A stretch of DNA of 64,000 bases, taken from the NCBI GenBank assembly GCA_027312225.1, contig DAICXK010000001.1, positions 63,148 through 127,147 on the forward strand, in the 5' to 3' direction. The DNA is from Candidatus Saccharimonadota bacterium. Lineage in GTDB: Bacteria > Patescibacteriota > Saccharimonadia > Saccharimonadales > Saccharimonadaceae. A program made the translations under genes and the position numbers. This document shows positions 1 through 64,000 of this stretch, piece by piece. The notes below the pieces were generated by a model. It was not told the DNA's origin. It saw only the letters and a program-made list of their open reading frames with translations, and did no database searches. The stretch's first letter is position 1; each line of letters starts with the position of its first letter.

Positions 1-1664
1 CCATCAGCAGGCTTCAGTAGGTTGTTTGTTGCACTCATGAGCTCGCGGGCTTCACGCTGTGCGTCCTCTGAAAGTGGCAAGTGAACAGCCATCTGGTCAC
101 CGTCATAGTCGGCGTTAAAGCCGTTCGCAACAAGTGGGTGAAGCTGAATCGCTTTGCCTTCAACCAGTTTAGGCTGGAAGGCCTGGATTGAAAGACGGTG
201 CAACGATGGCGCACGGTTGAGCAGCACGTACTTGCCCTCAATAACTGCGTCGAGCGCGTCCCATACCAAGGCATCACCTGACTCGATGAGACGGGTTGCA
301 CTGCGGATGTTATGCGCATGCTCGCCGCGAATCAGCCAGCTGATAACAAATGGCTTGAACAGTTCCAGTGCCATTTGCTTTGGCAGGCCACACTGGTTAA
401 TCTTCAACTTTGGACCAACCACGATTACTGAACGACCGCTGTAGTCAACACGCTTACCAAGAAGGTTCTGGCGGAAGCGGCCTTGCTTGCCCTTCAGCAT
501 ATCGCTGATAGACTTCAGGCGGCGGCGACCACCCGTTGCATTCACCGCACGGCCGCCCCTAGCTGCCGAGTTATCGATGAGTGCGTCAACTGCTTCTTGC
601 AGCATGCGCATTTCGTTGCGGCGGATAACTTCCGGCGCGTTCAGGTCAATCAGCTTCTTGAGACGGTTGTTACGGTTGATGACGCGGCGGTACAGGTCAT
701 TAAGATCTGAAGTTGCAAAACGACCACCGGTCAGCTGCACCATTGGACGTAGATCTGGTGGGATCACTGGAAGTACCGTCAGGGCAAGGCTGCTTGGCTG
801 AATACCTGCAGACTGCATGCCCTCAAGTACCTTGAGACGCTTGAGTAGCTTCTTCTCGCGCTGACCCTTGGCACCTTCGACCTCCTCGGTCAGTTCGGCA
901 ATAAGGGTTGGTAGGTCGATCTCATCAAGAAGCGCCTTAAGGGCGGTGCCGCCCATACCAACGCTAATGAGCTCTTCGTATTCTTCTGGAAGGTTACGAT
1001 AATCGACTTCGTTGATCAACGCGCCCTTGACCAAGCTGTCAAGCTGGGCTTTTTTGACGTTAAATTCGTCATTCAGCTCTTCGACTTCACGTGATTGCTG
1101 TTCAGCAAGCGCCTTGATGTCAGCACCCTCTGCCTCAGCTTCTTTTTCATAACGTAGCTTGATGGCAACACGACCTGCCTCGGTCTGAGCCTCAAGGTCA
1201 GCAAGATACTGATCACGGGTAGCCTCGTCGACGTTCAAGATAACGTAGGTTGCAAAGTAAGCAATACGCTCGAGGTTGCGAACCGTAATGCCAAGCAGAA
1301 GGCTCATTGCGCTTGGTGTCCCACGCATGAACCAGATGTGTGCGACAGGGGCTGCCAAGTTGATGTGCCCCATACGCTCACGACGAACGATGCTTTTAGT
1401 AACGAGCTCGCCATTCTTATCAACGGCAGCTTCACGGCTACGAACGCCCTTCAGCTTGTTATCATGCGGATTGATGTCCTTGACTGGACCAAAAATACGC
1501 TCACAGAACAACCCATCACGCTCTGGCTTTTGCGTACGATAGTTAATCGTCTCAGGCTTTGTTACCTCACCGTGGCTCCATTTGAGGATATCAGCTGGAC
1601 TTGCCACTGCGAGGCGCACTGCGTCAAAGTCTGCAATGCTGTTGCTTACGACAACTCGTGACAT
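1..1664 (-). CDS. rpoC: DNA-directed RNA polymerase subunit beta-prime, N-terminal ~554 codons (gene runs off the left edge)
   Basis: Own minus-strand translation from ATG at 1664 ([42 protein letters not shown]...). In-frame catalytic motif [12 protein letters not shown] near 80-125. Starts 1 nt after the rpoB stop. Absent from the ORF track because no stop lies in the window. Confidence 0.95.
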
Positions 1665-1665
1665 A

Positions 1666-4600
1666 TTACGCCTCCTCCTTAATTTCTTCTACTTCATCAA
1701 TATCTTGAATACTCATACCGTCTTCGATATCACCAAACTCATCAGCTTCGTCAAGGACTGTTTCAGTGTCATCATCGTCGAGCGAGGCAACTGCAGGAAC
1801 TGTCTTGTCTGCTGGACCGGCTTCGGCAATCACCTCTTCGGCATCAACAATTGCGTCCTCTGACTCGTCTAGCAAGTCAACGCGGAGACCAAGACCTTGG
1901 AGTTCCTTAACAAGGACGTTGAATGACTCTGGCAGCTTTGGACCAACAATCTGTTCATCCTTGATGATTGATTCGTATGCCTTGGCACGTCCGTAGACAT
2001 CGTCAGACTTGATCGTAAGCATTTCCTGAAGCGTGGCGGCAGCGCCGTATGCTTCGAGTGCCCACACCTCCATCTCACCAAAGCGCTGACCACCGTTTTG
2101 TGCCTTACCGCCAAGTGGCTGCTGGGTCACCATCGTGTATGGACCAGTTGAGCGAGCGTGGATCTTATCCGACACCATGTGGTGCAGCTTAATGATGTGC
2201 ATCACACCAACCGTGGTGCGCTCTTCAAATGGTTCACCAGTACGGCCGTCAAACAGCTGGCTCTTACCGTCGCGGGCAAGGCCTGCTTTTTCCAATTCAT
2301 CAGAGATAACACTGTCAGGAACTCCATTGAATGGTGGCGTTGCAACCTTGTAGCCAAGCGCACGCGCTGCCATACCAAGGTGTGTTTCAAACAGCTGGCC
2401 AATATTCATACGCGAAGGCACGCCGAGAGGGTTCAAGACCACATCGACCGGTGTACCGTCTTCCATGAATGGCATATCCTCAACAGGAAGAATACGAGCC
2501 ACCACACCCTTGTTACCGTGTCGACCAGCCAACTTGTCACCGACTGAAATCTTACGTAGCTGTGCCACAAAGATTTGAATCTGCATTAACACACCGGCCT
2601 TCAATTCATGGCCGTTCTCGCGGCTGAAGATCTTCACGCCGACAACTTTACCACCACCCGCATTGTTCATGCGCTGTGAGGTATCACGAACGTCTTTGGC
2701 TTTTTCACCGAAGATGGCGCGCAGCAGGCGCTCTTCTGAAGAAAGCTCTTGCTCACCCTTTGGCGTGATCTTTCCAACCAAGACATCTCCTGCCTTAACT
2801 TCTGATCCGACCTGTACAATACCGCTCTCGTCAAGATGGCGAAGCGACTCTTCGCTGACGTTTGGAATGTCACGAGTGACAATTTCTGGACCAAGCTTTG
2901 TCTCGCGGACTTCAACCGTATAATCCTTGATGTTGATGCTCGTGAGGCCGTCTTCTTTGACCAGGCGGTCAGAAAGGACAATCGCGTCATCCATGTTGTA
3001 GCCGCCCCATGGCATGAAGGCTACAGTCAGGTCGCGACCAAGTGCCAATTCACCATCAGCAATCGAAGCACCTTCAATCAGGATATCGCCCTTTGTTACC
3101 TTGTCACCGCGAAGCACGCGAGTCTTTTGGTTAATCGAACGGTCGTCGTTTGATTTTGCAAAGTGCGTCAGTTCATAACTGCGGACGCCGTCTTTGTACT
3201 TTACTTCGACAACGTCGCCATCAGCGCGAACCACTTCGCCATCACCGCTCGCCACAACCAACTGACTACTGTTGCGGGCAATGTGACCCTCAATACCAGT
3301 ACCAACCGTTGGCGCTTCAGGCGTCAGTAGTGGAACGGCTTGCTTTTGCATGTTTGAACCAGTCAATGATCGGTCGATACGGTTCTTCTCAATAAACGGC
3401 ACGAGTGATGCGGTTGAACCAAGAATCTGCTTGTGTGCGGCATCCATGAGCGTCACCTCTGATGCATCGACTTGTTCTGGCAGCAAACCGTTACGGGCGC
3501 TGACGCGCTCGTCTTTGAACGATCCGTCTTTATTTAGTTCTGCACCGGCATCAGCAATCACTTCGTTGAGCTCTTGCGAGGCATCAAGATAGATAACTTC
3601 ATCAGTTACCTTGCCGTTCTTCACCACCAAGTATGGTGTTTCAACAAATCCATATTCGTTGACACGAGCATAGGCTGCTAGGTTCAATACCAAGCCGATG
3701 TTGGCACCTTCTGGTGTCTCTACAGAACAGAGACGACCATAGTGCGTCGGGTGAGCATCACGAACGTCAAATCCGGCGCGTTCGCGGCTAAGACCACCAG
3801 GGCCCATTGATGATAGGCGTCGTTTGTGCGACAACTCTGACAGTGGGTTTACCTCGTCAAGCAGCTGCGACAACTGAGATGAGGCAAAGAACTCACGAAC
3901 AGCAGCAACGACCGGGCGGGCGTTAATCAGCTGGCCTGGAGTAACGGTTTCAAGATCAGACATTGACATGCGATCCATGGCATTACGCTGCATACGAAGC
4001 ATACCAACGCGGAACTGGCGGGCAACCAGTTCGCCAACCAACTTCATACGGCGGTTTGATAGTGCGTCAATATCATCGGCAGGCTCTTGCGTGTTGTTAA
4101 GACGAATAATCTCACGAATAATCGCCAGTAGGTCTTCAAGGCGGAAGACGCGGTTTTCAGTCGTGTTGGCAACTTCTAGGCCAAGGCGTTGGTTGAGCTT
4201 GTAGCGACCGACACGGCTGTAGTCAAAGCGCTTGAAATCAAAGAACATGCGTTCAATCATCTGGCGAGCGTTATCAACCGTCGCGAGGTCACCTGGTCGA
4301 AGTCGTCGGTAGGTTTCGATCAACGCTTCGTTTGAACCACGAGTAGTGTCCTTTTCGAGTGTTGCTTCGATATACTTCGTCTCGCCTGTGTCGACGTCTT
4401 CAAACAGCGACTTAATCTCGCTGGTCTTACTGTAACCAAGTGCACGCAACAATGTCGTCACCGGCAGTTTGCGGCGGCGATCGATCTTGACGTAGATTGC
4501 ACCGTTTGATGCAGTCTCAAACTCTAGCCATGCACCACGGCCTGGGATCAACTTCGCACCATAGAAGTTACGTCCAGCAGCACTATCGGCAGTAAAGAAT

Positions 4601-5028
4601 ACACCAGCGCTTCGAATGAGCTGCGATACAACCACGCGCTCAGTACCATTGACAATGAACGTACCGCGTTCGGTCATCCATGGATAGTCGCCAAGGTAAA
4701 TTTCCTGCTCTTTGACTTCACCCGTTACCTTGTTGGTAAGCTCTACTGTCGCATGCAGTGGTGCGTCAAAGGTAATATTATTTTCTTTTGCTTCCTTTTC
4801 AGAGACCTTTGGATCCTGAAACGCGTACTGCTTGAAACGCAGTTCGAGTTTCTGACCTGTGTAGTCCTCGATTGGGTTGATTTCCGCAAAGATCTCGCCA
4901 AGGCCAGTCTCGACGAATTCTCGCCAACTGTTCTCTTGGTGCTCGATCAAGTTTGGTAGCTCGAGTGCTGTGTCATCACTAGTGAAAAACACACGACTCG
5001 AAGCAGTAGCAGGCTTCGCCTTTGCCAT
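1666..5028 (-). CDS. rpoB: DNA-directed RNA polymerase subunit beta
   Basis: 1120-aa ORF with typical beta-subunit blocks ([46 protein letters not shown]). Directly upstream of rpoC. Confidence 0.98.
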
Positions 5029-5204
5029 TACTATACTCCTCGCATCAGATTGTATTATTTAGTGTTGAATCGGCCCGGAAGATTCTAACTGTGGTCGCTA
5101 TCAGTCTGCTGCCATACAAACATAAAAGCATAAGAAACCACAGGTACACTACTTCTTGGTACGTATTGTGAGGCCTCGTGGGCAAATAGTCAAGAGATTT
5201 TTAC

Positions 5205-5262
5205 AAAAAACGCCCCTCGGACATGCGGCTTCGTCATGACGACGGCAGCACATGTCCGAGGG
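5205..5262 (-). terminator. Intrinsic terminator after the small membrane-protein gene
   Basis: 12-bp stem (5214-5225 pairs with 5251-5262) with an internal palindrome CGTCATGACG in the loop. On the minus strand it is followed by GCG then UUUUUU (5205-5210). Confidence 0.6.
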
Positions 5263-5292
5263 TTCCCAACAGAATGGAATGGAGAGGAAAGC

Positions 5293-5568
5293 TTATTCCC
5301 GAAGCAGGCCAGGATTCACGATGAGATACAGACCCATGAGGAGATACATAATGACCCCCGTCACCAGCGTCGTGTGAAGCCACACGTCACCGTAGCCGAC
5401 ACCCGTCATCACAGCCCTCGCAGGCGTGAAGAATAAGGATGACAGGCAGACTGCTGCCCACGCTGGCAAAATCACCACAACGGTGAACTTCAGCAGCCAG
5501 ACGGCAAAATCTCCCGTGATATCACGCCAGCCACCCCTTCCATCAGTGTCAAGCTGTGGAATACTCAT
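5293..5568 (-). CDS. Small hydrophobic membrane protein (about 91 aa), function unknown
   Basis: ORF with 2-3 predicted hydrophobic helices. AGGAGG lies 8 nt upstream of the ATG at 5568 (track start 5577 is a GTG-frame extension). Has its own promoter and terminator. Confidence 0.6.
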   Translation of the reverse strand: MSIPQLDTDGRGGWRDITGDFAVWLLKFTVVVILPAWAAVCLSSLFFTPARAVMTGVGYGDVWLHTTLVTGVIMYLLMGLYLIVNPGLLRE

Positions 5569-5608
5569 CAACACCACCTCCTTTGGTCATTGAATGATGA
5601 GTAGGATT

Positions 5609-5617
5609 ATTATGGCA
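5609..5617 (-). promoter_or_regulatory. Extended -10 promoter TGCCATAAT
   Basis: The minus strand reads TGCCATAAT about 40 nt upstream of the 5568 start. Same TGnTAnAAT form recurs across the window. Confidence 0.5.
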
Positions 5618-5654
5618 TCATTCGCGCGTTAGCTCAGCAATAAGCAGTTTAGGT

Positions 5655-6254
5655 CTATTTCTTCTTGGTAATCACTTCGTCGATAAGGCCGTATTTCACC
5701 GCCTCCTCGCTGCTCATCCAAAAGTCGCGATCGGCGTCTTTTTCAATCTTAGATAATTTCTGGCCGGTGTTCTTCGCAAGAATTTCGTTCAAGCGTTGCT
5801 TTAGAAAGATGCCTTCTTTTAGTGTGATTTCTTGATCGGTAATTTTACCATGCGTCCCACTTGACGGCTGGTGAATCATAATACGGCTGTTAGGTAACGC
5901 GAAGCGCTTGCCTTTTGTACCGCTTGAGAGCAAGAACGCCCCCATGCTCGCCTGCAACCCAATACCAATCGTCTGTACGTCCGGTGTGATGTACTGAATC
6001 GTGTCGTAAATCGCCAAGCCATCGTACACGCTACCACCTGGACTGTTGATATACAGCTTGATATCTTTCTTTGAATCTTCATAGGCAAGATGGAGAAGCT
6101 GCGCGACAACAATATTGGCCGTATGTTCATTAACATCCTCGCCAAGGAAGATAATCCGCTCGTTCAGAAGACGGCTGTAGATATCAAAGGCGCGTTCGCC
6201 GTCGTGCGTTTTCTCGATCACCGTTGGCACTAGATAACTTGATGGCTTGTTCAT
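5655..6254 (-). CDS. clpP: ATP-dependent Clp protease proteolytic subunit
   Basis: ClpP blocks [28 protein letters not shown]. Start moved to ATG 6254 ([12 protein letters not shown]) because the track start 6281 lies inside the CIRCE/promoter. Confidence 0.93.
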
Positions 6255-6260
6255 ATCTCC

Positions 6261-6290
6261 AGTATAAACAAAAACTAGCACTCACGTCAA
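6261..6290 (-). promoter_or_regulatory. clpP promoter TTGACG-N18-TATACT, then 6 nt to ATG
   Basis: Minus strand: TTGACG (6285-6290) lies in the CIRCE spacer and TATACT at 6261-6266. GGAGAT then ATG at 6254. Confidence 0.55.
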
Positions 6291-6301
6291 TGGAGTGCTA
6301 A
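6275..6301. promoter_or_regulatory. CIRCE-type inverted repeat (HrcA operator consensus) upstream of clpP
   Basis: CTAGCACTC-ACGTCAATG-GAGTGCTAA versus the CIRCE consensus TTAGCACTC-N9-GAGTGCTAA. Overlaps the stop of the upstream ORF and, on the minus strand, is followed by a T-run. Confidence 0.8.
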
Positions 6302-6876
6302 TTCCCTTCGTCTTTTTGTAGTTTCTTGAACAAGTCTGGGAATTCCCTGGCTGCCTTTAGCACCCAGTCCTTGCCCTCCTGCGTTGTGGCGCAGACCCAG
6401 CTGCTGTCGCTACCGTCACCAATTGGAGTATACCGGTATGTTTTGCCATCCACGACTGCTTGACTACCCTCCACCGTAGCGTCGCCATCTCTCACAACAT
6501 CAATGGTACCGATTGCCGCTGCAGCACTGGCATCTGGGCCACTCGGCCGGCAGCCCTCCAGGCTGTCGTACCCTACAAAAGTAATGCTGTACTGTGTCAC
6601 CGTACCGTCAGCGGTCATGTTGGACTCAAAAACACTATAGGGCACGGAGTCGTCATCAAGAGGAACTTCAACGCCCCACTCGGAGAGAGACAGGACAGGT
6701 CCTTGCTGCTGTTGCTCACTTGTTTCACTCACGTCAGGGCTGCTTCGACCCTGTCGGGCTACTACTTCAATGACAAAAATAACAGCGATAAATACAATAA
6801 TACCTATGATAAGAGCCGTCTTGGTGCTTATCCCTTGCTGATACGACCGTCTTGTTGACATCCCCATCCTACCCAT
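6298..6876 (-). CDS. Membrane-anchored protein of unknown function (N-terminal TM helix, acidic extracytoplasmic domain)
   Basis: 192-aa ORF with hydrophobic segment ALIIGIIVFIAVIFVIEVV. Sits between tig and clpP. No recognisable catalytic motif. Confidence 0.55.
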   Translation of the reverse strand: MGRMGMSTRRSYQQGISTKTALIIGIIVFIAVIFVIEVVARQGRSSPDVSETSEQQQQGPVLSLSEWGVEVPLDDDSVPYSVFESNMTADGTVTQYSITFVGYDSLEGCRPSGPDASAAAAIGTIDVVRDGDATVEGSQAVVDGKTYRYTPIGDGSDSSWVCATTQEGKDWVLKAAREFPDLFKKLQKDEGN

Positions 6877-6901
6877 TCTTATTTGTTACTACCTTTATCG
6901 T

Positions 6902-6910
6902 ATCATGGCA
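6902..6910 (-). promoter_or_regulatory. Extended -10-like element TGCCATGAT
   Basis: The minus strand reads TGCCATGAT immediately after the tig terminator and about 25 nt upstream of the 6876 start. Confidence 0.35.
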
Positions 6911-6912
6911 TC

Positions 6913-6939
6913 AAAAATATCGCCTATTTTCGGCGATAT
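6913..6939 (-). terminator. Intrinsic terminator after tig
   Basis: 8-bp stem ATATCGCC/GGCGATAT (6917-6924 with 6932-6939) and a 7-nt loop, followed by a U-run on the minus strand. Confidence 0.7.
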
Positions 6940-6960
6940 TTTCGTCTTGATGAAAGAACT

Positions 6961-8247
6961 TTATTTGCTGTTCAATTCGACAAGTTTTTCGACGGTCTTT
7001 TCCGTCAACAAGCGGTTTGCGATATCCCGCTGCACCTCTGGCTGGTCAAACTGTGCCAAAGCCTCTTTGTTATTTGCGTACTGCTGTTTGTAGAGATTAA
7101 TATGGTCTTCAAGTTCTTTTGTTGAAGCATCAATCTTCAGTTCTTTGTTGAGCTCTGCAAGTACCAATCCTGCCTTAACACGCGCCTCGGCTGCAGGCTG
7201 TACTTCTTTATCAAGCCATTCTTCCTTGGTTGCAAAGCCGTTGGCTTCAAGATAACTATCAAGATTAATACCCTGATACATCAGGTTCTGCATAAAATCC
7301 TGCTCGATAGAGCGTTCCTGATCCTTCAAAAGCACCTCTGGCACTGGAATAGTGCTTTTTTCGACCAATTCTTTCACAAGTTCATCCTTCAATTTTTCAC
7401 CGGCTTCGCGTTCGCGCTGGCTGGTCATCTGTGTCAGAATATCTTCACGTAGCTCTTTCACTGATGTGAATGGCCCGCATTTTGCCGCAAATGCCTCGTC
7501 AACCTCAGGCAAAACCTTCTCATTGACTGACTTCAATGTTACCGTGAAGACAACTTTTGCACCCTTGAGGTCTTTCGAGTGATAATCCTTTGGAAATTCT
7601 AGATCGAGATCGAATGTGTCACCAGCCTTGTGGCCTGCAACACCCTCTTCAAACCCAGGGATAAACTGACCGCTACCGAGGCCAAGGTTGAAGTCTTCAG
7701 CGGTACCTCCATCAAAAGCAACGCCGTCTTTCTTGCCGACAAAATCGATCACGACGTCGTCACCACTCTTGGCGGCACGCTTGACCTCTTTCTTTTCCGC
7801 AAAGTTTTCTTGCATGCGTACGATCAGGCCGTCAACATCCTTGTCGGTCGGTTTTTCAACCTTCAGCTTCGCCTTTAGCTTTTTATAGTCGCCCAGTTTA
7901 ATTGTCGGCATGACTTCCACTTCGGCCGTAAATTCAAGCTCTTTACCTGGCTCGTACTTCTTTACCTCGACTTCAGGACGATCAAGCGCCTGGAGTTTTT
8001 CGGCAGCAAAAGCATCAGCCACAGCCTTAGACAGCGCATCTTCAAGTGTTTGCTGACCAACCAACTGTGGGTCAGCGTGTTTTGCCACCACATTAGCGGG
8101 TACTTTGCCCTTGCGGAAACCTGGAACCTTAATTTCCTTAGCAATTTTTGTCAATGCAACTAGTTCAGCTGCCTTTAGTTCGTCGGGCGTGACGGCAATC
8201 GTCAACACGACCTTGGTGTCGGATAAATGTTTTACAGATGTTTTCAT
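6961..8247 (-). CDS. tig: Trigger factor
   Basis: 428-aa ORF with the N-terminal ribosome-binding signature GFRKGKVP, a central FKBP-type PPIase region and a C-terminal helical arm. Confidence 0.93.
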   Translation of the reverse strand: MKTSVKHLSDTKVVLTIAVTPDELKAAELVALTKIAKEIKVPGFRKGKVPANVVAKHADPQLVGQQTLEDALSKAVADAFAAEKLQALDRPEVEVKKYEPGKELEFTAEVEVMPTIKLGDYKKLKAKLKVEKPTDKDVDGLIVRMQENFAEKKEVKRAAKSGDDVVIDFVGKKDGVAFDGGTAEDFNLGLGSGQFIPGFEEGVAGHKAGDTFDLDLEFPKDYHSKDLKGAKVVFTVTLKSVNEKVLPEVDEAFAAKCGPFTSVKELREDILTQMTSQREREAGEKLKDELVKELVEKSTIPVPEVLLKDQERSIEQDFMQNLMYQGINLDSYLEANGFATKEEWLDKEVQPAAEARVKAGLVLAELNKELKIDASTKELEDHINLYKQQYANNKEALAQFDQPEVQRDIANRLLTEKTVEKLVELNSK

Positions 8248-8256
8248 ACTTGTCCC

Positions 8257-8265
8257 ATTGTACCA
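8257..8265 (-). promoter_or_regulatory. Extended -10 promoter TGGTACAAT for tig
   Basis: The minus strand reads TGGTACAAT, then 9 nt to the tig ATG. This implies an almost leaderless transcript. Confidence 0.55.
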
Positions 8266-8288
8266 GACACAGGGGACGGCCGTGAACC

Positions 8289-9569
8289 TTAAGCGACTTG
8301 GCGCTCCTCGCCTGTAGTAAGATTCTTGGCCTTGTACTCGCCGCTTTCAATTTCGTTAGCACCGACAAAGACAATCTCGGTCGCGCCTTTCTTCTCGGCC
8401 ATCTTGATAAGCTTGTCAAATTTTCGGCCTGTCGTGTCCGTCTCGACCGATATACCACGAGACCGCAGGGTCGCCGCTAGCTGCAAGGTCTGCAGCACTG
8501 TATCACCCACCGATGCCACGTACATATCAACAGTAGCTCGAAGGTCCGGCAAGAGGTTGTGACTACGAAGGAACAGCTCGGTTGTCGTAAGGCCTGGAGC
8601 AAAACCAACCGCGCTGACTGGCTCGACACCAAACATACCAACTAGCCCGTCGTAGCGGCCACCACCAAATAGCGAGCGGTTGTTCTCGGGGTCCACATCA
8701 AAGACCTCAAAGACCGTCCCGGTATAATAATCAAGCCCTCGCATGAGCGTCACGTCAAAACGCACCGACGAGACGCCAAGACTACTAAGCATCACAAACA
8801 ATTCGCGCACACGGCCAGCCGCTGCTCCACCCGCAAGTCCCTCAGGGAGCGTCTCGATTGACTCCGCAGAAAATACTGCTTCAAGCCTCGCAACTTTTTC
8901 ATCCGTCTCAAGAATCTCGCGGACCGATGCCACAAACACCTCGGCAGGCAGTTTGTTTTTGCGGTCGATCAGCCGTACAAGCTGACCGGCCTGGACCTCA
9001 TCAAGCCCCAGGTATTGCCGTGTCATCTCTTCGATCAGCTCGCGGCTATTGACACGAATTTCATACATATTAGTACTTGCCCCGAAGGCTTTCATAATCT
9101 CGTCAGCCAGCAGCAACGTCTCGGCTTCGGCCGCCACGTCGTCCGCACCAAACGTATCAACATTGAGTTGCCAGAACTCACGTTCACGTCCACGTTGTGG
9201 CCGTTCGTAACGCATGAAGTTTGCAATGCTATACAGCCTGGCTGGATACGGCAGCTCTTGGCGCCTTGCAGCCACCATACGGCTAACCGTTGGTGTCATC
9301 TCGGGCCGAATTGCCACTGTGCGGTCACCACGATCCGTAAATGCGTATGTCTGCTCCCCAGCCAGCTCGTCACCACTTTTAGCGGCATACACTTCGAGTG
9401 GCTCGAGAAGCGGCGCGCCATATTCTTTGAATCCAAATTGTTCGACTGTTTTCTTCCAGGTTGCAAAGATATAGTTCTGAACAGCCTTATCTTCAGGATA
9501 CCAGTCGCGTGTGCCTTTATATGGTTGGGGGGATAGCGTAGTCATTGGTGTTATTGTATCATTTTTCAT
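8289..9569 (-). CDS. hisS: Histidine--tRNA ligase
   Basis: 426-aa class II aaRS with HisRS blocks (YKGTRDWYP, AIRPEMTPTVSR, YERPQRGREREFWQLNVD, GGGRYDGL). SD GGAGA lies 7 nt upstream of the ATG. Confidence 0.95.
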   Translation of the reverse strand: MKNDTITPMTTLSPQPYKGTRDWYPEDKAVQNYIFATWKKTVEQFGFKEYGAPLLEPLEVYAAKSGDELAGEQTYAFTDRGDRTVAIRPEMTPTVSRMVAARRQELPYPARLYSIANFMRYERPQRGREREFWQLNVDTFGADDVAAEAETLLLADEIMKAFGASTNMYEIRVNSRELIEEMTRQYLGLDEVQAGQLVRLIDRKNKLPAEVFVASVREILETDEKVARLEAVFSAESIETLPEGLAGGAAAGRVRELFVMLSSLGVSSVRFDVTLMRGLDYYTGTVFEVFDVDPENNRSLFGGGRYDGLVGMFGVEPVSAVGFAPGLTTTELFLRSHNLLPDLRATVDMYVASVGDTVLQTLQLAATLRSRGISVETDTTGRKFDKLIKMAEKKGATEIVFVGANEIESGEYKAKNLTTGEERQVA

Positions 9570-9592
9570 TTGTATTCTCCGTTAGTTAATAG

Positions 9593-9618
9593 AATAAAAC
9601 GCCGAAACGAGTTCGGCG
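9593..9618 (-). terminator. Intrinsic terminator inside the hisS leader (candidate attenuator)
   Basis: Minus-strand RNA CGCCGAA-CUCGU-UUCGGCG (7-bp stem, 9600-9618) followed by UUUUAUU (9593-9599). Ends 23 nt before the hisS ATG and lies downstream of a promoter. Confidence 0.7.
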
Positions 9619-9641
9619 TGCATTCTAGACTATCAAGAAGA

Positions 9642-9695
9642 TTACCGGACTCGGTTCGGCGACAGATGTGAATGATGAATCACAAAAGTAATCAT
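9642..9695 (-). CDS. Candidate leader peptide MITFVIHHSHLSPNRVR (three His codons)
   Basis: ATG ATT ACT TTT GTG ATT CAT CAT TCA CAT CTG TCG CCG AAC CGA GTC CGG TAA. The ATG lies 6 nt after a TACAAT -10 box, the spacing used by real leaderless genes here. The last codons form the antiterminator strand. Confidence 0.5.
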   Translation of the reverse strand: MITFVIHHSHLSPNRVR

Positions 9696-9701
9696 ATCTT
9701 T

Positions 9702-9710
9702 ATTGTAGCA
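9702..9710 (-). promoter_or_regulatory. Extended -10 promoter TGCTACAAT of the hisS leader
   Basis: Identical 9-mer to the gatC promoter at 54875-54883. 6 nt to the mini-ORF ATG. Confidence 0.6.
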
Positions 9711-9915
9711 TATTTTCATCAAAAAGTCTATGTACCGTTCATCCGAAAGCTTAACTCCTCGCTCTCGATTGCAGCACTGTACATATTTCCAACGTACCGT
9801 TGATCGGGTGGTAGGTCTTTACCCGCAGGATGGTTGATTCCCAGGGTTGACCGCAAACTTGCAACCACGTCACGCAACATCACTTCATTTCGTAGTATCT
9901 CAGATGGGGCTATAT

Positions 9916-10443
9916 CTAGCGCGTCAAGACATTTCGGCGCACCCATTCATAGAGGATAATACCGCTTGCCACCCCGACATTGACCGATCGGGTGCTGCCG
10001 AATTGTGGAATTGCAACCATAGATTGGCTCGCGGCAATCATTTCAGGGCTGAGGCCCGGTCCTTCGCCGCCAAACACTACTACACAGTCCCGTGGCAACT
10101 CTGCATCAGGCAGGCTTACCGCGCCAGGTTGATTGTCAATCGCAATAATGCGTCGCTCGCCCATTGCCGTGACAAATTCCTCGATTGTCGCATGATAATA
10201 AACGTGGAGGTATTTGTCCGTTGCCATCGCCCCGCGCTTGTTCCATTGACGACGGCCGATAACATGCACCGCCGCCACGTTGAACGCGTTAGCATTACGC
10301 ACGATCGTTCCCATATTAAAGTCTCTCGTCAAGTTTTCGACCGCAATCTCAAGGGCATGACGTGACCTATCGAGGTCTACGATGATGTCCTCTTCACTCC
10401 AGCCCTTATACTTGTCAACGACGTTTCTGGTGTCCTGTTGCAT
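9916..10443 (-). CDS. SpoU/TrmH-family RNA 2'-O-methyltransferase
   Basis: 175-aa ORF with SPOUT motifs (NMGTIVRNANAF, VFGGEGPGLS, IPQFGSTRSVNVGVASGIILYE). Confidence 0.8.
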   Translation of the reverse strand: MQQDTRNVVDKYKGWSEEDIIVDLDRSRHALEIAVENLTRDFNMGTIVRNANAFNVAAVHVIGRRQWNKRGAMATDKYLHVYYHATIEEFVTAMGERRIIAIDNQPGAVSLPDAELPRDCVVVFGGEGPGLSPEMIAASQSMVAIPQFGSTRSVNVGVASGIILYEWVRRNVLTR

Positions 10444-10449
10444 AGTTCC

Positions 10450-10459
10450 ATTGTAAACT
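10450..10459. promoter_or_regulatory. Overlapping divergent -10 boxes in a 22-bp intergenic spacer
   Basis: Minus strand: TACAAT (10450-10455), then 6 nt to ATG 10443. Plus strand: TAAACT (10454-10459), then 6 nt to ATG 10466. Confidence 0.5.
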
Positions 10460-10465
10460 AAGTGT

Positions 10466-11047
10466 ATGAAACTCTTGTCTGATCAAATCGACGAGCGCGA
10501 GCTAGCAATCATTTTGCGCGAGCTAGAGAAGACATTGATGGCAGACATCAAAGGTGACGTTGTTGAATTTGGCTGCTACGTTGGCACGACGAGCGTCCCT
10601 GTCGGCAAACGGTTAATGTCAACCGATAAAAAGCTGTTTGTCTACGACTCGTTCGAGGGCCTACCCGAGAAAACACATCAAGACGAAAGTCCCACAGGAA
10701 CACAATTTGTAGCCGGCGAACTAACTGCTAGCAAAAAACAACTAATCAAGAACTTCAAACAAGCTGGTGTGCCGTTGCCTATTATCACAAAAGAATGGTT
10801 CTCTAATGTTACGCCAGACCAGATACCAGAAACGATCGCCTTTGCGTTCCTTGATGGTGATTATTATCGCTCTGTCCTTGACTCACTAAGACTCATATGG
10901 AATCGTTTGTCGCCAGAAGCAGTCATTATTATCGATGATTACGCAAACGAAGCTCTGCCAGGCGCAGCTAAAGCCACTGACGAATGGCTGCGTAAGCATC
11001 CGGCTACAATACGTATTGAACATTCACTCGCAATTATCTCAAGGTAA
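10466..11047 (+). CDS. TylF/MycF-like class I SAM-dependent O-methyltransferase
   Basis: 193-aa ORF with GDVVEFGCYVGTTS (SAM-binding loop), FVYDSFEGLPE, LDGDYY and IIIDDY. This pattern is typical of the macrocin-O-methyltransferase family. Confidence 0.6.
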   Translation: MKLLSDQIDERELAIILRELEKTLMADIKGDVVEFGCYVGTTSVPVGKRLMSTDKKLFVYDSFEGLPEKTHQDESPTGTQFVAGELTASKKQLIKNFKQAGVPLPIITKEWFSNVTPDQIPETIAFAFLDGDYYRSVLDSLRLIWNRLSPEAVIIIDDYANEALPGAAKATDEWLRKHPATIRIEHSLAIISR

Positions 11048-11081
11048 CCACCTAGTGATTCACTGGACTCTTTGCGTATGA

Positions 11082-12086
11082 TTAGCGTGTAATTATTGCT
11101 ACTGTCGCGTCGTCATTATCTTTCCAATCCTCAAATGGCCATCGAATACTGGGATTAATCAATGACGTTAGGATAGCGTGTCGTGAAAGCTCTCGATGAA
11201 GCGGAACGTCGAGCGCACGAGCATAGGGCTGTACGATGTCGTTCCATATCTCCCAATCAAAACGCTCACCTGTAAATATGTCAGGATCGTCAAGCTCGGG
11301 ACTAATGACTTCGTTATAGTCCACAAGCTGCTTTTTACGCAGTTCAGCACCCGGTTGACCCGCCAAAAGTTTATGGATATTTACGACAAAGTTGCCGTCA
11401 TGCTCCCTGATGCTATCGAGTAGCAGGTTATCATCATGTGCTGCTAAAAGCTGACCACCGTACAACAACTCATTGCCACGCACCCAGTTTCCTAAAACAC
11501 CATCACTACCAATGTATACTTCTTTTTCAGGAGCATATGGAACGATCGCATGAAAATCAGCCATAGTACGGGGCGGTATACGACGAGTGGGTGTTCCCAT
11601 ATAGTTTGCTGGATCTCCCCAGCCCACCCACCGATTAATCTGCTGCTCGGCAATCACTTCCTCTTCATTAGTTGTCGTATCGTATGTCCAGATACCCGTA
11701 TCACCCACGTTCGTTACCTCAAGCAAACCGTTGCGGACCCGAAGTAATGCACCCATACATAGGCTTGCCTCGGGGTTTGCGGCCACCACCTCACCAGCCC
11801 GACGCATGATATCAGCACCTGAAATATCACCGTCATGCACGCGGTATTCGCGTCGTACCACATCTGCCGCGGTCAATGCCGCCTCCAGTGGTGATCCCAT
11901 GTCTTTTGTGCCACCCGCGCCATCAAATACACCGATAACACCGTATTCCGGTAGCACCACGGCCGCATCTTCGCCTACCGCTACAACTTCATTATCCACC
12001 TCAGATGCATCACCGTTAATTGGCCGTCCTACAAGAGTGTACTGTTCGCCGCTCGCAAATGCACCTTCTTTCGTAAGAAACTTCAT
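11082..12086 (-). CDS. PP2C/SpoIIE-like metal-dependent phosphatase (about 334 aa, with a long insertion)
   Basis: PP2C-like motifs GVFDGAGG, VTNVGDTG, YIGSDGV and C-terminal DNDDATVAI. Start placed at ATG 12086 (MKFLTKEG), 7 nt after the upstream stop. Last gene of a 4-gene operon. Confidence 0.6.
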   Translation of the reverse strand: MKFLTKEGAFASGEQYTLVGRPINGDASEVDNEVVAVGEDAAVVLPEYGVIGVFDGAGGTKDMGSPLEAALTAADVVRREYRVHDGDISGADIMRRAGEVVAANPEASLCMGALLRVRNGLLEVTNVGDTGIWTYDTTTNEEEVIAEQQINRWVGWGDPANYMGTPTRRIPPRTMADFHAIVPYAPEKEVYIGSDGVLGNWVRGNELLYGGQLLAAHDDNLLLDSIREHDGNFVVNIHKLLAGQPGAELRKKQLVDYNEVISPELDDPDIFTGERFDWEIWNDIVQPYARALDVPLHRELSRHAILTSLINPSIRWPFEDWKDNDDATVAIITR

Positions 12087-12093
12087 ATACCTA

Positions 12094-13002
12094 TTATACT
12101 TCCTGTGATCCTCTTGGGATCTCAATTATTTCTCCATCCCAATCTTGCCAGATATATACCGGAGCTCTCGTCGGAGCATTCAGGGTACTAGCCAGTCGTA
12201 TGCGCCGGCCGTCATGCAAGGAGCGCTCTGACGATGTACCACGCTTGCCGTTCAGCACATGGGCGTGCCCAGACACCACTGTTTTGTTGGTGTGATAGAC
12301 AGGCTCGGTACTGGTCGCGAGCTTCATGCTAAACCACTGCGGCGGGCGATCATAGAAAAGTCCTTCATCCATCTCTTTGCTGACCTCATTAAGATAATTC
12401 CGCTGCACCTCCCACGAGACGTTCGGCAACACACCAGCGTGGGTGGCAATAAACGCGTCTGTCTCAAAATACGGCGTTGCACTGGCGAGAATAGCGAGGT
12501 GCCCGGCCCTGGCCATGCGCCGCCGAAGCTCCTTGGCTGTCGTATGATCTCGACGAGAAGGATCCATACCGTACGAAACTAAAACATTCCTTTCGATAGC
12601 AGTCGCCGAGTCATTGCCCAGCCACTCCTTGGTCAGCGACTCTCTAAAACCGGGATCATTAGCACTACTACTGGCATGAAACAGCCACTCATGGTTGGCC
12701 ATTGTGACTACCGCCCGACCACCTAGATTTTTTATAATATCCAGCGTCTTAAAAACACCTTTTTCCGGATCGTTGATAACCCCTTTCCTATCAAGAATAT
12801 CGCCCAAAAAGACAAACCCTATATCCGGATCATCATAATATCGGTCGACGATTTCTCCCAATACCTCATGTTCGCCATGAATGTCAGGCACAACAACGTG
12901 ACGATCAGCATACTGATCACGCACCAGGTGAAGTTTTGGTTGCGGTCTTTGAGGGAGTACCTCGAAATGTGAAGGTGCGATTCGCTCAAGCGCGAGACTC
13001 AT
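12094..13002 (-). CDS. PPP/ApaH-type calcineurin-like metallophosphoesterase (about 302 aa)
   Basis: Motifs VPDIHGE (DxH), FLGDILDRKG (GDxxDR), MANHEW (GNHE), THAG, SGHAHV (GHxH). GGAGG lies 6 nt upstream of ATG 13002. Overlaps the upstream HD gene by 17 nt. Confidence 0.75.
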   Translation of the reverse strand: MSLALERIAPSHFEVLPQRPQPKLHLVRDQYADRHVVVPDIHGEHEVLGEIVDRYYDDPDIGFVFLGDILDRKGVINDPEKGVFKTLDIIKNLGGRAVVTMANHEWLFHASSSANDPGFRESLTKEWLGNDSATAIERNVLVSYGMDPSRRDHTTAKELRRRMARAGHLAILASATPYFETDAFIATHAGVLPNVSWEVQRNYLNEVSKEMDEGLFYDRPPQWFSMKLATSTEPVYHTNKTVVSGHAHVLNGKRGTSSERSLHDGRRIRLASTLNAPTRAPVYIWQDWDGEIIEIPRGSQEV

Positions 13003-13714
13003 TACCACCCTCCATTTCAATAGTCGAGCCTTCAACCGCCTTATGAGGAACGCCTTCCCGTATGATAGTTTGAATACCCGAGTATTTCACGGCATACGCA
13101 GCCAACGTTGCATATGATTGGGTTTGCATCGCAGACTCAAACCCAAGTAATCCTCCAGCTAAGTGTTCAGTTGTCGGCCGATCAAACGGCAGCCTAACCA
13201 ACCGAGCAGCGATCGCCCTCCCCATGTACCCCGCCCGCATTGCCGTCGTATTATACCCTACATACTCAATGGCTCTGAACTTGTCGCCGAGTGTTTCGTC
13301 TTCTTTATCCAGGACCCTCCATACAGTGTCAGAAAGCTCTTCTCCTTCGTATTTACCAAGTAAATCTTCAGCAATCAGCCTGAAACTTACCTGTTCACGC
13401 CTATCGTCCTCTGCCGTCTTAAAGGGCAACGGGATATCCCCTTCAATCGCTTCACCCCAATCGTGGGTCATGGCGGTAACCAGCAGAGTGTTGGCGTCTT
13501 CTTCCGCAAGACCCTCTGCAGCACTAAAGCGCCCGGCCAGGCGGTGGGTATGCGGCATATGCCGCAGATTATTGACATCATCACCCAGAACATCAACCCA
13601 TGTCTGGTTGTCGATATCTACTGGCTTGAAATCAGCGAATCGTATACCGCGATCAAGTGTCTGACCGTAGTCGCTTCTCGAAAATATATGATGCAGCTGT
13701 TCTGGAGATTTCAT
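12986..13714 (-). CDS. HD-domain phosphohydrolase, YfbR-like 5'-(deoxy)nucleotidase family
   Basis: H...HD...D signature (HTHRLA; MTHDWGEAIEGDIPLPFKT), matching the HD_3/YfbR pattern HDxxExxxGDxxxP.K. The start overlaps the upstream stop as ATGA. Confidence 0.7.
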   Translation of the reverse strand: MKSPEQLHHIFSRSDYGQTLDRGIRFADFKPVDIDNQTWVDVLGDDVNNLRHMPHTHRLAGRFSAAEGLAEEDANTLLVTAMTHDWGEAIEGDIPLPFKTAEDDRREQVSFRLIAEDLLGKYEGEELSDTVWRVLDKEDETLGDKFRAIEYVGYNTTAMRAGYMGRAIAARLVRLPFDRPTTEHLAGGLLGFESAMQTQSYATLAAYAVKYSGIQTIIREGVPHKAVEGSTIEMEGGNESRA

Positions 13715-15102
13715 GCCGCGTTCCTTACTTCGGGCGCTGCTGGATACTCCCGAATCGTCAGCCCTGGCTCAAACTGCTCCCACGTTCTCTCGGCCTGAGG
13801 GCGTGGCTCGTACCACTTACCATCATAAAATGCCCTGTAACCATCGTTGTGATCAATCGCTACTTGCTCGACATGAAACGCACCGTTGCCTTCGGTGTAG
13901 TGGACGACGCCGATACCGTTTTGCCAGTTTTCTTGATGAGGAACAATCTCCCCATGCGTATCTACAGCATTATGATAACTAGGTACAGCCCCTTGTGTGT
14001 TTGCCAGGCAGCCATTACTGAATGCTTGAATCACCCTGCCGCCAAGTGTTCGCATTTCTCGCTCCATGCGGTGAGTATGATGGAACATGACCGACTGATC
14101 GGGAAATGCCTTTAGGTACTCCTGCGCAGTCGAACCGTTGTTCTTTGACTTGTCGCCATGAAAGGTGATCAGGCGATCATTAACGCGGTACATTGCTGCC
14201 GCATAGCCCGCGATATAATCTATATCGAGTGCTTTTAGTCCAAGTGCACGCTCGATTGACAACAGCGGATACCCTTCTGGGTCATCAGCCGGACGCACCT
14301 CTGCCAGATGTGGCGCGTGCTTCAGCCAAAATTTATCCCATCGCTCGACATGGTTTGACGATACCATTGGAATCTCTGCATTTTGGTTGTCGGCACGAAG
14401 TTGCGCCATTAGGCGATGTAATCCAAGGACGCTGCGGCGAACACTATGCGGACCCATGAAATGAGTTGAATCTGCATCAAAACGTCCAAGTTCTGGGAGG
14501 TCAAGCTCATCACCACCCGACACAATAACATCTGGTTGAATATCCTTTGTGATTTGGAGCGCGACGTCAATCGCGCGAGGGTCGTGCACTGGGGTAAAGC
14601 TGCCGTCACGATGCTCACGAAGTGCGTACTGTATATCCGGTAGGTCAACTAATACCTTCTCGTGTCGTACTTTTCGTGGCTTCGACTGCGTTTTTCTAAT
14701 ATTCACTGGTGGTGGAGTAATAATGAATTCCGAAAGGTCAACATCTCGAGTTTGGGGTCGTATATCATAGCGACGAGCCCGACTGGGAACAACTTCGATA
14801 TCATTGACTGTGTGAGATTTACCATCCTCACCAACCTCAATACGTTTTTTCTTTACCGCCGTCTCCCAATAAGAAAAACTTGCTCGCGGGACGCTGAGCA
14901 AGTCAAACGGTGTCAGGCCTTGGGCATTCATATCGTCAGCCAAAAGCTGCAGCTCATCAAGAGGGTTATCGATATCGGGAGCATCGTCAAGCGGAGTAAA
15001 GTCAAAGTAATGTGCTAGTAGACTCGCCGTTATCGCTCGTTTTTCTGGCTGATCCTCTTGGGATGTTTCTGTTGTTGTTGGCATGCGCTCTCGGTTTGAC
15101 AT
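13711..15102 (-). CDS. Calcineurin-like metallophosphoesterase with about 150-aa N-terminal extension (463 aa)
   Basis: Motifs GGDELD (GDxxD), SSNHVERW (GNHE), FHGD, FHHTHR (GHxH). Motif I reads DLPDIQ...VHD rather than a clean DxH. First gene of the operon. GGGAGA SD. Confidence 0.65.
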   Translation of the reverse strand: MSNRERMPTTTETSQEDQPEKRAITASLLAHYFDFTPLDDAPDIDNPLDELQLLADDMNAQGLTPFDLLSVPRASFSYWETAVKKKRIEVGEDGKSHTVNDIEVVPSRARRYDIRPQTRDVDLSEFIITPPPVNIRKTQSKPRKVRHEKVLVDLPDIQYALREHRDGSFTPVHDPRAIDVALQITKDIQPDVIVSGGDELDLPELGRFDADSTHFMGPHSVRRSVLGLHRLMAQLRADNQNAEIPMVSSNHVERWDKFWLKHAPHLAEVRPADDPEGYPLLSIERALGLKALDIDYIAGYAAAMYRVNDRLITFHGDKSKNNGSTAQEYLKAFPDQSVMFHHTHRMEREMRTLGGRVIQAFSNGCLANTQGAVPSYHNAVDTHGEIVPHQENWQNGIGVVHYTEGNGAFHVEQVAIDHNDGYRAFYDGKWYEPRPQAERTWEQFEPGLTIREYPAAPEVRNAA

Positions 15103-15176
15103 ATTGCTCTTTCTCCCTTTCCTCTAGCTTCACTGCTTACTATGGCGATGATGTCCTTAAACATCAGCCACTTGTT

Positions 15177-15202
15177 GTTGACTCAGGAGGCACTGAGTCA
15201 AC
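15177..15202. promoter_or_regulatory. Perfect 10-bp inverted repeat GTTGACTCAG-N6-CTGAGTCAAC (candidate operator)
   Basis: Lies centrally in the 190-bp divergent region between the phosphoesterase operon and the wHTH-Nudix gene. A TTGACTCAG half-site recurs at 16040-16048. Confidence 0.6.
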
Positions 15203-15292
15203 CCGTGCTGACTCGATTATGCTTGCCTTAACACCTCGGAAAAGAGTATCCTCGTAGTAGATACGTAAGAAACTATCATAGATAGAGGAGTT

Positions 15293-16024
15293 ATGGACCA
15301 CCGGTTTGACCTACACCATATCCAACGCGGCATTATCTTAAGCCTCGTCACAAGCTCCCCCCTGACATTCACTGAATTACAGCCGCCTCGCATTCCAAAC
15401 AACACCTTTTCGTACCATCTGAAAAAGCTTATCGAAAACGGCTATATCGAGCATGCCCCGTCGCAATCTGGATATATCCCCACTCGCAAAGCGCTGAAAT
15501 TGGTGGCAGTTAACGGAGACCAAAAGAGTCGCGTACGGTCGCCGGCACTTATCACGATGTTTTACATTACCAATGATGAAGGTGAAGTTTTATTACTTAA
15601 CCGTAACATTGACCCGTTCCAAGGGTGGTACAGCCTACCGTCAGGATCCGTGCATTTTGGCGAATCGCTCGACGAAGCAGCTCAGCGCGAGCTGTTCGAG
15701 AAAACTGGCATTAAGGCGACAAAAGAGCTGTACTCAATCGGCATCCTTGACTTCCAGTATCGCGAGGAGGGCACGGACGATTTGTTCGTTCATGCGCTGG
15801 CGTTCCTGTACAGCTTCCATTACTCCGATAAGAAAATGGCCATCAACGACAAACCAACTCGTTTTGGACAGTTATCGTGGTCGCGTCTCGGACGACAACA
15901 TATTCTCCCCGAAGTCCTGGCCGCAAAAGAGATCGCCCAAAGTAGTGAATTTATCAAAAAATCACTCCAGTTTGTCGAGCCGGCACACATGCCAGTGCTC
16001 ACCCTTTCGGACAGCCAGAAATAA
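15293..16024 (+). CDS. Winged-HTH plus Nudix-domain protein (candidate ligand-sensing regulator)
   Basis: The N-terminal ~70 aa look like an ArsR/MarR-type wHTH (FTELQPPRIPNNTFSYHLKKLIENGYIE). Nudix box GSVHFGESLDEAAQRELFEKTGI has the second Glu of the EE pair replaced by Lys. Confidence 0.7.
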   Translation: MDHRFDLHHIQRGIILSLVTSSPLTFTELQPPRIPNNTFSYHLKKLIENGYIEHAPSQSGYIPTRKALKLVAVNGDQKSRVRSPALITMFYITNDEGEVLLLNRNIDPFQGWYSLPSGSVHFGESLDEAAQRELFEKTGIKATKELYSIGILDFQYREEGTDDLFVHALAFLYSFHYSDKKMAINDKPTRFGQLSWSRLGRQHILPEVLAAKEIAQSSEFIKKSLQFVEPAHMPVLTLSDSQK

Positions 16025-16045
16025 CCTAGTCCAACTCTATTGACT

Positions 16046-16069
16046 CAGTCGTATATGACTGCTTTTTTT
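16046..16069 (+). terminator. Weak intrinsic terminator after the wHTH-Nudix gene
   Basis: CAGTC-GTATAT-GACTG hairpin (5 bp) followed by C and TTTTTTT. Confidence 0.45.
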
Positions 16070-16095
16070 ATATCCCTATGTGATGCTAAGGATGC

Positions 16096-16743
16096 ATGAA
16101 CGAACGAGGTCCACAACATACTATCTATCTTGATTTGGACGGCGTGGTCTTTCCCTATTGGCGTAACCATGGCCATGGCGAGCGTCTACGGGGAGCCGGG
16201 AGCGACGAGCTGCTGCAGGCAAACCTCATGCAGGAAGGCCTTAAAAGGAAGTGGATCGACGGTCGGGAGTTTTACTACCCTGCCATTACGAAGCGGCTTG
16301 GTGTAATTGCTGCACGAGGAGCAGAGATTATCGGGTCATCGTCCCGGTCTCTCGATTTGTTTCTCCATTATCCGTCCGTCCGAGACGATCTTGGCGATGT
16401 CGAGCGGTTCCTCAGTATCGACACCTTTGAACCAGGGAGAATCGACCATAAAGCAGAGGCAGTGGTAAAGAACTGGCAAGGGGTTATTGACCTTAGTAAC
16501 GAGCGACGTGGCTGGGAGCGACAGCCATCCTTACGCATTGATTACCCCACCAGCAAGCCCCCCGGCAGTCGAGCGGTGTGGATTGACGACCATGCTATGC
16601 CGAAGATTCTTGCAAGTTCACCATCAGAGTACGGAAAAGAAGCCCTGTCTATATCATCGCTAAAAATTATTAATCCACTCGGTACCGTTGGGCTGACGAT
16701 GGCGCAGCTGGACGAAGCCGAGGGTTTTCTGTTTAACGAATAG
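16096..16743 (+). CDS. HAD-superfamily-like hydrolase (215 aa)
   Basis: Motif I IYLDLDGVV (DxDxV), candidate motif II IIGSSSR and motif IV VWIDDH. The remainder is not recognisable. Confidence 0.45.
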   Translation: MNERGPQHTIYLDLDGVVFPYWRNHGHGERLRGAGSDELLQANLMQEGLKRKWIDGREFYYPAITKRLGVIAARGAEIIGSSSRSLDLFLHYPSVRDDLGDVERFLSIDTFEPGRIDHKAEAVVKNWQGVIDLSNERRGWERQPSLRIDYPTSKPPGSRAVWIDDHAMPKILASSPSEYGKEALSISSLKIINPLGTVGLTMAQLDEAEGFLFNE

Positions 16744-16749
16744 TCAATC

Positions 16750-17169
16750 ATGGAAAAATATGTCCCGCGAGAAATAGCAAAAGAACGAGCAACCCTGTCT
16801 CTTCCTGAATGTGTCGCCCGGGCAGACGAACTGATTGAAAAAAATGGCATCTGCCTTATGCTCATGGACATCATCGGTTCGCGAAGGTTTTTTCACGATT
16901 CGCAGTTTCGTAGAGATTTTTTAGTCCTGACAAGTGACCTTAGCTATTTGTTCGAGGAATATCTGCCCGAACACAGCCTAATTGTCGCCGACAGACCAGA
17001 GCAAGGATTCAATATCCTATTAGGTGACGGAGTAGCAGCGGGCATCAACAGCAGCGTAGTCATCCCGCTTGCCGTCGAATATACAGAAACGTTTTATCCG
17101 CACATTCCCTTCCGCTACGGAGTCGCCGAGGATGGCTGGGACAGGCCAAACATTGCGCTTTTAAAGTAA
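16750..17169 (+). CDS. Small protein with SatD-like / nucleotide-cyclase-like motifs (139 aa)
   Basis: LMLMDIIGSRRF ... FNILLGDGVAAGI resembles the SatD pattern (GDIIxSR ... ITLGDEFQG) and the class III cyclase D-I-x-G / GD metal-site pattern. Starts 6 nt after the upstream stop. Confidence 0.3.
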   Translation: MEKYVPREIAKERATLSLPECVARADELIEKNGICLMLMDIIGSRRFFHDSQFRRDFLVLTSDLSYLFEEYLPEHSLIVADRPEQGFNILLGDGVAAGINSSVVIPLAVEYTETFYPHIPFRYGVAEDGWDRPNIALLK

Positions 17170-17172
17170 AAA

Positions 17173-17198
17173 AACAAGACCAAGATGGTCTTGTTTTT
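17173..17198 (+). terminator. Intrinsic terminator (usable in both directions)
   Basis: AACAAGACC-AAGAT-GGTCTTGTT stem, followed by a T-run and preceded by an A-run. Sits between the 16750 gene and tRNA-Leu. Confidence 0.8.
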
Positions 17199-17202
17199 AC
17201 TT

Positions 17203-17289
17203 TGGTACAGATGAGAGGACTTGAACCTCCACGCCCCGAAGGGCACTAGCACCTGAAGCTAGCGCGTCTACCAATTCCGCCACATCTGC
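17203..17289 (-). tRNA. tRNA-Leu (anticodon CAG), CCA encoded
   Basis: The minus strand reads GCAGATGTGGCGGAATTGGTAGACGCGCTAGCTTCAGGTGCTAGTGCCCTTCGGGGCGTGGAGGTTCAAGTCCTCTCATCTGTACCA. Cloverleaf with a long variable arm and anticodon loop CTTCAGGTG. Confidence 0.93.
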
Positions 17290-17310
17290 ATACGACACAT
17301 GTGCTATGTT

Positions 17311-17340
17311 ATTGTACCCCATTGATACAGGGTGATTCAA
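17311..17340 (-). promoter_or_regulatory. Promoter TTGAAT-N18-TACAAT for tRNA-Leu(CAG)
   Basis: Minus strand: TTGAAT (17335-17340) and TACAAT (17311-17316), about 20 nt upstream of the tRNA 5' end. Confidence 0.5.
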
Positions 17341-17351
17341 GCTACGTGCTA

Positions 17352-18935
17352 CTAGGAACGTAACTGACGAGCCAGTACCTTCAGGTCGGCTGACTGCTTG
17401 ACACCTGGGTTGAGTGTCGTGAACGGGTCAAATACTTTACGAATCGATGCATTGAGATCCGTCACCGCCTCATCCAATTGTGGATAGCCAGCAAATGCAT
17501 TAATACGCCCTTCGGCCTGCGCGCCTGCGATCGTTCCACTTGTCTTGTGTACAAGGGCAGCATACTCGGTGGCAAGCTTGAAGATCTTTTGTTTATCCGA
17601 GACTTTTTTGAAATGAACAGTTGGATATGTCGAGACAATGCCAGTCAGTGCATTGATCTTTAATGGCAACTTGACGTGCAGCCTCTCAGCAAGCGCCGTC
17701 GCCTCAGTCACAAACTCCTCAAGGCGCTCTGTAGGAATATACGCACCATCGCACATAAAGACCGGTGACTCATCAACACGTAGCGGCAATACAACTGTTT
17801 GTTCAACATCGCGCACCGCATAAAGGTCATCAAGTCGTGAATCGTCTGATGTATACAGTTTCGCGTCCCGTTTCGCGAGTAATTTTTGCGCTTTTTTCAA
17901 TTTGCGGGCACGTATCTTGTTACTAAAATCGTCAAAACTTGCGTACACCAACCCGGCAAAGATATCACTCTCTTTGTCAAAGACAAATCGCTTGCCTCTT
18001 GCGCGCGCTTCTTCGTAATACGCACCATCGATGACCTCAAGAACCGTTGGGTCAAGCTGGCGCAAGATATCGGTGATATCGCGGGCCTCTTCGGCGGTTT
18101 GGCATACTGCGACAAGAATCGACTCGTCGTCGCTATAGAAACTCGCCCCTAGAACAACTTCGGAAATAATTCCCAGTGTGCCCTGGCTACCAATAAAGAG
18201 AGGCGTGAGGTCAAATGAACCATCCTTGTTTTTTACCTTATCAATACGATATCCGAGGTTGTCATAATCAGAGGAGAGTGACGCGACAAGCTCAGCGCTA
18301 TCATCAATAATGCCATCAATCTGACGATAAATCTCGCCCTCAAGCGTCTGTTCGCCTTTTTTACGGCTCAACTCGCGTTTGCTAATGCGACCTGTCTCCA
18401 TCAAATCACCGTTTGCCAGCACAACTTCCATACGCTCGATACTATCGGCCACTGTCCCGTGCTTGCCTGAGACACGGCCGACACTGCCTGCTGCAATTGC
18501 GCCGCCAACTGTCATATCCGGCATGTCCGGTGTGTAGGCTCCGACCGTAAGGCCGTGCCATTTTAGTGCTTCGTGAAGCGTCCTTAGTGAAACGCCGGGC
18601 TGAACATGAACAATTTTGTTCTTATCCTTCGTTGAAACGTAGAGAATAGAGTTAAGATGACGAGAGAGGTCAAGGAGAATTCCAGATCCGATTGCACCAC
18701 CAGTCGTATCAGTACCAAGTCCGCGAGGGGTCAGGCTAAGCGTATGCCCTTTCTCAGCAAGCTGCCACGAAAATCGTGCGACCTTCCGAATGTCGTTCGT
18801 AACTTTCGGATAAACAACGATTTCTGGTGTTATTTCAAACACACTCTCATCTCGTGCGTATGCCGCACGAAGAGACGTCAAATTACTCACTTCCCCCAGT
18901 AGATGCTCGTTTAGGTACTGTGCTACTTTACTCAT
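17352..18935 (-). CDS. FAD-linked oxidase (GlcD / D-lactate dehydrogenase-like, FAD_binding_4 family)
   Basis: 527-aa ORF. The N-terminal FAD-binding PCMH pattern reads PRGLGTDTTGGAIGSGILLDLSRHLN ... VQPGV. The C-terminal oxidase domain is present. Confidence 0.75.
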   Translation of the reverse strand: MSKVAQYLNEHLLGEVSNLTSLRAAYARDESVFEITPEIVVYPKVTNDIRKVARFSWQLAEKGHTLSLTPRGLGTDTTGGAIGSGILLDLSRHLNSILYVSTKDKNKIVHVQPGVSLRTLHEALKWHGLTVGAYTPDMPDMTVGGAIAAGSVGRVSGKHGTVADSIERMEVVLANGDLMETGRISKRELSRKKGEQTLEGEIYRQIDGIIDDSAELVASLSSDYDNLGYRIDKVKNKDGSFDLTPLFIGSQGTLGIISEVVLGASFYSDDESILVAVCQTAEEARDITDILRQLDPTVLEVIDGAYYEEARARGKRFVFDKESDIFAGLVYASFDDFSNKIRARKLKKAQKLLAKRDAKLYTSDDSRLDDLYAVRDVEQTVVLPLRVDESPVFMCDGAYIPTERLEEFVTEATALAERLHVKLPLKINALTGIVSTYPTVHFKKVSDKQKIFKLATEYAALVHKTSGTIAGAQAEGRINAFAGYPQLDEAVTDLNASIRKVFDPFTTLNPGVKQSADLKVLARQLRS

Positions 18936-18977
18936 TAGTGTTCTCTCATTCCCCTCACTATCCTGAATGTTATCTCT

Positions 18978-18986
18978 ATAATATCA
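18978..18986 (-). promoter_or_regulatory. Extended -10 element TGATATTAT upstream of the FAD-oxidase gene
   Basis: The minus strand reads TGATATTAT about 42 nt upstream of ATG 18935, with GAGGGG as SD. Confidence 0.45.
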
Positions 18987-19033
18987 CAAGCACTATCAAT
19001 TGGGATATCCGCCTTTTCAAGGTGTACGTGTTC

Positions 19034-19042
19034 TGGTATAAT
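19034..19042 (+). promoter_or_regulatory. Extended -10 promoter TGGTATAAT for tRNA-Leu(UAG)
   Basis: TGGTATAAT ends 10 nt before the mature tRNA 5' end. Confidence 0.65.
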
Positions 19043-19052
19043 GAACCGGTAA

Positions 19053-19137
19053 GCGCGAGTGGTGGAATTGGTAGACACGCTAGCCTTAGGAGCTAGTGCC
19101 TCCGGGCGTGAAGGTTCAAGTCCTTTCTCGCGTACCA
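19053..19137 (+). tRNA. tRNA-Leu (anticodon UAG), CCA encoded
   Basis: GCGCGAGTGGTGGAATTGGTAGACACGCTAGCCTTAGGAGCTAGTGCCTCCGGGCGTGAAGGTTCAAGTCCTTTCTCGCGTACCA. Long variable arm and anticodon loop CCTTAGGAG. Confidence 0.93.
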
Positions 19138-19144
19138 AAGTAAG

Positions 19145-19167
19145 GCGACCCTACATGGGGTCGTTTT
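19145..19167 (+). terminator. Intrinsic terminator after tRNA-Leu(UAG)
   Basis: GCGACCC-TACAT-GGGGTCG(T) hairpin followed by TTTT. Confidence 0.7.
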
Positions 19168-19202
19168 GCTTTAGCATTTAAAGTGCTTTGTTGATTAATG
19201 TA

Positions 19203-19231
19203 TTGCATTTTTATAATTCTTATGCTATAAT
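19203..19231 (+). promoter_or_regulatory. Promoter TTGCAT-N17-(TGC)TATAAT, 7 nt to ATG
   Basis: TTGCAT at 19203-19208 and TGCTATAAT at 19223-19231, with ATG at 19239. Leaderless architecture. Confidence 0.65.
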
Positions 19232-19238
19232 ATATATT

Positions 19239-19814
19239 ATGAACACCTGGGAGACCTACAACAAAGCCCGCTACGTTGATGCAGTCAAGATGACTCGCTT
19301 TGCCCTTACGCAGTTAGGTTCAAGTAGCCGTATCTATACGGATATCCGACAACCGCTTGTCAGCCGGACCGACACGGCCCTAAGCCACCATATTGTCGGC
19401 TCATACAAAGGTGCCAATCCAGACTGGACGGACGAACATAAGGCCGATGATATTATCCATTTTGGAGTCCGCGACACCCAGTCGCTTCTCTTCCCGTATC
19501 TTGCAAAACACCCTTCTAAAGAGGCTGCTCTGAGCTTTCTTCACCACGAACGCACAATGCAACACCTTGCACTTGCAGCCCTGCAAACCGAAGACAGCTT
19601 TGAGGGTCTTGTGCGTCGCGTTGAACGGGACCAGCACATCAATCCGGATACCCCTCACTTGACACTACCAACTAGCGTTACACCTCAGTCAAAAGGTTGC
19701 CCCGCCGCCGCTGTTGGTCAAGACCGAAAACCTACCAAAGAGTTTATTGATCTTAGCCTGTTGAGTGGTGAGGTGCTCATTGAAGCACTCGACCATAATG
19801 GACGGTTCTCATAA
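19239..19814 (+). CDS. Hypothetical protein (about 191 aa)
   Basis: ORF trimmed to ATG 19239 (MNTWETYNK) because the track start lies within the promoter. No recognisable motifs. Confidence 0.5.
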   Translation: MNTWETYNKARYVDAVKMTRFALTQLGSSSRIYTDIRQPLVSRTDTALSHHIVGSYKGANPDWTDEHKADDIIHFGVRDTQSLLFPYLAKHPSKEAALSFLHHERTMQHLALAALQTEDSFEGLVRRVERDQHINPDTPHLTLPTSVTPQSKGCPAAAVGQDRKPTKEFIDLSLLSGEVLIEALDHNGRFS

Positions 19815-19829
19815 GAGGATAGATAGGCT

Positions 19830-20474
19830 ATGCCTGTATCACCCGAGCAGCTCCACCGCATTGTGCAATCCGAAACCGAGCATTTTTGCGACGCGCAACA
19901 AGCACTGGAACAGACAAGAGAATCAGACGGTCGCACCTTTGACGATCCTCGCCTCCATGCACGCATGGCAAACTGCGGCATCGCCTCAGCACTCATCCAG
20001 CATAATCTACGTGTACATCATAATATAGCAACCGCGCGCCTATTTGGCCGTCCGCCGACAGCGCCCTACTTTCCTAGCGGCAATGAGTTTGGACACGTCA
20101 TTCTTCGATCCGACAACACGCTCATCGACCCGACATACGGACAAATCTTTTCGTTCGTCGGCATCCATCCGCTATCGCCTGTCAAAGGGTTCTCCTATCC
20201 TGATAATCTTGCATTGACGGTTGATACGACAGACCCTGAGGCATCCCTTGAATCACTTGTGGATGCCCTCACGGGTGCTGCGCAATTAGAAATAAGCCCC
20301 TACCTTCAGAGCCGTGCGCCACTACGCCACAAGGGACGTCGTACTCTGCAGTCGGTCATCTACGATATCTACAATCCTGGTTATTACGCTCCCTACGAAT
20401 TAGAGACCCTCCATCCGTCATTTGACCGCGTCCAAGCCCTGATTCACGTCTCTGATCAGCTGCGTGAACAATAA
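19830..20474 (+). CDS. Transglutaminase-like / papain-fold cysteine hydrolase candidate (214 aa)
   Basis: Cys-His-Asp arrangement typical of the transglutaminase core: ANCGIASALI ... FGHVILRSDNTLIDPTYGQ. GAGGA SD upstream. Confidence 0.45.
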   Translation: MPVSPEQLHRIVQSETEHFCDAQQALEQTRESDGRTFDDPRLHARMANCGIASALIQHNLRVHHNIATARLFGRPPTAPYFPSGNEFGHVILRSDNTLIDPTYGQIFSFVGIHPLSPVKGFSYPDNLALTVDTTDPEASLESLVDALTGAAQLEISPYLQSRAPLRHKGRRTLQSVIYDIYNPGYYAPYELETLHPSFDRVQALIHVSDQLREQ

Positions 20475-20480
20475 AAAAAG

Positions 20481-20495
20481 CCTCTCACTGAGAGG
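20481..20495. terminator. Short hairpin between convergent genes (possible bidirectional terminator)
   Basis: CCTCT-CACTG-AGAGG flanked by an A-run and TTATTT. Only about 5 bp. Confidence 0.4.
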
Positions 20496-20499
20496 TTAT

Positions 20500-21045
20500 T
20501 TACATTTCTCGGCGGAAAAAGGTGAGGCTGGCTGTTCCATAACTACGATTGTCCACCACAACAATTCCCTTAGTACCGGTCGGCGCCTCACCCCTTCCTG
20601 GATGTGATAATACCATAAGCGCTCCGGGTTTTAAATGGGAAAATAGGCGCGTGACTGTGGAAAACTGCGGGTCGTGATAGGGTGGATCGGCGAATATCAG
20701 GTCAAACTGCTCGCCAGGATTATTCTCGGACCACGCCGTTACAGATGCACGAATCAGCCGAGCTTCATCACCACATCCCAGTGCCATCGTGTTCTTATCA
20801 ATGACTTTACTTGCAATCCGATCACGCTCAAGAAATGTCACGGCCTTGGCGCCACGGCTCAGCGCTTCAAACCCCACAGCACCCGAGCCAGCAAAGGCAT
20901 CTAATACCACCTTGCCTTCTATCTCATCGCCAATACTATTGAACAGTGCGTTGCGAATTCGCTCGCTCATTGGATGTGTCTTTGACGTGTCGGGCGCATC
21001 CAATATACGTCCGCCGTACTTGCCAGCAATCAGCCTAACGCGCAC
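20500..21045 (-). CDS. rsmD: 16S rRNA (guanine966-N2)-methyltransferase RsmD
   Basis: 181-aa ORF with PMSERIRNALFNSIG, LDAFAGSGAVGFEALSRGA and FADPPY. Confidence 0.85.
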   Translation of the reverse strand: MRVRLIAGKYGGRILDAPDTSKTHPMSERIRNALFNSIGDEIEGKVVLDAFAGSGAVGFEALSRGAKAVTFLERDRIASKVIDKNTMALGCGDEARLIRASVTAWSENNPGEQFDLIFADPPYHDPQFSTVTRLFSHLKPGALMVLSHPGRGEAPTGTKGIVVVDNRSYGTASLTFFRREM

Positions 21046-21856
21046 GACGCTTTTCCGCCTGCAGCACGCCAGCGTACCATGCCAGTGTCACTGCCTTTAC
21101 GATCTCTGGGATCAGCTCTTTGCATGTCTGTATGCCTAGTTCGTGCGTCCAGCCCTTTTCGCCAAATGTCTCGTACATTTTCAATGACGTCACCTTACGT
21201 AGCGACTCGTAGAATATTGCCTCGTAGCCTTCTTTTTCAAGACGGATAACGTCGTTTCCGTTCGCACCGGTCGCAGCAGGAAACTTTACTGATCCAATCG
21301 CCATTGCAACACCCCATTCAAACATGACATGCGCCGTGAACACACCACCACTTCCCCAGTATTTCCAGTTTTTCTTCAGCGTATCAATATGGTTGACACC
21401 ACGAATGATCGTCTTGTCACGCACTGAATCACGGTCATAGTGTGCCTTGCCCCAAAGCTCTTCAATTTTCTCACCAAGATTATCGTGGTGTGCCGGCGTC
21501 AAACCATCAGTTACCGCATGCGCCAGCCATGCCGCTTCGAACGCCGCACGCTCTTGATTATTATCACCGAGTGCCACCCCAAGATTATAGACATGGTCAT
21601 TAATAAGAGAGATAAGGCCCCTATCATCAGGATCTTCAGGATTGATATGGTGCCACGGTTCATCAACCGACGGACTCTTGCGCTTGATACCATCGGGTCC
21701 ATTTAGACCCTCAAAATGGAGAATTTCACCAATTCTAGGAAACACCACATCGCCAGAAAGACGGTGCGTCAAACTACGCCGTGCAAGACGGTCAATTCGC
21801 TGATGGACGCCTATAACACGCCCCGATTTTACTCTTATTGTTGTTCCGGAATACAT
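21035..21856 (-). CDS. Hypothetical protein, possibly zinc-dependent phospholipase C / P1-nuclease-like fold
   Basis: 273-aa ORF with His-rich blocks (GVHQRI, HFEGLNGPDG, PWHHINPEDP, WLAHAVTDGLTPAHH) reminiscent of Zn-PLC family metal ligands. The assignment is tentative. Confidence 0.35.
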   Translation of the reverse strand: MYSGTTIRVKSGRVIGVHQRIDRLARRSLTHRLSGDVVFPRIGEILHFEGLNGPDGIKRKSPSVDEPWHHINPEDPDDRGLISLINDHVYNLGVALGDNNQERAAFEAAWLAHAVTDGLTPAHHDNLGEKIEELWGKAHYDRDSVRDKTIIRGVNHIDTLKKNWKYWGSGGVFTAHVMFEWGVAMAIGSVKFPAATGANGNDVIRLEKEGYEAIFYESLRKVTSLKMYETFGEKGWTHELGIQTCKELIPEIVKAVTLAWYAGVLQAEKRRAR

Positions 21857-21964
21857 GAGCGGCTTCGCCGGAATAGGACAAACCTACGGTTTTTCCTATC
21901 GCGCCGACGGTCGGAGTAAATCCGTCCAGTCGGGCTTGGCTTTTCCCTTGGTTACTTTCGTTTT

Positions 21965-24004
21965 TTAATTTAATGTCGTCAGACGCTGGTAATACTCTAC
22001 CTGCCCCGCTAACTGACTGTATTGTAGCATATCTTCACCCGATAGGACGAATGTACGCGCCGCCTTTTGCGCCTTGGCAATGAGTTTTGTATCAGCGAGG
22101 GTTGCAATTTGCAGGTTCAACGCACCGTGTTGTGCCTTGCCATAAATTTCGCCCGGACCACGTAGCCTCAGATCAACTTCGGCCAGATAAAAACCATCGT
22201 TTGATTTTTCGATTTCACGTAACCGCTGGCTTGGCTTTTTGCTATCACTCATAACAAGATAGCAAAAACTTTGATGCGCCGATCGGCCGACACGCCCGCG
22301 TAACTGATGAAGTTGGGATAGGCCAAAGCGATCGGCGTTTTCAATAATCATGACGGTGGCATTCGGCACGTCAACACCAACCTCGACAACGGTCGTGCTA
22401 ATAAGAATATCAAGCTCACCCGTAGCAAACGCCGTCATAACAGCATCTTTTTCCTCTGCCTTTAATTTGCCGTGTAGTAGCCCAATCTTTCGGTGCTTGA
22501 ACCGTGTTCCTCGCAACCGCTTGTATTCTGCCTCGACTGATTTGACGTCGTTGTCAGGATTATCGTCAATCAAGCTGCAAATAATATACGCCTGGCGGCC
22601 TGAAGCAATCTGTTCATCAGCAAGGTCATACAGCTGCGCCGTGCTGTTGGGCGACCACAGCTTAGTAATAATCTCTTTACGGCCTTTTGGCCGTTCATTG
22701 AGGATACTGACATCCAGTTCGCCATATACCGTTAGCGCAAGGCTACGTGGAATCGGCGTCGCCGTCATCGCGAGAAGATGGGGCATACGTTCTGATTTCG
22801 CCAGTAATCGCTGCCGCTGTTCAACACCAAAACGATGCTGCTCGTCAACCACCACAAATCCTAGTTTGTGGAATTGTAATGAATCCTGGATTAATGCGTG
22901 CGTACCGACCACAACAGCAACAGTGCCGTTTGCAACCTGATCGTACAGAGTAGTTCGCGCCTTGCCCTTCACGCTCCCTGTCGCCAATCCAACTGTCAAC
23001 CCGAACGGCTCTAACAAACGCGACAATGTCTCGGCATGCTGTGACGCCAGGATCTCTGTCGGAGCCATCAATGCCGTCTGATACCCAGCCCGTGCCGCTG
23101 ACAGTGCCGCCAGGCCCGCTACAACTGTCTTGCCGCTGCCAACATCGCCCTGCAGCAGTCGGTTCATTGGTGTCTGCTTTTCAAAATCTTGGATAATCTC
23201 CCAGGCAGCCCGTCGCTGGGCGCCAGTCAATTCAAAGGGTAGCTTGGCAACAAATTCTTTGACCGCCGGCAGGTCAAACGGAATATGCCAGCCCTCTAGT
23301 TTGGCGTTGGCCTGGCGGTTCAGCTGGCTGGCAAGCAGCAACTGAAACAGTTCTTCAAATGCCAGGCGTTCGCGAGCACGCGCCACGTCGTCACGCGTTT
23401 TAGGGAAGTGCATCCCTAGCAGTGCATCACCATAACTCACTAATCCTTCATGTGCCACGATCGCGGGCGGTAGCGTTTCGGGCAGCATTGTCATTAGGGG
23501 CTTGAGCTCGGCCAAGATCTTACGCACTAGTTGGCTTTTGAGGCCTTTGATAGCAGAATACACAGGCAGCAGGCGGTCAGTCTGCACTGTACCCTTGCCA
23601 ATGTCACTGACCTTCTCGGCACTAGGATTCGTCAATTGGTAGCGATTATACTGAAACTCGAACTCACCAGAAAAATAAAACTCATCACCACTGGCCAGCT
23701 GAGCGGTACGATACGGTTGGTTGAACCAGACGGCCTGTAGCTTGCCGCTGTCATCAACGAGGGTTGCGGTGGTGATTTTCATACCGCGGCGTACTGGACG
23801 GGTGGCGATCTTTTCGCAGCGCGCCTTGATAGTCATTTTGCCGGGGTGAATATCAGCAATCGATACAACTTCAGTGAAATCTTCGTGCTTGCGCGGTAAA
23901 AAGGTGATCAGATCACCGACCGTACGAAGCCCTGCCACCGCGAACTGCTCGGCACTTTTCGGGCCGACACCTTTGATTGATTGAAGTGGTGTCGTCGTAT
24001 TCAT
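21965..24004 (-). CDS. recG: ATP-dependent DNA helicase RecG
   Basis: 679-aa ORF with an N-terminal wedge/OB region and helicase motifs GDVGSGKT, DEQHRFG, TATPIPRS, QLRGRVGR. Confidence 0.95.
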   Translation of the reverse strand: MNTTTPLQSIKGVGPKSAEQFAVAGLRTVGDLITFLPRKHEDFTEVVSIADIHPGKMTIKARCEKIATRPVRRGMKITTATLVDDSGKLQAVWFNQPYRTAQLASGDEFYFSGEFEFQYNRYQLTNPSAEKVSDIGKGTVQTDRLLPVYSAIKGLKSQLVRKILAELKPLMTMLPETLPPAIVAHEGLVSYGDALLGMHFPKTRDDVARARERLAFEELFQLLLASQLNRQANAKLEGWHIPFDLPAVKEFVAKLPFELTGAQRRAAWEIIQDFEKQTPMNRLLQGDVGSGKTVVAGLAALSAARAGYQTALMAPTEILASQHAETLSRLLEPFGLTVGLATGSVKGKARTTLYDQVANGTVAVVVGTHALIQDSLQFHKLGFVVVDEQHRFGVEQRQRLLAKSERMPHLLAMTATPIPRSLALTVYGELDVSILNERPKGRKEIITKLWSPNSTAQLYDLADEQIASGRQAYIICSLIDDNPDNDVKSVEAEYKRLRGTRFKHRKIGLLHGKLKAEEKDAVMTAFATGELDILISTTVVEVGVDVPNATVMIIENADRFGLSQLHQLRGRVGRSAHQSFCYLVMSDSKKPSQRLREIEKSNDGFYLAEVDLRLRGPGEIYGKAQHGALNLQIATLADTKLIAKAQKAARTFVLSGEDMLQYSQLAGQVEYYQRLTTLN

Positions 24005-24010
24005 GCGCTC

Positions 24011-24769
24011 CTACTCGGTAACGCCCAAAATTCCTTCAACCACGTATGCCGTTGTCTCCCAACCTTCAACTGCAATGGAATCAATTCCCATGGCTTTGAC
24101 GGGATAATCGTTACCGCCCTCATCTAGCTTGTCGCCAAGGAATAGAATCTCGTCTTTGCTAATATCGATGGCGTCAATCAGGCGCTTCATGCCATAGGCC
24201 TTGTCCACACCAGGCAGCGTGATGTCGGTGCTCGTCGTGCCACCAATGCGCACTTCAAGGTCAGGGATCAGTTCGGCAACCTTGTCGCGATACACCGGAC
24301 GGATGTCTTTGTACTTTTCGGCCCATGCATACTTGTCTTCAGCTGTTGCTTGCTGGCCCAATGCACTCATCGTGATTTGACTGTGGCGATCTTCGATAAT
24401 TTCACCCGCAGGATTTTCGCACCAGATGCCCATCTCTTTGGCGACTTTTTCCAACGCGTCAACAACACGGGTTTTTTGCTCGCGCGACAGGTCTTCGGCG
24501 TATTGCATCACCCATTTGTTATCCAACTCGTCGTACCGGTAATACCGTGTACCGCAGGTTGGCATAAGGTGCAGCTTGCCTAAAAGATGATTCGGCACTT
24601 CGAGCCTTTTCACCACCTGTTTGTTAATTTGATCAAATGTTCCACCGGTAATCACACAAACATCGTATTTTTCCAGTAACTGGCCAAGAAGCAGACTCAT
24701 ACGGTCGGATACTTGTGATTTTGTCACGGCTAATGTGTCGTCAAGGTCGAATGCAATAACTTTCTTCAT
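24011..24769 (-). CDS. HAD-IIB family hydrolase (phosphomannomutase-like)
   Basis: Motifs FDLDDTL, ITGG and GDKLDEGGNDYP. Start set at ATG 24769 (MKKVIAFDLDDT) because TGGTATACT-N6 precedes it. Confidence 0.8.
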   Translation of the reverse strand: MKKVIAFDLDDTLAVTKSQVSDRMSLLLGQLLEKYDVCVITGGTFDQINKQVVKRLEVPNHLLGKLHLMPTCGTRYYRYDELDNKWVMQYAEDLSREQKTRVVDALEKVAKEMGIWCENPAGEIIEDRHSQITMSALGQQATAEDKYAWAEKYKDIRPVYRDKVAELIPDLEVRIGGTTSTDITLPGVDKAYGMKRLIDAIDISKDEILFLGDKLDEGGNDYPVKAMGIDSIAVEGWETTAYVVEGILGVTE

Positions 24770-24775
24770 ACTACC

Positions 24776-24784
24776 AGTATACCA
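24776..24784 (-). promoter_or_regulatory. Extended -10 promoter TGGTATACT, 6 nt to ATG (leaderless HAD-IIB gene)
   Basis: The minus strand reads TGGTATACT GGTAGT ATG. Confidence 0.6.
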
Positions 24785-24855
24785 TTGATATTCTAAGTCG
24801 CATTTCCGGAATGACACGAGCAAGCTCGATTCTTCTCTCAAATGCTAGTAATATA

Positions 24856-26025
24856 CTATGAAGCCAACATTGCAGCGCGTCGATTGCGTTTACGGACACG
24901 GGTATAAAAATAGGCGGCAGTCAATGTACTCACTGGCACCGCAAGTACCAGACCGGCACTTGCAATCAGCGTGCGTACGATCTCAACAGCGAGGTATTCC
25001 GAATTAAATAACATCACCGTGGGCCCCGTATACGTATTAACGAGAAATAGAATGAGTGGCAACGACGCACCTGCATACGCGAGAGCTAACGTGTTCACTA
25101 AACTGGCAATATGTTCACGCCCAACCGAGACACCAGCAATATATAGCTTTTTCACGCTCATCTTCTGACTTGCGCGCTTTAGTTCTTCGACGACCGCGAC
25201 CTGAGCGGTCACGATATCATCCAAGACCCCCAGTGTCGCAATAACGATACCGCCGGCGATAATACCTTGCATATCCAGATTGCCGACATCCTGGTTCAAG
25301 TAAAATGTTGTTTCGTCATAGATACCAGACAGGCTGGCCAGCAGCATGGCCAGACCTGACAATACACAGATAATTGCCAGGATTACAGCAATACACAACA
25401 GCGATATCACGGTCCGTCGCCTCACACCATGAGCAATGAAGATCGAACACCCTGCGATAATATACGCACCAGCGATACATACCCAAAATGCATCATGCCC
25501 TTGCAAGATAAGCGGTACAATCATCCACCCAATCACAAGAATGCCAACAGTCAGTCCGGCGAGGCTGGTCCCTCCGCGCCGTCCACCTACCGCCAGCACC
25601 AATACCGCAAACAGTGTGCCCATGATAATTAATGCCGGTACCCTAAATCTATCAATAAATGCCACCACGCCATCGTTACCGGTTCCGACGACAATGATCG
25701 ACCCCTCAGATAGCTCGTGTTCACGCGATGAATCGGCATTTATCCTCACCAGCTCGTAATCACCTGCTTGGGGGCCATCAAGCAAGCGCACGGTCATCAT
25801 TGCACCGTCAAGTGACCTCACCTCGGCACGCATATATGTCATTGTTGTGTCGATAGTATTCTCACCATCAAAGAACGCTTGCTGCCTCGTTGCCGTAAAT
25901 GGGGTCGCGATCGTAGCGACAAAAAGACCAATGACCAGTATACCGAGACACGCAATGACACGAACCTTTCGGATGCGAAGCGCCTCCCCCACCTGACGCA
26001 ACCACACAAGAAGTCTTTTCACCAT
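24856..26025 (-). CDS. YibE/F-like polytopic membrane protein
   Basis: 389-aa ORF with one N-terminal TM helix, an extracytoplasmic domain of about 100 aa, then 6-7 hydrophobic helices. Family call is from overall architecture only. Confidence 0.55.
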   Translation of the reverse strand: MVKRLLVWLRQVGEALRIRKVRVIACLGILVIGLFVATIATPFTATRQQAFFDGENTIDTTMTYMRAEVRSLDGAMMTVRLLDGPQAGDYELVRINADSSREHELSEGSIIVVGTGNDGVVAFIDRFRVPALIIMGTLFAVLVLAVGGRRGGTSLAGLTVGILVIGWMIVPLILQGHDAFWVCIAGAYIIAGCSIFIAHGVRRRTVISLLCIAVILAIICVLSGLAMLLASLSGIYDETTFYLNQDVGNLDMQGIIAGGIVIATLGVLDDIVTAQVAVVEELKRASQKMSVKKLYIAGVSVGREHIASLVNTLALAYAGASLPLILFLVNTYTGPTVMLFNSEYLAVEIVRTLIASAGLVLAVPVSTLTAAYFYTRVRKRNRRAAMLAS

Positions 26026-27240
26026 CTATCGCACCAATAGGAAGCTATTTTTCCCTTTTTTCAATAACGCAATGTCATCAATGACGATGTCCTCGAATAT
26101 TTTCTCACCGTTACGTGAAATCGCACCACTTTTCAACAATCGACGCGCGTCACCATTACTGCTTGCAAGACCGGCCTCGACAAGTAACGAGACAACGGTT
26201 TGCCCCATAGGACCGACCGGTATTTCAGCAGCGAGCGCATCAAGGTCAGCATCACTGAGGCTCGCCACATCACCGCCACCAAATAGCACCTCGGTGACTC
26301 GCATAACACTCTCGGTACGATCACGCCCATGAACAAGTGCAGTGACTTCATGCGCTAGAATCTTCTGTGCTGACCGTGCGCCCGGATTAATGGCGTGGTT
26401 CTCGGCCGCAGCTTCAATCTCATCCTTGCCAAGCAGCGTGTATATCTTCATATAATCAATCACGCCCTCGTCATCGACATTCAACCAAAACTGATAGAAT
26501 TTGTAGACACTCGTCATCTCGGGATCAAGCCAAATTGCACCGCCTTCCGATTTGCCGAACTTCACCCCTGTCGCCTTATTGATGACAAGCGGTGTGCTGT
26601 ACACATGCGCTTCACCACCTTCGATGCGACGAATCAGATCAACGCCGGCAATTGAATTGCCCCACTGGTCAGCACCACATAGCTGCAGCGTAACGCCGTG
26701 ATCACGATAGAGATGCAGAAAATCATAGCCCTGAATTAACGCATAACTAAACTCGGCATAGCTAATACCGCTACCACCCTCGCCAATACGTGCCTGCACG
26801 AAATCACGTCCGAGCATTTGGCTCAGTGGCACATGCTTGCCAACTTCACGCAAAAACGTCAAATAGTTAATGTCTTTAAACCAATCGTAGTTATCGACGA
26901 CCGTAAAAGGTTTCTCGGCAAATATCTGCCGGTACTGCGCGGCGATGCCATTCTTATTGTCGGTAATCTCGTCGAGCGTCTTAAGGTTCCGCTCGTCTTT
27001 TTTACCGTCAGGGTCACCGATCATTCCTGTTGCTCCACCCACAAGCAAAAATGCATGGTGCCCGGCATCAATAAAGTGGCGCGCCATCATTGCTGCAGCA
27101 AAGTTACCGATCGTCATGCTACGCGCGCTTGGGTCTACCCCCCAATAGAAAGAGATAGGAGCACCGTCTAGGGCTGATAGATCTTCATAGGTCGTCTGGT
27201 TTACAAAACCACGCCATTTGAGCTCTTCGGAAAGTTTCAT
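26026..27240 (-). CDS. tyrS: Tyrosine--tRNA ligase (with C-terminal S4-like domain)
   Basis: Collinear with bacterial TyrRS (LKWRGFVNQTT, LVGGATGMIGDP, GADQWGN, KFGKSEGG = KMSKS). The HIGH position reads TIGN. Confidence 0.93.
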   Translation of the reverse strand: MKLSEELKWRGFVNQTTYEDLSALDGAPISFYWGVDPSARSMTIGNFAAAMMARHFIDAGHHAFLLVGGATGMIGDPDGKKDERNLKTLDEITDNKNGIAAQYRQIFAEKPFTVVDNYDWFKDINYLTFLREVGKHVPLSQMLGRDFVQARIGEGGSGISYAEFSYALIQGYDFLHLYRDHGVTLQLCGADQWGNSIAGVDLIRRIEGGEAHVYSTPLVINKATGVKFGKSEGGAIWLDPEMTSVYKFYQFWLNVDDEGVIDYMKIYTLLGKDEIEAAAENHAINPGARSAQKILAHEVTALVHGRDRTESVMRVTEVLFGGGDVASLSDADLDALAAEIPVGPMGQTVVSLLVEAGLASSNGDARRLLKSGAISRNGEKIFEDIVIDDIALLKKGKNSFLLVR

Positions 27241-27268
27241 TGTTTCTCCTTATCTGTTATCTGATTAA

Positions 27269-27277
27269 AGTGTAGCA
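27269..27277 (-). promoter_or_regulatory. Extended -10 promoter TGCTACACT for tyrS
   Basis: The minus strand reads TGCTACACT about 28 nt upstream of the tyrS ATG, with AAGGAGA as SD. The leader is too short for a T-box. Confidence 0.55.
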
Positions 27278-27305
27278 TAAAATGTACTTGCTGGGCGGAG
27301 TTTGA

Positions 27306-27314
27306 TGATACAAT
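27306..27314 (+). promoter_or_regulatory. Extended -10 promoter TGATACAAT for the PBP gene
   Basis: TGATACAAT lies about 33 nt upstream of the GTG start at 27348, with AAAGGAA as SD. Confidence 0.5.
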
Positions 27315-27347
27315 AGAATGTAATATTGCTTATGGGAAAAGGAACAC

Positions 27348-29984
27348 GTGGCTAAGAAACCATCAAAATCACGCAAACATAGCGTGTATGCAAACCTCGC
27401 GCACAAACGCAAGACAAAGAAGGATGCAGCCTCACGAAAGCGAGCAGAATATCTTGCAACGCTACCAAAACACCCCGTCAAACGGTTCTTTTACCGCCTT
27501 CACCCAAAGCGAGTCTTTAAATTCTGGTTCTCAAAACGTGGTTTTCTTCTTGGCCTCAAGATTTTTGGCGTTGCCGTCCTTCTTGGTGTCCTATTTGTCG
27601 GTGGACTCTTCGCCTATTTCCGCAAGGACCTTGATCAGATTCGCCCCGAAGAACTTGCCAAGCGCGTTCAGACAACCGTCTCCAAATACTACGACCGAAA
27701 CGGTGTGTTGCTATGGGAGGACAAGGGTAGCGACAATTACAAGCTCGTTGTCAAAAGTGAAGAGTTGAGCAAATACCTCAAGGATGCAACCGTCGCCATT
27801 GAAGACCGTGACTTCTACAAGCACAATGGCGTCAGCCCGTCAGGCATTATTCGCGCCGCCATCAACAACACCTCCAGCAATACTGTTCAAGGTGGATCGA
27901 CTCTCACGCAGCAACTTGTCAAACAAGTGTTCTTCACGGATGAAGCCGGCGAACGAGGCCTTGCGGGTATACCTCGAAAAATCAAGGAGGCAATTCTTGC
28001 CATCGAAGTTGAGCGCATGTACGACAAGGATCAAATCCTCACGCTCTACCTCAACGAATCACCATACGGTGGCCGTCGTAACGGCGCCGAATCAGCCGCG
28101 CAGACCTATTTCGGCAAATCAGCCAAGGATCTGACACTTCCAGAGGCAGCATTGCTGGCAGCAATTCCTCAAAATCCATCTGTCTATAATCCTTATAATG
28201 TTGCAGGCCACCCTGGCCTCATCGATCGCCAGCACACCGTCCTAGACTATATGGCGCGCGAAGGGTTTGTGACGCAAAAAGAAGCAGACGAAGCAAAGAA
28301 GGTTGCCATTATTGATTCTCTGCGGCCAGAAACTGATCAATTTGCCGACATCAAGGCCCCTCACTTTGTCCTTGCGGTCCGTTCTCAGCTCCAACAAGAA
28401 TTAGGTGCCGCGACCGTCGGAAAGGGCGGACTGACCATCAAAACAACACTCGATGTTCGCGTTCAAGAAAAGCTCGAAGCAGAGATGAACTCATTCTTTG
28501 CCAGTGGCATTCCTGAGTCGAACGGTATTAGCAACGGCGCTGCCACCGTTGAGGACACGCAGACCGGGCAAATCATTGCCCTCCTTGGTAGTCGTGATTT
28601 TCGATACCCAGGGTTCGGTCAAGACAACGCCTCGACCGCCTTTATCCAGCCAGGTTCAACCGTAAAGCCGCTTGTTTTTGCCAAACTCTTTGAAGACAAG
28701 GGCAGCGGTCAGCGGAATTACGGATCAGGCACGATACTAAAGGACGAGCGCATTGATAATATTTATGGCACGCGCCTTAATAACTGGGATAATCGTTTCA
28801 TGGGAGACCTCACTATTCGCCGCGGCCTTTCCCTGTCTCGCAATATACCAGCAGTCAAGGCAATGTACATTAACGGTGTTGACGAGAGCCTTGCTATGAT
28901 TCACGATCTTGGTGCAAAGAGTTACTGTACCCAAGAGGCCGCTGCAGGCGTTGGTCTGTCATCTGCCATCGGAGGATGTGGTGTCAAGCAGATTGACCTC
29001 GTCAATGCCTATTCTACCCTTGGCCGTTCAGGTACCTACAAACCTTCGACGATGGTTCTCGAAGTCAAGAATAGTAGTAACGAAACAATCAAAAAATGGA
29101 AAGATGAGGGCAAGCAGGTGCTTGATCCGCAGGTTGCCTATATTCTGGCTGATATCCTATCAGACCCAGATGCGCGCGCATCATTACATGGTCGATTCCC
29201 TCTTGGGCTCTATGTTGATGGCGTTCAGACCGCGGGAAAAACTGGCACCAGCGATAAGGACAGCAAGCCAAAAGACCTATGGATTATGAACTACAGTCCA
29301 ACCCTTACGATGGGGCTATGGCTTGGTAACTCTGACACCAGCACGATTCGCACCTCAAACTCAGTGCTAGGTGGTCGTGTCGTCAGTAACGTATTGTCAT
29401 ACGCCTACAAGGATATCTATGCCGCCGAGGGCAAGTGGAAGGCCGGTGATTGGTTTGGGCGGCCCGAAGGCATTCAGCAGCAAGGCCGAGAACTCTACCC
29501 ATCATGGTGGAATAAAAACCAGGGCCAAACCAAGCAAAAACTGACCTTTGACCGCGTCTCTAAGTTTAAGGCAACTGATTGTACACCCGCGGCTGCAAAA
29601 ATCGAAATCGAGGTACTCAGAAGTATTGATCCTGTGACAAAGCGTGAGGTATTCATTGCACCAGACGGCTACGATGCCAGCAAAGATGACGATAAACACG
29701 GTTGTGACGACCCGAAGCCAAGTGCGTCTATCAATGAATATTCATCATCAGGTGGTGGGACGGTATCCTTCACCGCCGGCCAGGGAAAGTTTGCCCTTCA
29801 AAGCATCGAGGTGTTGGTGGATGGTAAGTCCATCGCCAGTGTATCCGGTAGCGCAAGTTCGGCAGTTGTCGGATCGCTCAGTTCTGGTACTAAGATTACC
29901 ATTGTCGTTACAGACGAGGGATATTACAGCACTACTTCATCTACCTACACTGTCGGGTCAAGCGGAAGGCGTCAATCTTCTTGA
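27348..29984 (+). CDS. Class A penicillin-binding protein (glycosyltransferase GT51 + transpeptidase) with C-terminal Ig-like extension
   Basis: 878-aa ORF with an N-terminal TM anchor. Motifs seen: GT51 EDRDFYKHNGV and GGSTLTQQ, transpeptidase STVKP (SxxK) and KTGTS. Confidence 0.93.
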   Translation: MAKKPSKSRKHSVYANLAHKRKTKKDAASRKRAEYLATLPKHPVKRFFYRLHPKRVFKFWFSKRGFLLGLKIFGVAVLLGVLFVGGLFAYFRKDLDQIRPEELAKRVQTTVSKYYDRNGVLLWEDKGSDNYKLVVKSEELSKYLKDATVAIEDRDFYKHNGVSPSGIIRAAINNTSSNTVQGGSTLTQQLVKQVFFTDEAGERGLAGIPRKIKEAILAIEVERMYDKDQILTLYLNESPYGGRRNGAESAAQTYFGKSAKDLTLPEAALLAAIPQNPSVYNPYNVAGHPGLIDRQHTVLDYMAREGFVTQKEADEAKKVAIIDSLRPETDQFADIKAPHFVLAVRSQLQQELGAATVGKGGLTIKTTLDVRVQEKLEAEMNSFFASGIPESNGISNGAATVEDTQTGQIIALLGSRDFRYPGFGQDNASTAFIQPGSTVKPLVFAKLFEDKGSGQRNYGSGTILKDERIDNIYGTRLNNWDNRFMGDLTIRRGLSLSRNIPAVKAMYINGVDESLAMIHDLGAKSYCTQEAAAGVGLSSAIGGCGVKQIDLVNAYSTLGRSGTYKPSTMVLEVKNSSNETIKKWKDEGKQVLDPQVAYILADILSDPDARASLHGRFPLGLYVDGVQTAGKTGTSDKDSKPKDLWIMNYSPTLTMGLWLGNSDTSTIRTSNSVLGGRVVSNVLSYAYKDIYAAEGKWKAGDWFGRPEGIQQQGRELYPSWWNKNQGQTKQKLTFDRVSKFKATDCTPAAAKIEIEVLRSIDPVTKREVFIAPDGYDASKDDDKHGCDDPKPSASINEYSSSGGGTVSFTAGQGKFALQSIEVLVDGKSIASVSGSASSAVVGSLSSGTKITIVVTDEGYYSTTSSTYTVGSSGRRQSS

Positions 29985-30895
29985 TTATTCACAAGTTCGA
30001 TAAGGCGAGATTCATTGTCTCGCTTTTTCGGCGCACGCGGCGCGGCGTTCGCACGCCGTGACGTTGCAGGCGAAGGCCCACCTGTAGCGGGTTTCTCAGG
30101 TGGAGTCTGGTGCTTCTGCTTGCCGTCATGATCTCGAGGCTGCTGTTTTTGAGGCCGACGACCCTTACCGGCAGTTGTCCCGCGTTGCGCCGGTTGCTTG
30201 GCAGGCTCGACAAGACGAGCAAACATCATCTTGCCTGCTGCGGTCTGCAGGCTACGAATAACCTCCACTTCAACAACGCTACCAATCTTTGATTTTGCCT
30301 GCTCTACCACCACCATTGTGCCATCATCGAGATGACCGACTGCCTGGGTGTTATCGTTGCCTTTTGTCGTCAGCGCCAGCGTCACCTTCTCGCCTGGCAA
30401 ATGTGCCATACGAAGAGACATTGCAAGGTCGTTAACGTTCAGGACGACAATCTGTTCGACCTGTGCAACCTTGTTGAGGTTATAGTCAATCGTGCATACT
30501 GCTCCGCCGTGTTGTTTGGCAAGCTTCAGAAGGCGTTCATCAACACCCTCTTCTGCCCGGCTACCGTCTTGGAATATCTCGACATTAACCGTGTCGAGAG
30601 CCTGGAGTTCCCGCACGATATCAAGCCCATGACGAGCCCTCGCACGCTTTTCGCTGTCGGCATTATCTGCCAGAAATTGCAGCTCACCAATGACACTACG
30701 TGGAATGAGTAGTGTGTCCGAAATGAATCCTGATTGCGCCACTGCAACAATGCGTCCGTCAATGAGAACCGACGTGTCGACGAATATAGGTCGGCCCGCT
30801 CGGACCTTAGCGCCAAGCGCGCCTGGTGTTTTTGTCAATATATAGGTAAGTTCTGCCAAGATAAGCAGTAATAAAATAATGATTAATGTATCCAT
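29972..30895 (-). CDS. PIN + TRAM domain protein (YacL-like) with basic C-terminal tail
   Basis: 307-aa ORF with an N-terminal TM helix, a PIN-like block FVDTSVLIDGRI ... TIDYNLNK, a TRAM-like beta region and an Arg/Pro/Lys-rich tail. Downstream of radA, as in Firmicutes. Confidence 0.75.
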   Translation of the reverse strand: MDTLIIILLLLILAELTYILTKTPGALGAKVRAGRPIFVDTSVLIDGRIVAVAQSGFISDTLLIPRSVIGELQFLADNADSEKRARARHGLDIVRELQALDTVNVEIFQDGSRAEEGVDERLLKLAKQHGGAVCTIDYNLNKVAQVEQIVVLNVNDLAMSLRMAHLPGEKVTLALTTKGNDNTQAVGHLDDGTMVVVEQAKSKIGSVVEVEVIRSLQTAAGKMMFARLVEPAKQPAQRGTTAGKGRRPQKQQPRDHDGKQKHQTPPEKPATGGPSPATSRRANAAPRAPKKRDNESRLIELVNNQED

Positions 30896-30914
30896 ATGTT
30901 GTTTCTCCTACGGA

Positions 30915-32264
30915 CTACTTTACGTAGTCGATCAAGGCTTGACGGATGTCGCCAACGCCCGTAATAAATGTATTTTTTGCCGAGCTTTTAGGGGCAATTG
31001 CTCGTGTAAACCCAAGTTTTTTCGCCTCTGCCACACGCTTGTCGAGCGCGACGACACTGCGTACTTCACCGCCAAGTCCCACCTCACCGAATACCACCGT
31101 ACCCTCGTCAACCTTGCGCCCAGCCGCGGCGCTGGCGATCGCCATGCAAATCGCAAGGTCGGCCGCCTGATCTTGCAGCTTCAGCCCACCGACAACGTTC
31201 ACATAAATGTCTTTGTCTGATAAATTCAATTTTGTTCGCCGCTCGAGAACGGCAATAAGAAGATTGAGTCGGTTCAGGTCAAATCCTGAGGCTGTACGTT
31301 TAGGATACCCGAAATTTGTCGGGCTGACAAGTGCCTGAATCTCGACAAGGAGCGGACGCGTACCCTCGAGGGTCGCCAGTACTACTGATCCGTCGGCATT
31401 CTGACGCTCGGCCAACAAGGCTGCTGATGGATTTTCCACGACGCGCAGACCCTCTTCATACATCTCAAATATGGCCGCTTCCGCCGTCGAACCATAGCGA
31501 TTTTTCACGGCACGTACGACCTTGAAGCCGCCATATCTATCGCCCTCAAACTGCAATACCACGTCAACAAGATGCTCCAGCACCTTTGGTCCGGCAATAC
31601 TGCCTTCTTTAGTAACATGTCCTACCAGGATCACTGCTGCGCCCGCTTCTTTAGCAGCACGAATAATGACATTACTGCTATTGGTAATCTGACTAACAGT
31701 GCCTGGCGCGCTGGTAATCTCTTCGAGGCCAAGCGTTTGAATCGAGTCGATAATCACCAGCTTGTGTGCACCTGCTCGAATCGTCGCCGCAATGTCATCA
31801 GCACTAGTACTCGCCACAAAGCTCAGTTGCTCGCTGCTATTCGCTCCCAGACGTTCTGCCCGTAGCCGCACCTGGCTGGCTGACTCCTCGCCACTGACGT
31901 ACAGGGTTGGTTCCTTTTTCGCAATTGAAGCCGTGACTTGCAACAGCAGCGTGCTCTTTCCGATACCTGGCTGCCCCGCTAGCAGCACAACGCCTCCCGG
32001 TAGAATGCCGCCGCCCAGTACCGTATCAAGGTCAGGAATGCCCGTACTTAACCGTACAATGCTATCCTCTGCACTGATCGAGCGCAGCGTACGGGCCTCC
32101 AGTACTTTGCCACTAGTACGAGCACGTGCGACAACAGACTTTCCTGTATCGAGCGTCTGCTCGACCAACGAATTCCACTCACCACAGTTCTCGCACTTGC
32201 CTGTCCATTTGCCGTACACTTGACCGCAATGCTGGCAGACAAATTGTGTTTTTACTTTCGCCAT
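30915..32264 (-). CDS. radA: DNA repair protein RadA
   Basis: 449-aa ORF with a CxxC-x-CxxC zinc finger (CQHCG...CENCGEW), Walker A GQPGIGKST, KNRYG and a Lon-like C-terminal domain. Confidence 0.95.
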   Translation of the reverse strand: MAKVKTQFVCQHCGQVYGKWTGKCENCGEWNSLVEQTLDTGKSVVARARTSGKVLEARTLRSISAEDSIVRLSTGIPDLDTVLGGGILPGGVVLLAGQPGIGKSTLLLQVTASIAKKEPTLYVSGEESASQVRLRAERLGANSSEQLSFVASTSADDIAATIRAGAHKLVIIDSIQTLGLEEITSAPGTVSQITNSSNVIIRAAKEAGAAVILVGHVTKEGSIAGPKVLEHLVDVVLQFEGDRYGGFKVVRAVKNRYGSTAEAAIFEMYEEGLRVVENPSAALLAERQNADGSVVLATLEGTRPLLVEIQALVSPTNFGYPKRTASGFDLNRLNLLIAVLERRTKLNLSDKDIYVNVVGGLKLQDQAADLAICMAIASAAAGRKVDEGTVVFGEVGLGGEVRSVVALDKRVAEAKKLGFTRAIAPKSSAKNTFITGVGDIRQALIDYVK

Positions 32265-32271
32265 TACTTCT

Positions 32272-32277
32272 AGTGTA
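32272..32277 (-). promoter_or_regulatory. -10-like TACACT, 7 nt upstream of the radA ATG
   Basis: The minus strand reads TACACT AGAAGTA ATG within the 15-nt gap after the upstream gene. Confidence 0.3.
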
Positions 32278-32279
32278 CC

Positions 32280-33272
32280 TTACTCTGCTGTGTCGGATGA
32301 TGATTTTAGACTGTCCATACTATTTGTCAGTGTCTCAGACCTGATAACAAGGCTATTGTACTGCCGGATCTTCTCTTGGTACTCGCCTTGACGGCGATCG
32401 AGCGAGCGCTCTTCTTGCTCTAAGTGTGCACGCCGTGCCATCAACGCGCCCTGGGCTGCGTTATAGGCGTTCACTTCCGCGTAGCTGGTATTATCGATCG
32501 TATTAGCCCTGTTGTTATGCGCCGTAATCTCAGCCTCTAACTTGGTAACGGCAGCGTTATATACGGCAATATCAGCATTAAGCGCCGCTAGCATCGCCTC
32601 AGCCTCTTGCCGCAACGATTCTGATTGCTTTTTGAGGGCGGTGAAGACCGTCTCGTAACTGGTATGTAGCCGTACGACGGCTTGCCGATCCACGAAATAC
32701 TGGGCATAATGCCGTTCTAATTCTTCGTCAAGCTCGGTAAACTCGGTTGCCAAAATACTATGAAGCTCGTTAACCCGCTCTCCCGGCTGCTGCCGTTCAT
32801 AGTACGCCATCCTCTCTTCCAGCGCGTCCGTTTTGACGCGCTCATAGACCTGTTCGAGATGGCGCTCGAGATGCGTCTTTTCTTTAGTCGACATTCGGCT
32901 CCAGACCGCGTGCAGCATTTCATGGGCAGCCGTCACCTCTGTGATGCCACTAAGCTCTGGATTGTCAACGCGGTATATATAGATATTGACCCCATCGTAG
33001 CATCCTAAGATTGCCGCTGTTGCCTCTCTCCGTGTACACTGCTGATTAAACTCGGTCGCCTCACTGACGACGGGTTCTGTCGCATAGAAGAGAAACTTGC
33101 CTCTGTCACTCATGCCTGCCAGGGGAGGGATCGCCGCGATTTCAGCTGACGGCGTATACGATTGGACGGTCTGCCAGTCGTAAAGGAACTGACGGTTACC
33201 CCATACCCATACAGCACCCGCAACAACAAGCAATAAGCCGACAAGAAGTACACTACGTTTCACGAGTGACAT
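32280..33272 (-). CDS. Membrane-anchored HExxH protein with long coiled-coil C-terminus (putative metallopeptidase)
   Basis: 330-aa ORF with an N-terminal TM helix, VTAAHEMLHAVW (HExxH) and a C-terminal ~150 aa of heptad-like Ala/Glu/Leu-rich sequence. Overlaps the clpC 3' end by 20 nt. Confidence 0.5.
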   Translation of the reverse strand: MSLVKRSVLLVGLLLVVAGAVWVWGNRQFLYDWQTVQSYTPSAEIAAIPPLAGMSDRGKFLFYATEPVVSEATEFNQQCTRREATAAILGCYDGVNIYIYRVDNPELSGITEVTAAHEMLHAVWSRMSTKEKTHLERHLEQVYERVKTDALEERMAYYERQQPGERVNELHSILATEFTELDEELERHYAQYFVDRQAVVRLHTSYETVFTALKKQSESLRQEAEAMLAALNADIAVYNAAVTKLEAEITAHNNRANTIDNTSYAEVNAYNAAQGALMARRAHLEQEERSLDRRQGEYQEKIRQYNSLVIRSETLTNSMDSLKSSSDTAE

Positions 33273-35724
33273 CTATCACTACCTCGCCCTTCTCGGCCCG
33301 TGCCATAATCACGTCGCCCGGCTCGTACGCTCCCCCTAAGATACCGTCTGCAATAAGATGTTCGAGGTCATCTTGAATAGCCCTACGAAGTGGCCGTGCC
33401 CCATATACCTCATCATAGCCTTTTTGTATTAATAACCGTTTCGCAGAAGGCTTCACCACCAGATGGATCCCCTTTCGGACAATACGATCCTGGAGTTCAC
33501 TGACGAGAGTATCAAATATCTTGCCAACTTCTTTCTTCGTCAGGGCACGGAACGTAATAATCGCGTCGAACCGATTGATAAGCTCGGGGCGCATCATTCG
33601 CTCCAGTGCCTCGCGGGCTGCAACAGCATTTTTCGCGTGCTCGGCGTCCATTTCTTTTTCATCAGCCTTCGTCGAGGCATGAAAACCTAAGCTTGACTCT
33701 TTGCGCATCTTATCAGCACCGAGATTGCTCGTCAGGATGATAATCGTGTTACTGAAATTTACTTTGCGCCCCTTGGCATCGGTAAGCGTCCCATCTTCAA
33801 GGAGCTGCAGAAGAAGCTGGAATACCTCAGGATGTGCCTTCTCAATTTCATCAAACAGTACAACGCTGTAAGGCTGACGACGGATCTTATCTGTCAGCTG
33901 CCCGCCATCTTCGTATCCAACATATCCGGCAGGCGCCCCTAGTAGCCGGCTCGTGTTATGGCGCTCGCCAAACTCGCTCATGTCGATCTTAATGAGCGCA
34001 TCATCGCTGCCGAACACCTCTCGTGCCAATACCTTAGCCAATTCCGTCTTGCCAACGCCAGTGGGACCCATAAACACAAAGGACCCGATCGGACGCTTTG
34101 TACTTGCGACGCCACTGCGACTACGGCGCACCGCCTTAGCAACTCGTTCGAGCGCCTCTCGCTGCCCAATGATATACTTGCCAAGATGCCGCTCAAGTTG
34201 GCGTAGCATCGTCGCTTCGGACCGCTGGACCCTCGACACAGGAACTCCCGTCATTGTTGCGATTGCATGCGCAACATCATCATCCGTTAAGATGATCGGC
34301 GTCTTTTTCTCAAACGCCTCCTTTGTTTCGGCAAGCTTGTCGCTAAGCTGGCTAATTCGCGTTTTATAGAGTGCGGCACGTTCGTAATCTTCGTTTGCGA
34401 CCGCGTCTTCCATTTTTTCATTGAGGTTCTTGAGCTGCTTCATGTAGTCGCGCACCTTGCTCGGCTTGCGACCCGAACGCACACGCACCAATGATGCAGC
34501 TTCATCAATAACGTCAATCGCCTTGTCTGGCATAAACCGTTCGGACACATACCGATCAGCCATATAGACTGCATGCTCGATTATATCGTCACCCAACGAC
34601 ACGCCGTGGTGCCTCTCATAGTGACTGCGTAGCCCTTTTAAGATTGAGATAGTATCCTTAAGACTTGGCTCGGGAACAATAATCGACTGGAACCGTCGGT
34701 CAAGGGCTGCATCCTTTTCAATGTGCTTGCGATATTCGTCAAGTGTTGTCGCACCAATCAATCGTAATTCACCCCTGGCAAGTGCTGGCTTTAGCATGTT
34801 TGCCGCATCTAGCGCGCCCTCGGCTGCGCCAGCCCCTACCAGTAGGTGAAGCTCATCGATGAAAACGATGGTGTTCTTTTGTTGGCGAAGTTCCGTTGTT
34901 ACCTTCTTAAGCCGCTCTTCGAATTCTCCGCGATATTTTGTTCCTGCAATCATTGCAGTCAGATCAAGCTGGACAATACGCTTGTCAAGTAAGTAGTCGG
35001 GGACATCCTCGTGGACGATACGCTGCGCCAAACCCTCGACAATGGCTGTCTTGCCGACACCAGGTTCACCGATAAGTACGGGATTGTTCTTTGTGCGTCG
35101 ACTTAGAATAGTTACGAGACGCTCGATCTGTGCGTCCCGGCCAACCACCGGGTCAAGTTCGCCTTGTTTGGCGCGAGCCGTCAGGTCGATACCAAAGACT
35201 CCAAGCGCACCCCCGCTTTTCTTGCGCTGCCCAGGTGCCGCCTCTGCCGCTGGGTTATGAAGCCCGCTCGTATGACGATCAAAAAACTCTTCTAATTCGC
35301 TCGTTAACTCTGCAACATTGACATCCATATCACGCAGGAGCACCGTCGCGCGAGCGTTCTTTTGACTTACGATACTGTAAAGAATATGTTCAGTCCCCAG
35401 GTAGTCCTGGTGAAATTCTTGCGCTATTTCCCAGCTCATTTTCAAAGTCAGCTTGGCAGTTTCGGACAATCCCTTTGCACCTGAGTCAATAACAAGTGTA
35501 CGCGGCGTCATATTAAGCGCGGTTTCCGCCCGATCGAGCGTCACGCCCGCATCTGCTAATAATTTTGCGCCGACCGACGAGCCTTGTGCAAGCACGCCAA
35601 GGAGGAGATGCTCGGTACCGATATATGCGCTACCATACCCTTGGGCAATCGAGCCAGCATGCTGCAGGCTTATCCGGGCATTCTCTGTAAGATGAGTGAT
35701 AAATTCTGCAAAATCATCTGCCAT
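33253..35724 (-). CDS. clpC: ClpC-type AAA+ chaperone (Clp protease ATP-binding subunit)
   Basis: Clp-N repeats ([22 protein letters not shown]), two AAA+ modules ([16 protein letters not shown]) and a middle coiled coil. Start set at MADDFAEF (35724). The track start 35778 is possible but adds a non-conserved 18 aa. Confidence 0.93.
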
Positions 35725-35790
35725 ATTTCTATTATCTCGCCTCCTATTCATGAACGCAAGCATTATGCTCAATGCCATGCTTATACATTC

Positions 35791-35819
35791 AGTATATATA
35801 AAACTAGCACTCTCGTCAA
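35791..35819 (-). promoter_or_regulatory. clpC promoter TTGACG-N17-TATACT
   Basis: Minus strand: TTGACG (35814-35819) lies within the CIRCE spacer and TATACT at 35791-35796. Same layout as at clpP. Confidence 0.55.
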
Positions 35820-35830
35820 TAGAGTGCTAG
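35804..35830. promoter_or_regulatory. CIRCE-type inverted repeat upstream of clpC (also the hairpin following nusA)
   Basis: CTAGCACTC-TCGTCAATA-GAGTGCTAG versus the consensus TTAGCACTC-N9-GAGTGCTAA. Flanked by A/T runs. Confidence 0.8.
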
Positions 35831-35850
35831 TTTTTGTCTTTTCTCGGAAA

Positions 35851-36969
35851 CTATTCCGCAGACTCTTCGATTGCTGAGAACAAATCGTCTTCGATATTCT
35901 TCTTTGGCTTTGGCTCGGCCTTCTCAGGAACTGCCGTTTCGATATCAAGCTCATAGCCTGTTAACCGGCTGGCAAGACGAACATTCTGCCCAGCACGACC
36001 AATTGCGATTGATTGTTGGTCTTCTGTGACAAATACTGTCGCACGCTTTTTATCTTCTTCGATCGTTACTTTTACGACTTCGGCAGGAGAGAGAGCATTC
36101 TTGATGAACTGAACCGGCTCTTCGTCAAACGTAACGATGTCAATTTTCTCTTGATCACCAATCTCGTTCATCACAGCTTGCACACGCGTACCATGACCAC
36201 CAACAAACGTACCGACCGGGTCAACACCAGGAACACTACTAGCAACCGCTAATTTAGTACGGCGGCCGGCCTCACGGGCAATCGCCTTGACTTCAACCGC
36301 ACCAGTCTCAAGCTCTGGTACTTCCTGGCGGAAAAGGTATTCAACGAAGGCTTCGTTACCGCGGCTCAAAATAAGCTGCGGACCACGGTTGTCGCGCTCG
36401 ATGTCCTTGATAAATACCTTGATGCGCGAACCAATACTGTAGAATTCTCCCTGGATTTGCTCACTTTGCGGAATAATACCGATGGCCTTGCCGAGCTCGA
36501 CGCGAATCACACGTGGCTCAACACGCTGGACCGTACCGTTCACCACCGTACCGATTTTGTCTTCGTATTCTGCAAGTACAACCTCGCGCTCTGCCTCACG
36601 GAGACGCTGCAAAACAACTTGCTTAGCTGTCTGCGCAGCCACACGGCCAAAGCTTTTGACTTCGTACTTTTCTTCAATGATGTCGCCAATCGCTGCATCT
36701 TTCTTTACCTTACGAGCATCTTCAAGGCTGATTTCAACTGCGTCGCTACCAACCAGTTCAACTACTTCACGAGCCACAAATACATCGGCAGTGCCGTCGT
36801 TCACGTTCAGCTCGGCACGAACTTCTTGGTCGCGTTCGCCATTATCGCGGCGCCATGCAGCGGCAATCGCCTGCTCAATGACACTGAGCACCACTTCCTC
36901 GGGAAGATTCTTCTCTTCAGCGATCGTACGGACAGCAAGCGTCAGTTGCTTTAGATTAATCTCATCCAT
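35851..36969 (-). CDS. nusA: Transcription termination/antitermination factor NusA
   Basis: 372-aa ORF with an N-terminal RNAP-binding domain, S1 and two KH domains (IGRAGQNVRLASRLTG). Confidence 0.93.
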   Translation of the reverse strand: MDEINLKQLTLAVRTIAEEKNLPEEVVLSVIEQAIAAAWRRDNGERDQEVRAELNVNDGTADVFVAREVVELVGSDAVEISLEDARKVKKDAAIGDIIEEKYEVKSFGRVAAQTAKQVVLQRLREAEREVVLAEYEDKIGTVVNGTVQRVEPRVIRVELGKAIGIIPQSEQIQGEFYSIGSRIKVFIKDIERDNRGPQLILSRGNEAFVEYLFRQEVPELETGAVEVKAIAREAGRRTKLAVASSVPGVDPVGTFVGGHGTRVQAVMNEIGDQEKIDIVTFDEEPVQFIKNALSPAEVVKVTIEEDKKRATVFVTEDQQSIAIGRAGQNVRLASRLTGYELDIETAVPEKAEPKPKKNIEDDLFSAIEESAE

Positions 36970-36989
36970 AATATATTCCTTTCTTTATG

Positions 36990-37013
36990 AAAAAATCCGA
37001 CCTGCTGGCCGGA
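36990..37013 (-). terminator. Terminator-like hairpin inside the nusA 5' leader (candidate attenuator)
   Basis: Minus-strand RNA UCCGGCC-AGCA-GGUCGGA (7 bp including one G-U that would be an A-C mismatch on the plus strand) followed by UUUUUU. Lies between the promoter and the nusA SD. Confidence 0.6.
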
Positions 37014-37027
37014 ACTGTACACTTGTT

Positions 37028-37056
37028 ATTATACCTCGTTACTTTGCCATGTGCAA
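37028..37056 (-). promoter_or_regulatory. nusA promoter TTGCAC-N17-TATAAT
   Basis: Minus strand: TTGCAC (37051-37056) and TATAAT (37028-37033), immediately after the stop of the upstream gene. Confidence 0.7.
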
Positions 37057-37764
37057 CTATTTTATCTCCATCGGTAGTGCCTGTCCCGGACAAACGCGTA
37101 ACACGCGAATCATGGCTTCTTTTTCGGCGGGTGTTACCCATAAGCTGTACTTTTGCTTCACAGCAACTTGACGGGCGACGTATTGGCAGCGAAATGGTTT
37201 GTTTGGCGGCAGCCAAGTCGCTGCATCGCCATCAGACTTTTGCTGGTTAGCTGCACCGCCAACTGCCAATAAATTTAATGGATCATTAGCTAGCGCGACA
37301 CGCTGCTGTTCGGTCAACCCCTGGGCACCTGTCTGCCAGGCATTACTCAGTGCAACGACGTGATCAATTTGCACCAGCTGGCTCGTCTGGGGCCCTCTCA
37401 CAAATGCAATAACCTCACCCGTATAGGGATCGTTCAACGTACCCGACATTACTTTGCATGTCTCGTCAGTTTGCGCGTCGACCAAATCACGATACAAAAT
37501 AATATTGCGGGTATCGCAACCACCTACATTCGTCCAACCATTGCCGAACTGCATCCGCGTATATCCTGTTTTTGGCGCACGACCTTTAGCCTCCAGCGCG
37601 TCAAGAGCCGCAAGAGCGTCACTGGCCGTAGTCTGTACCCCCTGTACATTTTCAGTCTCGGATGGTGCCTGTTGCCACATATCTTGCGAACTGGCCAGCA
37701 GCACACCAAAAACAATGAAAGAGAATAGGACCGCGGCCATACGCCTAAGGCGAAGTTTCTTCAT
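37057..37764 (-). CDS. Secreted or anchored His-Me finger (HNH/DUF1524-like) nuclease
   Basis: 235-aa ORF with an N-terminal signal/anchor (AAVLFSFIVFGVLLASS). Motifs QIDHVVALSNAW ... NLLAVGGAANQQKSDGD are typical of the DUF1524 HNH-type domain. Confidence 0.65.
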   Translation of the reverse strand: MKKLRLRRMAAVLFSFIVFGVLLASSQDMWQQAPSETENVQGVQTTASDALAALDALEAKGRAPKTGYTRMQFGNGWTNVGGCDTRNIILYRDLVDAQTDETCKVMSGTLNDPYTGEVIAFVRGPQTSQLVQIDHVVALSNAWQTGAQGLTEQQRVALANDPLNLLAVGGAANQQKSDGDAATWLPPNKPFRCQYVARQVAVKQKYSLWVTPAEKEAMIRVLRVCPGQALPMEIK

Positions 37765-37770
37765 ATATCT

Positions 37771-37778
37771 AGTATACT
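37771..37778. promoter_or_regulatory. Palindromic AGTATACT providing overlapping divergent TATACT -10 boxes
   Basis: Plus strand: TATACT (37773-37778), then 6 nt to the pepN ATG at 37785. Minus strand: TATACT (37771-37776), then 6 nt to ATG 37764. The intergenic spacer is 20 bp. Confidence 0.55.
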
Positions 37779-37784
37779 GGAGTA

Positions 37785-40316
37785 ATGACTATAGTACCGC
37801 GCCTCATCACCACCTTTGTGCCTACTCATTACGACCTTTCTCTCGAAATCAATCGTACAGAACGTACGTTCCAGGGTACTGTGACCATCAATGGGTCACT
37901 CGTTGAAATGGTCAATTACATCCCTCTTCATACTCAAGAGCTCACTGTTACAAACGCATTGATCGATGGCAAATCAGCCGACGTTACCATCGATAGTGAC
38001 GGTGAGCTACACCTGAGCCAGCCATCACTGATGCCTGGTGAGCACCTCGTTGTGGTCTCGTTTGAGGGTACCATCACCGATGCTATGCACGGCATGTACC
38101 CATGTTACTTCGAACACGATGGCACCAAAAAAGAACTGATTGCAACGCAATTTGAAAGTCACCATGCACGCGAGGTATTCCCCTGTATTGACGAGCCAGA
38201 AGCTAAAGCTACGTTTGACGTTACCTTGACGACCGAACAAGATGTCACGGTGCTAGGTAATATGCCTATTGACTGGCAACGCGTTGAGGACGGCCACCTC
38301 GTGACAGCATTCCAGACCACGCCGCGCATGAGTACCTACCTGCTGGCATGGGTGACGGGCGATCTGCACCGCAAAACCGCCACCACCAAGAATGATGTTG
38401 AGGTCAGCGTCTGGGCAACGCCCGCTCAACCCGGAGCCGGACTTGATTTCCCACTAGAAGTTGCCGTGCGCGCCATCGAGTTTTACGAAGAGTATTACGG
38501 TGTACCGTATCCACTCCCTAAGGCCGATCACGTCGCCCTGCCAGACTTCAGTAGTGGTGCCATGGAGAACTGGGGACTGATTACCTACCGAGAAATCGCG
38601 CTGCTAGCTGACCCTGCCACCACCAGTATTGCCAATCGCCAATATGTTGCCACCGTCATTGCCCATGAGCTAGCACATCAGTGGTTTGGCAATCTTGTTA
38701 CCATGAAGTGGTGGAACAATTTGTGGTTGAACGAGAGCTTTGCCAATATGATGGAATACGTCGCCGTTGATGCACTGTACCCCGAGTGGAACATTTGGCT
38801 GGAACAAGCATCAAACGAAAATGTCATGGCTTTACGCCGCGATGCGATCGACGGCGTCCAGGCAGTGCAAGTCGACGTTAATCATCCCGATGAAATCAGT
38901 ACATTATTTGATGGCGCTATTGTCTACGCCAAGGGCGGCCGTTTGCTACGCATGCTACAATCGTACGTTGGCGAGGCAGCCTTCCGGGCCGGCCTTACAG
39001 ATTACTTCAACCAGTTTGCGTACCAAAATACCGAGGGTGATGATTTGTGGAATGCTATTGGCAAAGCGAGTGGCAAAGACATTGCTGGCTTGATGAACAC
39101 ATGGATTTCGCAATCAGGCTACCCAATCGTTCATATTAACCAAAACGATGACGACCTGATTACCTTGCGCCAAGAACAGTTCTTCATCGGTGAACACCAG
39201 CCCTCCGATAAGCTATGGCCAATTCCCCTAGCCTCAACTGATAGCAGCATGCCTGATCTGCTTGACACCAAAGAGGTGACCGTACCTCGAAGTCAGACGT
39301 CGCTACTACTGCTTAACACTAACGCAACCGCTCATTATCTGCCGCACTACGACCAGGCACTCACTTCGCAGCTGCTTACTGGTATCAAAAATGGCGAGGT
39401 ATCAGAAATTGACCGGTTATCCTACCTCAATGACGTTATTCTCCTCGCTAGGGCTGGCGTTGTAACGACCGCAGACTTGTTACCCGTTCTTGCCGTATTC
39501 GACCAGGAAACAAGCGAACCCGTCTGGGGCCTGATTGCCATGACCTTGGCAGAGCTACGCAAATTTGTTGAGGACAACGAGGCCGCCGAAACAGCATTGC
39601 GCCGTCTCTCTGCCAACATTGCGCGCGCGCAGTACCAACGACTGGGATGGGAAAAGCAGGTGGATGAGCCAGAGGACGACACAAAGCTTCGGAGCCTCAT
39701 TATTAGCCTGATGATTTACGGTGAAGACACCGATGCATTAAAAACGGCAGCCACTCTGTACAAGACAACACCTGTACAGTCGCTTGATCCCGAACTGCGG
39801 TCGGTTATCCTGTCTAGTGTCGTACGTCATGATACGTCGGGCGAAACCGTCGATGCGTTGTTGTCGCTTTACAAGTCAACACAAAATGCAGAGCTAGCAC
39901 TCGACATCTGCAGCGGCATCACCGCCACCCGCCAAGCCGAGAAAATCGACGAATTATTACGATCGATACAAGACCCCCGTATCGTTCGCCCGCAAGATGT
40001 CGCCCGCTGGTTCGTCTATCTCATTCGTGGGCGCGATGGACGCGCACCAGCATGGCAGTGGTTACAAGACAATTGGTCATGGATTGAGACAACATTTGGC
40101 GGTGATAAAAGTTATGATGATTACCCACGATATGCCGCTACCGGCCTGATGACTGAACAGCAACTGACCGAGTACAGGGCCTTCTTTACGCCAAAACAAT
40201 CGATTCCCGCCTTGTCGCGTGTTATCGCACTAGGAATTACCGAGATTGACGCCCGAGTGAGTTTAATCAAGCGAGACAAAGACGCGGTCGTAGCCGCCCT
40301 AACCTCCCAGGAGTAA
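37785..40316 (+). CDS. pepN: M1-family aminopeptidase N
   Basis: 843-aa ORF with GAMENWG and HELAHQWFGNLVTMKWWNNLWLNESFA (HExxH-x18-E) plus an ERAP1-like C-terminal domain. Confidence 0.93.
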   Translation: MTIVPRLITTFVPTHYDLSLEINRTERTFQGTVTINGSLVEMVNYIPLHTQELTVTNALIDGKSADVTIDSDGELHLSQPSLMPGEHLVVVSFEGTITDAMHGMYPCYFEHDGTKKELIATQFESHHAREVFPCIDEPEAKATFDVTLTTEQDVTVLGNMPIDWQRVEDGHLVTAFQTTPRMSTYLLAWVTGDLHRKTATTKNDVEVSVWATPAQPGAGLDFPLEVAVRAIEFYEEYYGVPYPLPKADHVALPDFSSGAMENWGLITYREIALLADPATTSIANRQYVATVIAHELAHQWFGNLVTMKWWNNLWLNESFANMMEYVAVDALYPEWNIWLEQASNENVMALRRDAIDGVQAVQVDVNHPDEISTLFDGAIVYAKGGRLLRMLQSYVGEAAFRAGLTDYFNQFAYQNTEGDDLWNAIGKASGKDIAGLMNTWISQSGYPIVHINQNDDDLITLRQEQFFIGEHQPSDKLWPIPLASTDSSMPDLLDTKEVTVPRSQTSLLLLNTNATAHYLPHYDQALTSQLLTGIKNGEVSEIDRLSYLNDVILLARAGVVTTADLLPVLAVFDQETSEPVWGLIAMTLAELRKFVEDNEAAETALRRLSANIARAQYQRLGWEKQVDEPEDDTKLRSLIISLMIYGEDTDALKTAATLYKTTPVQSLDPELRSVILSSVVRHDTSGETVDALLSLYKSTQNAELALDICSGITATRQAEKIDELLRSIQDPRIVRPQDVARWFVYLIRGRDGRAPAWQWLQDNWSWIETTFGGDKSYDDYPRYAATGLMTEQQLTEYRAFFTPKQSIPALSRVIALGITEIDARVSLIKRDKDAVVAALTSQE

Positions 40317-40317
40317 G

Positions 40318-40857
40318 ATGAAGACACATCCGCCAGAACTCATCAAGACCCTGCGCACAGGAGGAGTAGCCGTGATCCGTACCGATACTATCTATGGTAT
40401 AGTTGGGCGCGCCGATTTACAGGCCACTATTGAACGCATCTTCGAAATCAAAGGCCGCGCACCTGAAAAGTCGCCGATTGTATTAATATCCAGTCCTTCA
40501 GAGATGTTTGACACGTATGACTCCGCAACGTTTGAGATACTGAAATCATACTGGCCCGGACCAAACAGTATTATTCTACCCAGTAGCGCAGGTCCGACCT
40601 GGATTACCCGAGGCAATGCCTCGATTGCCTATCGTTTACCTGCAGACGCCGCCTTACAAGCACTGATTCGTGAAGTTGGCCCGCTCGCGGCACCGAGCGC
40701 AAATCCGGAAGGCCTTACGCCTGCCACGACGATCGATCAAGCGAGAGAGTACTTTGGCGACTTGGTTGACTATTACGTCGATGACGGGACGGTGACAAAC
40801 CAGCAACCGTCGTCGCTCTTTCGATATCAGAATGACACGATAACCAGATTGAGATAA
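40318..40857 (+). CDS. tsaC: L-threonylcarbamoyladenylate synthase (YrdC/TsaC-type, single domain)
   Basis: 179-aa ORF with YrdC-domain blocks (IRTDTIYGIVG, SPSANPEG-like APSANPEG). Starts 1 nt after the pepN stop. Confidence 0.8.
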   Translation: MKTHPPELIKTLRTGGVAVIRTDTIYGIVGRADLQATIERIFEIKGRAPEKSPIVLISSPSEMFDTYDSATFEILKSYWPGPNSIILPSSAGPTWITRGNASIAYRLPADAALQALIREVGPLAAPSANPEGLTPATTIDQAREYFGDLVDYYVDDGTVTNQQPSSLFRYQNDTITRLR

Positions 40858-40865
40858 GAGCATTA

Positions 40866-41903
40866 CTATTCTATTATTTCTAGCCAATCCTCTACTACGA
40901 AGTGTTCTCCTGTCACCGATGCTGCCGCCAGTACGACTTCATTGCTACCCAAGTGCCCTGATGCGTACAATTCGACCGCAAATTTCATCTGGCGCTGTTT
41001 TTTAGGGGTCACTGCAGCTAAACCATCGCCGTACTTGGCGTTTTTACGATATTTTACCTCTGTGAAGTACATTGCCTGACCCTGGCGCGAGATAATATCA
41101 ATTTCACAGAACCTCGTGCGCCAATTGCGCTCGAGAATAACATGGCCTTTGCGCTGCAGATATTCCGCAACGATATCTTCGGCTCTATCGCCAGTCTGCT
41201 TGCCTGTCACCACAGTAGAGCCGTTCGCCAACAAATCTTCAGAAACATCTGCAGCCCGAGCCCCTCGAGACGTCGGGACTCTCGCCGAGACGCGGCGCGA
41301 AGCCGTTGATGAAGATTTCGTTGGCGATACAGGCGAACTATTCTGATACTTCTGTAACGGCGCAAAGCTCAGCCGATGTTCTGGAGTCACCCCTAGTTGC
41401 TCGATTGCCGCCCGATGTTTAGCCACACCATACCCCGCATGCGCTTTGAACCCGTATCCAGGATATACCACATCAAGATCCGCCATATACCGATCGCGCT
41501 CGACTTTGGCGATGATTGACGCGGCGCTCACGCTTGGTATCAGTAAGTCAGCTTTAGGCATTATTTGTACATGTCTACCCTTGCCAGTATCCGCCAAAAA
41601 GTTGACTGTCCCGTCAATAATAATTTCGCTATACGGTGCATTAATCCGCTCGACCGCGCGCCGGGTTGCAAGGCGTAAGGCCGCACTCATACCAATTTTA
41701 TCAAGCTCTGATGCGCTCACCCAACCGCTCGCATAGGCGACAGCATGTGCACTCACCTCATCGTATAGGTGCTCACGCTTCTTCTTCGACAGCTTTTTAC
41801 TATCGGTCAGACCCTCAATCTGGGCGCCCCCTAATACAACCGCCCCTACTACCAGCGGCCCCGCCCATGGTCCACGTCCAGCCTCATCAATCCCCAGAAT
41901 CAT
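40866..41903 (-). CDS. rnhB: Ribonuclease HII fused to a YraN (UPF0102) endonuclease-like domain
   Basis: N-terminal RNase HII motifs (GIDEAGRGPWAGPLVV, DSKKLS). A Ser/Arg-rich linker follows. The C-terminal YraN-like block reads GDRAEDIVAEYLQRKGHVILERNWRTRFCEIDII...FTEVKYR. Start 41903 is supported by TACAAT-N6-ATG. Confidence 0.85.
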   Translation of the reverse strand: MILGIDEAGRGPWAGPLVVGAVVLGGAQIEGLTDSKKLSKKKREHLYDEVSAHAVAYASGWVSASELDKIGMSAALRLATRRAVERINAPYSEIIIDGTVNFLADTGKGRHVQIMPKADLLIPSVSAASIIAKVERDRYMADLDVVYPGYGFKAHAGYGVAKHRAAIEQLGVTPEHRLSFAPLQKYQNSSPVSPTKSSSTASRRVSARVPTSRGARAADVSEDLLANGSTVVTGKQTGDRAEDIVAEYLQRKGHVILERNWRTRFCEIDIISRQGQAMYFTEVKYRKNAKYGDGLAAVTPKKQRQMKFAVELYASGHLGSNEVVLAAASVTGEHFVVEDWLEIIE

Positions 41904-41909
41904 AGGTCT

Positions 41910-41915
41910 ATTGTA
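41910..41915 (-). promoter_or_regulatory. -10 box TACAAT, 6 nt to the rnhB ATG
   Basis: The minus strand reads TTTACAAT AGACCT ATG. Lies between the upstream terminator and the start. Confidence 0.5.
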
Positions 41916-41919
41916 AATG

Positions 41920-41944
41920 AAAAGCACCCTGAGAGGGTGCTTTT
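41920..41944 (-). terminator. Intrinsic terminator after the 41963-42598 gene
   Basis: GCACCC-TGAGA-GGGTGC stem flanked by an A-run and a T-run (bidirectional shape). Confidence 0.7.
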
Positions 41945-41962
41945 CTCTCAGGATCAAGATTC

Positions 41963-42598
41963 CTATAGTTTTGAAACTGAGACTATTTTGAATGTTGCCA
42001 TCTTTAGTGCATCATACTTGTCACTTTGTACCAGAGTAAATGATTCAAAGTCTTGCGATTGTCCAGCATTTAAGTCATTTGCGTACACGGTATCATCAAC
42101 GATTCTTTTGCCTTCAGCGTCGACCGCCTCGATCTGAATACTGTACGACTTTTTCTCATCCAATTTATTCTTGACCGATACGACCAGCTTTGAACTAGCG
42201 AGACCATATTCATCCTCCGTAACTGTGAATTGACCAAGGTCAACCTGAACATCGTTCTTAAGGATGTCTTCCGTGTTATTACCAGACATATCGTCGGCAG
42301 ATTTACTGATCTCATCACCCGCTTTTTCCAATGCATCACCGACTGATTTTTGCATCGCCAAGGTAATTCCCATTGATGCAACCGCCAGTACAAGCGCCAC
42401 AATTGCCGTTGCAATACTCTTTTTCTTTATCAGTGCGACAATCGCAAAGATGAGAGCCAGTGCACCCAATACAAATGCAGCATTGTTAATAATCGGAATA
42501 AATGATAATACGACGCCAATAATACCAAGGACGAGTGCTGTCGTGGCCAAGCCTGATTTTTCGTTACTATTCTTACTCATTATGTAGAATCTCTCCAT
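41963..42598 (-). CDS. Membrane protein with DUF4190-like N-terminus and extracytoplasmic beta-rich domain
   Basis: 211-aa ORF with two hydrophobic helices (LVLGIIGVVLSFIPII, GALALIFAIVALI), then a soluble domain. An alternative start at 42580 (MSKNSNEK) is possible. Confidence 0.55.
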   Translation of the reverse strand: MERFYIMSKNSNEKSGLATTALVLGIIGVVLSFIPIINNAAFVLGALALIFAIVALIKKKSIATAIVALVLAVASMGITLAMQKSVGDALEKAGDEISKSADDMSGNNTEDILKNDVQVDLGQFTVTEDEYGLASSKLVVSVKNKLDEKKSYSIQIEAVDAEGKRIVDDTVYANDLNAGQSQDFESFTLVQSDKYDALKMATFKIVSVSKL

Positions 42599-42655
42599 AT
42601 AGTTAATAGAATCCCTTTAAGTTTACCCCCCGGCCGCCATATTTGGCAAGGGGAT

Positions 42656-42692
42656 AATAAAAAACACCTCCCGTCATAATAAGGGGAGGTGT
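42656..42692 (-). terminator. Intrinsic terminator after rplS
   Basis: 9-bp stem ACACCTCCC/GGGAGGTGT (42664-42672 with 42684-42692), followed on the minus strand by UUUUUAUU. Confidence 0.75.
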
Positions 42693-42710
42693 TGATGAGA
42701 AGAGAAAGAA

Positions 42711-43142
42711 CTATTCGGCTTTTTCTTCGGCAGGTGCTTCCTCGGCAACTTCCGCAGGCGCCTCTTCCAGCGTATTAACCGCCTCACGGTCAAAGCCAAC
42801 AGCCGTCAGGCGTGCGCTCTTACCGCTACGGTTGCGTAGGTATGACAGGAAGTTGCGGCGAACCTTGGCACGACGTACGATCTCAACCTTTTCTACAAGC
42901 GGGCTGTGAAGAAGGAATGACTTCTCAACACCAACACCGCTGGCAATCTTACGGACCGTGATACGGCTGGTGTGCTGCTTTTTGTTATCGGTACGGATAA
43001 CGACACCCTCAAACACCTGAACACGCTCTTTGTTGCCTTCTTTAATTTTCTGGTGAACACGAACGGTATCACCGCTGCGTACGTCAACAACTGAGTGCTT
43101 TTTCTGCTCGTCGTTTACTTTTTGAATCAATGCAAAACTCAT
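42711..43142 (-). CDS. rplS: 50S ribosomal protein L19 (with acidic/Ala-rich C-terminal tail)
   Basis: 143-aa ORF with L19 blocks (FRSGDTVRVH-like VRSGDTVRVHQKIKEG, ERVQVFEGVVI, RRAKVRRNFLSYLR). Confidence 0.93.
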   Translation of the reverse strand: MSFALIQKVNDEQKKHSVVDVRSGDTVRVHQKIKEGNKERVQVFEGVVIRTDNKKQHTSRITVRKIASGVGVEKSFLLHSPLVEKVEIVRRAKVRRNFLSYLRNRSGKSARLTAVGFDREAVNTLEEAPAEVAEEAPAEEKAE

Positions 43143-43254
43143 ATTTTACCTCTATAATTAGTGCCTTGTTTGCGATGTTGGCTGGCCACGCAGTTGTACG
43201 GCTGCGGCTCCACACCCTCGAATCGAGGCGTTTACTCTATACAATCAATTGCCG

Positions 43255-43265
43255 ATTATAGCACA
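43255..43265 (-). promoter_or_regulatory. Extended -10 promoter TGTGCTATAAT for rplS (about 105-nt leader)
   Basis: The minus strand reads TGTGCTATAAT. The leader down to 43143 contains GC-rich stem-loops and the SD AGAGG. Confidence 0.6.
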
Positions 43266-43285
43266 AAATGACGCTTAATAAAAGG

Positions 43286-44905
43286 CTAAATGACGCGATT
43301 AATCTCTTCGATCGTCGTATCACCACGTAAGGCGGCCAATACACCTTGCTCTAGCAATGTCAGCATGCCGTTTTGGCGAGCAATTTTTTCAATCGCTTCG
43401 GAATGTACTTCAGCGACGTCCCCGCGCAAAAATGCTTGAATCGGCTCAGTCACGACCAGCTGTTCAATAATCACAATTCGCCCTTTGTACCCAAACGGTG
43501 ACTCATCACTTTTGACAGGCCGCCACAATTTGAAATTGTCAAAATCTGGCTTTTCAACATGATCTGGCAAATCTTTCAATACTTCACGCACCCATTTGCG
43601 CGTCGCTTGATCTGGCTCGTACTCTTCCTTGTTACTATCCAGCTGACGCACCAACCGCTGTGCCATCACCATACGAATCGCCGTACTAAAGATAGGATTG
43701 ACACCGATGAGGTCAATCATGCGGCTAAACGCCGTTGATGTTGAGTTGGCGTGGAAGCTCGATAACACCAAGTGACCCGTAATTGATGCCTGAATTGCCG
43801 TTTTAGCCGTATCGGCATCACGAATCTCACCCACCATCACAACGTCAGGGTCGAGACGAAGCACACTACGAAGCCCGTCTGCAAAATGCTGCCCGCTTGT
43901 TGTGTCAATCGGGATTTGAGCAATACCTCCGATACCATATTCAATTGGGTCCTCGAGCGTGATAATCTTGCGGTCACTCGTGTTGAGGGCGTTAATCATG
44001 CTGTACAATGTCGTCGACTTACCAGAACCGGTTGGGCCCACCATCAAGAGCATGCCACGTGGGTGCCCAACAATCTCGTCAATCTCTTTGCGCTCACGAT
44101 CTTGAATACCTAGAAGATCAAGATTCAACATCGATTCGTCAAAATTGAAAAGTCGCATCACAGCATCCTGGCCATACAGTGTTGGCACCGTTTCGACACG
44201 AATATTCAAAAGATGTGTTGCGCCATCGCGCGTAATCTCGCGTTGCATATGGCCCGACTGTGGTGAATTAGCCGCACTAGAGACGCCAGCACGACTAGCC
44301 AGTTCGCTCATGATGATGCGATAACGGTCGCGCTCAAGATCCGCCACTGGGTGCAAAGCCCCGTCAACACGCATACGCACACGAATATAGGTGCGCTGGT
44401 TCTCGATATGGATATCACTCGCGCCGAGCTTATCAGCCTGATCCAACAAGAAGTTGAAGAGTTCGTCGGTGCCTACGGAATTAAGCGTCTGGCTAACTGC
44501 AGCGAGTGTATCGCTGTCACCCTCGCTCGCGATCTTGATATCGTCGTATACCACCTTCTTTGGTGGGTCAAAACGGTTCATGAATGCTCGGAATCCGCTG
44601 TTACTGATCAGATAAAAGACGGCCGTCTGCCCTACTTCACTGTAGTTTCTACTGATTTCCTTTGGTACTGACTGCGGTGTCTGTGTCGTAATGCCATATT
44701 GCCATGGCTCAGCGTCACTACCTGGGATTAATGGAATAATGCGACTCTTATGCATTTCTGCCACGTCAAGCATATCGCGTGCAAGCGGCAGTGTCTCTTC
44801 GATTGGCCGCGTATCAAGATATTGAAGTCCTAAAATGGCCGATCGCTTTGCCGTTGCATCTTCGTCTTGCTCACGCCGGCGTTGTTGAATTTTATCTTCA
44901 TCCAT
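43286..44905 (-). CDS. GspE/PilB-family secretion/type IV pilus assembly ATPase
   Basis: 539-aa ORF with Walker A GPTGSGKSTT, Asp box, Walker B and His box typical of PilB/GspE. Confidence 0.88.
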   Translation of the reverse strand: MDEDKIQQRRREQDEDATAKRSAILGLQYLDTRPIEETLPLARDMLDVAEMHKSRIIPLIPGSDAEPWQYGITTQTPQSVPKEISRNYSEVGQTAVFYLISNSGFRAFMNRFDPPKKVVYDDIKIASEGDSDTLAAVSQTLNSVGTDELFNFLLDQADKLGASDIHIENQRTYIRVRMRVDGALHPVADLERDRYRIIMSELASRAGVSSAANSPQSGHMQREITRDGATHLLNIRVETVPTLYGQDAVMRLFNFDESMLNLDLLGIQDRERKEIDEIVGHPRGMLLMVGPTGSGKSTTLYSMINALNTSDRKIITLEDPIEYGIGGIAQIPIDTTSGQHFADGLRSVLRLDPDVVMVGEIRDADTAKTAIQASITGHLVLSSFHANSTSTAFSRMIDLIGVNPIFSTAIRMVMAQRLVRQLDSNKEEYEPDQATRKWVREVLKDLPDHVEKPDFDNFKLWRPVKSDESPFGYKGRIVIIEQLVVTEPIQAFLRGDVAEVHSEAIEKIARQNGMLTLLEQGVLAALRGDTTIEEINRVI

Positions 44906-44914
44906 GTTGGCTCT

Positions 44915-44920
44915 ATTGTA
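44915..44920 (-). promoter_or_regulatory. -10 box TACAAT, 9 nt to the ATPase ATG
   Basis: The minus strand reads GTTACAAT AGAGCCAAC ATG. Confidence 0.4.
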
Positions 44921-44993
44921 ACGTAAAACGCAAGCGTTTTAAACTGCAATAGGGCTAGGAGGGCCAACGACCCTACCCCGCCAAAGCCCAGGC

Positions 44994-45022
44994 TTACATC
45001 TCGTGTTACGCTGCCGTATAAT
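44994..45022 (+). promoter_or_regulatory. Promoter TTACAT-N17-TATAAT, 10 nt to ATG
   Basis: TTACAT at 44994-44999 and TATAAT at 45017-45022, with ATG at 45033. No SD; near-leaderless. Confidence 0.55.
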
Positions 45023-45032
45023 ATAGACCACA

Positions 45033-45518
45033 ATGCCTGAGATTATTGTCATTGCCCATAATATACGCTCGACGCACAACGTGGGGTCTATTTTTCGTAC
45101 TGCCGAAGGTTTTGGCGTCACTAAGATCATCCTCAGCGGCTACACGCCATACCCTGTTTTTTCAGGTGACACTCGCCTGCCTCATATCGCCCAGAAACTT
45201 ACCGCACAGATATATAAAACCGCCCTTGGCGCCGAAGATATCGTACCATTTGAATATCAAGATCACCCAGATATCACCAGTCTCCGTGATGAGGGCTTTC
45301 GAATCGTCGGTCTCGAGCAAGATAGCCGATCAGTATTGCTAGCAGATTACCAAACACCCGATCGAGTTGTTCTTCTGCTTGGAGAGGAGGTACATGGTAT
45401 CACAGACGACCTGCGCGAGTTATGCGATGATCTTATTGAAATTCCCATGCAAGGGCAGAAGGAATCCTTCAATGTCAGTGTTGCCACTGGCATTGCCCTC
45501 TATGCGCTCTCTACTTGA
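45033..45518 (+). CDS. SpoU/TrmH-family RNA methyltransferase
   Basis: 161-aa ORF with NVGSIFRTAEGFG, LGEEVHGI and IPMQGQKESFNVSVATGIALY. Confidence 0.8.
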   Translation: MPEIIVIAHNIRSTHNVGSIFRTAEGFGVTKIILSGYTPYPVFSGDTRLPHIAQKLTAQIYKTALGAEDIVPFEYQDHPDITSLRDEGFRIVGLEQDSRSVLLADYQTPDRVVLLLGEEVHGITDDLRELCDDLIEIPMQGQKESFNVSVATGIALYALST

Positions 45519-48500
45519 TGACGACGCAATCTTCGCCAAGCAGCTTTACGAGTTCACCAATGAGGGCACCCTCGGCTTCAACATTAAACGGCAGCTTGAT
45601 CGCCGATTTCTTTTCTTCACCAAGAACCAGCACCACCTGATCAATGCCTGGATGCTTTGCGCAAAGCTGACGAAGCGCGGTCAATGATTCGTGGTCGTCC
45701 GTGTTCTTGACGTGAATGAACATTTGCTTGGCAGCCGGGACCTCAGGAATAGGGCGAGGCATGGGTGCCGTGTCGGCCTGTTTAGTCGTGGTAACTGGCG
45801 CCTCTTTGGCAGGACGAGTGCCAGATTTGGCCGCCCTGTATGCCGCGACACGCGTCGCCTTCACCTTTGCGCTCATCCGCGGCGCCTCCATCTTTCGTCC
45901 CGTCGACTCATATGTCTGCAGCTCTTCATCAGTTACCTCAATAACTTCATCGGCAATCACACTGGCTTCACTACGTAAATTTCCATCGCGATCGCGTGCA
46001 TTAACCTTGCCCGTTACCCGCACTACTGTGTCTTGCACTAGCTTCGCCCCCACCTGCTCGTAAAGATTAGGAAACACCACGACTTCCGTCTCGGTCGACT
46101 TATCTTCTATCTTTACAAATGCCATCTTGGTGCCAGACTTCGTAATAATCGAACGGACGCTTGATATCAGACCGCCAATAGTAACCTTTTTGCCATCGAT
46201 GTCTTCATTGACACGCGACAATGGAATCGTTTGCTCCTCAAAGTATGCATCATAATTATCAAGAGGGTGCGAGCTAATAAACAGTCCCATCAGTTCTCTC
46301 TCCCATGTCAGACGCTCTTTGTCGGTATACTTCGTTGGCGCGTCAAGCAATGTCATCGTCGGCTGCACACCGACTGTGCCCGAATCTGCCAACATGCCGA
46401 ATAAATCAGTCTGTCCGCTTAGGGCTTCTTTTTGCACCTTACTCGCAAAGGCCGTAATTGTATCGAGATTAAACAATAGGTCAGATCGATCTCCAAACCG
46501 GTCAAACCCACCCGATTTAATAAGTGATTCCCACGCCTTGCGGTTAAACTTAGTTGTCGCTACGCGCTTGGCAAAATCTTCGATACTGTTGAATTTACCT
46601 TCGATGTCTCGGGTGCGCAAGACCTCTTCGACCGCCGCTGTACCAACACCCTTGACCGCCGCCATACCAAAGCGAATCTTGCTTTCATTCGGGACCACTG
46701 CGAACTCGACGAATGATTCGTTCACGTCAGGAGCGAGCACTTCAATACCCATGTGCTTGCACTCGGTAATTTCAATGGCGAGGCGCTCGACATCATCGTG
46801 ATCACTCGTCATCAAGGCGGCCATAAATGCATCAGGATAATGCGCCTTCAAATATGCCGTCCAGTAGGCGATCAGTCCATAGCATGCAGCGTGAGACTTG
46901 TTGAAACAGTAGTTTGCGAACTCTTCTAGCTGGTCCCAGAATAGTTCGGCCACTTCTTTTTTTGCACCGCTTGTCTTGATAGCGCCATCCACAAAATCAA
47001 CCTTTACCTTGCGCATCAGCTCGATATTCTTTTTACCTACTGCCTTACGTAAGGTATCAGCCTGACCTCCGGTAAACCCACACCATTCCTTCGATATCTG
47101 CATAAACTGCTCTTGGTACACCAAAATGCCGTACGTATTCTTTAATGAGTTCTCCATGCCCTTGTCGAGATACGTAATTTCCTCTTGGCCGTGCTTTCGT
47201 TTAATAAAGCTGTCGATGAACTGCATTGGCCCCGGGCGATACAGGGCTACCATGGCGATAATATCGTCGAACACGCTCGGCTTCAGCTCACGCAAGTACC
47301 GCTTCATTCCTGCAGACTCTAACTGAAATACACCTGTTGTATCGCCGCGTTGGAAGAGCTCAAAGGTTTTTTGGTCCTCAAGTGGGATAGTCGAGAGGTT
47401 AATCTCTTCTTTATATACTTTTTTAATAATACGGAGCGCATTATTTATAATCGTGAGGTTGCTAAGGCCCAAAAAGTCCATCTTCAACAGCCCGAGCTCC
47501 TCGACAGGACCCATTGGGTACTGGGTAGCAACAACGCCCTTTTGTGCCATTTCGAGTGGTACGTATTTCACAATGTCATCCGGGGCAATCACGACGCCGG
47601 CCGCGTGCACACCATGCGAACGAATCGTCCCTTCAAGGCGAATCGCAAAATCAAACACGCGCTTGGCAGTCGGATTCGTATCGTATTCTTTTTTTAGATC
47701 CGCGTCTTCAACAATGCTTTTTGCCAATGGAATATGACGCCCCTGTTGCGGCGGAGGAATAAGCTTTGCTAGTCGATCACTTTCGCCATAAGGAACTTGC
47801 AATACGCGAGCAACGTCACGAACAGCAGCACGCGCCGCCATTTTACCGAAGGTAACAATATTTGCCACCCGCTCGCTACCATATTTGTTGGCGCAGTATT
47901 CAATCACCTCGTTACGCCTGGTATCTTGGATATCAATGTCAATATCTGGCATTGAGATACGGTCGGGATTAAGGAACCGCTCGAAGAGCAAATCATACTT
48001 TAGCGGATCAAGATCAGTGATGTTCAGCGCGTATGCAATAATCGACCCTGCTGCCGAACCACGTCCTGGACCAAAAATAATCCCTTGATTTTTGCCCCAG
48101 TTAATAAAGTCTTGGACGATCAAGAAGTATCCGTTATACCCCATACGGTTGAGAACATCAAACTCCATATCAAGGCGTTCTACTTCATCGGGTGTCAGTA
48201 AGGCGCGGATTTCGTCGTTCGACATCGCTATCGCCTCATCAACAGTCTTGTCATGATACCGCACCGCCATACCACGATAGACAAGCATATCAAGGTATTC
48301 TTTTTCACTCTCGCCATTTGGCGTTGGGAACTTTGGAATCAAAATACGGCCAAGTTCAAGCTCGACCTCGCACCGATCAGCGATACGCCTCGTATTAGCA
48401 ACCGCCTCAGGATTTGTCTTATTCCATCGCTCAATAATTTCGGCAGGATCGGTGACATGAAGCTCGAACTCCTTAAGGCTCATGCGCTTTTCATCAGATA

Positions 48501-49236
48501 AGTACGCGCCTGTGCCGACACAGAGCAAAATCTCATGAGATTCTTGATCATCATGCGATAAATAATGCCCGTCGCTGGTGACGACCGCGGGAATATCAAG
48601 CTCTTCCGACAGCCGTTCAAGATGCTCATTTATCTTTACCTGTACATCCCATTTGCTTGGGCACTCCGGATGACCATGATCTTGCAGCTCAAGATAGTAA
48701 CGATCACCAAACACGCCCTTATACCACTGGGCATTTTTTTTAGCTTCTTCGTAGTTATCAACCCGAAGATTCTCGCCCAGTTCACCGCTCGCACAACCAC
48801 TGAGCGCAATGATTCCTTCGTTGTATTCTTCCAGGAGATCGTGGTCGATGCGGGGCTTGTAGTACATACCCTCTAGATTTGCCTTACTTGAGAGTATCAT
48901 GAGGTTTTCATAACCTTTCTGGTTCATCGCAAGGAGGGTGAGGTGGTATCGCGCCTTATCTTTCTGGGGATCACGATCATGCCGACTGCGTGCCGCAACA
49001 TACGCTTCAATACCAAGGATTGGTTTAACACCTGCATCTTTGGCGGCCTTATAGAATTCAACAGTACCGCTCATCGTACCATGGTCGGTGATTGCTACCG
49101 CCTCCATGCCAAGGTCTTTAACGCGATCCATCAGGCTCGGTATCTTCGTGAGACCATCCAACAAGCTATGATGCGTGTGATTATGCAGGTGCACATAGTC
49201 ACCCGACGTCAGCAATGTGTCTGTTTTACTCCCCAT
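45511..49236 (-). CDS. dnaE: DNA polymerase III alpha subunit (DnaE type)
   Basis: 1241-aa ORF with PHP motifs (HLHNHTHHSLLDG), palm/fingers blocks (PDIDIDI, GLLKMDFLGL), an OB fold near residue 1000 and an extra C-terminal tail of about 170 aa. Confidence 0.95.
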   Translation of the reverse strand: MGSKTDTLLTSGDYVHLHNHTHHSLLDGLTKIPSLMDRVKDLGMEAVAITDHGTMSGTVEFYKAAKDAGVKPILGIEAYVAARSRHDRDPQKDKARYHLTLLAMNQKGYENLMILSSKANLEGMYYKPRIDHDLLEEYNEGIIALSGCASGELGENLRVDNYEEAKKNAQWYKGVFGDRYYLELQDHGHPECPSKWDVQVKINEHLERLSEELDIPAVVTSDGHYLSHDDQESHEILLCVGTGAYLSDEKRMSLKEFELHVTDPAEIIERWNKTNPEAVANTRRIADRCEVELELGRILIPKFPTPNGESEKEYLDMLVYRGMAVRYHDKTVDEAIAMSNDEIRALLTPDEVERLDMEFDVLNRMGYNGYFLIVQDFINWGKNQGIIFGPGRGSAAGSIIAYALNITDLDPLKYDLLFERFLNPDRISMPDIDIDIQDTRRNEVIEYCANKYGSERVANIVTFGKMAARAAVRDVARVLQVPYGESDRLAKLIPPPQQGRHIPLAKSIVEDADLKKEYDTNPTAKRVFDFAIRLEGTIRSHGVHAAGVVIAPDDIVKYVPLEMAQKGVVATQYPMGPVEELGLLKMDFLGLSNLTIINNALRIIKKVYKEEINLSTIPLEDQKTFELFQRGDTTGVFQLESAGMKRYLRELKPSVFDDIIAMVALYRPGPMQFIDSFIKRKHGQEEITYLDKGMENSLKNTYGILVYQEQFMQISKEWCGFTGGQADTLRKAVGKKNIELMRKVKVDFVDGAIKTSGAKKEVAELFWDQLEEFANYCFNKSHAACYGLIAYWTAYLKAHYPDAFMAALMTSDHDDVERLAIEITECKHMGIEVLAPDVNESFVEFAVVPNESKIRFGMAAVKGVGTAAVEEVLRTRDIEGKFNSIEDFAKRVATTKFNRKAWESLIKSGGFDRFGDRSDLLFNLDTITAFASKVQKEALSGQTDLFGMLADSGTVGVQPTMTLLDAPTKYTDKERLTWERELMGLFISSHPLDNYDAYFEEQTIPLSRVNEDIDGKKVTIGGLISSVRSIITKSGTKMAFVKIEDKSTETEVVVFPNLYEQVGAKLVQDTVVRVTGKVNARDRDGNLRSEASVIADEVIEVTDEELQTYESTGRKMEAPRMSAKVKATRVAAYRAAKSGTRPAKEAPVTTTKQADTAPMPRPIPEVPAAKQMFIHVKNTDDHESLTALRQLCAKHPGIDQVVLVLGEEKKSAIKLPFNVEAEGALIGELVKLLGEDCVVIK

Positions 49237-49247
49237 GTCTACTGTCT

Positions 49248-49256
49248 AGTATACCA
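49248..49256 (-). promoter_or_regulatory. Extended -10 promoter TGGTATACT for dnaE
   Basis: The minus strand reads TGGTATACT, then 11 nt to the dnaE ATG. No SD. Confidence 0.5.
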
Positions 49257-49331
49257 CGAGAAGCCCGAGAGAAATGAGAGCGTGCTCTTATTTCCGAGGC
49301 GACAAAATGTTACACGAATCCGAAGGATTTT

Positions 49332-49340
49332 AGTATAGCA
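49332..49340 (-). promoter_or_regulatory. Extended -10 element TGCTATACT with no adjacent ORF
   Basis: The minus strand reads TGCTATACT just after the upstream stop. It is followed by the AAUCC-UUCG-GGAUU hairpin and about 75 nt of noncoding sequence before the dnaE promoter. Confidence 0.4.
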
Positions 49341-49345
49341 GAGAA

Positions 49346-49651
49346 TTATTTGCCACGGTTGTTCAAGGCATCAAGAATATCTTGAATGAAATCACTCAAA
49401 AATGGCACCAAAGTACCCAGCTGCGCCAGCAGCCATATGAGTAATGCCAGTAGCAGCGTGGCGCCCAAGACACTGCCCAATCCAAAGAACAGGCCTCGGA
49501 TAAAGTTTACCTTATATACTTGCCAGCGATTATCGTACATGTCATCGAAGAGATCCTGCATGACAGCCTGCTTGGCACCATTCACCTGATCTCGCTTGAG
49601 ACGCTGAAAAAACGATATTCTCTTTTCCTTCTTCACTTTCGTCTCTGTCAT
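49346..49651 (-). CDS. Small membrane protein (DUF5665-like)
   Basis: 101-aa ORF with a basic N-terminus and one or two hydrophobic helices (FIRGLFFGLGSVLGATLLLALLIWLL). The start overlaps the upstream stop (ATGA). Confidence 0.6.
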   Translation of the reverse strand: MTETKVKKEKRISFFQRLKRDQVNGAKQAVMQDLFDDMYDNRWQVYKVNFIRGLFFGLGSVLGATLLLALLIWLLAQLGTLVPFLSDFIQDILDALNNRGK

Positions 49652-49902
49652 GCCGACTCCTTCTTCGTTCGTGATCGTAATTTTTTGTACGCACTGGTCG
49701 CCTTGCTGCGCACGGCGACAATAAGGGGAACTGCTAGTTGCAATGTTCGAGTACTTCGCCTGAGGGCCAGAAGCATAAGGCTGGTATCATCACCCACTTG
49801 GCGCAGTTCTCGGCTCAGGCGCACAAACTGTACCGCCAAAGTAATTGCCAGCACAAGCACTGCGATAGCAACGAGTACAAAAAACGCAATGATGATGTTC
49901 AT
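49648..49902 (-). CDS. Small membrane protein (84 aa)
   Basis: N-terminal TM helix IIIAFFVLVAIAVLVLAITLAV and a basic C-terminus. TAGAAT-N6-ATG signal upstream. Confidence 0.55.
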   Translation of the reverse strand: MNIIIAFFVLVAIAVLVLAITLAVQFVRLSRELRQVGDDTSLMLLALRRSTRTLQLAVPLIVAVRSKATSAYKKLRSRTKKESA

Positions 49903-49908
49903 AGCTCT

Positions 49909-49914
49909 ATTCTA
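49909..49914 (-). promoter_or_regulatory. -10 box TAGAAT, 6 nt to ATG 49902
   Basis: The minus strand reads TAGAAT AGAGCT ATG. Confidence 0.45.
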
Positions 49915-49921
49915 CACCAGC

Positions 49922-50812
49922 CTACACGCGCGAACGCAAAAAGTTAGTCAGCTCATCGCCAAAATCAGGATGGTTAAGGCCAAAGTCGATTACCGTCTTG
50001 AGGTATTCCAGCTTGTCGCCAGTGTCATAGTAGGTGCCGTTCTGGATTTCGCAGGCATAGAAAGTATGATTATCATCAATCATCTGCTGCACAATCGGCT
50101 GCAGGGTAAATTCGCCATCTCCATTATATTTGTTTTTAGCGCGCTCAAGATACTCAAAGAATTCCCCTCCCAGCAAGTAGCTGCTGACGGTCGCCAAGTT
50201 TGATGGCGCGTTTTCTTTGCCTGGTTTTTCAATCACACGGCTCATTTTAATGACACCGTCCGCCACATTTTCCCCGGCAACAATGCCATAACGGTCATAC
50301 TCGCCGTCACTCACCACACTCTTGCACGAGAATACGCCACCATCATACTGATCGGCTGTGGCGATCATTTGCTTAAATCGGCTGGGACTTGCCATAATAA
50401 AATCGTCAGCAAACGCATAAATAAATGACTCGTCCTTGCCAATAAGATGTGATGCGCAGGCAAGCGGCGTGGCGTTGCCATACGGACCCTTCTGTCGGAT
50501 GTAGATAAAGTTTGCCAGGTTCGAAACAGCTTCGATCTCGTCAATGTACTTCTTCTTTTTCTCGCCGCCAGCACGGAGATTCGCCAGCAATTCTTCGCTG
50601 GGAACGTCAAAATGATCCTCGATCGATCGTTTGTTACTACTGCCGACAATGATAATGTCCTTAATACCCGCATCAACCAACTCCTCAACCACATATTGAA
50701 TAATCGGCTTGTCGATAATCGGCATCATTTCTTTTGGCATTGCTTTGGTTTGCGGCAAGAATCGTGTTCCAAATCCTGCAGCGGCAATAATTGCTTTGGT
50801 TGGTTGTTTCAT
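49922..50812 (-). CDS. galU: UTP--glucose-1-phosphate uridylyltransferase
   Basis: 296-aa ORF with AAGFGTRFLPQTKAMPKEMMPI and VEKP-like IEKPG motifs. Confidence 0.9.
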   Translation of the reverse strand: MKQPTKAIIAAAGFGTRFLPQTKAMPKEMMPIIDKPIIQYVVEELVDAGIKDIIIVGSSNKRSIEDHFDVPSEELLANLRAGGEKKKKYIDEIEAVSNLANFIYIRQKGPYGNATPLACASHLIGKDESFIYAFADDFIMASPSRFKQMIATADQYDGGVFSCKSVVSDGEYDRYGIVAGENVADGVIKMSRVIEKPGKENAPSNLATVSSYLLGGEFFEYLERAKNKYNGDGEFTLQPIVQQMIDDNHTFYACEIQNGTYYDTGDKLEYLKTVIDFGLNHPDFGDELTNFLRSRV

Positions 50813-51354
50813 GATTGTCCCTCCATTTCTTTCAATTGCTCATACGCGAAGAAAAGTGCCTCTGTGTCTGTCAGTAGCCCGTTGCGAGCGTTGGATAACA
50901 AATCTGCTATCGAAATCTCCTGGATATCGACAAACTCACCATCGTCTGTTTGCTGGTCAGCTACTTTTTTGCAATCAAAAGCAATAAAATAATCCCATGT
51001 TGCACACAAGTACCCACTTTTGTACACCGTTCCTAGATGTTCGATTCGCCCAATGCCATATCCTGTCTCCTCGCGTAACTCTCGTGCAACTGCTGCTTCC
51101 ACATCTTCATCCTTATCGACAGCACCGCCCGGCAACTCATGCATTATCTTCTCTGGACCAGCCCGAAACTGCTTGGCAATGACCACTTTTTTCTCCGGGG
51201 TTAGAGCGATAACGGCCGCAGCCCTGGAACCCTCACGGTCGACAACGACATACTCTTGCTCGTTTCCGTCTGGATCACGAAACCATTTCGTCGTAAGCCA
51301 ACGCCAGCCAATCTTTTGCACCTCAGGTTGACGCGTTCGCTCCCAAGCTTTCAT
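50809..51354 (-). CDS. Nudix hydrolase (ADP-ribose pyrophosphatase-like)
   Basis: 181-aa ORF with a complete Nudix box GAVDKDEDVEAAVARELREETGY. Overlaps the galU start (ATGA). Confidence 0.8.
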   Translation of the reverse strand: MKAWERTRQPEVQKIGWRWLTTKWFRDPDGNEQEYVVVDREGSRAAAVIALTPEKKVVIAKQFRAGPEKIMHELPGGAVDKDEDVEAAVARELREETGYGIGRIEHLGTVYKSGYLCATWDYFIAFDCKKVADQQTDDGEFVDIQEISIADLLSNARNGLLTDTEALFFAYEQLKEMEGQS

Positions 51355-51360
51355 GACTAC

Positions 51361-52794
51361 CTACAACCTTTCTTTGATTAGCTTTTGTGCAAGGCCTGGA
51401 TTGGCCTTACCCTGAGACTTCTTCATAATCTGTCCAACTAGGTAGCCGATAGCCTTGTCATTGCCACTGCGAATGTCTTCTACCGCTTTGGCGCTGGCGG
51501 GATCCGCCAGTACTTCATCAACAATCGCCGCGATTGCGCCTTCGTCGCTTACCTGCAAGAGATTACGTTCTTCGGCCAGCTTGCGCGGATCAACTTCGCC
51601 GTTCATCAGCGCGTTAAACAGTTCGGTCGCGGCATTACTGGTGATCTCAGCCTTTTCGGTCATGTCAGCCAACGCCAGCAGGTCATCAACATCTGGCGTT
51701 TGCAGTTCAACTTCTGTCTCATCGGTACTGAGGTTGCTGGCAATCCAGTTCGCAACCCGTTTAGCAGCTTTCCTTCCGCCGCTGGCGAGAACCGCCGAGA
51801 CGATCTCGGCGTAATCTTTATGCGACATAATCTTACCAACTACTGAACTGTCGACGCCAAGACCCGCAAATTCTTTGCGGTATTCTGGCGGCAGCTTTGG
51901 CACTGTCGCCTGAATCTCGGTAATCTCCTCATCAGTCAGAACGATTGGCGGAATGTCGGCATCTGGCATATAGCGGTAGTCCTGCGCGTCTTCTTTGCTA
52001 CGCTGACTGGTCGTGATTTGCTTGTCATCGTTCCAGCCGCGAGTTTCCTGAACCACCTGTTCACCTTTTTCAATCAGGTCAATCTGACGCTTAAACTCGT
52101 ACTCAGCGGCTTTTTCAACACTGCGGAAACTGTTGAGATTCTTGACCTCGGCACGCTTGCCTAACTCAGTCGCACCATATTTGGCCACCGAAATATTGAC
52201 ATCAAAACGCATATTACCATGGTACAGGTCGCCGTGCGTAACGCCCGCGTAGGTCATGAGTCGATACAACTCGGTGGCATACGCCCGTGCAGCGCTAGCA
52301 CTGTGAATATCGGGCTCGGATACAATCTCGATGAGTGGCGTACCCGCGCGGTTCAGATCAACCAGGCTGTAGTCACCATAATGCGTCAGCTTGCCTGCGT
52401 CCTCTTCCATATGCGCATGATGGATACGCACGCGAACACTCTCACCATTATCAAGCGGCGCGTCAATGTATCCCGCAAGAATAATCGGTTGATACATCTG
52501 GCTGGTCTGGTATCCCTTGGGAAGATCTGGGTAGAAATAATGCTTGCGATCAAAACGGCTAATATGTGCGATATCGGCGTTCAGTGCCTTGCCCGCCTTG
52601 ACGGCTAACGTTACTGCTTCGCGATTGAGCACCGGCAGCATGCCAGGCAAGCCAAAGTCAATCGGCACTACTTTACTGTTTGGCTCGGCGTCACGCGCGT
52701 CGTTATCGGCGCTGCTAAATAGCTTCGTCTTCGTCGCCAACTGTACGTGGCATTCGATACCAATCGTCATTTCGTAATCGTTATAGACACTCAT
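51361..52794 (-). CDS. gatB: Asp/Glu-tRNA(Asn/Gln) amidotransferase subunit B
   Basis: 477-aa ORF with GatB blocks (IGIECHVQL, DLNRAGTPLIEIVSEPD, RFDVNISV) and a C-terminal YqeY-like tail. Confidence 0.95.
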   Translation of the reverse strand: MSVYNDYEMTIGIECHVQLATKTKLFSSADNDARDAEPNSKVVPIDFGLPGMLPVLNREAVTLAVKAGKALNADIAHISRFDRKHYFYPDLPKGYQTSQMYQPIILAGYIDAPLDNGESVRVRIHHAHMEEDAGKLTHYGDYSLVDLNRAGTPLIEIVSEPDIHSASAARAYATELYRLMTYAGVTHGDLYHGNMRFDVNISVAKYGATELGKRAEVKNLNSFRSVEKAAEYEFKRQIDLIEKGEQVVQETRGWNDDKQITTSQRSKEDAQDYRYMPDADIPPIVLTDEEITEIQATVPKLPPEYRKEFAGLGVDSSVVGKIMSHKDYAEIVSAVLASGGRKAAKRVANWIASNLSTDETEVELQTPDVDDLLALADMTEKAEITSNAATELFNALMNGEVDPRKLAEERNLLQVSDEGAIAAIVDEVLADPASAKAVEDIRSGNDKAIGYLVGQIMKKSQGKANPGLAQKLIKERL

Positions 52795-53201
52795 TAGATT
52801 GCTCCTATATCCTTTAGACCTTGTTTGAACCCAGCCAGGGCTCGGCGCGCCGCGTCATAGTCGACCTTTACATCGGTCTCGTGTGCAATTTGGTTGCGCA
52901 GTTTATGTGACGCCCAGACGGCGTTAGCGTTTGACCATTTTGCTGCCTTCATGCGTTCGCCCATCGTATTGCCTGTGATGCCTTTGTCTTTCAGTGCTTG
53001 ATCAAGCAACTTGTCTGCGTGTAACACCGACAATTGATGACTTGCTGTATCATCACGTGCAAGCGCTTGCTCGATCTCGAGCCACCTACTACGATACTTG
53101 TCGACATCAAGCCCTTTGCTACCGCCCTTTGTCATGGTAATGACCGCAAATAACAGGGCGCCGACGATCAAAACTGCAGCGAGGAAAAATATCAATTCCA
53201 T
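52794..53201 (-). CDS. TM-anchored helical protein with HEPN-like RNxxxH motif (135 aa)
   Basis: N-terminal TM helix (IFFLAAVLIVGALLFAVI), then an all-helical domain ending in HKLRNQIAHE (R-x4-H, 52881-52898). Both ends overlap gatA and gatB by TAATG. Confidence 0.45.
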   Translation of the reverse strand: MELIFFLAAVLIVGALLFAVITMTKGGSKGLDVDKYRSRWLEIEQALARDDTASHQLSVLHADKLLDQALKDKGITGNTMGERMKAAKWSNANAVWASHKLRNQIAHETDVKVDYDAARRALAGFKQGLKDIGAI

Positions 53202-54574
53202 TATTGACTACCCTCCACACTCGCAGCAAGTGCAAGTAGGGTTGCGTCTGATTTCTGTGGACCAATCAGCTGTACCCCGATAGGCAACCCAGACGCAGAT
53301 GTGCCGCCAGGAACACTGATTGCAGGCAAGCCCGCCAGGCTCGGTGGTACCGTCATAATGTCCGCAAGATACATCTTGACGGGGTCGGCCGTATTTTCGC
53401 CTAAACGAAACGCAGGAGTCGGTGCAACAGGACCGATCAGGAGGTCATAATTCTCAAACAAGGTATTGTATTCATTAATAAGAATTGTGCGAGCCTTTTG
53501 CGCCTGCTGGTAATAGGCGTCAAAGAAGCCGCTCGACAGCACATAACTACCAATCATAATACGACGTTTGTTTTCCGTCACAAATCCTTCATCGCGACTC
53601 CGTCCATACAACTCGGCCAATGTCTGAACACCTTCGGCGCGGTGACCATACCGAATACCATCGTATCGTGCCAGGTTGCTACTAACTTCGGCAGGAACGA
53701 TGATGTAGTACATCGCCAGCGCATATTTTACTGCCGGGAGACTTACCTCCTCAACCGTATGACCAGCTGCACGCAAGCGGTCGACGTACTTCTCGATTGC
53801 CATGCGCACTTCCCCGTCAACATCATCTGACATATATTCGCGGATCAAGCCAATTTTCTGTGGCCTTACGCCAGTCGTCGGCACGAAAAAGTCGGGCAAT
53901 GTCGTCATATCCCTGACATCTCGTCCGGTCATGACGCCCATCACCAGTGCAGCGTCATCTGCGTTGGTCGCAAAACAGCCAATCGTATCGGTACTACTCG
54001 CCATCGCAACAACACCATACCGGCTCACGGCGCCGTAGGTCGGCTTGACGCCTACCACCCCATTAAAGCTGGCCGGCTGACGGATTGAACCGCCCGTGTC
54101 AGTCCCTAGTGCAAACGGCACGATGTCAAGCGCCGTCACAACCGCCGATCCGCCACTGCTACCACCGGCTACGCGCCCCTGATCATGCGCGTTTTTAGTG
54201 GGACCAAACGCCGAGTTCTCGGTCGATCCACCATGAGCAAACGCATCAAGGTTAGCCTTGCCAATACATATTGCTCCCTCTGCCTCCAGCTTTTCAACTG
54301 CTGTTGCCTGCAAGGGCGCATCAAAGTTCTCAAGCATCTTGCTCGCAGCTGTCGTCGGTGCGCCGAACGCCAAGAAATTATCCTTCACGACAAAAGGGAC
54401 TCCCGCAAGACGACCCGTAATCTCACCCCTATCAACCGCATCAGCGCGTTTCAAGGCACGTGCTTCGGTCAAGCTAAGCAGCGCGTGATAGGACTCATTA
54501 CTTTTCGCGGCCGCGAGTGCCTTTTCAACATTTGCCCGTGCTGAATTACCTGTATAATCTGCAATACTTGCCAT
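53201..54574 (-). CDS. gatA: Glu-tRNA(Gln) amidotransferase subunit A
   Basis: 457-aa ORF with the amidase signature GGSSGGSA and Ser-cisSer-Lys context. Confidence 0.95.
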   Translation of the reverse strand: MASIADYTGNSARANVEKALAAAKSNESYHALLSLTEARALKRADAVDRGEITGRLAGVPFVVKDNFLAFGAPTTAASKMLENFDAPLQATAVEKLEAEGAICIGKANLDAFAHGGSTENSAFGPTKNAHDQGRVAGGSSGGSAVVTALDIVPFALGTDTGGSIRQPASFNGVVGVKPTYGAVSRYGVVAMASSTDTIGCFATNADDAALVMGVMTGRDVRDMTTLPDFFVPTTGVRPQKIGLIREYMSDDVDGEVRMAIEKYVDRLRAAGHTVEEVSLPAVKYALAMYYIIVPAEVSSNLARYDGIRYGHRAEGVQTLAELYGRSRDEGFVTENKRRIMIGSYVLSSGFFDAYYQQAQKARTILINEYNTLFENYDLLIGPVAPTPAFRLGENTADPVKMYLADIMTVPPSLAGLPAISVPGGTSASGLPIGVQLIGPQKSDATLLALAASVEGSQ

Positions 54575-54577
54575 AAT

Positions 54578-54868
54578 TTATAATACCTTCGGAACTTTTA
54601 CGGAATTATTCTGCTGTTCGGGCGCGAGTGCAAGTAATTGGTCGCGTACCGTTCCCGATTGGTCGACCTCATCTTGACGCCAGACGTTCGCAAGTCCCGT
54701 CACCTGGTACGTCGGCTCGACGCCTGTTGTGTCTAGTCCGGCCAGCTGTTCAATATAGCCAACGATATTACTAAGGTCTTGTTGCAAAGCGTCGACTTCA
54801 TCGTCGGCTAACTGCAAACTACTTAATTGTGCCAAGTGAAGCACATCATCTCGCAGAATTTGTGTCAT
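54578..54868 (-). CDS. gatC: Asp/Glu-tRNA amidotransferase subunit C
   Basis: 96-aa ORF (VLHLAQLSSLQLADDEVDALQQDL...) immediately upstream of gatA. Confidence 0.9.
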   Translation of the reverse strand: MTQILRDDVLHLAQLSSLQLADDEVDALQQDLSNIVGYIEQLAGLDTTGVEPTYQVTGLANVWRQDEVDQSGTVRDQLLALAPEQQNNSVKVPKVL

Positions 54869-54874
54869 AGATAC

Positions 54875-54883
54875 ATTGTAGCA
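54875..54883 (-). promoter_or_regulatory. Extended -10 promoter TGCTACAAT, 6 nt to the gatC ATG (leaderless gatCAB)
   Basis: The minus strand reads TGCTACAAT GTATCT ATG. No SD. Confidence 0.65.
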
Positions 54884-54891
54884 GAAGCCAA

Positions 54892-54921
54892 CAAAAAATG
54901 CCCCCGTCTAATGAGGCATTT
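54892..54921 (-). terminator. Terminator after the DEAD-box helicase gene
   Basis: AATGCC/GGCATT stem with a 12-nt loop, followed on the minus strand by UUUUUUG. Confidence 0.5.
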
Positions 54922-54937
54922 CTTTGTATGATAACGG

Positions 54938-56137
54938 TTACCGTGCGTCAATAAACGTATGCGCATGGCCTTTAGCGCCACCGCGACCAGTTCGGCCGAT
55001 ACGGTGAACGTAATCTTCATACGTCTGCGGGGTATCGAAGTTAATCACATGTGATACGTTTGGAATATCCAAGCCACGAGCTGCAACATCGGTCGCCACC
55101 AAGACGCGCACCTTTTCATCCTTGAACAGTTTTAGGGCCTTGCTTCGCTGCGATTGGTTTTTGTTGCCATGAATCGCCACCGACGGGATCCCACGATTAT
55201 CAAGATGATCGCTCAGGCGCTGGACACCATACTTTGTTTCACCAAAAACCAATACTTTCTCATAATGGTCTTGCTCCAACATTTCCGTCAATAGGTCAAT
55301 CTTGTGGCCCTTGTCGCGCGCTTCAATCACATCTTGCTCGACATGCTCGCTCGTCTCGCTGGTGCGAACCGATACCGTCACAGGGTTATTCAAGAAGTCC
55401 TTCGTCAGTGCCTCAATTTCTGGTGTAATTGTTGCGCTAAAGAACAGCGTCTGGCGCTCACGCGGCATCTCGTTCACAATTTGACGAATATCAGGCAAGA
55501 ATCCCATGTCAAGCATGCGGTCAGCCTCATCAAGCACTAACGTCGTCATGTTCTTTAATTGAATCTGACGGCGCCCAATCAGGTCTTTCAGACGACCCGG
55601 CGTACCAATAATAAGATGTGGACGTCGCTTCAGTTCACGAATTTGACGGTCAATATTCATACCACCAACAATCAGTGTCGAATAAAGCTGCATACCACGC
55701 GAAAATTCACGGAACTGCTCATCAATTTGCTGGGCAAGTTCACGAGTTGGTGCAACCACTAGCACACTTGGCCGTAGCATAATGCCACTCTGTCGTTCGA
55801 TAATTGGCAGCAAGAAAGCTGCTGTCTTACCCGTACCCGTGTTGGCAAGGCCGATCACATCGCGCCCCTCAACAATATGTGGAATTGCCTGGTCCTGGAT
55901 AGCACTTGGCGTAATGTACCCCTTCTTGGAAATATTGTGCTGCAGCTCGGCACCAAATGGAAAATCGGTGAATCTGTGCGTTGCTTCGTAGGCAATCTCT
56001 TCAGCTGGCGCCACTGCCTTGTTAATAAACTTTGATGGATGGATGTACTTTTTAGCTGGACCCTTACGGCCACCGCGTGATTGATGCGGACGCCGTGCGC
56101 CCTGCGGCCGTCCACCGCGTCGTTGTTGATATGCCAT
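54938..56137 (-). CDS. DEAD-box ATP-dependent RNA helicase with Arg/Gly-rich N-terminus
   Basis: Motifs AxTGTGKT (ANTGTGKT), PTRELA, DEAD (VLDEADRM), SAT and HRIGRTGR. Start set at MAYQQRRGG (56137). The track extension to 56260 has non-protein-like composition. Confidence 0.9.
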   Translation of the reverse strand: MAYQQRRGGRPQGARRPHQSRGGRKGPAKKYIHPSKFINKAVAPAEEIAYEATHRFTDFPFGAELQHNISKKGYITPSAIQDQAIPHIVEGRDVIGLANTGTGKTAAFLLPIIERQSGIMLRPSVLVVAPTRELAQQIDEQFREFSRGMQLYSTLIVGGMNIDRQIRELKRRPHLIIGTPGRLKDLIGRRQIQLKNMTTLVLDEADRMLDMGFLPDIRQIVNEMPRERQTLFFSATITPEIEALTKDFLNNPVTVSVRTSETSEHVEQDVIEARDKGHKIDLLTEMLEQDHYEKVLVFGETKYGVQRLSDHLDNRGIPSVAIHGNKNQSQRSKALKLFKDEKVRVLVATDVAARGLDIPNVSHVINFDTPQTYEDYVHRIGRTGRGGAKGHAHTFIDAR

Positions 56138-56321
56138 AAGAAAATATAGCCCTTTCGTTCGTGTTGAATGATTTGCTGTTGCACTATTTGGCCCACACTG
56201 ATGGGAACGCTTACACGACAAGCGTACGGAGAGAACAGCGAGAATAGAATCGGTGGGCATATGGCATACATCGCCATATCACTTTGAAGAAACTCGACAT
56301 TCTATCGAATGCAATACTCTC

Positions 56322-56330
56322 ATTATAGCA
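56322..56330 (-). promoter_or_regulatory. Extended -10 promoter TGCTATAAT about 180 nt upstream of the helicase start
   Basis: Consensus 9-mer on the minus strand. The downstream 180 nt contain hairpins ATATGGC-N7-GCCATAT and ACGCTT-N7-AAGCGT. Confidence 0.5.
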
Positions 56331-56353
56331 AACTTTAGCGGTTTTGTCTAGTA

Positions 56354-56536
56354 CTAGCGGACTTCGCGCAGTTCAATCTCTTGGTTGAGATCGTGGCGCA
56401 GCTGATTAATCTGCGTATGCTGTACGACATGCATATACACCAACACACCCATCATCAACACTGCAAATATGAGAATCACGATAATAACAGATATAGGATC
56501 TTGCTTGATCTTTGCTTCGATTTTCTTCTTTACCAT
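56354..56536 (-). CDS. Small single-pass membrane protein with C-terminal coiled-coil-like segment (60 aa)
   Basis: TM helix ISVIIVILIFAVLMMGVLVY. Preceded by TGGTACAAT-N6-ATG. Confidence 0.6.
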   Translation of the reverse strand: MVKKKIEAKIKQDPISVIIVILIFAVLMMGVLVYMHVVQHTQINQLRHDLNQEIELREVR

Positions 56537-56542
56537 GGTAGC

Positions 56543-56551
56543 ATTGTACCA
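56543..56551 (-). promoter_or_regulatory. Extended -10 promoter TGGTACAAT, 6 nt to ATG 56536
   Basis: The minus strand reads TGGTACAAT GCTACC ATG, in the 21-nt gap after uvrB. Confidence 0.6.
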
Positions 56552-56557
56552 TTTCTA

Positions 56558-58543
56558 CTACATCTTTGCACGAATATCAGCAATCAAGTCGCGCAGTTCG
56601 GCCGCCTTTTCAAATTCGAGATTGGCGCTGGCCAAATCCATCTGACCAGACAGGTCGCGGATTAAGCTAGCATATTCATCTTTAGGTATTTTCTTGAGAT
56701 CAATCTTTGGCTTGCCGTCATCTTTCATTGGGATAATGGCACGCAGGCCTTCATCAATCTCTTTGGCGACACTGGTTGGGGTAATACCATGCTGGCGATT
56801 GTAGGCCTCTTGGATATCACGGCGGCGGTTTGTCTCGTCAATTGCCCGCTGCATACTACCAGTCATATTGTCACCATACATAATCACCCGCCCTTCTTCA
56901 TGACGCGCGGCGCGGCCAACCGTCTGAATCAGTGCACTTTCGCTGCGAAGGAAACCTTCTTTATCAGCATCCATGATTGCCACCAGTGACACTTCTGGCA
57001 GATCAAGTCCTTCACGAAGCAAATTGATACCAACCAACACATCGTAGACACCCATGCGGAGATCGCGCAGGATGTCACCGCGCTCTAGCGTATCGACTTC
57101 ACTATGAATGTAAGCAGTTTTGATATCAAGATCTAACAAGTACTGTGACAGATCCTCTGCCATACGCTTGGTAAGCGTCGTCACAAGGACACGCTGTTTC
57201 TTCTCAATACGTTCGCGAATCTCAGCAATCAGATCATCGATTTGCCCTTCAGTCTTGCGCACATCAATCTGCGGATCCAAGAGTCCCGTCGGACGGATTA
57301 CCTGCTGGGCAGGTGCCGGGCTATGCGTCAGCTCATACTCGCCTGGAGTTGCCGAGACATAAATTGCTTTGTTGATATGCTTGTCAAATTCGTCGAATCT
57401 CAGCGGACGGTTATCGAGCGCACTCGGCAGACGAAAACCATGCTCAACCAGCACCTCCTTGCGAGCACGGTCGCCATTGTACATACCGCGCACTTGCGGT
57501 AACGTCATATGGCTTTCGTCAACTAGTAACAACCAATCATCCGGAAAGTAATCAATCAGTGTCGCTGGTTGCTCACCTGGCTCACGATTCGTCAGGTATC
57601 GGCTGTAGTTCTCAATGCCCTTTACGAAGCCCGTCTCTTCCAGCATCTCAAGGTCGTATTTGGTGCGCTGGCTCAGTCGCTGTGCCTCGAGCAACTTGTC
57701 GTGTTTTTCAAACCATGTCAGGCGCTGGTCAAACTCCTTTTGGATACCCTCGATCGCGCGGGCAATTTGCTCTTTTGGTGTTGCATAGTGGCTACTTGGG
57801 AAAATACTGATTTCGTGCGGTTCACCCAAGATCTCGCCCGTCAATGGGTCAATTCGTGTCAAACGATCGACTTCGTCACCGTAAAACTCGATGCGAAATG
57901 CCACATCTGATCCCGCTGGAAACACATCAACCACGTCACCCTTAACTCGAAATGTCCCGCGGTGAAAATCGACATCATTACGGTTGTACTGGATATCGGT
58001 CAGCCAACGCACCAGTTTGTCTTGCTGGCGACGTTCGCCCTTTTTAATCGTAATCGACATTTCGGCGTAGGTATCAGGCGAACCAATGCCGTAGATACAG
58101 CTGACACTAGCCACGATAATCGTGTCGCGACGCGACAATAATGCCGTTGTCGCAGCGTGACGCAAACGATCAATCTCGTCATTAATCTTGCTATCTTTTT
58201 CAATATAGGTATCGCTACTGGCGATATATGCCTCTGGCTGATAATAGTCAAAATAGCTGACAAAATAGTGAACTTCATTATCGGGGAAAAACGCCTTGAA
58301 CTCGCTGTACAGCTGTGCCGCCAGCGTCTTGTTATGCGCGAGTACGAGTGTCGGTACATTCCGATTGGCGATGATATTCGCCATCGTAAAAGTCTTACCC
58401 GACCCCGTCACACCAAGAAGCGTTTGCTCTCGCTCGCCGGCGTCAAGCCCAGCAACTAACTGAGCAATAGCCGTTGGCTGATCACCAGTTGGTTGATAGG
58501 TGGAGGCGAGTTTGAATGATTGGCTCATCCTATAATTGTACAA
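56558..58543 (-). CDS. uvrB: Excinuclease ABC subunit B
   Basis: 661-aa ORF with [14 protein letters not shown], the beta-hairpin region and a C-terminal UVR domain (FEKAAELRD). An alternative start is MSQSFKL at 58528. Confidence 0.95.
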
Positions 58544-58546
58544 TAA

Positions 58547-59155
58547 TTAGCCGCGACCTGCACGTTTGGCGCTGACGTGCCCGTCCGTGCCGTCATGCTC
58601 GAAGTCAGCGTACTTTTCGTCCAGTGCAGCAATTACCTTCTCCACTAAACGATCGGGATCAGTATCATAAATCACGTCCTTTGCCCCTGGCGCCTCAACG
58701 TTCTCGAGAAGGGTTGGCGTGTAATCAGCCAGTCCGCCGCTGCCAAGTAGTACCCCGCAGACTTTGCGGCTCTCAAGCGCCGTTGATAGTTCGTGCAGGC
58801 TGCCCATGCGCCCACCGACCGTGATAATTGCATCACTACTGCGGACCAAATGGACATCACGGCCAACATACGCCATGCCGGTAAAGTTAATATAGTCAAA
58901 CTCTTTGGTTGGCAGTTTGTAGGTGGCGACATGTTCGCGGAACGAAGCCGCAGGGCTAAAACCAATAGAGATGCCTCGATCACCCTTGACGCTGACGGCG
59001 CCTTGCGCAGCATAGTGCGGTAACCCAACTGTCGCGCCTGTCGTCAACGTCTTGCCGCGCTTTGAAATTGCCTTGCCCAGCTCAAAGGCTAATTTATGTG
59101 AAGTTTTCACGCTCGCGCCGCTTGCAGCACCCGATACACAAATCTGATATCTCAT
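58547..59155 (-). CDS. LOG/TIGR00725-family Rossmann-fold protein (possible nucleotide N-glycosidase)
   Basis: 202-aa ORF with ICVSGAASG at the N-terminus and a GGRMGSLHE block matching the LOG PGGxGTxxE motif. Confidence 0.65.
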   Translation of the reverse strand: MRYQICVSGAASGASVKTSHKLAFELGKAISKRGKTLTTGATVGLPHYAAQGAVSVKGDRGISIGFSPAASFREHVATYKLPTKEFDYINFTGMAYVGRDVHLVRSSDAIITVGGRMGSLHELSTALESRKVCGVLLGSGGLADYTPTLLENVEAPGAKDVIYDTDPDRLVEKVIAALDEKYADFEHDGTDGHVSAKRAGRG

Positions 59156-60682
59156 TTAATCCTCAATCTCTTTTACTTTGTACCATTCAGGGGCCTCGGC
59201 AAGATACTTCTGCAATTCTTCACGGGCCAAAAGCCCTCGTTGTGCGCCAACATGTTGCACGACGTTCATACTGTTAATAGGCGACCAGGCCAGAGCCGTC
59301 TCGAGCGTCTCTCCAGCCGCGATGGCTGCAACGAACGTCGATGAAAATGCATCGCCCGCACCTGTGCGCTCGACTGGAGGCTGCGGATCGGGATAATTCG
59401 GAATCGTCAGCACACGTGAACCGTCTGACGCATATGATCCATTTGGCCCGTCGGTAATGACAACAATTTCGGCACCCAAATCATGAAGCCCACGCGCCAA
59501 TGTGGTGATTGAATCGTATGGCAACCCTGTCACATCCATGGCTTCTTCGCGGTTCATGAGCACAATCTTGCTACGGCGGTACAATCCTGCCATCTTCTCA
59601 GCACCCCACTTGAACTGGAAGGTGCCTGGCTGTAAGACGAAATTGACGTCGGGATTACGGTCCAGATAATCAAGCAACCCTTCGTGGAGGGGCCATGAGT
59701 CCTCTCCTAGATATGCCAAATAAATCCAATCTGGCTTGGTTTCTGGGTCGCGCCATTCATAACGATATTTTTCACTCTTGACCAACATCGTGCGGTCAGC
59801 CTGATAGCAAAGCACGTACCAGTAGCTGGTTGCCTTGTCTTGCTCGATCACCATCGGCTCGATATTGACGTTCTCATGCTTTAGGTGCTCGAGCGCCTCT
59901 TCGCCCGTCGCGTCGCCGCCAACCCAAGCCATCAGTCCTGCCCGGTAGCCAAGTCGTGCAATTGATACGGCAACGTTCGGTGACGGACCAACCGACTTTA
60001 CGATATCAACCTTTTCGTACGGCGGCTTACGGCCAAATGGTACTGCCAACCACTCCGTATCACCTTCTTTAATAATCTTTGCCGTATCATCTCCAAGCGT
60101 AATGAATGCATCGGTAAAAATATCACCAATCGCAAGAATATATGACTGTTGCATATTATGTTCCTCGTTAGATTTTAGTATTGTGTCTGCATCAGGATAG
60201 TGTTCGTCTTCGTCGAGCAATAGTCCAACTTCACGCGCTAAATTATGAACCGTGTCCGTATGCGTACGCTCGTGCTCGGCGTATCGCCGCACTAGCTCTG
60301 CCCTTAGTCTCCGCTGAGCGTGCGCAGTCACACGCTTTTCATAGGGCAAATCATGATGGTCATTCTCGATCACATCAAGAATATTAAACGAGATAGGTCC
60401 GGTACCCGCAGTACCGAGCACATACGACCGCTCGCCGAGCAGTTGCCTCGCCCTCGCCTCATCACTCCGCACCAGCGCATTCAGTGCTTTGTATATCTCA
60501 ACACCTGTCGAATCAGATGGATCGAGCCCCAGCTCACGCATAATACGGTTCGCCGCGTCAGTGATCTCACCGATCAATCGAACATCAATCCCAGTGTTGC
60601 CTGCCGCTCGCTCGAGCCTCGCGACATTCATCAAGAATAGCGGATGATCGCTCGCTAATAAGTCTTTGAGTACTCGTGCCAC
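59156..60682 (-). CDS. PfkB-family sugar/nucleoside kinase with about 180-aa N-terminal extension
   Basis: The C-terminal ~320 aa carry PfkB features, including TGAGDAF. The N-terminal domain is unrecognised. Confidence 0.7.
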   Translation of the reverse strand: MARVLKDLLASDHPLFLMNVARLERAAGNTGIDVRLIGEITDAANRIMRELGLDPSDSTGVEIYKALNALVRSDEARARQLLGERSYVLGTAGTGPISFNILDVIENDHHDLPYEKRVTAHAQRRLRAELVRRYAEHERTHTDTVHNLAREVGLLLDEDEHYPDADTILKSNEEHNMQQSYILAIGDIFTDAFITLGDDTAKIIKEGDTEWLAVPFGRKPPYEKVDIVKSVGPSPNVAVSIARLGYRAGLMAWVGGDATGEEALEHLKHENVNIEPMVIEQDKATSYWYVLCYQADRTMLVKSEKYRYEWRDPETKPDWIYLAYLGEDSWPLHEGLLDYLDRNPDVNFVLQPGTFQFKWGAEKMAGLYRRSKIVLMNREEAMDVTGLPYDSITTLARGLHDLGAEIVVITDGPNGSYASDGSRVLTIPNYPDPQPPVERTGAGDAFSSTFVAAIAAGETLETALAWSPINSMNVVQHVGAQRGLLAREELQKYLAEAPEWYKVKEIED

Positions 60683-61654
60683 CTAAAAATCCTTCTCCGT
60701 CAACGGCATCTCATGTAGCTTGACACCCTTTGATAGGATGCCCGTTTTTGCACCTATCTTTGTTACGACCGACGTTGAGTTGGCGCTAGCAAAGACGATT
60801 GAATCCTTCAGCGACTTCCCCGCAGCCCACTGGCTAAGGAACCCAGATCCAAACGCGTCGCCTGCACCCGTACGGTCGGTTACCTTGACGTCCTGGTACA
60901 TTCCCGCACGCACGATTGTCTTGCCGTCGCTTGCCATAACGCCATTCGGCCCATCGCTAATAATCGCAACTGGGACGTAGTGCAGGAGGTGCCGCACCAG
61001 CTCTTCGAGGGTTTCACCTTCAACAATCTGTGCCGCCTCTTCTTTATTGACTGCCAGCACCTCAACATCTTCGAGAAGCGCCTTTAATTTACCAGGCTGC
61101 TTTAGCTCGCCCTTGCCCGGGTTAAAGAACACTTTCATACCTTCTTTGTCATGAGCCTGGGTAAAGATTTTGTCGAGTGCCTCCATACTGCCCGCCATGC
61201 TGGAAACGTACAGCCAATCCGCCTCGAGGCCGTGTAAGTTAAAGTTTTTGGCATCATAATGCGTTGAAGCGCCGCGATAGGTCAAAATCGTCCGTTCACC
61301 TGATGGTGCGAGGAGTAATACTGAATATCCCGTGTTGTATTTCTCAGAGTAGCTGACATGTGAGGTATCAACACCCTCTTTATCAAGGTCGTCCAGCACC
61401 GCAAGGCCTGCCGGATCGTGTCCAAGCGTCCCCATAAATACCGCATCGAGACCCTGCCGGGCAAAAGTAACGGCAGCATTCGTCGCACCACCACCAGTAC
61501 TAAAATCAATCTTGTTCACGTCCGCCTTACCGCCCAAGGTCAGCTGCATGAATTGCTCGTGGACCGCCTTGTCAGTCACGGGCTTGAATTCGTCGCTGTG
61601 ACTCAAAAACACATCTTGCACCGCAGCACCAATTGATACAATACGGGCGGTCAT
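60683..61654 (-). CDS. PfkB-family carbohydrate kinase (ribokinase-like)
   Basis: 323-aa ORF with GGGATNAA and DRTGAGDAF signatures. Confidence 0.8.
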   Translation of the reverse strand: MTARIVSIGAAVQDVFLSHSDEFKPVTDKAVHEQFMQLTLGGKADVNKIDFSTGGGATNAAVTFARQGLDAVFMGTLGHDPAGLAVLDDLDKEGVDTSHVSYSEKYNTGYSVLLLAPSGERTILTYRGASTHYDAKNFNLHGLEADWLYVSSMAGSMEALDKIFTQAHDKEGMKVFFNPGKGELKQPGKLKALLEDVEVLAVNKEEAAQIVEGETLEELVRHLLHYVPVAIISDGPNGVMASDGKTIVRAGMYQDVKVTDRTGAGDAFGSGFLSQWAAGKSLKDSIVFASANSTSVVTKIGAKTGILSKGVKLHEMPLTEKDF

Positions 61655-62571
61655 TACACGACTGCCTTTCCGGCACTACCAAAGGCTTGGATCTTCTCTT
61701 CGACAACCTGTTGCACAGCACCATATACCTCGGGCATAAGCTTCACGATGGCGAATTCTTTTGGATTTTCGGCCAGCACCTTTTCTAGCGTGGTACGAAA
61801 GGCGTAGCGCATATCGCTGTTGATATTAATCTTGCTCACGCCAATGCGCGCCGCTTCCTCAAAGAAGTGCAGCGGCGTACCCGACCCACCGTGCAAGCTG
61901 ATGTGTCCCCATTCTGGCATGGTTTCGCGAATGCGTGCCAATAATTCGAGGTCAAGCTCTTTTGGCACAGGGTACTTACCATGAAGATTACCGACCGCAG
62001 CCGCAAAGGTGTCGATGCCCGTCTCTTCGATAAACGCCTTGGCGCCTTCTGGCGTACTGAAAGTCTTCTTGATTTCTTCGTAGTTGATTGCTTCTTCATG
62101 AACATTACTGCTGCCGCCAAAGTAATGCGGCTCGCTTTCGACCAGGGCGCCAGTAAACTTGGCGTATTCGACGACCTCTTTGGTCATGGCGATAATCTCT
62201 TCGTCGCTTGCGTCGTGATTAGCCTGTGATATGTCGATGTGAATAAACTCGTACCCTGCATCGATAGCGCGCTTGCAGCTTTCCACGGTTGGACTGTGGT
62301 CAAGGTTGATATACATTTCGATGCCGTATTCAGCCTTATAGTTGTCGACCAGATCGCGAACATTCTCTAGCCCCATGGCGTCGACTTCACCTTGTGACAC
62401 CTCAACCAGGACTGGTGAATTAAGTTTCTGCGCTGCCTTGGCAATAGCAATCAGCGTCTCTTGATTGTCGATGTTGAATGCACCGACCGCAAAATGTTGG
62501 CTGCGTGTACGTTGATACAGGTGGCGTGCGCGTGTGGTGTTATCTCGAATCTGTTTAATAGTCAGTCCCAT
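61654..62571 (-). CDS. fba: Class II fructose-bisphosphate aldolase
   Basis: 305-aa ORF with LDHS-like NLDHSP, LHGGSG and the metal-ligand His pattern of class II aldolases. Confidence 0.88.
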   Translation of the reverse strand: MGLTIKQIRDNTTRARHLYQRTRSQHFAVGAFNIDNQETLIAIAKAAQKLNSPVLVEVSQGEVDAMGLENVRDLVDNYKAEYGIEMYINLDHSPTVESCKRAIDAGYEFIHIDISQANHDASDEEIIAMTKEVVEYAKFTGALVESEPHYFGGSSNVHEEAINYEEIKKTFSTPEGAKAFIEETGIDTFAAAVGNLHGKYPVPKELDLELLARIRETMPEWGHISLHGGSGTPLHFFEEAARIGVSKININSDMRYAFRTTLEKVLAENPKEFAIVKLMPEVYGAVQQVVEEKIQAFGSAGKAVV

Positions 62572-62580
62572 GGTTTCTCC

Positions 62581-63582
62581 TTAAAATCCTTGATGATACT
62601 TTGGCGTCTGGTCAATAAACTGCTTGATACTTGGCGTTAGTTTCCCTGGCGACAGACCAAAATGATCAAACAAATCTGCCTGTGCACCTGATTCCCCAAA
62701 GTGATCGCGCATGCCGATTCGATGGAGTGGTGTCGGTAACTTTTCGCCCAGTAGTTCGGCGACTGCACCGCCCAGTCCGCCAGCAATCTGTGCTTCTTCG
62801 GCAGTCACCACTCGACCTGTCTTGCGGACGCTGTCAAGAATTGTTGCTTCGTCCAGCGGCTTGATGGTTGGAGCGTGAATCACCTCGGCGTTCAGACCCT
62901 CGGTCGCAAGCTTAGCTGCAACCAATAACAGTTTGTGCGTCATAGTACCCGTTCCAATCAGCGTCACATCGTACCCCTCACGCAGCACATACGCCTTGCC
63001 AATCTCAAATGGTGATTCCTCGGTGCTAAACACGGGTGTTTTTTCACGTGCCAGGCGCAAATAGCTTGGCTGGCCGTTCTCAGCAATCGCCCGCGTTGCC
63101 TTCTCGGCCTCGATGCTATCACCAGGTACGACGACGACCATGTGCGGCAATACACGCATTAACGCAATATCCTCTAGCATTTGATGGGTTGCACCGTCAG
63201 CACCAGTGTAGAGACCTGCGTGACTGCCAATAATTTTGACCGGCTGCTCGTTCAGGCACACTGTCGTCTTAATTTGCTCCCAGCTACGTCCGGGACTGAA
63301 AGCTGCATAACTGCTGGTAAACGGAATTTTGCCAGCATGAGCCAAACCGCTCGCGACGGTAATCAGGTTCTGCTCCGCAATACCAATTTGGATGAATCGT
63401 TCAGGGAACGCCTCTTTAAACAGGTGCATCTGCGTGCTTTCGGTCAGGTCGGCGCACAGTCCAACCACAGCTGGATTTGCTTCACCTGCTGCCCTGAGGC
63501 CACGACCATAGCCCGCACGAGTTGGTTCAAGCGTCACATCGTCGCCATATGCGTTGTCTGCCAGTGGGTATGTCATTACCAT
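62581..63582 (-). CDS. Transketolase, C-terminal (pyrimidine-binding) subunit
   Basis: 333-aa ORF with FIQIGIAEQN and the C-terminal transketolase domain. Overlaps the N-terminal subunit gene by 7 nt. Confidence 0.9.
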   Translation of the reverse strand: MVMTYPLADNAYGDDVTLEPTRAGYGRGLRAAGEANPAVVGLCADLTESTQMHLFKEAFPERFIQIGIAEQNLITVASGLAHAGKIPFTSSYAAFSPGRSWEQIKTTVCLNEQPVKIIGSHAGLYTGADGATHQMLEDIALMRVLPHMVVVVPGDSIEAEKATRAIAENGQPSYLRLAREKTPVFSTEESPFEIGKAYVLREGYDVTLIGTGTMTHKLLLVAAKLATEGLNAEVIHAPTIKPLDEATILDSVRKTGRVVTAEEAQIAGGLGGAVAELLGEKLPTPLHRIGMRDHFGESGAQADLFDHFGLSPGKLTPSIKQFIDQTPKYHQGF

Positions 63583-64000
63583 GCCTCCCCTTCGTGGTTA
63601 ATCTTGCCGTCAAGCGTCCGCAGCTTCTTCAACGCGTCCTTTGCCTGATCGTGATTTGGCGGCATACCATGCCATTTGTAATCGTATTCCATAAAATCAA
63701 CGCCCTTGCCTGGGATGGTGTGAGCGATAATCACACTCGGTTTGGTGGTGATGGCACGTGCCATGCTGGCAGCATCAATGATGCTCTCGATATTGTGCCC
63801 GTCAATCTCCTGAACATGCCAGCCGAATGACTCCCATTTGCCACGGAGGTCCTCGAGCGGCATCACATCATCAGTACTGCCATCAATCTGAATGTTGTTA
63901 CGGTCAACAAAGGCAATCAATTGAGATAGCTTGTATTTGCCAGCAAACATTGCCGATTCCCAAATGTTACCTTCGTCCAGCTCTCCATCGCCCATCATTG
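63576..64000 (-). CDS. Transketolase, N-terminal (TPP-binding) subunit, C-terminal part only (gene runs off the right edge)
   Basis: Contains GDGELDEGNIWESAMFAGKYKL (GDG-x-N TPP motif). The frame stays open to the window end. Confidence 0.88.
   Translation of the reverse strand, partial: MMGDGELDEGNIWESAMFAGKYKLSQLIAFVDRNNIQIDGSTDDVMPLEDLRGKWESFGWHVQEIDGHNIESIIDAASMARAITTKPSVIIAHTIPGKGVDFMEYDYKWHGMPPNHDQAKDALKKLRTLDGKINHEGEAW

Follow-up and report, generated by a model that had tools for sequence, protein, structure and literature searches.

The leader described here lies on the minus strand of a 64,000-nt stretch of a Saccharibacteria contig (the whole stretch analysed, hereafter the window), upstream of a hisS gene whose product is 100% identical to the HisS of Ca. 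Saccharibacteria bacterium 32-50-13. The features of the locus, in window coordinates and in the direction of transcription, are:

9725..9730, minus strand: -35-like hexamer of a predicted promoter, P1 (TAGACT), found by consensus scan; it overlaps the stop codon of an upstream ORF remnant
9702..9710, minus strand: extended -10 of P1, TGCTACAAT (hexamer 9707-9702), from sequence and consensus scan
9642..9695, minus strand: leader ORF of leaderless type, 17 codons plus TAA, MITFVIHHSHLSPNRVR; kept family-wide
9666..9677, minus strand: putative regulatory His codons, all CAT (His7 9677-9675, His8 9674-9672, His10 9668-9666)
9655..9661, minus strand: region 1, CGCCGAA, codons 12-14; same sequence as the terminator 5' arm
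9645..9653, minus strand: region 2, CGAGUCCGG, codons 15-17; putative antiterminator strand, with the terminator 5' arm and loop as its partner
9619..9641, minus strand: post-stop spacer, pyrimidine/U-rich in the family
9593..9618, minus strand: intrinsic terminator (5' arm 9618-9612, loop 9611-9607, 3' arm 9606-9600, U-tract 9599-9593)
9567..9580, minus strand: Shine-Dalgarno (SD) sequence GGAG (9580-9577) and upstream hisS start ATG (9569-9567), conserved in the window clade
9543..9561, minus strand: predicted internal promoter P2, a conserved motif consisting of an extended -10, TGATACAAT (9561-9553), 7 nt, and the ATG of Met9 (9545-9543)
8289..9569, minus strand: hisS, histidine--tRNA ligase, 426 aa, the presumed regulated gene (Pfam tRNA-synt_His and HGTP_anticodon)

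By consensus scan, P1 reads TAGACT-17-TACAAT with the TG present, and 6 nt separate its extended -10 (9710-9702) from the leader ATG at 9695. The ORF that opens there reads ATG ATT ACT TTT GTG ATT CAT CAT TCA CAT CTG TCG CCG AAC CGA GTC CGG TAA. The terminator hairpin, CGCCGAA-CTCGT-TTCGGCG (9618-9600), is followed by TTTTATT (9599-9593); it was also called by consensus scan (8-bp stem, five G-C pairs), and its U-tract ends 23 nt before the hisS ATG (9569). The original prediction had quoted the -10, ORF, His codons, hairpin, U-tract and 23-nt gap, and all of them proved correct base for base on the minus strand. The fold of the 131-nt leader also beats 200/200 dinucleotide shuffles (z = -3.06).

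A 72-aa ORF upstream (9728-9946, minus strand) was rejected as a real gene bounding the leader, having no Pfam match and being absent in locus L002. We take it to be a truncated remnant, because it matches just the C-terminus of a gene of about 210 aa found at five other loci (L162, L167, L168, L171 and L172). Elsewhere in the window there are 18 strong intrinsic terminators, and 13 of the 48 long ORFs have leaderless-type starts, compared with 2.4% of internal ATGs, which bears out the claim that the -10, six nucleotides and ATG recur in the same arrangement at real genes of the window. With both terminators and leaderless-type starts apparently in use, an attenuator is plausible in this genome. 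No other unit of promoter, mini-ORF and terminator in the window had amino-acid-biased codons.

Homologous leaders occur in at least 36 distinct Saccharibacteria sequences, amounting to around 20% of 160 HisS-seeded loci, and all of these distinct leaders lie upstream of, and co-oriented with, hisS on Saccharibacteria contigs. The family was gathered with an nhmmer profile; a strict regular expression missed the window clade and several variants. A profile built from distant relatives only (HisS at most 63% identical) matches the window end to end at 9697-9594 with E = 8e-15, its only significant match in the 64 kb. A second, weak nhmmer match at 52428-52408 (E = 0.17) was treated as noise. 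About 24 distinct members, most of the family, stand directly before hisS. Where genes lie between leader and hisS, they include hisG, hisD and hisI; by Pfam, the leader precedes HisG and then hisS in L008, L028 and L063, and HisG-HisD-HisI and then hisS in L044. In L001 (80% HisS identity), it lies 720 nt upstream, ahead of an inserted APH/kinase-like gene.

Across this family the leader ORF carries a clear coding signature. A -10 box is found 6 nt before the leader start in 22 of 32 distinct members using a strict TAnnnT pattern, and in about 28 of 32 if near-consensus hexamers are allowed; of the 32 distinct ORFs, 31 begin with ATG and the remaining one with GTG. In-frame stops number 0/290, against 18/580 in the other frames (p = 7e-4), and in-frame CAY (His) triplets outnumber those out of frame by 85 to 12 (p = 4e-32). 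His10 is invariant and always CAT (32/32), and nearly all of the 36 or more members have a second His at codon 7 and/or 8, shifting between these two codons while His10 stays fixed (L138, L163). The distance from the ATG to His10 is 27 nt, or else 24 or 33 nt, with all N-terminal indels being multiples of three; the sequence of the leader's 5' third varies greatly, but its length modulo 3 does not. Within the family, CAT/CAC variation is synonymous, and the ORFs of the window and L002 differ only at synonymous or third positions. Both the His codons and the reading frame are therefore conserved in relatives, as the original prediction would have it. Together, these patterns strongly, if indirectly, imply that the leader ORF is translated, and the conserved spacing of -10, six nucleotides and ATG suggests that it is leaderless, with transcription starting at the start codon itself.

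The stop codon is less constant, falling after codon 11, 13, 14 or 17, and the RNA beyond it stays conserved. In five members with early stops (L016, L092, L109, L086 and L089), the RNA of regions 1 and 2 is kept all the same, which fits an RNA-level role for these regions. A peptide-level function of the leader C-terminus (..SPERVG) is unlikely, since the early stops remove it in these five members and the RNA is conserved.

Two helices of the leader covary. The terminator helix, formed by region 3 (5' arm and loop) and region 4 (3' arm), is paired in 93.4% of cells, with compensatory changes at 6 of 7 pairs, a score reached by 0/500 shuffles and a partner-swap p of 5e-5; the G+C-rich hairpin with its immediate U-tract is present in every member. 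For the antiterminator helix (2:3), the partner-swap test gave -10.95 for matched and -8.41 for mismatched partners (p = 5e-5), and there were 15 compensatory cells where 6.7 +/- 2.0 were expected, again with 0/500 shuffles reaching the score. Partner-swap controls gave p = 0.36-0.95. Clear compensatory cases are CAAG/CUUG in L001, CUUG/CAAG in L013 and UCA/UGA in L165. Covariation was assessed by these alignment-free tests and a compact alignment (A2) instead of by RNAalifold on the MAFFT alignment (A1), which recovered only 1:4 and had misaligned loop columns. The compensatory changes anticipated for both helices are thus present, and they support the terminator and a true antiterminator, in which the last ORF codons would pair with the terminator 5' arm and loop.

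Region 1 has two possible partners, the terminator 3' arm (1:4) and, in a weak pairing, region 2 (1:2). For 1:4, 93% of cells are paired, with no covariation in swap test or pair counts, and in L063 region 1 and both terminator arms are altered together. The 1:2 hairpin has a mean of -4.1 kcal/mol. The post-stop spacer is 61% T, against a background of 26%, and its first 7 nt are 79-100% pyrimidine in 29 distinct members; the U-rich spacer and the 1:2 hairpin are a candidate RNA polymerase pause signal.

The original interpretation of this locus as an attenuator is supported, and we put the probability at about three in four that the leader works as a histidine-specific attenuator of transcription, mediated by the ribosome and built on the classical four-region plan, though very compact and leaderless. 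P1 would start the transcript at the first base of the leader ATG (9695), and a 70S ribosome would load directly on the 5' end and read the 17 codons. Of these, the last six would supply region 1 (CGCCGAA) and region 2 (CGAGUCCGG), and the downstream hairpin regions 3 and 4, followed by the U-tract. When His-tRNA(His) is plentiful, the ribosome would reach the stop codon and cover regions 1 and 2, the 3:4 terminator would form, and a transcript of about 100 nt would end at 9599-9593. If the ribosome has gone, or never loaded, regions 1 and 2 would pair with 4 and 3 in one long helix that presumably also terminates, an analogue of superattenuation. Should low histidine or low HisRS activity make charged tRNA(His) scarce, the ribosome would pause where the His10 CAU occupies the A site, with its front edge over region 1 and region 2 left free. 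Region 2 could then capture the emerging terminator 5' arm and loop (2:3), leaving region 4 unpaired, and RNA polymerase would read into hisS, whose translation would begin at the SD-led ATG (9569). In genomes with other gene arrangements, read-through would enter hisG, or hisG-hisD-hisI, and then hisS.

We modelled these ribosome positions by constraint folding of 27 members, using trimmed arms and avoiding stems running into the U-tract. A ribosome placed at the stop codon lets the terminator form in 27/27, in line with the original prediction. Placing His10 in the A site instead opens the stem base and forms 2:3 in 24/27 members for a footprint edge of +12, 18/27 for +14 and 14/27 for +15, an outcome that depends on footprint and kinetic assumptions. 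At +15 the terminator is the minimum free energy structure in 13/27, so read-through would need the kinetic argument that 2:3 forms first; mean energies over the 27 members are -12.2 kcal/mol for 2:3 and -10.0 kcal/mol for the 3:4 core. The original prediction had instead taken the whole 17-nt strand (9661-9645) as antiterminator and expected read-through once it was free. Its pairing at 15/17 positions across the hairpin was reproduced (RNAduplex, -26.1 kcal/mol compared with -11.0 kcal/mol for the hairpin alone), but a wholly free strand pairs with both terminator arms (the minimum free energy structure in the window, and in roughly 20 of 27 members) and should terminate, because the resulting long helix still ends at the U-tract. 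What survives is the region 2 half, which in these folds opens the stem base when it is free and CGCCGAA is masked. His7 and His8 are reached before His10, and a ribosome stalled there would leave region 1 unmasked; the long helix then closes at the U-tract in about 20/27 by equilibrium folding, and for this reason the His10-centred model needs steric hindrance or kinetics.

hisS need not depend on read-through, given P2. Its motif (TGnnAnAAT, 5-8 nt, in-frame ATG) occurs at 27/41 leader loci and 64/120 other loci, directly before the conserved HisS N-terminus and downstream of the attenuator, and many HisS homologs begin at Met9. We infer that P2 is a conserved leaderless hisS promoter, and that, lying within the first hisS codons, it probably keeps this essential gene expressed at a basal level. 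Because this second conserved promoter lies downstream, the attenuator probably modulates hisS expression rather than gating it. If these are the promoters, the ATG at 9569 can be used only by transcripts that start at P1 and read through the terminator.

A complete promoter and a strong terminator bounding a short transcript, together with a conserved P2 directly before the HisS N-terminus, could also mark an independent small transcription unit, producing an sRNA of about 100 nt and/or the mRNA of a 17-aa micropeptide, with hisS expressed from P2 alone. Freed attenuator RNAs can act in trans in other bacteria, as in the case of rnTrpL (PMC6614838). Yet the unit always stands upstream of and co-oriented with hisS, with histidine biosynthesis genes among those in between, and it is the His codons that are conserved and not the peptide, whose N-terminus is hypervariable and whose C-terminus is lost to early stops. 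A simple terminated sRNA would also have no need of the 2:3 covariation, and in the window clade an SD-led hisS start is conserved upstream of the P2 start site. We consider this explanation unlikely, although a trans role of the leader RNA could be additional to attenuation.

We rate lower still a structured leader that is not translated, switched by a ligand in the manner of a riboswitch or by a bound protein or tRNA, with the ORF being incidental. The conservation of regions 1 and 2 past early stops would suit it, as would a His10 that is always CAT, implying constraint beyond the amino acid, and hisS in Firmicutes is under T-box control (PMC2965389). However, the leader matched no Rfam family, the T-box (RF00230) and His_leader (RF00514) included; the search returned only sub-threshold noise such as Hrs12 (E = 0.16), essentially the terminator. 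Even at a cutoff of E <= 10, His_leader matched neither the window leader nor L044, and no locus out of 17 reached its gathering score. These searches rule out a T-box or another known RNA family, and agree with the original observation that T-box features are absent. At about 100 nt the leader is short, and it has a hypervariable 5' third and no Stem-I-like domain. An untranslated leader also leaves unexplained an ATG at the predicted +1, indels that keep the frame, a frame 0 free of stops, the shift of His between codons 7 and 8, and a 5' third whose length alone is held, modulo 3.

The gene contexts allow a further, highly improbable explanation, namely that an ancestral his-operon attenuator was stranded at hisS after loss of the biosynthetic genes and now performs no useful regulation. 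Some relatives have the leader before hisG(-hisD-hisI)-hisS, but in the window it stands before just hisS, for which P2 could be enough, and some copies are decayed: L088 is degenerate and L171 retains His10 alone. As about 80% of sampled Saccharibacteria hisS loci are without a leader, these copies indicate that it is dispensable and sometimes decays. Such a relic would not be expected to show the selection seen here. Leader identity is 73-93% between genomes in which the four-fold degenerate sites of hisS are 33-41% identical, i.e. saturated. Changes within the window clade are of synonymous type in the ORF and G-C to G-U in the helices, with pairing kept, and on this comparison strong purifying selection is maintaining the ORF with its His codons, the two helices and the SD-led start in the clade. 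That most members stand directly before hisS argues in the same direction.

Scarcely credible, finally, is control at the level of translation, with stalling on the leaderless sORF exposing a downstream ribosome binding site (RBS) rather than causing antitermination. Leaderless sORF attenuators acting on RBS accessibility do have experimental precedent in mycobacteria (10.1101/834739). Here, though, the conserved hairpin is G+C-rich and always runs straight into a U-tract, as intrinsic terminators characteristically do; the centroid fold leaves the hisS SD (9580-9577), 12 nt past the U-tract, unpaired; and several relatives have P2, or another gene's SD some distance away, after the hairpin.

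The leader can be compared with several known systems. Like enterobacterial hisL (RF00514), it has a short ORF whose His codons would sense His-tRNA charging, alternative 1:2, 2:3 and 3:4 helices and an intrinsic terminator, and hisL controls histidine genes, as the leader of L044 presumably does in preceding hisG-hisD-hisI. The two share no sequence or Rfam similarity; hisL has seven His codons in a row, compared with 1-3 (one invariant) here, and is SD-led and about 150-180 nt long, whereas this leader is of leaderless type, about 100 nt long and usually found before hisS, with regions 1 and 4 able to stack on its 2:3 helix. The leader would be a functional analogue of His_leader and is not a member of that family. 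In E. coli, the pheST operon, which encodes an aminoacyl-tRNA synthetase, is attenuated through a leader peptide (pheM) rich in cognate codons. It shares with the leader proposed here a synthetase gene under a cognate-codon leader peptide with feedback via the charging level, but involves another amino acid and an SD-led peptide, belongs to Proteobacteria, and shows no homology.

Closer in target is a His leader peptide predicted in 2010 in Bacillus, ahead of hisZ and a hisS paralog (PMC2965389), likewise a His-codon ORF and premature terminator before a hisS-family gene. That leader, from Firmicutes, carries its His codons in a stretch, has not been reported to be leaderless and is unrelated in sequence, and it regulates a paralog and hisZ where the Saccharibacteria leader precedes the sole hisS. 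The Firmicutes hisS T-box shares the gene, the signal (tRNA-His charging) and a terminator/antiterminator output, but senses uncharged tRNA directly, without translation, in a leader of about 200 nt or more. Leaderless leader ORFs also have precedents as amino-acid attenuators. In Corynebacterium (PMC11857589; Morbach 2000, as cited in PMC4046766), the C. glutamicum ilvBNC leader peptide has no RBS and attenuates transcription via alternative hairpins; it differs in its branched-chain codons, actinobacterial host, biosynthetic operon and three-hairpin model, with a 5' hairpin that blocks initiation. The mycobacterial polycysteine sORFs are leaderless short ORFs at operon 5' ends that sense an amino acid by stalling, and that differ in their tracts of Cys codons and in acting on translation through RBS sequestration instead of through an intrinsic terminator (10.1101/834739).

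These precedents narrow the novelty originally claimed. [quoted passage not shown] The leader is apparently undescribed for the phylum, but it is not a new principle, as each ingredient has a precedent.

A more far-reaching interpretation is possible but doubtful. It would make this the first amino-acid-sensing cis-regulatory circuit documented in CPR, an ancestral his-operon leader kept by obligate epibionts after the loss of histidine biosynthesis and tuning HisRS to host-supplied histidine, as a three-state switch in which only a ribosome at the CAU of His10 opens the terminator, masking region 1 with region 2 bound to the terminator 5' arm. If so, naked and fully translated leaders would both terminate, the sensor would be a single invariant, wobble-decoded CAU 5 nt upstream of a 7-nt element, and the leader would supply Patescibacteria genetics with a compact switch, native to the group, for inducible expression. 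For Saccharibacteria and the wider CPR, whose gene regulation has scarcely been described, the leader family suggests that reduced-genome epibionts retain the classical logic of transcription-translation coupling, and that Saccharibacteria apparently monitor tRNA-His charging, and with it the supply of an amino acid that most of them cannot make. At about 100 nt and with one invariant sensor codon, the leader may also serve as an unusually small natural model of how the place of the ribosome decides between alternative folds of leaderless mRNAs, and as a candidate native regulatory part for the Patescibacteria genetic tools now in development. Standing before hisG-hisD-hisI-hisS, hisG-hisS or hisS alone, it could further act as a marker for loss of the his pathway.

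Re-reading the minus strand across 9593-9730 gave an exact match to the sequence in the original prediction, which had proposed a histidine-responsive attenuator ahead of hisS. The leader and the hisS start comprise the following parts.

9710-9702, minus: extended -10 element TGCTACAAT of P1, the mini-ORF promoter, followed by six bases and then the ATG at 9695
9695-9642, minus: mini-ORF of 18 triplets including TAA (9644-9642), product MITFVIHHSHLSPNRVR
9661-9655, minus: region 1, CGCCGAA
9653-9645, minus: region 2, CGAGUCCGG
9618-9600, minus: terminator hairpin CGCCGAA-CTCGT-TTCGGCG (region 3, 5' arm and loop; region 4, 3' arm)
9599-9593, minus: U-tract TTTTATT, directly after the hairpin and 23 nt before the hisS ATG (9569)
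9580-9577, minus: hisS Shine-Dalgarno sequence GGAG
9561-9553, minus: predicted promoter P2, TGATACAAT, followed by AACACCA and the ATG of Met9 (9545-9543)

A consensus scan called both the terminator and P1 (TAGACT-17-TACAAT with TG). The folded leader was more stable than 200/200 shuffles (z = -3.06), and in both its MFE and centroid structures 9661-9645 pairs with the hairpin over its full length; this duplex reaches -26.1 kcal/mol, vs -11.0 for the hairpin alone (RNAduplex). Both ingredients of the proposal are native to this organism, as the window contains 18 strong hairpin/U-tract terminators, several of them bidirectional at convergent gene ends, and leaderless-type starts at 13/48 long ORFs (vs 2.4% of internal ATGs). 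Palindromic hairpins with T-runs on both strands lie at 6917-6939, 17170-17198, 20481-20495, 35802-35832 and 41922-41942. All five are intrinsic terminators of the bidirectional type, located where genes converge or adjoining tRNA-Leu, and they show that hairpin/U-tract termination is regularly used in the genome.

To investigate how widespread the leader is, we gathered two unbiased HisS-seeded samples of 80 contigs each, the first from genomes and the second from metagenomes, and added twelve further contigs of intermediate relatives. In the first sample 18-19 loci carry the leader and in the second 13-14, both lower bounds given the limited flank length. Counting the window and the intermediate relatives, there are at least 36 distinct leader sequences. 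All matches lie upstream of hisS on the same strand, in loci that were all gathered around hisS; the stretch searched in full was the 64-kb window, which has one copy. An independent profile, made from distant members alone (HisS at most 63% identical), recovers the window element end to end (E = 8e-15), with no other significant match in the window. Leader identity is 73-93% in comparisons of genomes where hisS four-fold degenerate sites have reached saturation (33-41% identity). A search of Rfam 15 matched no family to it, neither His_leader nor T-box. Two copies are decaying: in one (L088, ~1384-1460) the His codons and the frame are gone and region 2 and the terminator remain, and another (L171, 2861-2960) has only His10 left, with CGC at codon 8 and a stop after codon 14.

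Several features imply that the mini-ORF is translated. It starts with ATG in 31/32 distinct ORFs (GTG in 1/32), and a -10 box, often TG-extended, lies 6 nt before the start in 22/32 by strict match and ~28/32 by relaxed match. Frame 0 holds no stops in 290 codons, vs 18/580 in the other frames (p = 7e-4), and CAY triplets occur 85 times in frame vs 12 out of frame (p = 4e-32). There are four length variants, differing by 3 or 6 nt. Codons 2-6 are hypervariable, and the differences between the window and L002 ORFs are ACT>ACC, TTT>TTC, CTG>TTG, TAA>TAG and ATT>ATG. Histidine at position 10 is invariant. The second histidine sits at codon 8, codon 7 (alone in L138 and L163) or both, a shift that is a property of codons rather than of fixed nucleotides. 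His7 and His8 are CAT or CAC. His10, by comparison, is CAT in 32/32 distinct leaders (9666-9668, minus strand, in the window), vs 42 CAT and 11 CAC among the remaining leader His codons and five of each in three window genes. Its third position is constrained beyond coding, possibly by a preference for a wobble-decoded codon or by an unrecognised RNA contact. The final codons, in contrast, are conserved at the RNA level: in five members the stop falls after codon 11, 13 or 14, with the sequence beyond it still conserved.

We compared the duplex energy of each segment with its own partner and with partners from other members (24 distinct members, 20,000 permutations). Matched partners paired better for 3:4 (-12.7 vs -10.4 kcal/mol), for 2:3 (-10.95 vs -8.41) and for region 2 with the loop alone (-3.78 vs -2.40), each with p = 5e-5. 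The 1:4 helix gave -9.30 vs -9.34 kcal/mol (p = 0.57), and two negative controls gave p = 0.36 and 0.95. Counting pairs on a compact alignment gave the same picture. For 3:4, 93.4% of cells are paired and 6/7 pairs show compensatory change; for 2:3, 80.6% are paired in one fixed register, with 15 compensatory cells vs 6.7 +/- 2.0. No shuffle reached either score (0/500 each). For 1:4, 93.1% of cells are paired, with almost no variation to test and uninformative shuffles. Compensations include CGAG/CUCG in the window, CAAG/CUUG in L001, CUUG/CAAG in L013 and UCA/UGA in L165; in L063, region 1 and both terminator arms are altered together. A further small hairpin forms between regions 1 and 2 (mean -4.1 kcal/mol), and the tract after it (post-stop; 9619-9641, minus strand, in the window) is 61% T vs a background of 26%. 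The arrangement is reminiscent of the 1:2 pause hairpin in classical attenuators, and we infer a candidate RNA-polymerase pause signal. The post-stop tract is itself conserved and U/pyrimidine-rich, with consensus TAGTTTTCTTTT.

It had been proposed that a free antiterminator strand suffices for read-through. This is not enough. Because region 1 is identical to the terminator 5' arm, a free strand of regions 1 and 2 pairs with the two arms in one long helix, which is the MFE structure of the window leader, abuts the U-tract and should itself terminate. In constraint folding, it closes at the U-tract in ~20/27 members whether the RNA is naked or a ribosome sits at His8, and a ribosome at the stop codon leaves the 3:4 terminator in 27/27. 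With His10 in the A site, the stem base is open and 2:3 formed in 24/27, 18/27 or 14/27 members with the footprint edge at +12, +14 or +15, an outcome sensitive to that assumed edge. On average, 2:3 has an energy of -12.2 kcal/mol and the 3:4 core one of -10.0. In members where thermodynamics favours the terminator, the usual argument from kinetics would apply, since 2:3 forms before region 4 exists.

These foldings are consistent with a three-state switch, in which read-through would occur only with region 1 masked and region 2 free. Such a switch would explain why region 1 is conserved and lies a fixed 5 nt from His10, why different stop-codon positions are tolerated and why L171 retains His10 alone. 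It does not account for the frequent retention of His7 and His8, as a ribosome stalled at either of them should leave region 1 unmasked. Hypothetically, a ribosome only 1-4 nt away may sterically keep the 1:4 stem out of the RNA-polymerase exit channel. From sequence and modelling, we put at about 0.75 the probability that the leader is a His-tRNA-sensing, ribosome-mediated transcription attenuator; the specific model of region 1 masking by a ribosome at His10 seems to us about an even bet.

The leader lies directly before hisS in ~24 distinct members. Elsewhere, other genes lie between the two.

L008 (2517-2948), L028 (288-842), L063 (2468-2968): HisG
L044 (730-3015): HisG, histidinol dehydrogenase (HisD) and PRA-cyclohydrolase (HisI)
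L001 (2388-3011), L167: APH/kinase-like protein
L026 (2264-2962): M15 dipeptidase
L066 (1245-3010): unknown protein and S66 peptidase (LD-carboxypeptidase)
L076 (523-2984): HAD protein and nucleoside hydrolase
L092 (321-1462), L170 (1943-3001): unknown 170-200-aa protein and SLOG/LOG-like protein, a pair seen in two lineages

The histidine genes behind the leader tie its His codons to function, and the non-his genes, which are inserted recurrently, may have histidine-salvage or peptide-scavenging functions co-regulated with hisS. The HisG is the short form, alone or as HisG-HisD-HisI, immediately upstream of hisS. Short HisG normally depends on HisZ, a HisRS paralog. Its place beside HisS is curious, as these genomes are thought to lack histidine biosynthesis.

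Most Saccharibacteria hisS loci also carry the predicted P2, with or without the leader and just ahead of the conserved HisS N-terminus. After its motif TGnnAnAAT come 7 nt and then an in-frame ATG, or else a short SD leader, and TTGCAA often lies 14 nt upstream; the conserved form in most of the loci compared (L001-L172) is cTTGCAA-N14-TGnnAnAAT-N7-ATG, or TGATACAAT with a short SD leader. The conserved N-terminal 'extension' residues (..ENATITPM, KNDTITPM) would then really reflect promoter conservation. In loci without the leader, even the P2 -35/-10 spacer TAAACAGATAAAAATG is conserved across highly divergent genomes, a hint of an operator. The annotated hisS start (9569) and its SD lie upstream of the predicted P2 start site, and this start would therefore be usable only on P1 read-through transcripts. 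Basal hisS expression likely comes from P2, with a histidine-starvation boost from P1.

The hisS leader shares its logic with the trp, his and pheST attenuators. Supposedly novel aspects of the original prediction have precedents: a histidine leader peptide is predicted before a hisS paralog and hisZ in Bacillus (PMC2965389), the leader peptide of the C. glutamicum ilvBNC attenuator is leaderless (PMC11857589; Morbach 2000, as cited in PMC4046766), and mycobacterial polycysteine sORF attenuators are leaderless and act on translation (10.1101/834739). In the literature searched, we found no report of such an attenuator for Saccharibacteria, Patescibacteria or CPR, and we file the hisS leader as a new family of a known kind. 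It stands out for its predicted leaderless start, its length of ~100 nt, its one invariant candidate sensor codon, the stacking of 1:4 on 2:3 and the predicted internal second promoter.

The window HisS is 100% identical to a protein of 'Candidatus Saccharibacteria bacterium 32-50-13', and the neighbours of hisS are a SpoU-type methylase on its upstream side and trigger factor on its downstream side. A 72-aa ORF between SpoU and the leader (9728-9946, minus strand) was considered as an intact gene and rejected. It has no Pfam match and aligns only with the C-terminal end (..EELSFRMNGT) of a ~210-aa protein whose function is unknown; L162, L167, L168, L171 and L172 still carry the gene for this protein at the corresponding place, between SpoU and the leader. 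The 72-aa ORF is apparently what a deletion has left, or a pseudogene. It overlaps the end of the SpoU gene, and its stop codon overlaps the P1 -35 hexamer. The SpoU methylase and a TylF-like methyltransferase are divergent, with starts 22 nt apart (10443-10466) and a -10 box 6 nt ahead of each ATG (TTTACAATGGAACT-ATG on one strand, TGTAAACTAAGTGT-ATG on the other), apparently overlapping back-to-back leaderless promoters.

Follow-up and report, generated by a model that had tools for sequence, protein, structure and literature searches.

A laterally exchanged cassette of phosphoesterase genes beside a divergent wHTH-Nudix regulator in Saccharibacteria

NrtR binds ADP-ribose. Sugar binding is also possible for sensors of the NrtR family, as in AraR (PMC4666351), and a constant sensor combined with swapped effectors is the hallmark of the ARG-centred HTH-Nudix systems (PMC9503650, section 3.8). 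In phage T5, the A1 metallophosphatase digests host DNA and Dmp acts as a dNMP phosphatase (bioRxiv 10.64898/2026.04.02.716235). Here we describe seven genes located at positions 11082-17169 of the window, a 64,000-nucleotide stretch of DNA from a parasitic Saccharibacteria genome. This cassette is a not-yet-described variant among Nudix-sensor-regulated operons. It shares the mosaic sensor/effector design of the ARG-centred systems but is without ARG, Macro or NADAR domains, and its combination of a metallophosphoesterase (MPE) with an HD phosphohydrolase, known from sequence and models, resembles A1 plus Dmp. On the best explanation, to which we give about an even chance, the cassette is a ligand-gated system in which cytoplasmic phosphoesterases dismantle DNA, oligonucleotides or deoxynucleotides by a T5 A1+Dmp-like logic.

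Four of the genes lie on the minus strand. These encode a PP2C-like protein (11082-12086; 334 aa from its ATG, with an alternative TTG start at 12125), a PPP-type MPE (12094-13002; 302 aa from its ATG, alternative TTG at 13035), an HD phosphohydrolase (12986-13714; 242 aa) and a phage-type MPE (13711-15102; 463 aa). Read directly from the sequence, the MPE and HD genes share an ATGA overlap, HD and PPP overlap by 17 nt with a GGAGG site preceding the PPP ATG, and PPP and the PP2C-like gene are separated by a 7-nt gap; these junctions suggest translational coupling. The plus strand carries the wHTH-Nudix regulator gene (15293-16024; 243 aa), a HAD-like gene (16096-16743; 215 aa) and orf139 (16750-17169), which is conserved and whose fold was unassigned by searches. 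A 190-bp divergent control region (15103-15292) lies between the MPE and regulator genes. Downstream of orf139 is a bidirectional terminator-like hairpin (17170-17198; 13-bp stem with A and T runs either side), followed by a minus-strand tRNA-Leu(CAG) gene (17203-17289) that flanks the block. The seven genes, their junctions, a perfect palindrome and the flanking tRNA-Leu, all reported in a first-pass annotation of this DNA, were seen in the sequence. Purifying selection acts on all seven genes (dN/dS 0.013-0.21), which marks them as functional rather than as chance ORFs. None of the seven proteins contains a transmembrane or signal-like segment, and the earlier statement that signal peptides are absent holds. 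The cassette adjoins tRNA genes.

The regulator has an N-terminal winged helix, with HTH_20, HTH_24 and HTH_5 matches below the Pfam threshold, and a C-terminal Nudix domain (PF00293, 2.1e-15). Its dN/dS is 0.03-0.04. In an alignment of 12 sequences (46-96% identity) the recognition segment PNNTFSYHLKKL is invariant, as is K137 of the Nudix box (G-x5-E-x7-RELxEK), where Lys replaces the second Glu of the canonical EE pair. Because this change in the catalytic box is invariant, the domain, previously counted as a sixth hydrolase, is better read as a sensor. It would probably be inefficient as a hydrolase and may bind a ligand of the nucleoside-diphosphate-X type, comparable to the ADP-ribose of NrtR. 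The putative operator (15177-15215) lies inside the control region and comprises a perfect palindrome, GTTGACTCAG-N6-CTGAGTCAAC (15177-15202; core TGACTCA-N8-TGAGTCA), and a third half-site, GCTGACTCG (15207-15215). The palindrome occurs once in the window, where none is expected by chance; in the related loci L001, L007 and L010 its arms are invariant and its spacer variable. Operator hexamers are found two to four times in each Nudix-divergent intergenic region of 12 loci, at a density of 12.35 per kb compared with 0.36 per kb elsewhere (34-fold enrichment, Poisson P = 3e-34). Regulator and putative operator, recurring in these 12 loci, are the constant element, and together with the recurrence of partner genes they support the earlier proposal of a functionally linked module under a divergent wHTH-Nudix regulator. 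The ligand-free regulator would repress both divergent transcription units, and ligand would release it.

MPE folds comprise cNMP phosphodiesterases, LpxH and protein phosphatases, among others. The 463-aa protein had been described as calcineurin-like; the MPE fold was borne out, but in place of a generic enzyme the protein is a member of a phage family (phrog_20266 at 4.6e-47, phrog_221 at 8.5e-23). Its catalytic domain covers residues ~125-440, and the N-terminal extension of ~120 residues, helices followed by a four-strand meander, occurs only in Saccharibacteria proteins. Residues D156, D201, N250-H251, H315, H342 and H344 are invariant in 49 homologues. The AF2 model has a pLDDT of 85 and the best BFVD match is the metallophosphatase of Microbacterium phage ISF9 (7e-31); this structural match to phage MPEs, with Mre11 and SbcD as the nearest folds already solved, counts in favour of the dismantling reading. 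Among the 362 actinophage records returned by tblastn are the Bxb1 gp47-type MPE/RDF proteins, to which identity is only about 25%. On phage contig L006, a homologue adjoins a DNA polymerase exonuclease subunit. In the phage searches the large MPE was alone among the cassette proteins in having relatives, and the regulator and PPP had no counterpart in IMG/VR. Studied members of the PHROG 20266/221 family act on DNA through phosphodiesterase or nuclease activity, and studied relatives are required for phage DNA replication (PMC12287305, PMC11795197). The predicted entry substrate is therefore DNA or oligonucleotides, not the second messengers that had been put forward; no observation specifically favoured the erasure of signalling nucleotides.

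Triphosphohydrolases such as OxsA and DatZ belong to the YfbR-clade HDs. The HD protein of the cassette is probably a (deoxy)nucleoside monophosphate phosphatase of the YfbR/HDDC2/OxsA clade. Its own YfbR-like and HD matches fall below the Pfam threshold; its relatives (363 representatives) include members that match the HD_3 and YfbR-like families, as well as fusions with nucleotidyltransferase or kinase domains. The family profile matched 1xx7 (6e-6), HDDC2 (4.5e-5), YfbR (1e-3) and also OxsA. The motif HDxxExxxGD is conserved, HDWGEAIxGD aligning with HDASEVLTGD of YfbR, and the HD gene also follows the MPE in L014/L016 and L023. At L039, in a distant genome, the gene order is MPE-NT5C-PPP. 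Here the MPE matches the same PHROGs as the 463-aa protein (3.6e-34), the PPP is 43% identical, and the middle gene encodes an NT5C protein (PF06941; phrog_2643, 5'-3' deoxyribonucleotidase). Judged from the sequences, a 5'(3')-deoxyribonucleotidase stands in for HD at the middle position by non-orthologous displacement. Both this displacement and the YfbR/HDDC2 signature favour the earlier idea of a module directed at nucleotides or nucleic acids. (Deoxy)nucleoside monophosphates would be released from DNA or oligonucleotides by the MPE and then dephosphorylated to nucleosides by the HD protein. Against this dismantling reading are the range of other activities among MPE folds and YfbR-clade HDs, the D-x-Q of motif I in the MPE, where D-x-H is usual, the absence of the regulator from L039, and the weak similarity to Mre11 and SbcD (E about 1e-4, TM about 0.3), which with Rv0805 are the top PDB matches, all weak.

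In the dismantling scheme PPP, joined at some loci by the HAD-like and PP2C-fold proteins, would clear blocking or leftover phosphates, candidates being 3'-phosphate or 2',3'-cyclic ends and 3'-nucleotides; the role given to PPP and PP2C is a guess. The PPP enzyme is of the lambda-phosphatase/ApaH type (motifs DxHG, GDxxDRKG, ANHE and GHAH). Many of its 43 homologues have PF00149 on record, and its profile weakly matches Rhilph2 and ApaH in the PDB. The HAD-like protein has intact motifs I (DLDGV), II (SSS), III (K119) and IV (DD), the residues of which are invariant across five sequences, and in L024 an orthologue with 55% identity also lies 3' of the regulator. A different reading of these two proteins is RNA/DNA end-healing. 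PPP would work as the Clostridium thermocellum Pnkp phosphatase domain does, and the HAD-like protein as T4 PNKP or HAD_SAK phosphatases do, cleaning 2',3'-cyclic, 3'-phosphate and 2'-phosphate ends, with the MPE trimming damaged termini before ligation. Mre11-like folds do process DNA ends, and PPP matches NinI/lambda phosphatase (phrog_246, 2e-10) and phrog_8238 (5e-7), which is annotated as RNA ligase and is matched over its metallophosphoesterase region. Lambda phosphatase and CthPnkp have 2',3'-cyclic phosphodiesterase activity in common (PMC2190708). The HAD-like protein resembles one family only, HAD_SAK_2 (the 'Swiss Army Knife RNA repair' HAD), over the same profile span here (E = 0.005) and in L024 (0.0014). 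However, both matches are under the Pfam threshold, ligase, polynucleotide kinase, RtcB and Hen1 were found in 0/12 loci, and the replacement of HD by NT5C suggests free deoxynucleotides rather than polymer ends as the target. End-healing is improbable.

Protein phosphatases are the classical members of both the PPP and PP2C folds. In the PP2C-like protein the motifs ED, FDGAGG, DG(V/I)LGNW and DDAT are invariant in seven homologues, so that all four metal-binding motifs are intact, and ~120 residues are inserted ahead of the last. The AF2 model is of low confidence (pLDDT 54), yet 50/50 top Foldseek PDB matches are PP2C/PPM, the best being tPphA (7e-7). One orthologue is named PP2C family phosphatase by NCBI, L025 has a 28%-identical homologue after PPP, and in L026 the counterpart weakly matches Stp1_PP2C. 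Of the folds named in the first-pass annotation, both MPEs, the YfbR/HDDC2-type HD and the Nudix domain were confirmed by PHROG, profile and PF00293 matches, and the PP2C and HAD calls are reasonably supported by the Foldseek result and the invariant motifs.

These folds might indicate that PPP and PP2C dephosphorylate Ser/Thr/Tyr residues of proteins; or the Nudix domain might sense an NDP-sugar, with the MPE and HAD-like proteins acting in cell-surface synthesis, on its sugar-nucleotide or polyprenyl-phosphate intermediates. We regard this as quite improbable. A sugar ligand is suggested by the existence of AraR and by the best NCBIfam match of the Nudix domain, GDP-mannose mannosyl hydrolase (2.9e-7, far under cutoff), and LpxH is among the structural neighbours of the MPE. 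A TylF-like methyltransferase gene lies partly within the recombined tract described below. Moreover, L002 and L004 retain only the regulator and MPE of the cassette; unrelated genes (luciferase-like, beta-lactamase-like) come after the MPE there, and a GT4 glycosyltransferase gene overlaps the end of the regulator gene, with which it is co-transcribed. For these two loci an envelope-related role fits equally well as dismantling. However, the seven proteins lack membrane and signal segments, a kinase is linked in no locus compared, the deoxynucleotidase signal of HD and NT5C is at odds with this reading, and the MPE matches phage replication-associated MPEs far better than LpxH.

Co-conservation, proposed earlier as a check, extends to the full seven-gene set within one narrow clade alone (the window, L001, L007 and L010), and elsewhere the combinations are mosaic. 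In all cases the gene that comes first under the regulator encodes a phage-type, exonuclease-like MPE, and an alternative first gene of about 950-1000 aa has a C-terminal domain matching phrog_284 'exonuclease' (1.3e-8). This first gene is joined by PPP, HD, PP2C-like and HAD-like genes in combinations that differ between loci, and these genes recur with the regulator in different lineages. The narrow range of the full set, the reduced L002 and L004, a lone PP2C-like homologue in L008 and an apparently split PP2C-like gene in L010 would suit independent house-cleaning hydrolases, gathered in a recombination-prone variable spot by tRNA genes with only regulator and MPE linked. Such a lack of any common pathway is highly improbable: the four minus-strand genes overlap or nearly abut, PPP comes after an MPE-type first gene in each context examined, the PPP-PP2C-like pair is present again at L025 and L026, two distant loci, and the block moves whole as one recombination unit. 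Within this tract (10690-17300, 6.6 kb), which runs up to the tRNA-Leu, lie all seven genes as well as the 3' portion of the gene for the TylF-like methyltransferase. Between the window and L010 the flanks have 96.5-99% nucleotide identity (dS 0.015-0.17) and the tract 69-89% (dS 0.42-2.2). Against L007 and L001 the pattern is reversed, with flanks at 61-74% (dS saturated) and the tract at 76-94% (dS 0.22-0.92). The 6.6-kb block is exchanged between lineages independently of its flanks.

Lateral exchange also bears on an anti-phage or conflict role, in which an infection-derived nucleotide signal such as ADP-ribose frees the repressor, and DNA and deoxynucleotides are destroyed (abortive infection or nucleotide depletion) or phage-imposed ADP-ribose or phosphate marks are stripped. 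The mosaic of a constant sensor transcription factor with swapped effector modules, the phage-related MPE, the position beside tRNA genes and the toxin-antitoxin genes (ParE, PIN) near the L026 copy are in keeping with such a role. However, PADLOC gave no significant match for the cassette, as the first-pass annotation had expected of a system outside the named defences, and no classical effector or toxin accompanies the missing ARG, Macro and NADAR domains. Selection is very strongly purifying with no sign of diversifying change (MPE dN/dS 0.013-0.024), the cassette lies near HisRS even in distant Saccharibacteria, in broad synteny, and the regulator and PPP are not seen among IMG/VR viruses. 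We consider a conflict role rather unlikely. For the dismantling reading, we lean slightly towards the processing of scavenged DNA or nucleotide-pool control as its purpose because the organism depends on imported nucleotides. The salvage reading is weakened by the lack of a nucleoside transporter, kinase or phosphorylase linked to the cassette; the first pass had likewise noted neither kinase nor transporter at the locus.

The seventh protein, orf139, had been likened to SatD/nucleotide cyclases, which amounts to a motif resemblance: Pfam, PHROG, NCBIfam, PADLOC and PDB searches gave no family or structure match at any threshold. The gene is confined to the clade of the window, is 90-95% identical in L001, L007 and L010, and has a dN/dS of 0.08-0.12.

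All seven ORFs proposed by the first-pass annotation were found in the window sequence. The window was assigned to Candidatus Saccharibacteria bacterium 32-50-13, whose proteins with locus tags B7Y92_00285, B7Y92_00295 and B7Y92_00300 match exactly. On the minus strand, genes for a PP2C-like protein (11082-12086), a PPP-type phosphatase (12094-13002), an HD protein (12986-13714) and a 463-aa metallophosphoesterase (MPE463, 13711-15102) lie on one side of a divergent control region. On the plus strand, its other side carries the wHTH-Nudix regulator (15293-16024), a HAD-like gene (16096-16743) and orf139 (16750-17169). The tight junctions claimed for the minus-strand arm could likewise be read off the sequence: the MPE stop and HD start have an ATGA in common, HD and PPP overlap by 17 nt, and 7 nt separate PPP from the PP2C-like gene. 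HD is probably translationally coupled to MPE463 in the window, a GGAGG site lies 5′ of the PPP ATG (13002), and the PP2C-like ATG is at 12086. The flanking tRNA-Leu, also claimed previously, is a tRNA-Leu(CAG) on the minus strand (17203-17289), separated from orf139 by a bidirectional terminator-like hairpin with a 13-bp stem (17170-17198). The base composition of the cassette is the same as that of the remainder of the window. An Rfam search of the window matched two tRNAs only, and the control region therefore contains no riboswitch. The seven cassette proteins have no hydrophobic stretch that could serve as a signal peptide or span a membrane, and the idea of a secreted nuclease was rejected for this reason.

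Homologues of MPE and PPP were sampled for their gene neighbourhoods. This sample is small, with 12 loci carrying the regulator and seven independent PPP contexts, and is biased by what the look-ups returned; a scan of genome contigs yielded a single, near-identical relative. The co-occurrence of the cassette genes in other genomes holds in part: modules do recur together with the regulator, but the full seven-gene order is confined to three close relatives (L001, L007 and L010). Elsewhere the regulator diverges from MPE-HD-PPP (L023), from MPE-HD followed by CorA-like and EEP genes (L014 and L016), or from MPE followed by unrelated genes, with a GT4 gene on the regulator side (L002 and L004). 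In the remaining loci a protein of 950-1000 aa takes the first position. It is succeeded by PPP in L024 and L027 (991/996 aa, the regulator standing with or without a HAD-like gene), by PPP and the PP2C-like gene in L025 (954 aa), and by a RimK-like ATP-grasp gene, PPP and the PP2C-like gene in L026 (948 aa). The gene inserted in L026 (9061-10011), downstream of the large protein's gene and upstream of PPP, encodes a RimK-family ATP-grasp ligase (TIGR00768, 4e-50). The regulator is the constant element of a modular system.

The regulator places its wHTH at about residues 10-75 and its Nudix domain at about residues 88-200. In all 12 regulators the wHTH recognition segment is invariant, and the Nudix box reads RELxEK, with EK where the canonical box has EE. 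The box is thus degenerate, compatible with a sensor role. The NtrR model gave only a weak, Nudix-only match to the regulator (3.5e-4; model cutoff 400 bits), and tblastn searches against plasmids returned generic Nudix domains only.

Phylogenetic footprinting of the 12 loci revealed a candidate operator, TGACTCA-N8-TGAGTCA. The hexamers GACTCA/TGAGTC are present in 2-4 copies in each divergent intergenic region, typically arranged as GAGTCAG-N8/9-TTGACTCA-N8-TGAGTCAA, and among the four close relatives the spacer varies between unchanging arms. The hexamer density is 12.35 per kb in the divergent regions, compared with 0.36 per kb over the rest of these sequences. The conserved TGACTCA-N8-TGAGTCA is, on this comparative basis, the phylogenetic footprint of a putative operator, and no second operator site was found within the 64-kb window.

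Two smaller elements were seen near these sites. Between the Nudix and HAD-like genes, just past the regulator stop (window 16041-16061), an extra operator-like half-site, TTGACTCAG, overlaps a terminator-like hairpin and T run. The half-site is kept in L001 (1203-1209), L007 (6037-6043) and L010 (5637-5643), and might serve either for attenuation or as another binding site, splitting the regulator from the HAD-like gene and orf139. On the MPE side, 3-10 nt downstream of the operator, a GTGGCTG box (window about 15155-15165; minus-strand reading AAGTGGCTGATG) is also found in L001, L002, L004, L007, L010, L014, L024 and L027, in surroundings that have otherwise diverged. This box may be a promoter element or the site of a second factor.

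The closest described regulatory logic is that of NrtR, in which a Nudix-fold effector domain with a degenerate catalytic box is joined to a winged helix, and palindromic operators lie at target promoters, often with autoregulation (PMC2330246, PMC6800001). The cassette regulator resembles it as a one-component Nudix and winged-helix protein with a degenerate box and a palindromic operator. However, NrtR has its Nudix domain N-terminal and its wHTH C-terminal, the reverse of the order here, and its regulon consists of NAD synthesis genes rather than phosphoesterases. The wHTH-first, Nudix-second order, with a defined operator, is a new architecture for a putative Nudix-sensor transcription factor. 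By extension from NrtR (PMC2330246, PMC6800001), the cassette regulator would act as a repressor, with its Nudix domain sensing a nucleoside-diphosphate-X ligand.

The first gene under this regulator encodes a phage-type protein. MPE463 has no Pfam match, and single-sequence PDB searches with MPE463, PPP, PP2C-like, HD and orf139 gave nothing significant, with PDB profile searches from the PP2C-like and MPE alignments returning noise only. The catalytic domain is, however, recognised by two PHROG profiles (phrog_20266, 4.6e-47, residues 123-432; phrog_221, 8.5e-23). All 49 aligned homologues retain the metal ligands D156, D201, N250-H251, H315, H342 and H344; in place of the canonical D-x-H, motif I has D-x-Q, with Q158 nearly invariant. 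An AF2 model (pLDDT 85) was compared by Foldseek with predicted phage structures, giving the metallophosphatase of Microbacterium phage ISF9 (7e-31, TM 0.62). The best PDB matches were Mre11, Rv0805, purple acid phosphatase (PAP), SbcD and LpxH, at E values of about 1e-4. The model indicates that MPE463 has an MPE fold, and that its predicted structure is much nearer to predicted phage metallophosphatases than to any solved structure.

Searching GenBank phages with MPE463 by tblastn gave 362 records, nearly all of them actinophages, and among these were 'metallophosphoesterase / recombination directionality factor' (RDF) genes of cluster A mycobacteriophages at about 25% identity. In this family, phosphodiesterase or nuclease activity is on record for cluster A phage proteins only. 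Gp48 of A10ZJ24 acts as a phosphodiesterase and damages the DNA of the host (PMC12287305); phage DNA replication depends on Bxb1 gp47, which has limited exonuclease activity and a predicted structure resembling Mre11 / PolD-DP1 (PMC11795197). Profiles and predicted structure place the actinophage MPEs (PHROG 20266/221; Bxb1 gp47 RDF, A10ZJ24 Gp48) in the same family as MPE463, with the MPE motifs largely kept. They differ in sequence (~25% identity for cluster A), and MPE463 has some 120 additional N-terminal residues together with D-x-Q. Moreover, the MPE463 gene, unlike those of the cluster A phages, belongs to a cellular genome, lies under a regulator of its own and has no serine integrase nearby. 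An RDF role of the kind played by Bxb1 gp47 was rejected because an integrase is absent from the vicinity.

A 355-aa MPE homologue with 46% identity is carried by a 43.7-kb phage-like contig (L006, 4147-6952), with an amidase endolysin on one side and a DNA polymerase exonuclease subunit (phrog_403, 1e-57) on the other; genes for RNA ligase and PNKP are also present in this phage. The arrangement in Clavibacter phage CN1A is comparable: MPE comes after a lysis cassette, and RNA ligase and PseT are near. Could the whole cassette then be phage-borne? The regulator is absent from IMG/VR, as is PPP, for which only distant NinI-like phosphatases were recovered there. The phage-borne reading was therefore rejected in favour of a cellular cassette. 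HD and the PP2C-like protein had no match to phages by tblastn.

The 950-1000-aa proteins that stand in for MPE463 have no Pfam match. MPE motifs are present in their C-terminal part, where phrog_284 'exonuclease' is matched at 1.3e-8. D-x-Q in motif I is common to the 463-aa family and these unrelated-looking proteins (for example L024 7026-10001 and L025 7091-9955). Comparison with the MPE463 and HD families by hhalign was not significant, so the large proteins are not claimed as fusions or homologues of either.

The HD protein falls below the Pfam gathering thresholds for YfbR-like (PF12917; 21.1 vs 25.9 bits), HD (19.2 vs 22) and HD_3 (15.4 vs 22.5). It belongs to a distinct family of proteins of about 270 aa with 363 representative relatives, and the family profile matches 1xx7, HDDC2, YfbR, OxsA and DatZ (E-values of 6e-6 to 1e-3 for 1xx7, HDDC2 and YfbR). 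H52, H84, D85, E88 and D93 are conserved in the family. Its HDxxExxxGD signature (HDWGEAIvGD) aligns with those of YfbR (HDASEVLTGD), HDDC2 (HDMAECIVGD) and 1xx7 (HDLGEAIITD). The protein thus shares with the YfbR/HDDC2/OxsA clade both this signature and an upstream His and Arg, but differs from clade members in being sub-threshold in Pfam as a single sequence and in forming a separate family.

The locus with the most distant PPP homologue examined (L039, 43% identity) bears on the function of this gene. It has the order MPE-NT5C-PPP and lacks the Nudix regulator; its MPE, of 351 aa, matches the same PHROGs as MPE463 (at 3.6e-34) and has the canonical DxH (DIH). The NT5C protein is a 5′(3′)-deoxyribonucleotidase of the HAD superfamily (PF06941, phrog_2643), and it fills exactly the operon slot of the YfbR-type HD in the window. 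The NT5C and YfbR-type HD folds are unrelated, and their known chemistry is alike. That both occupy one slot gives good contextual support for a middle step in which deoxynucleoside monophosphates would be dephosphorylated. The MPE encoded upstream of HD or NT5C would then be the probable source of these monophosphates.

The closest functional analogue of this proposed pairing is the pre-early pair A1 and Dmp of phage T5, in which A1 is a metallophosphatase that drives the breakdown of host DNA, and Dmp is a 5′-dNMP phosphatase (bioRxiv 10.64898/2026.04.02.716235). Both cases would combine an MPE-fold DNA degrader with a dNMP phosphatase and so take DNA down to nucleosides, the cassette counterpart being MPE with a YfbR-type HD (NT5C in L039). 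No sequence similarity of the cassette proteins to T5 proteins was detected, and the analogy is functional only; in contrast to the T5 genes, the cassette is chromosomal, would be controlled by a repressor, and has additional PPP, PP2C and HAD genes.

These additional genes are less readily assigned. PPP corresponds to the NinI/lambda-phosphatase profile phrog_246 (2e-10), PF00149 is matched by its homologues, and ApaH and Rhilph2 match it weakly by profile (E = 0.02-0.05). It carries the DxHG, GDxxDRG, GNHE and GHxH motifs of the lambda phosphatase (NinI)/ApaH/PrpE/CthPnkp group, but unlike that group has a family-specific C-terminal segment. The window PP2C-like protein has no Pfam or NCBIfam match (PP2C, PP2C_2, SpoIIE), and a distant homologue in L026 matches Stp1_PP2C weakly (6.8e-5, far under cutoff). 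Its metal-binding motifs are invariant in seven sequences down to 37% identity (E39-D40, D55-G56-A57-G58-G59, D195-G196 and D325-D326, the last as DDAT). With a low-confidence model (mean pLDDT 54, residues 196-305 unmodelled), all 50 of the top 50 PDB Foldseek matches were PP2C proteins, the best at 7e-7. In L010, the nearest strain judged by the flanks, the PP2C-like gene (9571-10573) is called as two ORFs of 135 and 190 aa, and the tblastn match is in two pieces, reflecting either a frameshift/pseudogene or an assembly error. In the HAD-like protein motifs I-IV are invariant (D13-x-D15-G-V, S81-83, K119 and D164-D165), and two orthologues score 17.6 and 19.4 bits against HAD_SAK_2 (Pfam cutoff 27.5). 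The SatD/nucleotide-cyclase-like label given to orf139 in the first-pass annotation found no profile match in any database searched. This protein had no match in Pfam (up to E = 10, with four orthologues), PHROGs, NCBIfam, PADLOC or PDB sequences, and no relatives beyond its own clade were detectable.

Divergence along the window is uneven between the cassette and its surroundings. Compared with L010, the flanks are 96.5-99% identical in nucleotide sequence (dS 0.015-0.17), whereas the tract from 10.69 to 17.3 kb is only 69-89% identical (dS 0.42-2.2). The pattern is reversed against L007 and L001, where the flanks are 61-74% identical with dS saturated and the same tract is 76-94% identical (dS 0.22-0.92). 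The tract ends at the tRNA-Leu on one side and within a TylF-like methyltransferase gene on the other. Together, the contrast in divergence and the position of the tract ends indicate that the cassette has been swapped between lineages by recombination. Such sharp boundaries show that cassettes of this kind travel between Saccharibacteria lineages. The left boundary lies within the TylF-like gene (10466-11047), the 3′ half of which (10690-11047) is inside the tract; relative to L010 the 5′ part of this gene is about 97% identical in nucleotide sequence and the 3′ part about 72%, and the protein is 86% identical overall, compared with 98-99% for adjoining genes. All seven cassette genes have dN/dS values of 0.013-0.21, the tightest being MPE (0.013-0.024) and the regulator (0.03-0.04).

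As the first-pass annotation had expected, PADLOC-DB v2 gave no defence match for six of the proteins; the Nudix protein matched PDC-S07 weakly, through its Nudix box (2.4e-4). No description of the cassette was found in the literature searched. At the system level, the closest described pattern is that of the predicted ARG-centred systems (Iyer et al. 2022, PMC9503650 section 3.8), where phosphatases of calcineurin-like, HD or HAD type accompany HTH-Nudix or WYL regulators. Both have an HTH-Nudix regulator, negative in those systems and probably so here, over a mosaic operon whose modules vary between related genomes. However, the ADP-ribosylglycohydrolase that defines those systems is absent from the cassette, and they were predicted in other phyla. 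The 12 loci contained no ADP-ribosylglycohydrolase, Macro or NADAR domain, chaperones or REase effectors.

We put at about an even chance the reading that the cassette dismantles nucleic acids or deoxynucleotides. By analogy with the phage relatives and T5 A1 and Dmp, MPE would cut DNA or oligonucleotides and HD would turn the products into nucleosides; PPP, HAD-like and PP2C-fold proteins might, as a guess, strip phosphates that are left over, in cyclic form or at 3′ positions. A role in metabolism or salvage is favoured by the broad vertical presence in Saccharibacteria, the strong purifying selection and a repressor that would sense a small molecule. A role in conflict is favoured by mosaicism, lateral exchange and the phage ancestry of MPE, and a defence system of this kind would be one not listed before.

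Saccharibacteria are epibiotic parasites of Actinobacteria in which nucleotide synthesis is absent, and they and other Patescibacteria get nucleotides from their hosts. To our knowledge, how acquired nucleic acids are handled in these bacteria is largely undescribed. A more specific and rather unlikely proposal is that Saccharibacteria have domesticated a phage toolkit for demolishing host DNA, in which accessory end-phosphatases join a dNMP phosphatase and an MPE nuclease of actinophage type. Controlled by a wHTH-Nudix repressor that senses nucleotides, it would convert DNA acquired from the host to nucleosides on demand, and lineages would trade the cassette as a unit. Should the general dismantling reading hold, a widespread and poorly understood phage MPE family would be tied to a cellular function, and a small-molecule signal that turns on nucleic-acid catabolism in an obligate epibiont would be identified. 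The locus itself offers a concrete candidate regulon, comprising a putative sensor transcription factor and its operator, a phage-derived exonuclease-like MPE, and a predicted deoxynucleotidase slot filled by two unrelated folds in different genomes.

Some features of the flanks were also recorded. The tRNA-Leu(CAG) that the cassette abuts (17203-17289, minus strand) and a tRNA-Leu(TAG) (19053-19137, plus strand) bracket an FAD-linked oxidase gene (17352-18935). Between the tRNA-Leu(TAG) and an RsmD-like gene lie two adjacent ORFs of unassigned function (19188-19814 and 19830-20474; 208 and 214 aa), which are 94-95% identical in L010, compared with 98-99% for the surrounding housekeeping genes. 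In L004, a distant Saccharibacteria contig, the regulator-MPE pair is flanked by two HisRS-like genes about 14 kb apart (1-1309 and 14941-16206), each with about 28% identity to the window HisRS.
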